Source: a virus
Lineage: Duplodnaviria; Caudoviricetes
IMG/VR virus record: IMGVR_UViG_3300032312_000844
Location: 1-27,255 of that record
Reading direction: 5' to 3' (one strand)
DNA length: 27,255 nt
The notes below the pieces were generated by a model. It was not told the origin of the DNA and searched no databases. It saw only the letters and a program-made list of their open reading frames with translations. The position numbers and the translations under genes were made by a program. Shown here in pieces: positions 1 to 27,255 of this stretch (its first letter is position 1; each line of letters opens with the position of its first letter).

Positions 1-546
1 AACCCAACTCTGTATAGTAAATGAGTTACCATCAAAATAAACATTGGGCACACACTGAGCATAGTTAGCGTCACCGCCTGGGAACACAGCACAGAATTGT
101 CCACCCACTGAGCCGTAGGCCACTGAGCCGTAGATAGTGGCATCATTGTTGTTGTCAGTTAGATCGTACCAAGTGCCTGGACTTGCGGTTCTTGCTAGAC
201 TGTTGATGTTGCGACTATCCAAGTTCAAAATTAGTTCTGCACCAGTTTCTGATTCTTCAATAACTGTGATTTCAGTATCGGGATCAACTGCGGTCCAGGG
301 ACGGCCTACAACTAGTCCGCCTGTGTTTGGATTGTCTGTTAGGCCATTACCATTGTATTTTGTTGGTAGTAGATCAATATCTAGTGTATTAGCAGCTCTG
401 TAGTAAGGCTTTGTTTCATCTACGCTGCCGCTTATAGTACCATCAAGTGCTACAGATTTGCCTTGACGTTTTGCTGTTGCCTTGGCTAATTTTGCAGCTT
501 GCCTTAACTGTTTGGTGGCTAGTTCTGATATTCCGTTTAGGGCCAT
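1..546 (-). CDS. LamG/concanavalin A-like domain protein (probable virion or tail-associated protein), runs off the window
   Basis: Not in the ORF track. ATG at 546 overlaps the upstream stop (TAATG); frame open to base 1: [16 protein letters not shown]...GLVVGRPW...LILNLDS...GTWYDLTDNNNDATIYG...FTIQSWV, a LamG-type pattern. Confidence 0.7.
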   Translation of the reverse strand, partial: MALNGISELATKQLRQAAKLAKATAKRQGKSVALDGTISGSVDETKPYYRAANTLDIDLLPTKYNGNGLTDNPNTGGLVVGRPWTAVDPDTEITVIEESETGAELILNLDSRNINSLARTASPGTWYDLTDNNNDATIYGSVAYGSVGGQFCAVFPGGDANYAQCVPNVYFDGNSFTIQSWV

Positions 547-962
547 TATTTTGCTCCGTAGACCTTGCCTGGATAAATGCTAGGATGTTCTCCTCGGATA
601 TCTGCAGGATGTTTAGGTGTCTGCATACCGCCCCCTGCTGCTGTGGTCACTGCTTCAATACCAGCATATTCTTCTCGTGGAGTATTGGAATATTCTGTAG
701 GTTTGCCGCTGGCTGCTAGATCCACAATCTGTTTAAATCTGCGGATGTCATCTGGAGCATATTCTTCCTTAGAAGCAGTGTCACCTTGTTTATTCATAAA
801 GCTCACAATTTGATCATACGCTGCCATAGTCACAGGACCTTGTTGCGATAATCTAATAACTGCTTCTGCAACATCGTGTAGATCAGCATCTTGTTTAACG
901 TCCTCGCGAGCAAGCTCTAGCAGGCGAATAAACAAGGGCACATCTAGTTTTACAATATCCAT
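546..962 (-). CDS. hypothetical phage protein
   Basis: ORF 546..980; ATG at 962 ([21 protein letters not shown]) is preferred because of a GAGGA RBS and an upstream ATAAATA motif. Confidence 0.7.
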
Positions 963-982
963 TTCGAAATCCTCAGTCAACT

Positions 983-998
983 ATTTATCGGTTAAATA
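983..998. promoter_or_regulatory. divergent T4-late-like promoter motifs (ATAAATA on minus strand, TTAAATA on plus strand)
   Basis: ctatttatcg gttaaatact between two divergent genes; resembles the T4 late promoter TATAAATA. Confidence 0.5.
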
Positions 999-1006
999 CT
1001 GTTACT

Positions 1007-2209
1007 ATGATCAACAAAGAACCTTTCAAAAAACTAATATTAAACCTAAAAGATTCCGGAAAATATCGAGTGTTTAACGATATTTTGCGTGAGCGCGGAG
1101 AGTTCCCTAAAGCTCTGTGGTACGGACCTTATAATATCAAAAACATCACCAACTGGTGTTCTAACGATTATCTAGGCATGGGACAGCATAAAGTAGTTAT
1201 AGATGCCATGCATACTGCCTTAGATCAAACAGGTGCAGGTTCGGGCGGTACTCGAAACATTGGCGGGCACAGTCACTATCATGTGGCCCTAGAACACGAA
1301 CTGGCTATGTTGCACAATAAGAGCAAAGCTCTGTTATTCAGTTCGGCTTATGTGGCCAATGAATGGACTTTGATCGCCCTGAGCAAGATCATAGAAAACA
1401 TACAGTTTATTTCCGATTCAAACAATCACAATAGCTTGATCGTAGGTATTCAACATTCACGAGCTCCCAAGCAGATTTTTCAGCACAACGATCTAAACGA
1501 CCTAGAAGATAAGCTAGCACAGAGCAAACTGGCAGGCTACACACCCTGCATAGTTTTTGAAAGTGTTTACTCAATGGATGGTGATGTTGGTCCTATCAAA
1601 GAAATCTGTGATCTTGCAGACAAGTATCAGGCCATTACCTATATCGACGAAGTACATGCGGTAGGACTCTATGGTACTCACGGAGGTGGAAAAGTAGAAG
1701 AACTAGGACTAGAGTCTAGGATCGATATAATCAATGGCACCTTAGGTAAGGCCTTTGGAGTCCAGGGTGGCTATATCGCCGCCGATGCAGATGTTGTTGA
1801 CGCTATTCGTTCAGTGGCTGCTGGGTTTATCTTTACGACATCGATGAGTCCTGTGGCCTGTTCAGGAGCCCTCGCAGCCATTAAGTATCTCAAAGATCAC
1901 AACGAGGTTAGGGTCAAGCATCAAGAACGTGCTCAAAAACTAAAACAATGTCTTGTAGAAAACGATCTGCCATTGATGGAATGTTCTACTACTCACATCG
2001 TTCCTGTTCTAGTAGGCAATGCAAAACGTGCCAAAGCGATGAGTGACGCTTTGTTAAACGATCACAACATCTATGTACAGGCCATTAACTATCCTACAGT
2101 CCCTGTAGGCACAGAGCGTCTGCGCTTTGCTCCTACACCCTATCACGACGATGCCATGATCAGTGATCTGGTGTTCGCACTAAAGACAGTGTTTAGTAAC
2201 GTTGATTAA
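1007..2209 (+). CDS. hemA: 5-aminolevulinate synthase (PLP-dependent, Shemin C4 pathway)
   Basis: [49 protein letters not shown] (PLP lysine), FIFTTS, INYPTVP.GTERLR; 400 aa. Confidence 0.95.
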
Positions 2210-3062
2210 AAGTTAGATAGTCGTAGTACTGTTCGATGCCCTGCTCAATGGGCACAAAAGAATCTACATCAACTCCTGCTGATTTTAGGAATTCAACATT
2301 GGCTTTGGTGTCTATCTGATATTGTTTAACTAGGTCATCGGGCATAGCAATATATTCTTTTTCGCCTGTGGCTGCTATTTCGATCAATCTATCAGCAACT
2401 TCTTCAAAGGATCTTGAAACACCAGTACCAAGATCATAGATACCTTCTTGATAGTTATTGACGAAATGATGTACAGTCTTGGCCACATCCTCTACCCAAA
2501 TAAAGTCTCTACGGTATTGATCGCTGCTGTGGAATAGCTTTATTCTAAGCTCGTTGATCAACTGATAGTACCAATGATAAACTGTGGATGCCATACGTCC
2601 TTTGTGATGTTCGTTAGGACCGTAGACATTAAACAGCCTAAGCACAACACCGTTGGTAATCTCTTGTTCGCTGACATATTTTGAAAAAGCATAATGATTT
2701 AATGGCCCTGACCCATTACCATAGACCGCAGCTGAACTAGCAAAGATAAACTTTTTATCGTGTTCGGCACAGATATCGTGCCAGCGTCTTGTTGATTCGA
2801 CATTGGTCTTATAGATGCTGCTCCAATCTCTTTCTAAGGTAGAACTGTTAGCACCAAAGTGTATGACACAGTCAAAGTCTTTGATATCTGTGATGATCTC
2901 TTGTGTGCTGTGTAATCCTAGAAATCTCTTGCCTATGAGATTGCTATATTGATCGCCCGAGGGCAAATCATCAAATAGATAAACATCAGTAATACCTTGT
3001 TTGTTTAGATATCCTAGTATGACACTACCAATAAAACCACCTGCACCTGTAAGAGCTATCAT
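2193..3062 (-). CDS. hldD: ADP-L-glycero-D-manno-heptose 6-epimerase-like extended SDR
   Basis: [12 protein letters not shown] motif, [13 protein letters not shown] catalytic motif, [25 protein letters not shown]; heptose operon context. Confidence 0.88.
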
Positions 3063-3820
3063 TTTATTTCCTTTAATGTAGGTGCATACACACCTAGATG
3101 TTGCACTGTTATAGACGCTGCACGATTTGCAAACGCTACAGCCATTGCTATGTCTTTGGTAACCAAATATTGATAGGTCAATGCGGCAAGGAAGGTATCG
3201 CCTGCACCTGTCACGTCTACTACTTCTACTTTAGGTGCGGGTTCATGTACATCATGATGTACGATCCTAGCACCCTTTTCGCCTTCAGTAACTATTAGTC
3301 CTGAGCATTCTGATTTTATTTTACTATACTCTAGACTATTGATCTTTACCCATGCACCTTGCATACGTTCCAGATCTGTTTTCTTAGTATCAACAAACAC
3401 AGGAATTCTAGTAGCTATTGCTTCTTCAACAAGGTCATAGGAAACCGTGCCTTTGTTGTAGTCGCTAATGACAATAGCATCGTAGACTTTAGGTGTAGCT
3501 ATTTTAAACTCGATGGGCTGTGAGACAACATCGTTGTCTATTCTAACAATCTGCTGTTTGCTGCGGCTATCGATTAATCTAGTCTTTTGGCTTTCATTAC
3601 CATGAAGGAAGTTTACATCACAGCCTAGAGCTTCTAAGTTATCAGCGACGTTACCGGCCATGCCTGCACGAGTTTCCTTGTGTGTGGGCACAAACACAGG
3701 TACCGGAGCTTCTGGACTGAGTCTATCAATAGTTCCGTATTGATAGATATCCAGACACTTATCTCCTATTAATAATATCCTGTATTTTGTTTGTGGTTGA
3801 GTATTGTTCAAGTCTGTCAT
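3059..3820 (-). CDS. hldA: heptose-7-phosphate kinase (stand-alone RfaE/HldE kinase domain, PfkB family)
   Basis: IGDKCLDIY.YG...RLSPEAPVPV, AGNVA.NL..LG, SDYNKG, DVTGAGDTF. Start may lie a few codons downstream. Confidence 0.88.
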   Translation of the reverse strand: MTDLNNTQPQTKYRILLIGDKCLDIYQYGTIDRLSPEAPVPVFVPTHKETRAGMAGNVADNLEALGCDVNFLHGNESQKTRLIDSRSKQQIVRIDNDVVSQPIEFKIATPKVYDAIVISDYNKGTVSYDLVEEAIATRIPVFVDTKKTDLERMQGAWVKINSLEYSKIKSECSGLIVTEGEKGARIVHHDVHEPAPKVEVVDVTGAGDTFLAALTYQYLVTKDIAMAVAFANRAASITVQHLGVYAPTLKEIK

Positions 3821-4160
3821 AGAATCTTATTTGTTTGCAGTATTCAGCACCTATGATGGGCTTGTCTTTGTAGTCGCTGCCTTTGACCATAATGTCTGGT
3901 TCAAAGTTTTTAATATAGTTTATCAGTTCTTCATTAGTATCGAAAACGTCTACCCTATCTACAGCTTTGAGCGCGAATAAAAAAGTAGCACGTTCATATT
4001 CTGTATGGATAGGTCTTTCCGAACCTTTGAGTTCTTTTACACGACGATCGCTGTCTATAAGAACATACACATAAGACTCAGGGAACGATTTTGCATATTG
4101 CAGTAGTCTAAGGTGTCCGATGTGTAAGATATCAAAGGTTCCATTTACAATCACTTTCAT
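3759..4160 (-). CDS. hldC: heptose-1-phosphate nucleotidyltransferase (stand-alone RfaE/HldE domain II)
   Basis: NGTFDILHIGH (HIGH motif), SDRRVKELKG.ERP, PDIMVKGSDY, C-terminal YSTT. Confidence 0.88.
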   Translation of the reverse strand: MKVIVNGTFDILHIGHLRLLQYAKSFPESYVYVLIDSDRRVKELKGSERPIHTEYERATFLFALKAVDRVDVFDTNEELINYIKNFEPDIMVKGSDYKDKPIIGAEYCKQIRFYDRLEQYSTTNKIQDIINRR

Positions 4161-4771
4161 GGTAGGCTTTCAACGAACTCTGCGAGATTATCAAAGATCT
4201 TTACTTTGCGAGCGATATCTCTATAAGCGTATCTTTTAAGATCTTTTTCAGTTTCAAGACCATAGCCTGTTCTCACTAAGATAGGCTTAGCACCTATCTT
4301 CAATGCGGCTTTGAGGTCTTTCATCTTATCGCCTACATAATATCCTTGATTGAACTTGATATCCTTTTGATCAGCTTCGCATTTTTTAAACATACCTACA
4401 TTAGGTTTAGCAAATGGATCGTCCTTGCGGCTAGATGCAGAATAATAGATGCCGTCGATACTAGAACATCCTGCCTGTCCTAATAGGTCCAGCATATGAT
4501 AGTGTAGAGAATCAACATCTTCAGGAGTATACAAACCTTTTTCTATACCGCCCTGATCTGTGATGATAACGATCCTATAACCCTTGCGTCTAAGAGCAGC
4601 AATAGATTCAAGACTTCCTTCGATGGGATCAAAGTCTTCTTTCTTCCAGCAGTAGGTGCCAAGGTCTCTATTGATAACCCCGTCGCGATCAAGACCGATC
4701 ACGCACTTGGTCTTGAACTCGCCTCCTATCCAACTAAGCGTCGGTTGGTTGGTCTGCTGGTTTGGTTGCAT
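4157..4771 (-). CDS. gmhB: D,D-heptose 1,7-bisphosphate phosphatase (HAD family)
   Basis: LDRDGVIN, ITDQGGI.KG, KPNVGMF, VGDKMKD, LVRTGYG motifs. Confidence 0.88.
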   Translation of the reverse strand: MQPNQQTNQPTLSWIGGEFKTKCVIGLDRDGVINRDLGTYCWKKEDFDPIEGSLESIAALRRKGYRIVIITDQGGIEKGLYTPEDVDSLHYHMLDLLGQAGCSSIDGIYYSASSRKDDPFAKPNVGMFKKCEADQKDIKFNQGYYVGDKMKDLKAALKIGAKPILVRTGYGLETEKDLKRYAYRDIARKVKIFDNLAEFVESLP

Positions 4772-5135
4772 TCTGACTGTCTCCTGGAATAATCCTATAG
4801 TTGTCTTCTACAGAATCTGCTGTGCTAACTTCGAAGATCATTGAGTTTGGTGCGAGAGCGATCAGTTGATGTGGCATCATCGGCGGGTTACGCCATACCT
4901 CTCCCTCGCTTAACACTTTTTCGTGAAAGGTAGCGGTCTTGGTATCGCACCATATCAACTTGAACTGTCCTGCGTTGACAAACCAAGTTTCGTCTTTTTC
5001 TTTGTGGAAGTGCATGCTGAACCTTGCACCCATTTTTTCAAATACCATGATCTTACCACAGTATTTGTCGTTGGTGGCCCAAATGATTTCGTAGCCCCAA
5101 CCTTTGTCTACTTTACCTTCTAGTCTTTGTGTCAT
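4734..5135 (-). CDS. cupin-fold sugar-phosphate isomerase-like protein
   Basis: [18 protein letters not shown] (metal-binding His/His/Glu), [13 protein letters not shown]; mannose-6-P isomerase-like cupin pattern. Confidence 0.75.
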
Positions 5136-5722
5136 GGTCTTTTCTCAATGATTTTATCAATGAGTCCGTATTCTAATGCTTCTTCTGCGCTCATGAACTT
5201 GTCACGATCCATGTCACGCTCAAACTCTTCGTAGGTCTTACCTTTAGTATTGTGCTTGACATACAGTTCTGTAAGACGGTTTTTAATATGCATGATCTCT
5301 TTGTAAGAGATTTCGATATCAGATGCCATGCCACGAGCCCCGCCACTTGGCTGATGGATCATGTGTCTTGCATTAGGCAACATAAATCGTTTGCCTGGTG
5401 CACCTGCATTGGCCAGGAACGATCCCATAGAGCAGGCCTGGCCCATGACATAGGTAGCCACGTCAGGTTTAATAAACTGCATGGTATCGTATATAGACAT
5501 ACCGGCTGTGACTACACCGCCGGGGCTGTTGATGAACAGATTGATATCTTTATCTGGGTTTTCGCTTTCTAAAAATAGTAGCTGAGCAACGATTAGATTC
5601 GCCATATGGTCCTCTACAGGACCATTTAACATAATGATTCGCTCTTTGAGAAGTCTACTATAGATATCAAAAGCTCTTTCGCCCTTTGAAGTAGATTCTA
5701 CTACCATCGGTACTAGTGTCAT
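5132..5722 (-). CDS. clpP: ATP-dependent Clp protease proteolytic subunit
   Basis: LVPMVVE...[29 protein letters not shown] (Ser), HQPSGG (His), DRD.FMSAEEA.EYGLID (Asp). Confidence 0.97.
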
Positions 5723-5749
5723 AGAAATCCTTGTTGTTAGTGAACTGTT

Positions 5750-5778
5750 AGTATAAAAGTTTTTGTGGCAGAAAGCAA
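5750..5778 (-). promoter_or_regulatory. sigma70-like promoter for the clpP-heptose operon
   Basis: Minus strand TTGCTT-N17-TATACT upstream of clpP; overlapped by the imperfect palindrome TGTGGCAGAAAGCAACA (5764-5780). Confidence 0.55.
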
Positions 5779-5884
5779 CACATTTTTTAGTCTTATACTA
5801 TTATATCGTTTTGTTCATTGACACAACCTTATTCTGAGTATAACATTGTATTTTGTTAAATACCATTAACAACCCCCAGATAAA

Positions 5885-6397
5885 ATGAGTACTTTACTTT
5901 TAAATGCAGACATGCAACCAATCAGCTTACTTCCGCTATCTACTGTAGATTGGCAGGAAGCTATTCGCTATTTGGTTTTGGAGAAGGCCGAAGTCCTAGA
6001 ATGGCACGAAGATTGGATCGTGAGATCCGCTCGTTGGGAAACCCGTGTGCCAGCTGTACTGATGCTCAAGGAGTACCAACGACCAAAAAGCACTATACGT
6101 TTATCAAAGCGTAATGTATTCTTGCGAGATCGATACAAGTGTCAGTATTGCGGCAACGAAGTTACAGATCAAACTGCTACACTAGATCACGTCCATCCTG
6201 TGAGTCAAGGCGGTAAGACCACTTGGGAAAACTCTACCACTGCCTGCAAGCCCTGCAACTATCGCAAGGCTGCACACGTGGGCAAGTTCAAACCAAAGAT
6301 CCTTCCCTACAAGCCTCACTTTTGGGACCTCGTAGAGAAACGCAAGGAAAAGGGTTACCACCTAGGTCATCCTAGCTGGGCCGTATATCTAGGTTGA
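5885..6397 (+). CDS. HNH endonuclease (McrA/HNH_5-like)
   Basis: LLLNAD..P, RNVFLRDRYKCQYCG, TLDHVHPVSQGGKTTWEN..TACKPCNYRK. Confidence 0.9.
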   Translation: MSTLLLNADMQPISLLPLSTVDWQEAIRYLVLEKAEVLEWHEDWIVRSARWETRVPAVLMLKEYQRPKSTIRLSKRNVFLRDRYKCQYCGNEVTDQTATLDHVHPVSQGGKTTWENSTTACKPCNYRKAAHVGKFKPKILPYKPHFWDLVEKRKEKGYHLGHPSWAVYLG

Positions 6398-6422
6398 CTT
6401 AAATCTCTTAAGGTGTTATTAT
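6394..6422 (+). promoter_or_regulatory. sigma70-like promoter upstream of the endonuclease-methylase pair
   Basis: TTGACT-N17-TATTAT, followed by an AGGAG RBS. Confidence 0.6.
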
Positions 6423-6446
6423 TTTAGCATCTTAGGAGATATTTCC

Positions 6447-6977
6447 ATGCAACGACAAGACGGATTCAAAGGCGGTATTCAAAGTGGCACAGTAGCCACT
6501 GACTCTCACGCCAAACAACTTGATCACGATCTTAAATCTATACAACAGGAACTGGCCACTGAACTTAAAGAACAAGGCTTTACTTGTCGTAAGAAGCTAG
6601 AAAAAGATTTTTTGATCGAGCAAGGTGTGTTAGTAGGCTGCGAACCCGACGGCGGACTTTGGTTCAAGGGCGGAAAACTCGTGGCAGCTTTTGAAGGCAA
6701 GAAACAGGGCAAAGGCGGAAACGCCATTGAGCGATGGGAAAAGAACTACAATATTTGTAAGAGTCTTAACCCAGATATCAAATACATTACCTTTGGCGCT
6801 AGGGAAGGTTTCGAAAGCGACGGCTATCCCTACAAGTATGCCAAGACTATGTTGAACAGAGAAAACAAAGAATTAAATACTTTGTACGAACAAGGACAAA
6901 GTTGGTTTGTGAATCCCCAGGGGTTCGCAAAAGAAGAGATTAGATCCATAATGAAACAGGCATTGATAGGCAAATAA
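6447..6977 (+). CDS. EcoRI/MunI-like PD-(D/E)xK type II restriction endonuclease
   Basis: PDGG...FEGKKQG..GNAIERWEKN parallels EcoRI PDGG...EAKHQG...GNAIERSHKN; its stop overlaps the methylase ATG. Confidence 0.72.
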   Translation: MQRQDGFKGGIQSGTVATDSHAKQLDHDLKSIQQELATELKEQGFTCRKKLEKDFLIEQGVLVGCEPDGGLWFKGGKLVAAFEGKKQGKGGNAIERWEKNYNICKSLNPDIKYITFGAREGFESDGYPYKYAKTMLNRENKELNTLYEQGQSWFVNPQGFAKEEIRSIMKQALIGK

Positions 6978-7918
6978 TGAAACCACTATACATCTGGGCA
7001 GGCGGCAAGAACAAAATGATTCCTAAGTATCAGGCGAACCCTGGTATTCCCTATTCTGGTTATGATACATTTGTAGAGCCGTTCTTTGGAGGTGGTGCCA
7101 TGATGGTGCATATCTTCCAAAATGCTCCCCTGGTCAAGCGTTTTATTATGAACGATATCAATCCAGAGATAGTGGGCATTTATCGAGCTATCAAATCTGA
7201 TGTACAAAACTTTCTCAATAGAATGGATGTGCTCCAGGCAGCGTACCTGCCGTTATCTAAGGTAGATCGTAAGAAGTTCTATTATGATCTACGCACAGAG
7301 TACACTACAAACTGGACACAATGGAACAGCACAGACGAATCCGCTACATTGTATTTCTTAATGAAGACTGGGTTCAATGGCATTTGGCAAACTAATCAAA
7401 CTTCTAATGGAAGATTTGCTACCCCATCTGGATTGTTAAATCAAACTACCAAAGTCTACGATCGAGACAATGTCTTAGAATGGAATGTCTTCTTGCAAAA
7501 AGTTGATATCTTCTGTGGCGATTGGAGAGCCTGTGCTGAATCTGTAGAAGGTCGTGCATTTTATTTCATGGATCCGCCCTATCGCGACAGTTTCACACAA
7601 TACGGACAGATCTTCGATGACAACGCACACATACAGTTAATCGATTTCTGTAAGCAACGTGATCTGGCAGGTGATTTGGTTTTCTACTGTAATCGCGATG
7701 CTGGTGACGACTTCTACGACCTTAATCGCGGACAGTTAGTAGAAGCAAAATATCCTATTACATATACAGCAGGTCGTCGTAAACAAACCAAAGACGAAGA
7801 AACAGGCAAAGTTTCACACGCTGCCAAATCTGCTACCGAAATACTGCTTCACAGTCCGTCTATCCAAAAGACTGTCCAAACTCCTGTTATTGAAAAGTTC
7901 GTAGAAATCGTTGATTGA
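6977..7918 (+). CDS. N6-adenine DNA methyltransferase, Dam/D12 (alpha) class
   Basis: WAGGK, FVEPFFGGGA (motif I), NDIN, GFNG, FMDPPY (motif IV). Confidence 0.92.
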   Translation: MKPLYIWAGGKNKMIPKYQANPGIPYSGYDTFVEPFFGGGAMMVHIFQNAPLVKRFIMNDINPEIVGIYRAIKSDVQNFLNRMDVLQAAYLPLSKVDRKKFYYDLRTEYTTNWTQWNSTDESATLYFLMKTGFNGIWQTNQTSNGRFATPSGLLNQTTKVYDRDNVLEWNVFLQKVDIFCGDWRACAESVEGRAFYFMDPPYRDSFTQYGQIFDDNAHIQLIDFCKQRDLAGDLVFYCNRDAGDDFYDLNRGQLVEAKYPITYTAGRRKQTKDEETGKVSHAAKSATEILLHSPSIQKTVQTPVIEKFVEIVD

Positions 7919-7943
7919 CAACACCTGATATTTCTGTTATACT
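7915..7943 (+). promoter_or_regulatory. sigma70-like promoter for the ligase operon
   Basis: TTGACA-N17-TATACT. Confidence 0.7.
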
Positions 7944-7968
7944 ATTGATATAGTAAACATTTTCAGGA

Positions 7969-9300
7969 GTGATCGTGAGAACTCAACCACAGGCTATTAT
8001 TCAACGTCTTGAAGCAGACAACAGCCGTCTAGCTAAAGAAGCTATCATTGCAGATGCTATGACTGAAGGACTCGACGAGTTCTTTGAGGGTGTTCGTATG
8101 TGTTTGGACAAACTCTATACATTTGGTGTCAAGCAAGTACCTGTCAAAGAAGAAGATGCAGGCCAAGGACTCAGTTGGGACAACTTTAAACAACTAGCCG
8201 AGAGTCTTTATCGACGTGAACTCACTGGACATGCCGCACGTGATGCTATTAAGTTAGCCATGGACGTGGCTACCAAAGAACAATGGAACGATTGGTATCG
8301 CAGGATTCTTATTTCCGATCTTCGCTGTGGCGTTTCTGAAAAGACTGTGAACTCTGTAGCTAAGAAGCAAAAGAAATCACAGTATGCAGTACCTGTATTT
8401 GAGTGTATGTTGGCGCACGATTCTGCTAATCATGAAGCCAAGGTCACAGGAAAGAAACTGGTAGAACCTAAACTAGATGGTGTTCGTGCTATCACTGTAG
8501 TCAACTACGAAAGCCGTACTGTTACAATGTACACACGTAACGGTAAAGAACTGGCAAACTTTCCACACGTTATCAAAGCATTTGAAGACAATCTAGATAA
8601 TTTTGGTCGTAGTTATATGTTCGACGGTGAAGTTATTTCTAAATCATTCCAAGATTTAATGAAGCAGGTTCATCGCAAAGATAATGTGCAGGCACAAGAT
8701 GCTCGCCTAATGTTGTTCGATGTTGTTCCACTTGTAGAGTTTAAAGCTGGCAAGAGTGTGATGGGACAACGTCGACGTTCTAATATGCTGAAGAACTGGC
8801 AAAACATTTTCAATGACAGTGGCTGTATCGATATCGTTCCTCAACAAGAGTTCGATCTCGATGTGCTCACTGACGAAGTCTTGTTCAAAGACTACAACAA
8901 AGAAATGGTTGAAGCTGGATTTGAAGGCATTATGATCAAATCAGTCGATGCACCCTATGAGTGCAAGCGAAGCACTTCTTGGCTCAAACAAAAACCATTC
9001 ATCGAAGTTAGTCTTTCAGTGACTGCGGTCGAAGAAGGTACAGGACGTAATGTAGGTAAACTAGGTGCTATCGTATGTGAAGGTGTCGATGATGATAAAA
9101 CGATTGTGGTCAATGTTGGTTCAGGTTTTACGGACGAACAGAGAGCAGAATTCTGGGAAGCTAAAGATAGCCTCATTGGGCAGGTCGTAGAAGTCCGTGC
9201 GGATGCAGCGACTCGGAGCCAAGATAGTGAAGATACATGGTCACTACGGTTTCCGCGGTTCCTTAGATTCCGTGGCTTTACAAAAGGTGAAAAGATCTAA
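7969..9300 (+). CDS. lig: ATP-dependent DNA ligase (T4 gp30-like)
   Basis: EPKLDGVR (adenylated Lys), FDGE, FDVV, EGIMIK, YECKRS..WLKQKP, VGSGFTD, SLRFPRF. Start may be GTG at 7975. Confidence 0.96.
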   Translation: MIVRTQPQAIIQRLEADNSRLAKEAIIADAMTEGLDEFFEGVRMCLDKLYTFGVKQVPVKEEDAGQGLSWDNFKQLAESLYRRELTGHAARDAIKLAMDVATKEQWNDWYRRILISDLRCGVSEKTVNSVAKKQKKSQYAVPVFECMLAHDSANHEAKVTGKKLVEPKLDGVRAITVVNYESRTVTMYTRNGKELANFPHVIKAFEDNLDNFGRSYMFDGEVISKSFQDLMKQVHRKDNVQAQDARLMLFDVVPLVEFKAGKSVMGQRRRSNMLKNWQNIFNDSGCIDIVPQQEFDLDVLTDEVLFKDYNKEMVEAGFEGIMIKSVDAPYECKRSTSWLKQKPFIEVSLSVTAVEEGTGRNVGKLGAIVCEGVDDDKTIVVNVGSGFTDEQRAEFWEAKDSLIGQVVEVRADAATRSQDSEDTWSLRFPRFLRFRGFTKGEKI

Positions 9301-9301
9301 G

Positions 9302-9541
9302 ATGAAGAAGTCAGCGATCAAAGATCTATGCTACGGTGGTATGCTAGAACTCTTAAACAATCGCAACTACTACTATCATAGCAGTGTCGGCGGTGCTTAT
9401 AGTCATCTCACAGAAGAAGGCAAAGAAGCTGTAGCAGAGTTTATGAATATGATCGCTTACAAGATGAAAGAAGCAGAGAACGCTGACTTAAATGAACGTG
9501 CTAAACAACAGGTACTTGAGGAGTTAAAAAAATCACAATGA
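9302..9541 (+). CDS. hypothetical phage protein
   Basis: ATG at 9302 immediately after the ligase stop (MKKSAIKDLCYGG...); ATGA overlap with the next gene. Confidence 0.7.
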   Translation: MKKSAIKDLCYGGMLELLNNRNYYYHSSVGGAYSHLTEEGKEAVAEFMNMIAYKMKEAENADLNERAKQQVLEELKKSQ

Positions 9542-10200
9542 CTTCTATCCTATCAAGCATCTTTGATGATTTTAGATTTGTCGAAGGCTTCAACCCGGCT
9601 AAGGATGTGGCTGTTCGCAAATATGCAACAGTTCATATTGACGACCTAGAACCTGTCTCGATTATCGGTCCTGATTCTAAAAACGGTCCTTGGATTGCCG
9701 GAGGTGCTTGCCTTCGTTGGTTTCAGAATCTTCCTGTAGGCGAAAGTGACATTGATGTATTCTGTGCCAATGCTAAACAGGCAGCTAGAGTTATAGAGGA
9801 TATTAAATCGTTTGGTTCCTTTCAAGTCAAATGGGAAAGCGATAATGCTGTTACGCTGACACATCATCGTAAAGATGATTGGACCACTAACTGGACCATA
9901 CAGGTTATTACTCGTAGATACTTTGGCAGTCTTAAAGAGGTTATCAACAGCTTTGATATCACAGTCTGTGAAGTTGGTACAGGAGGCAATGAATGGGAGT
10001 TAGGTCCTATTACTGCTCGCGATATTCGCGAACGCAATCTTCGCTTTAAGATTCCTATGCAGCCAGATGCTCCTAAGAGATTAACCAAATATTGGAGTTA
10101 TGGCTATCGTCCTGTAGAAGGAACTATTGAACAGATTGTATCGTCACCGACTATGCGTTGGACTTTTGATCAACAAGAGGATTATAACAATGCGTTCTGA
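9538..10200 (+). CDS. nucleotidyltransferase (Pol-beta fold, CCA-adding/poly(A) polymerase head-like)
   Basis: WIAGGACL...SDIDVF (GG + DxD) and FDITVC, equivalent to the RDFTIN region. Confidence 0.7.
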   Translation: MTSILSSIFDDFRFVEGFNPAKDVAVRKYATVHIDDLEPVSIIGPDSKNGPWIAGGACLRWFQNLPVGESDIDVFCANAKQAARVIEDIKSFGSFQVKWESDNAVTLTHHRKDDWTTNWTIQVITRRYFGSLKEVINSFDITVCEVGTGGNEWELGPITARDIRERNLRFKIPMQPDAPKRLTKYWSYGYRPVEGTIEQIVSSPTMRWTFDQQEDYNNAF

Positions 10201-10585
10201 ACAAAGTTGGAGTTTGCTTGACCCTAGACCAGTGTTATTGTATCTACCAAATGTAGATGAGTACATTGTTTATTGGAATGGTATTGCTACAACTCATTCT
10301 ATGGCTTTGTGTGCAGCCATGGAACAGAGTGCAGGCATTTGGCCTACTCCAGAAATGAAATCAGCCATGGAACAGAACTATCAAAAGATCTACTACGCAG
10401 GCGGATTTGAAACTAGGGCTTGGGATCTTAAAGTATCCAGCTCTCCGATCTATCCCTATGTCAAAAGGCTGTTGGCAGATCATCTCAAGACTGTGTTAGA
10501 AAATAAAACACCAGCCGAAGTTTTAACTTGGTTCAACTATAACAAAGCAAGACCCGTAGAAAGTAAGCATGTCAAAAACATTTAA
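10190..10585 (+). CDS. hypothetical phage protein
   Basis: ATG at 10190 with GAGGA RBS, overlapping the NTase end. Confidence 0.65.
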   Translation: MRSEQSWSLLDPRPVLLYLPNVDEYIVYWNGIATTHSMALCAAMEQSAGIWPTPEMKSAMEQNYQKIYYAGGFETRAWDLKVSSSPIYPYVKRLLADHLKTVLENKTPAEVLTWFNYNKARPVESKHVKNI

Positions 10586-10603
10586 CCCACAGGAAAAAGT
10601 AAT

Positions 10604-11164
10604 ATGATCACTCTTAAAGATTTTATGGAAACTGTTGACTACCGTATCACTGAGGGCAGTGACTATCAGTGGAACTGTTATGGATCTACAGCCTACTGTC
10701 TAGACAGTTGGAACGGAGAACAGGATGGTCATAGTCTCTCTGTTATTTTTGATACTCGTACTCAAGAAGTCTATGAATCACAGGTTCACGACTACAGAAA
10801 CAATAGAGCCTATCGTTTGACTAATCCTAAATATCAGGCTCTCAGGGACGAAGAAGCAAACTATCGAGGCATTGACAAGGGTGAAGCTTGGGATGACCTT
10901 AAGTATGTAGAACTTGATGTCAAAGAAGACTTCCTAGAAAAGGCTCGTGCCATCGTCAGTGAAGAAGACTACGATACTCGTGTAAGTGTTCCTATTGACT
11001 TCACTGACGAAGAACTACTCAAGTACATGACCTTAGCTCACGAGCGTGATATCACTTTCAATCAGTTGGTAGAACAGGCTCTTGTTGCTGCTGTTGAAGA
11101 TGCTAAGAATGATCCTGAAGGGTTCAAAGAACGTTTTGGTCGATCTAGCTTAGCCAGCGACTGA
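10604..11164 (+). CDS. hypothetical phage protein (acidic; possible ribbon-helix-helix-like C-terminus)
   Basis: 186-aa ORF with AGGA RBS; C-terminal LAHERDITFNQLVEQAL. Confidence 0.75.
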   Translation: MITLKDFMETVDYRITEGSDYQWNCYGSTAYCLDSWNGEQDGHSLSVIFDTRTQEVYESQVHDYRNNRAYRLTNPKYQALRDEEANYRGIDKGEAWDDLKYVELDVKEDFLEKARAIVSEEDYDTRVSVPIDFTDEELLKYMTLAHERDITFNQLVEQALVAAVEDAKNDPEGFKERFGRSSLASD

Positions 11165-11699
11165 CAGCTTGTGTTCCGCTGAGTTCGCAGGCATAGTTCC
11201 ACAGATCTGCGGGATCTACATTAAACAACACATCTGGATGCGGTGCATCGGCTGTTAACCAACTGCTTTCTAGTTGGAATGGTCGATCTCCGCTGAGTTC
11301 CATTTCCAACTGCCCAGGTGACCAACTGGCTAATCCTAAATAGAATCTAGCTCTACGTGGACCACCAGTGTTGCCCAGTTCTGCGAACATGCTGGTCGAA
11401 CTGCTCACTGCCCAGTCATCGTTGACTTCTAGAGTATTGTCACATTCCCAACCCTTGTCGTGTAGCATCCAAAGAGTGGTAGTGGCCACTGGGCCTCCCC
11501 AGAACAAAGGTTGATCTGGATCAAGTTCTCTGCCCAATGGTTTGATCAGTGTATTAACTGTGGTAGTGGTTTCTTTGTTTAGGCACAGTGCCTGAGTACC
11601 GTGTAGGCCATCATAGGTTATTAACAGTACTGACTTTCTAAATCGGGGATCTATCATCCCCGGGGGTGCGATTAGTAGTTCCCCAGGTTTATACAACAT
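11145..11699 (-). CDS. YqgE/AlgH family protein (DUF179)
   Basis: GELLIAPPGMIDPRFRKSVLL, FWGGPV, LGLASWSPGQLEMEL, SWL, LW motifs. Confidence 0.88.
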   Translation of the reverse strand: MLYKPGELLIAPPGMIDPRFRKSVLLITYDGLHGTQALCLNKETTTTVNTLIKPLGRELDPDQPLFWGGPVATTTLWMLHDKGWECDNTLEVNDDWAVSSSTSMFAELGNTGGPRRARFYLGLASWSPGQLEMELSGDRPFQLESSWLTADAPHPDVLFNVDPADLWNYACELSGTQAVSRWLS

Positions 11700-12187
11700 T
11701 AACTCCAGTCTGGTAGTGGGCCGCCGTATTTCTTACCTTTGATCTTCTTACCGCGGACTTTAACTCGTTCAGAACCTACTTTGTGGCTTTTGCCTCCGTC
11801 TCTGGATCTGTATCCTTGGCTCTTGCAGGACGACAGCTGACTTGCTCCCAGAGCGGAATCAGGCTTTCCCGATTGGCACAGCTCTCTTGATGCAGGTTCT
11901 TCTGAAACTTCTTGATCGCCATCACTGAGTCCAAACATCAAGGAATCGTTGATGGGAAAATCTAGATCTAGGAAACGCTCAGGCAGTTCACTGGTCTTGA
12001 TAATGTAGTCCAGTTCTTCATCTGTAGGATGCACTTTGAGCAAGACTTTGGCAGCTTCGTCATGAGCGTCACCGTTTTCCCAAATGTTAACATCGTAGTG
12101 CTCTTGATAAAGATGCGCCACAGCGTCCATGACCTTGTGATAGTCAGTGGTAAAAATGTTTTCGTGTAGTATTTCTTTGATTTTCAT
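11699..12187 (-). CDS. hypothetical phage protein with acidic N-terminus and basic C-terminal tail
   Basis: Start MKIKEIL at 12187 (ATGA overlap with the upstream stop); TAATG coupling to the next gene. Confidence 0.7.
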   Translation of the reverse strand: MKIKEILHENIFTTDYHKVMDAVAHLYQEHYDVNIWENGDAHDEAAKVLLKVHPTDEELDYIIKTSELPERFLDLDFPINDSLMFGLSDGDQEVSEEPASRELCQSGKPDSALGASQLSSCKSQGYRSRDGGKSHKVGSERVKVRGKKIKGKKYGGPLPDWS

Positions 12188-12417
12188 ATTACTTTGGCCA
12201 ATACCATACATGAGGTTACTAACATAGACTTAGTGTCTAGGTCATCTGCTTCTTGGTCTAGTCTGTCCGCACGTACTAGATCCATCATCAGCTCTGCATA
12301 TTCTTCGTCGGAGATAGCTCCTGCTTGATGTTGCCCTGTGATCTCTAGAGCTATCTGAGCACGTTGCTCAGCCCAAGGACGACCACATCTTGCCAACTCT
12401 TGTAACATTTCTATCAT
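12184..12417 (-). CDS. hypothetical phage protein
   Basis: ATG at 12417 overlaps the lipoprotein stop (TAATG). Confidence 0.65.
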   Translation of the reverse strand: MIEMLQELARCGRPWAEQRAQIALEITGQHQAGAISDEEYAELMMDLVRADRLDQEADDLDTKSMLVTSCMVLAKVI

Positions 12418-12809
12418 TACCATCTCCCTAACACTGAACCAGCCATACGCTGACTCTGTTCAATCATTACTCGTTTCTTAAGTTCACAGTAGACCTTTGA
12501 ACCCTGCTGCTCACCAGAACTGCGTTTGAGAAAATCATCGGCTGTGAGCTTCAAGGGCTCTATGAGTTTGATCACATCATGTTGACTGCGACCCTTGCTT
12601 TCTGAATAGAGCTCAAACCACTGTATGTTGTCCGCGATACGTTGGGCCTGTGGCCTATGTGGCTGTGAGCAATCTAACTGCACAATACTCTGTCTTATGT
12701 CTATGGCACGATGACTTTGGTTATCATCCCAAAAACTAGGGATATACTTATAGGCTGTAGAACAACCAGACAAGAATACAGCAACAGTGACAGCAACAAT
12801 AATCTTCAT
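12417..12809 (-). CDS. predicted lipoprotein
   Basis: MK + hydrophobic stretch + LSGC lipobox. Confidence 0.75.
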   Translation of the reverse strand: MKIIVAVTVAVFLSGCSTAYKYIPSFWDDNQSHRAIDIRQSIVQLDCSQPHRPQAQRIADNIQWFELYSESKGRSQHDVIKLIEPLKLTADDFLKRSSGEQQGSKVYCELKKRVMIEQSQRMAGSVLGRW

Positions 12810-12826
12810 AACAGTATTTACACCGA

Positions 12827-13402
12827 TCAGTAGATATTAAAGGGTATGCTCCATCTGGGTCGATCTGTGGTGTTGGGTTCCACACGATGAGTCAACCAAC
12901 TAGGGAATAGTACGATCCTACCATGTTGGGGTTCTATGCGCCACCCTTGACGAAATGGCTGCTGATCCGCAGGGAACATGCGATTCTGCATCAGCACATT
13001 GGGATCACGGAATCTTATGGCACCTTGATCTGGACTAGCTCTGTGATAGTAGGTGCCTGATATGCGGCTGTCTGGGTGTGTGTGATCATACATGAAGTCA
13101 CCCTGATCAAAACGGTTCAACCAGCTTTCTTTAAGGAACAGGGTAGTAGGGTCATAGTTTAGACTATGACAGTAGGCCTTGACAGCTCCGTGTATGGCCT
13201 GCTCCAGAGCTACTAATCTGTACTTGCGTAGATCGTTAGAGCCCTGGAAAGAGAAAGTGGTCTTGACCAAATCGTCCCAGGGCCTGTCCTTGATGTCTAC
13301 ACGATCAAGACAGCGATCCACCTGCTCTGTGATGATCTCTAGTTCTTCGCCCTCTAGGTCTTGAACCCAAAGGGGTGTGCTAAACACAGCTTCTAGGGTC
13401 AA
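12827..13402 (-). CDS. 2OG-Fe(II) oxygenase (TIGR02466-like)
   Basis: ESWLN, HTHPDSRISGTYY, F.DP, LFPSWLTHRVEPN, RWSIPFN; probable TTG start overlapping the upstream TGA. Confidence 0.85.
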   Translation of the reverse strand: MTLEAVFSTPLWVQDLEGEELEIITEQVDRCLDRVDIKDRPWDDLVKTTFSFQGSNDLRKYRLVALEQAIHGAVKAYCHSLNYDPTTLFLKESWLNRFDQGDFMYDHTHPDSRISGTYYHRASPDQGAIRFRDPNVLMQNRMFPADQQPFRQGWRIEPQHGRIVLFPSWLTHRVEPNTTDRPRWSIPFNIY

Positions 13403-13983
13403 AATGCAAACCTTTGATAGCTGCTCATCACGTACTTGGGACGAGCCACTGCTTTGAGTCCTTCGTGCGGCCAAGGCCACATGGGCGGGAATATCAGTAT
13501 TGATCCAGCACGGCTTTCTATTTCTAGATCCTGCTGAGGAAAGCGTGTGCCAGCGTCAGCGTCATTTAAGTAGAACAGGAATCCCAGAAAACGTTCTGCT
13601 GAGTCTCGATGTCCTACATCTGCGTGTATGCGGAACTCATGCTCGCCTGGACGATACTGCTTGACACGGAAGCCTTCAGCGGCCCAGTGTGAGGGCAGCA
13701 TTTCATGTGGATCCCACTGATTGCGATACATGTTGCCTTCTACTTCCATGAGCTTCATGAACTCTGAGCCCACACGTTCCAGCTGATCGGGATCTACCAA
13801 GGGGTTCTCCGGATCTTGCTCAAACTTCAGGGCCAAGAGATCTAGTTCTACTAGACGTCCGGGCACTTCTTTGTGTCGGCTTTCGCACTTGTGAAAAATG
13901 TCTATGAGCTCTAGGCATATTTCTGGGGGTATTACACCGTCTATGACTCTGATCGAGTCTTGGTCTATTCTTACGTTTCTCAT
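13399..13983 (-). CDS. 2OG-Fe(II) oxygenase, prolyl-4-hydroxylase-like
   Basis: HAD...FLFYLNDADAGTRF...FPPMWPWPHEG...KY; GAGGTG RBS. Confidence 0.85.
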   Translation of the reverse strand: MRNVRIDQDSIRVIDGVIPPEICLELIDIFHKCESRHKEVPGRLVELDLLALKFEQDPENPLVDPDQLERVGSEFMKLMEVEGNMYRNQWDPHEMLPSHWAAEGFRVKQYRPGEHEFRIHADVGHRDSAERFLGFLFYLNDADAGTRFPQQDLEIESRAGSILIFPPMWPWPHEGLKAVARPKYVMSSYQRFAF

Positions 13984-14011
13984 TGGGTCACCTCTAGGGT
14001 ATTTACATCAG

Positions 14012-14548
14012 TTAAACATAGTGTAGGTAAGAGCTGAGTATGTATTTTGGCTCTCGCTGTGGTGCCAGTCCTTCATGCGGAAACTGCCACTGCGGGGGAA
14101 ACACTAGACAACGACCCTGACGTGCAGCCACGGTGTGATCAAGGGCGACAAAGCGTGTGCCCGCATCACTGTCATTTAAGTAGAACAGAAACGATAGGAA
14201 ACGACCACTGTTGGCACGACGATCTACATCCACATGCGGGGGAAAGCATTGATTCAGTTCAGGCGCATAGCGTTTGATTCGACTAGTTTCCTGTGCATAA
14301 CTGTCAGGCCACCATTCTCTGCACATCAGATCTAGGCCATACTGTTCTGCTAGTTGATTAACTACTGTGCTGATCTGATCACGTAGCTGTAGCCATTTTC
14401 GAGCCCAGGGTTCACGATCTCGCAGGCTCAGTGCAGTCAGTCGCCCTTCTTCTTCCCAGAGTCTAGGGTTCGATTCAAACACTGAGATCATCTCTGTGCA
14501 GAACTCAGAGGTAAAGGCATGATCATAGGTCTTTAGGTATTGGAGCAT
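14012..14548 (-). CDS. 2OG-Fe(II) oxygenase, prolyl-4-hydroxylase-like (paralog of the neighbour)
   Basis: HVD...FLFYLNDSDAGTRF...FPPQWQFPHEG...KY; ATG at 14548 lies 4 nt after TAAATA. Confidence 0.85.
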   Translation of the reverse strand: MLQYLKTYDHAFTSEFCTEMISVFESNPRLWEEEGRLTALSLRDREPWARKWLQLRDQISTVVNQLAEQYGLDLMCREWWPDSYAQETSRIKRYAPELNQCFPPHVDVDRRANSGRFLSFLFYLNDSDAGTRFVALDHTVAARQGRCLVFPPQWQFPHEGLAPQREPKYILSSYLHYV

Positions 14549-14654
14549 GAGATATTTAATCGAGCCGAAGGCGCCGCGCAATTTTTCTGCCGCGAAGCGG
14601 AGCGCCAGCGATTTTTTGTTCTAGCCATAAATATCGTCATAACAGGAGCGAACC

Positions 14655-14795
14655 ATGTTATTCGAATCATACCTAGTCTTCCTCACACTAGAAGTCCTAG
14701 ACATAGCCATAGCTTACTTAGTGTACTTTAAAGAGCCCAAGACTCAGCCAAAGAAACTCCACGATCCTTGGAAGTTCATAGAAAACAACTATTGA
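14655..14795 (+). CDS. small membrane protein (46 aa)
   Basis: Not in the ORF track. ATAAATA, then AGGAGCGAACC-ATG: MLFESYLVFLTLEVLDIAIAYLVYFKEPKTQPKKLHDPWKFIENNY. Confidence 0.6.
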   Translation: MLFESYLVFLTLEVLDIAIAYLVYFKEPKTQPKKLHDPWKFIENNY

Positions 14796-14797
14796 GA

Positions 14798-15037
14798 TTA
14801 GATATATTCTAGCTGACGCTGACGCACCAGTTCTGGGTACTTTAACACGAAAAATGTGATGTGATCCACGGGCACAAAGAAGTCTATGCAGTCCCCCTTG
14901 ATGCTGATATGACCATTCCAACGCTGTACATCCGCCCATATGACTTCTTCATCTAGGTCAGTGGTCCAAGCATAGTAACGATAGCAGTATAATCTACGTG
15001 GCACACGGTCGTTGAATGGGTTCGCTATAATAGACAT
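14798..15037 (-). CDS. hypothetical phage protein
   Basis: 79-aa ORF overlapping the upstream small gene; AAGG-free but tightly packed. Confidence 0.55.
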   Translation of the reverse strand: MSIIANPFNDRVPRRLYCYRYYAWTTDLDEEVIWADVQRWNGHISIKGDCIDFFVPVDHITFFVLKYPELVRQRQLEYI

Positions 15038-15213
15038 AATAAGGTATAGATCCCGGCATCACAGTCCACTAGCACTATGTAACGATCTTCCCAGTGGGTA
15101 CTAAAGCCGTCTGACGAGTCCGAGAGTATGTGTATAATGCGTATAGAGTGACCTAGATCAATGAAGTCCCACAAGCGATCCAGTTGAGCTATGTTATAGT
15201 CTAGCGTGTACAT
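15025..15213 (-). CDS. hypothetical phage protein
   Basis: 62-aa ORF preceded by TAAATACTGTAT-ATG. Confidence 0.55.
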   Translation of the reverse strand: MYTLDYNIAQLDRLWDFIDLGHSIRIIHILSDSSDGFSTHWEDRYIVLVDCDAGIYTLLCLL

Positions 15214-15300
15214 ATACAGTATTTACAGTTTGGACAGTGAAAAAGGGCATGCGGGCCGCAAGAGGTTTAAATACGTGATGCAGCGTACAAGGATGATCCG

Positions 15301-15570
15301 ATGACTCAGCTCACTGTATACTATCTAGTGCATCGAGACACTGGTGAACGATTACACTACTATAAGAGCCTTGCAGGAGCAAGGATAGCCCAGCACTCGC
15401 GTAATGCTCGTTTGGGCTTTAGAAATAGAGTAGAGCGTGTGAGTATAGGTGATAACTGGGAAGTAGAACGCTACTCACAGGGCAAAGGCATAGTAGACGG
15501 CACTTGGTGTATAGTGGAAGATACTGTAGATATAGAGGATCTCTGCACAGCAGAGGACTTACTAGAGTAA
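15301..15570 (+). CDS. hypothetical phage protein
   Basis: 89-aa ORF with AAGGA RBS and an upstream TTTAAATA. Confidence 0.6.
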   Translation: MTQLTVYYLVHRDTGERLHYYKSLAGARIAQHSRNARLGFRNRVERVSIGDNWEVERYSQGKGIVDGTWCIVEDTVDIEDLCTAEDLLE

Positions 15571-15578
15571 ATAGAATT

Positions 15579-15704
15579 ATGAAGATACAGGATAAAATCA
15601 ATCGTAGAACCACAGTGATAGAACTTAGTGTAGCGGAGTTCTTAGTGCTCATAGCACTGGCAGCGTGGGGCGTTGGCGCGATACTGCAACAGATTGGCTT
15701 GTAA
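15579..15704 (+). CDS. small membrane protein (41 aa)
   Basis: TAAATAGAATT-ATG; MKIQDKINRRTTVIELSVAEFLVLIALAAWGVGAILQQIGL. Confidence 0.5.
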   Translation: MKIQDKINRRTTVIELSVAEFLVLIALAAWGVGAILQQIGL

Positions 15705-15790
15705 AAAACCCTCAGTAAGTGTGATTTACTGACCCCCTGAATGCGTATAGAGGTCTACAACGCAGGTGGTGAGGCTAAAAGGGTGCAGAA

Positions 15791-15830
15791 AAGTGTGGTA
15801 AAGTGTGATAAAGTGTGGATTTGTGTGACC
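15791..15830 (+). repeat. 10-bp tandem repeat, 3-4 copies (AAGTGTGRWW)
   Basis: AAGTGTGGTA AAGTGTGATA AAGTGTGGAT TTGTGTGACC. Confidence 0.8.
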
Positions 15831-15914
15831 ATTTTAGCATAGCCTGTCATACCCCTCAGCCTAGGAAAATTTTTTGCTAAGTTTTCCGCCCTAACACTGC
15901 TCAAACGATTCAAA

Positions 15915-15944
15915 CTCTACCATTCTCTACCATAGTCCCACCAT
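15915..15944 (+). repeat. short ~10-bp-period repeat (CTCTACCAT x2 plus CCCACCAT)
   Basis: ctctaccat t ctctaccat agt cccaccat. Confidence 0.65.
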
Positions 15945-16035
15945 AGAACCAGCGTCTTCAACTGTAAAACTGTCTGTATACAGTGGCCCCGCTGCAGGTA
16001 TCTCTGCTATATACAGTATACACGGAGGAGCGACT

Positions 16036-16182
16036 GTGTTCTTACTACTACTAGCAGCCCTGCTGCCCTTTATACTGATACTCAGCTATGAATCACTAGA
16101 GAGTGAATCATGGCAGACTCGTCGATACTGTCAGATCACTCTAGGCTGCTACTGCGTTGTCCTAGCTGCCCTGGCTATATAG
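16036..16182 (+). CDS. small two-helix membrane protein (48 aa)
   Basis: Not in the ORF track. GGAGGAGCGACT-GTG: MFLLLLAALLPFILILSYESLESESWQTRRYCQITLGCYCVVLAALAI. Confidence 0.55.
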   Translation: MFLLLLAALLPFILILSYESLESESWQTRRYCQITLGCYCVVLAALAI

Positions 16183-16209
16183 GCCCCGCTGCAGGGTCGT
16201 GCGCGATCT

Positions 16210-16401
16210 ATGAAGAATCTACGCACTACTATAGTTGCAGGACAGTGGCACTATAGTGTATATAACTCTAGAGGCGATCTAGCTCTGTGGACCACCAGTC
16301 GACCATTGGCCGAATACTATGCAGGATCTTTTTCTAGACATCCCTCCTCGACAGAGATCGTGGTAGGACGGGTAGTATCAGATCAACCAAAACGCAAGTA
16401 G
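16210..16401 (+). CDS. hypothetical phage protein
   Basis: 63-aa ORF filling the interval between two GGCCCCGCTGC repeats. Confidence 0.5.
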   Translation: MKNLRTTIVAGQWHYSVYNSRGDLALWTTSRPLAEYYAGSFSRHPSSTEIVVGRVVSDQPKRK

Positions 16402-16488
16402 GCCCCGCTGCTAGGGGTTGACGGGCGGGGTGTTCGCATGTATAATATGTGTATGCTTAAGAAACGAGCACTATCTAGGAGCAGAGAA

Positions 16489-16788
16489 ATGACCTTACCA
16501 GATGAACGATATAGGGCTGTACTAGCTGCGGAACGGCTGCTGAAGGATCTCTGTGATCCCAGCACGACGCCAAGGGTTCCCAAGACTGTACGGCAACGTG
16601 CATCAGCTGCGCTGCGTCATTATCCTGGCAGCTATGACATGGAACGTGCTGCCCGTGCAGCTCCCGACGTGTTCATCAAGCAGCTAGACCCCCTATATAA
16701 GATGGTCAAACAACACGATATGCAGCAGCGTATCACGGAAGAAGTAGAAGAAGACCTCCGTGACGCACACTCAAAGGGCCTACTATGA
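16489..16788 (+). CDS. hypothetical phage protein
   Basis: AGGAG RBS before MTLPDERYRAV...TPRVPK.VR..A...LRHYP. Confidence 0.75.
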   Translation: MTLPDERYRAVLAAERLLKDLCDPSTTPRVPKTVRQRASAALRHYPGSYDMERAARAAPDVFIKQLDPLYKMVKQHDMQQRITEEVEEDLRDAHSKGLL

Positions 16789-16991
16789 AACGACCCATGG
16801 AAGCCAAGGATGTATCAGGACAGTGGGACCCCACGGCTGTGCCCATCCCCGCGCCACCCGATTGGGCTAGGCTACGTAGGCTAGCACAGTTAACTGAGAA
16901 TGATCCCGGCTACAACCCTGCTGCGCTGTCACTGGCAGAGATCGATCAGATGGAATCCGAATACCTACAGCAGCAACAGCAGCAGAGTTAA
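16785..16991 (+). CDS. hypothetical phage protein
   Basis: ATGA overlap with the upstream gene; ends just before the tRNA. Confidence 0.55.
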   Translation: MKRPMEAKDVSGQWDPTAVPIPAPPDWARLRRLAQLTENDPGYNPAALSLAEIDQMESEYLQQQQQQS

Positions 16992-16997
16992 CAGAAT

Positions 16998-17074
16998 CTG
17001 CCCTTAGCTCAGCAGGATAGAGCAACGGCCTTCTAAGCCGTAGGTCAGAGGTTCGAATCCTCTAGGGCAGGCCA
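16998..17074 (+). tRNA. trnR: tRNA-Arg (anticodon TCT) with encoded CCA
   Basis: Acceptor CTGCCCT/AGGGCAG, D arm GCTC/GAGC, anticodon arm ACGGC-CTTCTAA-GCCGT, T arm AGAGG-TTCGAAT-CCTCT, G-CCA end. Confidence 0.97.
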
Positions 17075-17090
17075 CACACACTAGCAAGAG

Positions 17091-17237
17091 ATGACGATGA
17101 GACAGAAAAACCCTTTTGACCCCCTGGACGATCTATGGCGTTGGCTGGATCAGCTGTGGCCCCTGCAGCGTTGGGGGTTCTGGCTGTGCTGCTGTGTGGT
17201 CTTGTGGGGCATGCTCATGTGGATCACCAAGCCCTAA
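17091..17237 (+). CDS. small Trp-rich membrane protein (48 aa)
   Basis: Not in the ORF track. MTMRQKNPFDPLDDLWRWLDQLWPLQRWGFWLCCCVVLWGMLMWITKP. Confidence 0.45.
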   Translation: MTMRQKNPFDPLDDLWRWLDQLWPLQRWGFWLCCCVVLWGMLMWITKP

Positions 17238-17328
17238 CAGCACTGCGGTTACTGAGTGAAAGACCCTTGATCTATGCGGGTCTTAGATTTTGGTTGACAC
17301 TTTGGGTTCGTGATCGTACAATACTAGT

Positions 17329-17646
17329 ATGAAGAAACGAATTGATCGCAATCACATCATCTATCAGATCACTGGACCCGAGGGCGTATACATCGGAGTT
17401 ACAGCTAAGACTGAGACTACAGTACTTAAGAGCGTTCGTAGTCGCATAGCCAAACACTACTATCGTGCTCGTACAGAGACTAAATCTTGGGCTCTGTGCG
17501 CTCTGCTACGTTCATACTCAAGCAAGGACGAAATTGATGTTAGAGTCATCGAGATCGTTCGCGGCAAAGAGCCTGCTCATCGTCGCGAGCGCGAATTGAT
17601 CCGTGAATTGAAACCATTTTACAACACTGATAAGAGAGGAGCTTGA
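17329..17646 (+). CDS. stand-alone GIY-YIG nuclease-domain protein
   Basis: IIYQIT...VYIGVT...R..KH...ERELIRELKPFYN; ATG is 6 nt after the -10 box, so probably leaderless. Confidence 0.75.
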   Translation: MKKRIDRNHIIYQITGPEGVYIGVTAKTETTVLKSVRSRIAKHYYRARTETKSWALCALLRSYSSKDEIDVRVIEIVRGKEPAHRRERELIRELKPFYNTDKRGA

Positions 17647-17647
17647 C

Positions 17648-17848
17648 ATGGCTACACCCCTGTACATGACTATTTCGGATGCCTGCCAGTTGGTCACAGA
17701 ATACGCTGATCTACACTTCGGGGGCGATGTCCTGGCTGCGCTCAACGATATGCAGTTCTGCTACGATGATCTTGACAGAGAGGACAAAGTAGCGTATAAT
17801 ATGTTTATGGATGCGGGCCGTAAGATGTTCGCACCCTTAGAGCAGTAA
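17648..17848 (+). CDS. hypothetical acidic phage protein
   Basis: GAGGAG RBS; 66 aa. Confidence 0.65.
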   Translation: MATPLYMTISDACQLVTEYADLHFGGDVLAALNDMQFCYDDLDREDKVAYNMFMDAGRKMFAPLEQ

Positions 17849-17902
17849 CGTGGCGGGGGCCAACGAGAGAGCCCCCACTAATTCAACAAGCAAGGAGCGA
17901 TC

Positions 17903-18394
17903 ATGGAAACAGTAACTATCAAAGGTCAGGACTTTACCACGGTACACAACGCCATCTGCGAGCTGCGCACTGTGCAAGAGCGCCTTACAGGGGTCATCAA
18001 CGAAGATCTCGCCCGTAAGCTGCATGCCGTGCTCAAGCAGCTGGAAGTGGGGCTCGAGGATGCCTATGCACAGGACAACAGCGCCTTTGAAGCTAAGATG
18101 GAGCACTACGGTACCGTGCAGCAAGAGCTGGGCCTAGGCTCGATTTGGAGCATGTTTGAAGTAGAAGATCTCAATCAGCCGCATCCCTACACAGCAGCAC
18201 GTGAGATCTGCTACAGAGATCACTGGGGCACAGACGCTGTATATGAGACCATCGGTGGGCCCACGTGGCGCGACCTCTACTCAGCTGCTGATCGCTGCAT
18301 CTGTAGATCGGGTGATGATCACCATATCTTTATCGAAGCTCTGCATCCAGTTGCAGGGCAATCACATCAATTGAGACTAACCACAGGGAGTTGA
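17903..18394 (+). CDS. hypothetical phage protein
   Basis: AGGAGCGA RBS; C-terminal TWRDLY.AAD..I..SGD.HHIFIE...L.TGS. Confidence 0.8.
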   Translation: METVTIKGQDFTTVHNAICELRTVQERLTGVINEDLARKLHAVLKQLEVGLEDAYAQDNSAFEAKMEHYGTVQQELGLGSIWSMFEVEDLNQPHPYTAAREICYRDHWGTDAVYETIGGPTWRDLYSAADRCICRSGDDHHIFIEALHPVAGQSHQLRLTTGS

Positions 18395-18405
18395 TAAGTA
18401 CTAGT

Positions 18406-18663
18406 ATGAACACAGTTTTAAGAACTAAAATTAGACCCACAGTGATCTTTGACGTTAAAGATGCGCAGCATCGCAAATGGGCCTATGATTTCATCAAGCA
18501 TCGCACGTGGCGTGACTGCCCTGTGATGTTTGCCCTTCCACAGAGCGAAGACAACGTTTATAACATGTTGATGCGCTTGATGAGCGAATACTACTCCGAG
18601 ATGGAGTTTGGTGTGGCACAAAAGCCACAGGACGCTAAGATCCACAAACTGCGCAGGGGTTGA
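18406..18663 (+). CDS. hypothetical phage protein
   Basis: MNTVLRTKIRPTVIFD...HR...W..CPV.F; ATG follows ATAAGTACTAGT. Confidence 0.7.
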   Translation: MNTVLRTKIRPTVIFDVKDAQHRKWAYDFIKHRTWRDCPVMFALPQSEDNVYNMLMRLMSEYYSEMEFGVAQKPQDAKIHKLRRG

Positions 18664-18720
18664 CAGTTCGGCTTCTAGGCCGTATAATACTAACTTCAAC
18701 AACGCAAATAGGAGCGAACT

Positions 18721-19074
18721 ATGGAAGCGCAAAGCCGTGAGTATTTTGTCCGCCGTCTCAACGAGATCGCAGAAGCAAAGATGCAGGCCCGGGCAGTAGA
18801 ACTGTTTGGACCCTCAGGTCGTCCTCAGCAACCCACGTGGGGACAGGTGTTTGAAGCCATCAAAGCAGGTGAGATCACCCTTAAAGAGGACAAGGTGGAC
18901 TATACAGGTCCTTACCTCAACCCCCAGGACGTAGTGTGGCCTGCTATGGAAGCAAAGAAGCAAGCACTCTGCGACTATCAGGGCGTGGTCAACGCTGAGA
19001 AGCAGAAGGCTATGGACTCTGTGTATTTGGACTCTGACGCACAGAAAGCCCTGACAGCGTTCCAGGGTATTTAA
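18721..19074 (+). CDS. hypothetical phage protein
   Basis: Own promoter and AGGAGCGAACT RBS; 117 aa. Confidence 0.8.
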   Translation: MEAQSREYFVRRLNEIAEAKMQARAVELFGPSGRPQQPTWGQVFEAIKAGEITLKEDKVDYTGPYLNPQDVVWPAMEAKKQALCDYQGVVNAEKQKAMDSVYLDSDAQKALTAFQGI

Positions 19075-19142
19075 CAGTTTGGTTGACAGGGCCTTAGGGC
19101 CCTGTTATAATAGAGGCTAAGTTAAACAAAAAGGAGCGCGAA

Positions 19143-19562
19143 ATGGGTACACGTTCACGAGTGGGTGTCATGCACGGGGATGTCTGCAAGAGTGTCTACT
19201 GCCACTACGATGGCTATCTAGACTACACTGGAGAGATCCTGCAAAAGCACTACGATTCAACCCTGGCCAATGCCCTGGTAGCACGTGGGGACAATAGTGG
19301 AGTCAAAGAGACCCTAGAAGACATGAACTTCTACGCTGATCGCGGTGAAGAAGATGTGAGCTGGCAGGTCGCACACACCTTCGACGAGTTTCTTGAGCAG
19401 GTTCAGAACTGTCACGGTATGTACTACTATGTCATGCGCGACGGGGTTTGGTACGTGGGTGCCGTCTATGACGTTCCCGGCTTGATCAAAGGGGGTCTTG
19501 TGCCCTTGGAAGAAGCGTTGGCTCGCAACACCATCGACAAGCTGGTAGCAGAGGACGAATAA
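19143..19562 (+). CDS. conserved hypothetical phage protein (MGTRS...YCHYDGY type)
   Basis: Own promoter and RBS; MGTRSRVG...SVYCHYDGY....G..L..HY motif. Confidence 0.82.
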   Translation: MGTRSRVGVMHGDVCKSVYCHYDGYLDYTGEILQKHYDSTLANALVARGDNSGVKETLEDMNFYADRGEEDVSWQVAHTFDEFLEQVQNCHGMYYYVMRDGVWYVGAVYDVPGLIKGGLVPLEEALARNTIDKLVAEDE

Positions 19563-19655
19563 CCCTAGCTGCTGTAGGGTTATCCAAAATAGTGGTTGAC
19601 AGCCTGGCAGCTTGAGCATACAATAGAGACTTAGTTAACACACAGGAGCGAACTG

Positions 19656-20756
19656 ATGTATATTACTTTCACTGAGGGCTACTACAATATTAAGGGTCAG
19701 CCCACAAATGTAGGCGGTCTTACTTTTAAAATGGTAGAAGACTACAAGGTAGCCAAAGACGGTACAGGCTATGTCACTGTAGAAGGTGGCAGTCAACCCG
19801 GCTTCCCAGATCGTTCAATCCGCGTCCGTTGTGAGCAGGGTGCTTACAATGTTGCGGGCAGTGCCAAACCCATTCCACAAGGAGTTTCTATGCTGACTGC
19901 ACTCAAGCAGAAAAGTGCCAAAGGTGCCGAAGTCACTGACTTTACTCAGGTCAAGGTAGAAGATACTGCTGTAGCTCACGAGACTGACGAAGAGATCATC
20001 GAGCGTACCCGTGTGCGCTTTGACATCCTCAAGGACATGACTAAAGCTGTCAAAGCAGGTGACGTCCGTGCTATGATCGTCACTGGCCCTCCGGGTGTGG
20101 GTAAATCCTTTGGTGTTGAAGAAGTACTTGCCAAAGACGATCTGTTCAACACACTAGGTGAGCGTAAGCCACGCTATGAGATCGTCAAGGGTGCTATGAG
20201 TGCCATTGGCTTGTACTCTAAGCTCTATCAGTTCTCAGACGCTAAGAACATCCTTGTGTTCGACGACTGTGACAGCATCTTGTTGGACGACATTGCGCTT
20301 AACATTCTTAAGGCCGCTTTGGATTCGTCTAAGAAGCGTACTATCAGCTGGAACACTGATAGCCGACTGCTACGCTCTGAGGGCATCCCAGACAAGTTTG
20401 AGTTCAAGGGTGGTGCTATCTTTATCACTAACTTGAAGTTCGAGAATGTGCGTTCTAAGAAACTGCAAGAGCACTTGGCGGCCTTAGAGTCACGCTGTCA
20501 CTATATCGATCTGCGCATGGACACAGACCGTGAAAAGGTCTTGCGTATCAAGCAGATCGTCAAAGATGGCATGTTGGACTGCTACGAGCTCGAAGACATT
20601 GCTAAGGACGAGGTCGTGGACTTCATCGAGACTAACCGTGCTCGTATGCGTGAGTTGAGCTTGCGTACGGTGCTCAAGGTAGCAGACTTGCGTAAGAGCT
20701 TCCCTAGCAACTGGCAGAACATGGCTAAGGTCACTGTTATGAAGGGAGCTTACTAA
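19656..20756 (+). CDS. AAA+ family ATPase with N-terminal extension
   Basis: Walker A GPPGVGKS, Walker B ILVFDDCD, IFITN sensor, ALESR arginine finger. Confidence 0.88.
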   Translation: MYITFTEGYYNIKGQPTNVGGLTFKMVEDYKVAKDGTGYVTVEGGSQPGFPDRSIRVRCEQGAYNVAGSAKPIPQGVSMLTALKQKSAKGAEVTDFTQVKVEDTAVAHETDEEIIERTRVRFDILKDMTKAVKAGDVRAMIVTGPPGVGKSFGVEEVLAKDDLFNTLGERKPRYEIVKGAMSAIGLYSKLYQFSDAKNILVFDDCDSILLDDIALNILKAALDSSKKRTISWNTDSRLLRSEGIPDKFEFKGGAIFITNLKFENVRSKKLQEHLAALESRCHYIDLRMDTDREKVLRIKQIVKDGMLDCYELEDIAKDEVVDFIETNRARMRELSLRTVLKVADLRKSFPSNWQNMAKVTVMKGAY

Positions 20757-20757
20757 C

Positions 20758-21003
20758 ATGAGCGGGTGCCAGTATCTGGGACCCGAGTTCGATCCCCGGA
20801 CTTGGGACTACAACAGCAATCCTACACCCTACTGTGGTAAGCCCGTGGTCTCAGGCAAGAGCTACTGCCATGATCACTACTACACTGTCTACAAGAGGGG
20901 CACTGCCATAGCAGGTCGTAAGAAGGAAAAAGAGATCGATCAAGAGATCGAAGCACTGAAGAAGCAACAAGAGATTGACGAAATGGAGAGCTATGATGTT
21001 TAA
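20758..21003 (+). CDS. small Cys/His zinc-binding protein resembling the GcrA C-terminal domain
   Basis: C-x-Y...DP...YCG.....G.SYC..H...VY pattern plus a charged helical tail. Confidence 0.6.
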   Translation: MSGCQYLGPEFDPRTWDYNSNPTPYCGKPVVSGKSYCHDHYYTVYKRGTAIAGRKKEKEIDQEIEALKKQQEIDEMESYDV

Positions 21004-21187
21004 AAGTTTGACCGTGATCGCGATCATCGCATTGGTTGTGGCCTTGATCGTAGCAGGACCCATCCTGATCATCTGGGCATTGAACACCCTGTTCCCCGTG
21101 TTGGCTATACCCTACACGATTTGGACGTGGTTGGCCGCACTGATTTTGGGTGCAACCGTTGGGCCTTCGGTTAAGGTTCGGAAGTAA
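20993..21187 (+). CDS. small membrane protein
   Basis: GGAG RBS; hydrophobic sequence with P...IWALNTLFP...IPYT.WTWLA. Confidence 0.75.
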   Translation: MMFKSLTVIAIIALVVALIVAGPILIIWALNTLFPVLAIPYTIWTWLAALILGATVGPSVKVRK

Positions 21188-21292
21188 AATGGTAATATCA
21201 CAGGTTGACTCTGCAAAGAACATCCTGTAATATTATAGAACGCTGAATAAAAAGTAATCAGCTACATTAACTTTATAAGAGGAAACACAGAC

Positions 21293-21565
21293 ATGAAGTT
21301 CATTAACAAAGATACAAAGACTTTCAAGGTATTCAATGCTCTTTACAACGGTGAGAGCTTAACTCCTGCAGAAGCCAAGAAGCGTTTTGGCGTAGGTAAC
21401 TTGTCTGCTGAAGCAAGCCGTATCCGTCAAAACGGTTACGCTATCTACAGCAACAGCCGCACAGCTGGCAATGGTGTTCAGGTAACTGAGTATGTCATGG
21501 GCAAGCCAAGCCGTGAAATCGTTGCTCTTGGCTACAAGGCTAAGGCACTAGGCATTACTCTTTAA
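21293..21565 (+). CDS. basic winged-helix DNA-binding protein
   Basis: L..GESLT.AEAKKRFGVGNL.A..SRIRQNGY.IY; own promoter and GAGG RBS. Confidence 0.75.
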   Translation: MKFINKDTKTFKVFNALYNGESLTPAEAKKRFGVGNLSAEASRIRQNGYAIYSNSRTAGNGVQVTEYVMGKPSREIVALGYKAKALGITL

Positions 21566-21613
21566 TAGGGTTTCAAAGAACCAAGCCGATTCGCTCCCGG
21601 GGCGGTACTTTGG

Positions 21614-21643
21614 AGGGTGTTGTAGAAATACAACACCCTTTTT
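21614..21643 (+). terminator. intrinsic terminator-like hairpin (also contains the 18-bp palindrome)
   Basis: AGGGTGTTGTA-GAAA-TACAACACCCT-TTTT. Confidence 0.7.
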
Positions 21644-21725
21644 CTATGACCGGCACTCTCCAAAATAGGTTGACTGTTTGGACGACCGGCTATATAATAA
21701 TGATACTGAGACAACGGAGCGAACA

Positions 21726-22376
21726 ATGGAATTCACTGCTGATCAAGTTTGGGGTTGTGCTGCTGCCGCGCAGCGTATCAACGACGGCTACTACAAAGAA
21801 ACACAGTTCGGCACCAAGGACGGCTACGTGGATACTAACGTGGTCCTCAAGCGAGCCAACAAGGATCTAGTCAAGAGCTGGCTTCGCAACAGCGATTTCT
21901 CTCAGCTCACCGAGGTCGACTATGCTGCTGGACGCACGGCCCGGGATCACTTCAAGAGCTACACACTCTTGGCCATCGCAGGACAGCTTAATGACTTCCA
22001 ACAGACTGCACTGAAGATCGCAGCCAAGGATCAATTCACGGGTCGTGATATGTACGATTTTGCCGTGGTCAGCTGCTTGCCATCAGTGGCTTCACGTGAT
22101 CAACAGCGTAACGAACTCAAGAGAGAGATCTTTGCCTCGGAACAGCTCCAAGGAGCTGAAGGGGACACGATCCAGGGTGAGATCCACGTGGTTAGCACTA
22201 GGTTCAACCCTGAGTACAACAAGTACCGCATCACAGCCCGTATAGGTGAGGCATTCGTGGACTTTTGGCTAGGTCGCGATCTCACTGCAGGCTACAACTA
22301 CAAAGTCAAGGGCAAGATCAAGCGAGTCCGTGGCGATAAAACAACACAGCTCAACTATGTGAAAATCAGCGGTTGA
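21726..22376 (+). CDS. hypothetical phage protein, possible C-terminal OB fold
   Basis: GGAGCGAACA-ATG at 21726; beta-rich C-terminus ending VKGKIK...TQLNYVK. Confidence 0.78.
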   Translation: MEFTADQVWGCAAAAQRINDGYYKETQFGTKDGYVDTNVVLKRANKDLVKSWLRNSDFSQLTEVDYAAGRTARDHFKSYTLLAIAGQLNDFQQTALKIAAKDQFTGRDMYDFAVVSCLPSVASRDQQRNELKREIFASEQLQGAEGDTIQGEIHVVSTRFNPEYNKYRITARIGEAFVDFWLGRDLTAGYNYKVKGKIKRVRGDKTTQLNYVKISG

Positions 22377-22452
22377 CAGGTTGGGAGCCTGGTGCTACAA
22401 TACTAATACTGGGAAAGCAAGTTAGTTCAACAAACTGTAGAAGGGGTCTTAA

Positions 22453-23532
22453 ATGAGTGCAGATATTTCCGTTCGCCAGATGGGTCCAAAGATGGCTAAG
22501 CGAGCCATTCGCAAGGCTATCAAAACCCGTCGTGCCGTGTTCCTTTGGGGCCCTCCGGGCATTGGCAAATCCGATCTCGTCAAGCAGATCGGTGAAGACG
22601 CAGGTCGTGAAGTCATTGACGTGCGCCTAGCTCTGTGGGAACCCACAGACATCAAAGGTATTCCTTATTACAATGCCGATCAGGGCAAGATGGTTTGGGC
22701 TCCCCCAAGCGAACTGCCTGTCAACGAAGATAGCACGTCTATCATCTTCTTGGACGAGCTTAACTCTGCTCCTCCGGCTGTTCAGGCCGCGGCCTATCAG
22801 TTGATCCTTAACCGTCAAGTAGGCACCTACAAACTGCCCAAGGGCGTTGACATTGTCGCGGCTGGTAACCGTGAAGGTGACCGTGGTGTTACCTATCGTA
22901 TGCCTGCTCCGCTGGCTAACCGTTTCCTGCACTTGGAAATGAAGGTAGACTTCGATGACTTTCAAGAGTGGGCTACGATGAATCGTATCCATCCTGAGGT
23001 CGTAGGCTATGTGAGCTTCGCCAAGCAGGACCTGTATGACTTTGATCCTAAGAGCCCAAGCAAGGCTTTCGCAACTCCTCGTTCGTGGGTGTTCGTCAGC
23101 GAACTGCTTGATGACGAAGATTCGGACACTGAAACCCTGCACAACTTGATCGCGGGTGCCGTAGGTGATGGTCTTGCTGTCAAGTTCATGGCTCACCGTA
23201 AGATTGCGTCTAAACTGCCTAAGGCAGATGACATTCTCGACGGTAAGGTCAAGGACCTGCAGATCAAAGAAGTGTCAGCGATGTATTCTTTGACTACTTC
23301 GCTCTGCTATGAGTTGAAAGACCGTGCAGAGAAGAAGGTCAAGGGTTGGGATGAAATGGCAGATCGTTTCTTCCAATACATGATGGCGAACTTCTCTACT
23401 GAGATCGTGGTCATGGGTGCTAAGACTGCTCTTACTAACTACAACTTGCCGTTGGATGCTACGAAGATGAAGAGCTTCGATGAGTTCCACAAGCGTTTTG
23501 GCAAGTATGTTTTGTCGGCGATGGAGAACTAA
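22453..23532 (+). CDS. MoxR-like AAA+ ATPase
   Basis: WGPPGIGKS, IIFLDELN, AAYQLIL.R, AAGNR, PLANRF.H, TPRSW. Confidence 0.9.
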   Translation: MSADISVRQMGPKMAKRAIRKAIKTRRAVFLWGPPGIGKSDLVKQIGEDAGREVIDVRLALWEPTDIKGIPYYNADQGKMVWAPPSELPVNEDSTSIIFLDELNSAPPAVQAAAYQLILNRQVGTYKLPKGVDIVAAGNREGDRGVTYRMPAPLANRFLHLEMKVDFDDFQEWATMNRIHPEVVGYVSFAKQDLYDFDPKSPSKAFATPRSWVFVSELLDDEDSDTETLHNLIAGAVGDGLAVKFMAHRKIASKLPKADDILDGKVKDLQIKEVSAMYSLTTSLCYELKDRAEKKVKGWDEMADRFFQYMMANFSTEIVVMGAKTALTNYNLPLDATKMKSFDEFHKRFGKYVLSAMEN

Positions 23533-23673
23533 GACCCCTCCCGCCCGGGCGGGGCTCACCCAGGGTCCCGCCCACCTTTTTGGAGTGCCGGCGGTGTTGT
23601 AAATACACAACATTGCTGGGGTTGACAGTTTGGCAATCCGGTGCTATAATATACAAATACTAAGGAGAGCGAC

Positions 23674-24888
23674 ATGGCGCAAGATTCAGCACTTATCGAG
23701 AAACTTACCACTGCCCGGGTTGGCCTTCTGCTCAAAGCACCGTTCTTTGGCAACATGGCAACTCGTATGCAACTCATCGACGCCTCAGACTGGTGTCCTA
23801 CTGCGGCGACTAATGGTCGCAACTTCTACTACAATAAAGACTTCGTTTCCAAGCTCTCTGTCAAGAAACTAGAGTTCCTGTTTGGTCACGAGATCCTTCA
23901 CTGCGTTCTAGACCACTTTGGTCGCGTAGGTAGCCGTGATCGCAACTTGTCTAACATCGCACAAGACTTCGCTGTCAACCAGATCCTTGTTGATGAGCGT
24001 GTGGGTGAGAAGATCACTGAAGTGCAGATCTGCTACGACAGCAAATATCGTGGCAAGGCTTGGGAAGAGATCTATGACGAGCTCTACGAAAAAGCAGAGA
24101 AGATCTCTATGCCACAACTGCTCAAAGAGCTAGGTGATCTGCTTGACGAGCACCTTGATGCAGAAGGTCCTGGCTCTGGTGACAAGACCAAAGACGGCAA
24201 GGACAAGCCCAGCATCTCTAAAGAAGAACTGCAGAAGATCAAGGACGAGATCAAAGAGGCTATGATCCAGAGTGCCGCGGCCTGTGGTGCTGGCAAAGTG
24301 CCTGCAGGTATCATGCGCCTGATCAAGTCTATGACTGAGCCTAAGATGAACTGGCGTCAGTTGGTGCAACAAGAGATCCAAAGCATTGTTCGCAACGACT
24401 ACTCCTTTACCCGTCCTAACCGTAAGTCAATGCACAGTGGCGCTATCCTCCCAGGTATGCGTCCTGACGTGACCATTGACGTGGCTATCGCTATTGATAT
24501 GTCGGGTTCAATCGGTGAAGAAGATGCCAGTGCCTTCCTTGGCGAGATCAAGGGCATCATGGATCAGTATGAGGACTTCAAGATCAGCCTGTGGTGCTTT
24601 GACACTGAGATCTACAACTTCAAAGAGATTACACAAGACAACAGTATGGATCTCCTTGACTACGAACCTCAGGGTGGTGGTGGCACAGACTTTGCCGTGA
24701 ACTTTGAGTTCATGAAGGAGCAGGGTCTTCAACCTCGTAAGTTTATCATGTTCACAGACGGCTATCCCTGCGGTAGTTGGGGTGACTCAGACTACTGCGA
24801 TACCCTGTTCATCGTCAAGGGCAATACATCTGCAGAAGCACCCTTTGGTCAGACTGTGATCTATGAGAAGGAAACCGCTACTGCGTGA
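23674..24888 (+). CDS. HExxH metallopeptidase-like domain plus vWA domain protein (DUF2201 type)
   Basis: TAATNG, HEILH, NIAQDFAVN; vWA MIDAS DMSGSI, GGGGTDF, FTDG. Confidence 0.9.
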   Translation: MAQDSALIEKLTTARVGLLLKAPFFGNMATRMQLIDASDWCPTAATNGRNFYYNKDFVSKLSVKKLEFLFGHEILHCVLDHFGRVGSRDRNLSNIAQDFAVNQILVDERVGEKITEVQICYDSKYRGKAWEEIYDELYEKAEKISMPQLLKELGDLLDEHLDAEGPGSGDKTKDGKDKPSISKEELQKIKDEIKEAMIQSAAACGAGKVPAGIMRLIKSMTEPKMNWRQLVQQEIQSIVRNDYSFTRPNRKSMHSGAILPGMRPDVTIDVAIAIDMSGSIGEEDASAFLGEIKGIMDQYEDFKISLWCFDTEIYNFKEITQDNSMDLLDYEPQGGGGTDFAVNFEFMKEQGLQPRKFIMFTDGYPCGSWGDSDYCDTLFIVKGNTSAEAPFGQTVIYEKETATA

Positions 24889-25003
24889 GTGCCAGGGGGT
24901 GTGGCTTTTTAGCCACTAACCCCGCTGCTACGCACATAGAGGTTGACAGATTGGATGTTCGATCGTACAATATAGATACTGAAACAACGAAAGGAGCGGT
25001 AAA

Positions 25004-25129
25004 ATGAAACTACTTTTAGCATTCATTGCAGGTATGTTCGTAGCCACTGTTGGTGTGTCTGGTGTTGCATCAGCCGTTGACAAGGCCGTAAGTAAAACCC
25101 AAGAAGTCATGAAAGAGACCGTGAAATGA
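25004..25129 (+). CDS. small membrane or secreted protein (41 aa)
   Basis: Not in the ORF track. Promoter at 24943 and AGGAGCG RBS: MKLLLAFIAGMFVATVGVSGVASAVDKAVSKTQEVMKETVK. Confidence 0.7.
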   Translation: MKLLLAFIAGMFVATVGVSGVASAVDKAVSKTQEVMKETVK

Positions 25130-25299
25130 GCACGATGAGCGAACTTGCATATGACATCGAGCAACTGTACATCGATGGTCACAGTCCTAAGATGATCGCT
25201 GCGATCTTGGAGTGCCCCGTAGAGATCGTCTACGGTTGGATGGAATCTGAGTCGTTGGGAGAAGAAAGTTTTAGTCCCTACGATACGATGAACTCGTAA
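25126..25299 (+). CDS. small acidic HTH-like protein (57 aa)
   Basis: Not in the ORF track. ATGA overlap: MSTMSELAYDIEQLYIDGHSPKMIAAILECPVEIVYGWMESESLGEESFSPYDTMNS. Confidence 0.68.
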   Translation: MSTMSELAYDIEQLYIDGHSPKMIAAILECPVEIVYGWMESESLGEESFSPYDTMNS

Positions 25300-25364
25300 A
25301 TCGGTTGACAGTGCCGCAGATCGGTGCTATACTATTAAAACTGTAAACAACTTAGGAGCGAACT

Positions 25365-25712
25365 ATGACTGTTACCGTTACCCCCGAGCAGATTCCTGCA
25401 ATCGTCAATGAAGCTAAGACTGCTGCGTATGCTGCTGCCGAGAAGTACTTCCGTGAAGTCTTGGGTGGCCAGGATCGTTTCGCCTGTGGTTTTGCCTGGG
25501 TCAATATCTACAAGATCAAGGGCAACACCAAGATCGGCCGAGCACTGAAAGAGTGCGGAATCCGTCCTTCATACACAGGCGGGCTGCAACTGTATAACCC
25601 CAGTGGTTTCGGTTGCCAGAACATCGACACCCTAGAAGCTGGTGCCGATGCTGCGGCGGCGGTGTTCAAGCGATACGGATTCGAAGCCTACAGTGGATCA
25701 CGTTTGGATTAA
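25365..25712 (+). CDS. conserved hypothetical phage protein (CGFAWV motif)
   Basis: Own promoter, AGGAGCGAACT RBS and downstream terminator. Confidence 0.82.
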   Translation: MTVTVTPEQIPAIVNEAKTAAYAAAEKYFREVLGGQDRFACGFAWVNIYKIKGNTKIGRALKECGIRPSYTGGLQLYNPSGFGCQNIDTLEAGADAAAAVFKRYGFEAYSGSRLD

Positions 25713-25717
25713 CCCTG

Positions 25718-25737
25718 GGCCCGAAAGGGCCTTTTTT
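25718..25737 (+). terminator. intrinsic terminator
   Basis: GGCCC-GAAA-GGGCC-TTTTTT. Confidence 0.85.
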
Positions 25738-25801
25738 ATTGGTTGACCATTTGGATGATCGGCGCTATACTAGAGGTATAGTGAATAACAAGGAGCGAAA
25801 G

Positions 25802-26065
25802 ATGTACCTACATATCATGACCGAAAGCGAACAGAAAGACGTGGTGCGAGCACTGCGTGGTTGGCAGTTCCAACGCAAACACGGTAGCCTCTACGATCGT
25901 GGATCAGCAGACTCCTACTATGGCCGTCCACGTGATCCGCACTATGGTGGTGTGGGTGGTGATTCAGGTCCCCGCGTTGAAGTCACAGACGAATTAAGCC
26001 GAGCTGAATACAACGCAGGCTATGACTACAACGAACGCTATGGCGACAAGAAGGACTACCGTTAA
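25802..26065 (+). CDS. conserved hypothetical phage protein
   Basis: AGGAGCGAAAG-ATG at 25802; HGSLYDRGSADSYYGRPRDPHY...EYNAGY motif. Confidence 0.78.
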   Translation: MYLHIMTESEQKDVVRALRGWQFQRKHGSLYDRGSADSYYGRPRDPHYGGVGGDSGPRVEVTDELSRAEYNAGYDYNERYGDKKDYR

Positions 26066-26406
26066 TGGAAGCCGTGCGTGAAGTCACTGAGTGGACTGGT
26101 GTGAGCTACCGCACTCCCAATCACGACTACCTGCTAGATGGTGATAAGATCGTTGCTTACCGCCCTTGGGGCACTGCAGAGATCCGTGTGCTGTCAGGAA
26201 AGATCAAGATCGATCGCAGGGGTCGTAAGTTTGAGAAGCTGGAGCCTAACCCATTCGAGACCCCGGCAATTAATTCAGAGAATTTAATTGTGGAGGTTAA
26301 GGGGTCCAAGGGCAACAGCTACTTCGTGGATACCGAGGCTAAGACCTGTACTTGCCCTGGATTCACTTTCCGTGGCAACTGTAAACACACAAAGGAGATC
26401 GTATGA
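26065..26406 (+). CDS. SWIM zinc-finger protein
   Basis: V.GSKGNSY.V...CTCPGFTFRGNCKH (CxC...CxH). Confidence 0.82.
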   Translation: MEAVREVTEWTGVSYRTPNHDYLLDGDKIVAYRPWGTAEIRVLSGKIKIDRRGRKFEKLEPNPFETPAINSENLIVEVKGSKGNSYFVDTEAKTCTCPGFTFRGNCKHTKEIV

Positions 26407-26516
26407 ACGAGCAAGAATATGTATCATGGGTGTGGCGCGATATGTTTGATCAGATCCTGCCTGCCTTGGCCATCTATGCTGTAGTGCTGATTGCCTACTG
26501 GGGCTTTGTGGCATAA
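26403..26516 (+). CDS. small membrane protein (37 aa)
   Basis: Not in the ORF track. AGGAG RBS and ATGA overlap: MNEQEYVSWVWRDMFDQILPALAIYAVVLIAYWGFVA. Confidence 0.55.
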   Translation: MNEQEYVSWVWRDMFDQILPALAIYAVVLIAYWGFVA

Positions 26517-26588
26517 AAGCCACAGACATTTTGGTTGACAGATTGGCTTAGTGGTGTTATAATATACACATACTAAGGAGAGCGAACA

Positions 26589-26807
26589 ATGTTAAGATAC
26601 TGTGATTTTATTGCTGATCGTATTAAGAAAGCACTTATGGCGTCCATGATGGACTATAGTGAACCTGTCCAGATCGAGGGTGTTGGTAAGATCAACTGGG
26701 ACCTAGATGAACAGGGTGCCTTCCGGTCAACCAAGAAGACCATCAACCTAGAGATCAACGGTGTAGGCTACTTGGTCACAGTCGAAGAAGTCAAGGATGC
26801 GGTATGA
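26589..26807 (+). CDS. hypothetical phage protein
   Basis: Own promoter and AGGAGAGCGA RBS. Confidence 0.75.
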   Translation: MLRYCDFIADRIKKALMASMMDYSEPVQIEGVGKINWDLDEQGAFRSTKKTINLEINGVGYLVTVEEVKDAV

Positions 26808-27004
26808 CCCCACAAGAGTTCGAATACATCCAACGAGCTATGAAGGCTCTGGAAGAACCTAGGACGCTGGTGGAACGCATCAAGATCGAGCGGACCATTG
26901 GGCAGATCTTTACTAAATCTGCAGACAAGCTCGAAGAAGAGTTTGTAGAGAAGGTCAACGATCGGATGGAAGTGAATCGTTTGGTTGACATTTTGAGTCG
27001 TTGA
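26804..27004 (+). CDS. hypothetical phage protein
   Basis: ATGA overlap and AAGGA RBS. Confidence 0.65.
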   Translation: MTPQEFEYIQRAMKALEEPRTLVERIKIERTIGQIFTKSADKLEEEFVEKVNDRMEVNRLVDILSR

Positions 27005-27070
27005 TTGTATAATACATTATGGACACAGGCTGTGTTCATCGATGGTTTGATTAATCTTTAAGGAGCGAAT

Positions 27071-27255
27071 ATGCCGAATTGGTGCAATAACAATCTAGTT
27101 CTAGAACATGATGATCCAGCAATGATCCTTCGTGCCAAAGAAGCATTGGATCGTGGAGAGTTCCTGCAAGAGTTTATTCCAGTGCCTGAGTGCTTGAAGA
27201 TCGTTGCGGGGTCAGTGGGTGATCCTGTAGAACAAGCAAAACTTGAAGCAGACAC
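27071..27255 (+). CDS. DUF1281/YubB-like (MPNWC) protein, truncated by the window end
   Basis: AGGAGCGAAT-ATG: MPNWCNNNLVLEHDD...FLQEFIPVPECL, open to the end. Confidence 0.72.
   Translation, partial: MPNWCNNNLVLEHDDPAMILRAKEALDRGEFLQEFIPVPECLKIVAGSVGDPVEQAKLEAD

Follow-up and report, generated by a model that had tools for sequence, protein, structure and literature searches.

The window analyzed here is an entire virus contig of 27,255 bases, and our negative results on GmhA for this phage span that contig alone. Its minus strand carries six genes in the order clpP, cupin, gmhB, hldC, hldA and hldD; according to the list of open reading frames, every gene overlaps the next. The first gene of the run encodes a full-length, bacterial-type ClpP protease (5132..5722, minus strand; PRK00277 above cut-off), which is outside the sugar pathway and whose gene is linked to the heptose operon by translational coupling. 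Its stop codon and the start codon of the cupin gene share the sequence ATGA. A clpP match was found in 36 of 86 relative loci.

The cupin (5135..4734, minus strand; Cupin_1, phrog_7851) comprises 133 residues and is a predicted metal-dependent isomerase of sedoheptulose-7-phosphate (S7P). It is followed on the same strand by a GmhB-like heptose-1,7-bisphosphate phosphatase of the HAD-IIIA type (4157..4771; PRK08942, E = 2.6e-38, 131 bits with a cut-off of 178), the heptose-1-phosphate nucleotidyltransferase HldC (RfaE domain II; 3759..4160; TIGR02199, E = 4.4e-30), the heptose-7-phosphate kinase HldA (RfaE domain I; 3059..3820; TIGR02198, E = 3.7e-45; phrog_8133, E = 1.2e-89) and the ADP-heptose 6-epimerase HldD (GmhD; 2193..3062; TIGR02197, E = 1.8e-72, 244 bits; GalE, 59 bits). 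The names GmhB, HldC, HldA and HldD are those of the best NCBIfam matches, all four of which score under the curated cut-offs. The C-terminus of HldC reads RLEQYSTT, in which STT is kept and the STTR5 arginine is absent. As this arginine has been tied to the synthesis of CDP/UDP-heptose (PMC11573728), ADP-heptose is the likelier product of the window enzyme.

The initial annotation described a metal-binding cupin that precedes and overlaps gmhB, which is confirmed by the motif HFHKEKDE and by an overlap of 38 bases between the 3' end of the cupin gene and the first ATG of gmhB (4771). Its second statement, that GmhA is the missing heptose step, also holds within the window: GmhB, HldC, HldA and HldD were matched, and a local GmhA profile found nothing in the six frames of the 27,255 bases. 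A candidate ribosome-binding site, AGGAG (4781..4785, minus strand), is located nine bases before the gmhB ATG, within Pro-Gly-Asp codons of the cupin gene, and likely serves gmhB. A promoter scan of the window gave 11 sites with 11.4 expected by chance, and a sequence scan did not find TATAAATA in the window. No heptose acceptor was found on the 27,255-base contig.

Several other genes surround the operon. A 5-aminolevulinate synthase gene (1007-2209, plus strand; TIGR01821 above cut-off) runs towards hldD, and the two overlap by 17 bases. It has a match in 35 of 86 relative loci, and its distribution hints at an alphaproteobacterial host for this phage. A D12 adenine methylase lies behind a 176-residue gene without Pfam match (6447-7918, plus strand). 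The window also contains an AlgH-like gene (11145-11699, minus strand), three consecutive 2OG-Fe(II) oxygenases (12827-14581, minus strand) and a MoxR-type ATPase with a metallopeptidase-vWA partner (22453-24888, plus strand).

Family and active site of the cupin

The cupin matches the Pfam family Cupin_1 with 28.9 bits (cut-off 22) and the phrog_7851 profile over its full length (residues 7-119, E = 1.2e-36), and tblastn links it to PSSM2_312 (PHROG 7851 / T4-GC 307). It has at least 1,680 relatives, the best 120 of which are 74-88% identical; in the Atlas, the viral cupin clusters carry no assigned function. The motif HFHKEKDE corresponds to residues 42-49 and the fourth ligand histidine is residue 89, giving the metal set H42, H44, E49 and H89. 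These four residues are invariant in all 25 rows of alignment A2, whose rows were picked for an intact motif, and are kept in 77, 88, 76 and 81 rows, respectively, of the 90-row alignment A1. Further conserved residues are K11, W13, E16, Y25, K28, K47, E102, S104, D111 and R114. One locus contains a tandem cupin paralogue without the first histidine and the glutamate of the metal site (L013:9602-9988); about a dozen degenerate rows of this kind occur in A1, for which an inactive partner or an altered function is possible.

In searches of Pfam and NCBIfam the cupin was matched neither by the SIS models of GmhA (TIGR00441, PF13580) nor, at E <= 0.01, by those of type II phosphomannose isomerase (PMI; PF01050, TIGR01479); the local GmhA profile was negative as well. 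The D-lyxose isomerase family PF07385 scored 17.2 bits, under the Pfam cut-off of 20.8. With hhalign, residues K28, H42, H44, K47, E49, H89 and E102 fall on K90, H103, H105, K108, E110, H171 and E186 of ECs_5070 (P = 93.9), a protein of E. coli O157 which we take to be the studied E. coli lyxose isomerase. The same motifs align in a protein from Bacillus that carries the annotation lyxose/mannose isomerase (P = 96.8, E = 2.3e-10). In the lyxose isomerase TsLI the sugar is contacted by K62, H75, H77, K86, E88, H143, E156 and D163, and the reaction probably proceeds via a cis-enediol with E88 as the base (PMC8378251). Judged by the alignments to these two TsLI relatives, the cupin matches seven of the eight TsLI active-site residues. 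The exception is D163: D107 of the cupin is shifted by one column and is replaced by histidine in many family members, while the invariant D111 pairs with a later aspartate.

The cupin shares with the lyxose/mannose isomerases (PF07385; TsLI, ECs_5070) the aligned pattern K...HxH...KxE...H...E, and their manno-configured aldose-ketose chemistry (PMC8378251) is that predicted for the cupin. Unlike them, it is shorter, begins with KGWG, ends with DxxR, does not clearly keep the D163-type aspartate and resides in biosynthetic clusters, with a phosphorylated heptose as the predicted substrate. Type II PMI (PF01050; C-terminus of CpsB/ManC) resembles the cupin in its size, in its fusions to nucleotide-sugar enzymes and in its start, since hhalign places KGWG on RPWG in the isomerase domain of CpsB from E. 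coli (P = 93.1); it also shares sugar-phosphate isomerisation with the predicted cupin function. It differs in having QxHxxRxE where the cupin has HxHxxKxE, and the two are found on opposite sides of the tree. Likewise, the MPI described in cyanophage S-SCSM1 (PMC9602691) is found by CpsB and not by the window cupin, and is of a different family. On these alignments, the core of the cupin is lyxose-isomerase-like and its frame is PMI-like.

A quick tree was calculated from 125 rows, after thinning 390 domains at 68% identity and dropping 69 short loci without neighbours. A split with a support of 98 separates 97 rows, which hold 52 of the 53 heptose-linked cupins together with long-branched lyxose isomerases, from CpsB and 11 of the 12 rows with long N-terminal fusions. 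Archaeal fusions of a nucleotidyltransferase with a cupin, a sister group that falls with CpsB in this tree, make up about a third of 80 prokaryote motif loci, and the GenBank label 'putative nucleotidyltransferase' probably derives from them. Of the 80 loci, 15 have HldC or a heptose kinase nearby. In L180:4122-5141, L229:5299-6303 and about 26 further archaeal loci a sugar-phosphate nucleotidyltransferase is fused to a KPWG-type cupin. Such fusions are widespread in Methanobacteria and other archaea and have the layout of type II PMI/GMP but an HxHxxKxE site. No lyxose isomerase was found in five genomes searched, and a plasmid search gave two distant Sinorhizobium matches in a non-heptose cluster.

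Distribution of the cupin and GmhA

Among annotated phages, the cupin is present in 35 records (19 named viruses by count, with many repeats), all of which contain a heptose kinase (HldA in 31, HddA in the other four). By accession, none of the 35 is among the 13 records that match E. coli GmhA. TIGR00441 had no match in five whole cyanophage genomes. The converse is seen in Caulobacter phage Cr30, which has HddA together with a GmhA-like gene of the SIS type and is not matched by phrog_7851. Two 735-kb phage records carry HldA alone, with no cupin match in the one that was searched. A GmhA 66% identical to that of E. coli was observed in a 636-kb phage record (L101:9998-10567) and in a 348-kb contig (L088); in neither case does a further heptose gene lie within 10 kb.

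The label 'phosphoheptose isomerase' on cyanophage genes was considered as a refutation and rejected, because all six proteins tested, from five genomes, are misannotated HAD phosphatases: they have 102-116 residues, start with DIDG or DIDE and are not matched by GmhA models at E <= 0.1. The labels stand on minimal, EcbF-BcbF-like HAD phosphatases (L081:7700-8020, L082:9652-9996, L083:5658-6008, L084:5434-5742, L085:6026-6337 and 7667-7996), which may substitute for GmhB in cyanophage heptose clusters.

For uncultured viruses (IMG/VR) we used three sets of loci, which overlap and include near-identical phages. The 80 closest cupin-anchored loci contain HldA or HldC in 79 cases and GmhA in none, so the arrangement of cupin and heptose genes is not due to chance. 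The 60 loci anchored on HldA include 44 with the cupin and none with GmhA. In 80 motif-sampled viral loci, HldA, HldC or HddA was found in 58 and GmhA in one; for the other 22, neither HldC nor a heptose kinase is seen in neighbourhoods of up to 6 kb, and HldA occurs elsewhere in one of 14 of these heptose-poor fragments (7-45% complete). SIS_2 was absent from five jumbo relatives of 280-365 kb, four of them at least 90% complete, and TIGR00441 matched one of 45 further whole viral records. A motif scan puts the number of stretches at about 4,100 in viruses and 770 in prokaryotes, the latter including the sister group.

Among the 16 HldA loci without the cupin, hldA lies within 1 kb of the contig end in five and one locus is a 5.5-kb contig; in L123 the cupin is located elsewhere in the 345-kb record. 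Nine loci with a divergent HldA and no hldC have neither cupin nor GmhA, on fragments 17-50% complete. HldA-like kinases with neither gene in view were noted in L151-L158, L160, L100:9962-10948 and L432-L443. HldA without either gene may be due to fragmentary records, to reliance on the host, to a different substrate or to a third isomerase. Both genes occur in one cluster, two genes apart, in L204 and L346. There, a module of HldA, HldC and cupin stands with a second one of HddA, a GmhA-like protein, a phosphatase and an HldC-like protein (L204:4526-9411, L346:2728-7283); the GmhA-like proteins are short (167-174 residues) and score weakly.

Fusions connect the cupin with four heptose enzymes. 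It forms the C-terminal part of HldA-cupin fusions in L165, L200, L231, G135, G147 and G573 (partial in L253 and L267). It is fused to HldC in the order cupin-HldC in P0234 and L288 and in the reverse order in P0192, to a small HAD phosphatase in P0191 (HAD-cupin) and to HldD in L219 (cupin-HldD). In G225 and G300, HldA is instead fused to GmhA where others carry the cupin. Tridomain enzymes that likewise combine isomerase, kinase and nucleotidyltransferase are known (PMC11573728). A transketolase N-terminal gene is located two genes upstream of the HldA-cupin fusion in the CPR locus L165 (3347-6312) and near a cupin-heptose cluster on a viral contig (L355:6976-7710). Transketolase makes S7P, and both genes could supply it.

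In order to compare cells, 301 archaeal genomes were drawn evenly from the class of G012 (Nanoarchaeota); the assemblies are incomplete and related. HldA was found in 41 of them, GmhA in 47 and the cupin at E <= 1e-20, a threshold fixed after the scores were seen, in 12. The 41 HldA-bearing archaea comprise 20 with GmhA, nine with a strong cupin, none with both and 12 with neither. Fisher's test gives p = 0.0013, which becomes 0.0033 when the centre genome G012, picked for its cupin, is removed; kinship makes both values overstate the effect. Strong-cupin archaea also hold HldA more often (8/11 versus 32/289, p = 6e-6, again overstated by kinship). Four of the nine strong cupins in HldA-bearing archaea are on or beside HldA and five are not beside it. 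Weak matches (E from 1e-9 to 1e-16; 27 of 39 genomes) stand outside this contingency table. Most of the nine that we read are PMI-type or KPWG...DDVxR sister proteins, those of G228 and G122 adjoin GmhA-like genes, and the cupin of G285 (E = 3e-21, no HldA) is of the sister type.

A second sample, whose assemblies are likewise incomplete and related, consisted of 331 genomes from the phylum of G007 (Ca. Liptonbacteria), of which only the 27 with HldA were searched further. In 22 of these, GmhA was present at E <= 1e-40 with no strong cupin. Four lack GmhA; in two of the four, G411 and G573, the cupin is fused to HldA or encoded next to it. In G007 itself, which was chosen as the centre of the sample, HldA is fused to the cupin and a weak GmhA (4e-14) lies in an HddA module. 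In one CPR clade, the two genes exchange places in one of eight operons: G411 has the order cupin-hldA-gmhB and its seven clade-mates gmhA-hldA-gmhB. The HldA of G411 nests among those of the clade-mates as sister to that of G659 (FastTree, 38 rows, support 98-100).

The exclusion of cupin and GmhA is not absolute. Of 12 cells whose cupin is heptose-linked, seven have a TIGR00441 match elsewhere (E from 7e-62 to 7e-11). In four of these seven an HddA module includes a GmhA-like copy, which would be expected if every module brings its own isomerase, while in G008, G013 and G017 the GmhA-like gene, and in G016 its best copy, is outside the HddA module. Of 11 cells with an unlinked cupin, four also have GmhA and ten have HldA elsewhere; six of these ten lack GmhA save for weak matches in long open reading frames. 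The anti-correlation of cupin and gmhA that the initial annotation had put forward as a check is thus seen, in phages as well as in both evenly drawn samples, as near mutual exclusion. One part of its refuting case, gmhA together with the cupin, does occur in some cells and in one viral contig; for the most part, the two genes exclude each other.

Function of the cupin

We consider it likely, from sequence comparison, that the cupin is a second kind of S7P isomerase standing in for GmhA. The proposal of an alternative GmhA had been made in the initial annotation and gains support from the exclusion, the fusions to four heptose enzymes, the one exchange of operon slots and the lyxose-isomerase-like catalytic set. 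The diversion of the pathway to another sugar, which it had offered as well, is weaker because the heptose-specific C6 epimerase HldD stays in the operon and the cupin needs no GmhA beside it.

The known isomerase, GmhA (EC 5.3.1.28), is described as a zinc enzyme with four protomers (PMC11056994, PMC5705639). The cupin is like GmhA in its predicted reaction, its operon slot (G411 versus G659) and its kind of HldA fusion. Both go with the HldA and the HddA routes: in phages, viral loci and cells the cupin is linked or fused to HldA or HddA, as GmhA is. The folds are unrelated, GmhA having the SIS fold with about 190 residues and the cupin belonging to a barrel family with about 120-133 residues. 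The stereochemistry of the reaction fits a cupin isomerase, because S7P is fructose-6-phosphate plus one carbon and the product is manno-configured; the conversions of S7P to manno-heptose-7-phosphate and of fructose to mannose have the same stereochemistry at C1-C3.

Based on the lyxose isomerases we propose the following mechanism. H42, H44, E49 and H89 would bind a divalent metal ion, and K28 and E102 would hold the sugar. E49 would shift the proton via a cis-enediol, which would be steadied by K47 and the metal. More tentatively, by likeness to type II PMI, K11 and R114 may bind the 7-phosphate.

The main rival is an isomerase of mannose-6-phosphate/fructose-6-phosphate, or a broad sugar-phosphate isomerase, that serves a hexose nucleotide while the heptose genes use a GmhA of the host. 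The CpsB alignment is in line with such a role, as are the JGI label 'mannose-6-phosphate isomerase-like' on relatives and the fusion of the sister group to archaeal sugar-phosphate nucleotidyltransferases and, in L214, to a ManC-like protein. We nevertheless regard it as unlikely: CpsB has QMHHHRAE in place of HFHKEKDE, the split with a support of 98 parts it from nearly all heptose-linked rows, and the marine virus AG-345-E15 has its own, separate type II PMI approximately 5 kb from the cupin. Moreover, the exclusion of GmhA and the slot exchange would be left unexplained, and the LPS cores of cyanobacteria have been described as free of heptose (PMC4390846).

Two further roles fit worse, since both require GmhA. 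The cupin could be a C3/C5 epimerase or 3,4-ketoisomerase, similar to RmlC or FdtA, that modifies the nucleotide-heptose once it is complete, so that a different heptose is made. Cupins of such roles do occur in surface-sugar clusters, a weak match to WbuC was found (TIGR04366, 29 bits, under the cut-off of 42) and one Atlas cluster name mentions WxcM. Nevertheless, this is quite improbable, as no RmlC or FdtA model in Pfam or NCBIfam matched at E <= 0.01, and most fusions join the kinase, which is the next step past isomerisation. Enzymes of the RmlC and FdtA types require a 4-keto sugar, yet the ORF list and NCBIfam gave no second dehydratase or reductase in the window operon. The GmhA needed upstream is, furthermore, mostly excluded by the cupin.

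Alternatively, the cupin could be a heptose-7-phosphate anomerase that provides HldA with the beta anomer. It is mostly found with HldA, and GmhA of the same cell often with HddA; in L204 and L346 the order is hldA-hldC-cupin followed by hddA-gmhA-like. This role is very improbable, because in Bellamy, SynMITS9220M01 and AG-345-E15 the cupin lies between HddA and HddC of the alpha route, and the supply of substrate would require GmhA, which is absent from the whole Bellamy genome. Finally, the RefSeq and PHROGs labels (phrog_7851 is named 'cysteine dioxygenase') suggest an oxygenase, of the cysteine dioxygenase or another cupin type, whose link to the heptose genes would be one of association. 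This is barely conceivable: sequence searches of solved structures gave generic cupins, the best being oxalate decarboxylases and quercetin dioxygenases (E from 8e-9 to 1e-5), but these matches span the generic metal motif, the lysine and glutamate positions outside it align with lyxose isomerases, no Pfam or NCBIfam model of cysteine dioxygenase matched, and the fusions to four heptose enzymes would remain unexplained.

Known phage clusters and significance

The same set of genes as in the window is present in P-SSM2 (PSSM2_309-313, T4-GC 304-308), with HldC, HldA, a phosphatase, the cupin (PSSM2_312) and an epimerase. In cyanomyovirus clusters, annotations name the cupin a cysteine dioxygenase or a nucleotidyltransferase and the small HAD protein a 'phosphoheptose isomerase'; where these clusters have the small HAD protein, the window has a GmhB-type phosphatase. 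The P-SSM2 clusters have been described as LPS genes (PMC1079782), SynMITS9220M01 has been reported with a 'phosphoheptose isomerase' (PMC7378029) and the LPS genes of pelagiphages include rfaE (PMC7029224). According to a commentary, a cross-kingdom survey intersected known enzyme types, with the phosphatase absent from viruses (PMC11461863). Contrary to this, GmhB-like and small HAD genes are present in viral heptose clusters.

No report of a cupin S7P isomerase was found in the open-access literature searched. If an S7P isomerase is indeed what the cupin is, the enzyme family would be new and the reaction known, and the cupin would be a new non-homologous isofunctional enzyme for a step that the sources cited for GmhA regard as the first committed one in making nucleotide-heptose and as a target for antibacterials. 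The long-listed 'LPS' clusters of cyanophages would be completed, and two annotations would shift, that of the cupin and that of the 'phosphoheptose isomerase', which is a phosphatase. Phage heptose clusters would be self-sufficient. A second, structurally unrelated family of S7P isomerases probably exists, which would be the predominant one in cyanomyoviruses and aquatic jumbo phages (its motif occurs in about 4,100 IMG/VR stretches) and would also serve DPANN archaea, CPR bacteria and some Binatia, Acidobacteria and Planctomycetes. Surveys based on GmhA would then undercount the producers of ADP-heptose, and more organisms would be predicted to make this ALPK1 agonist.
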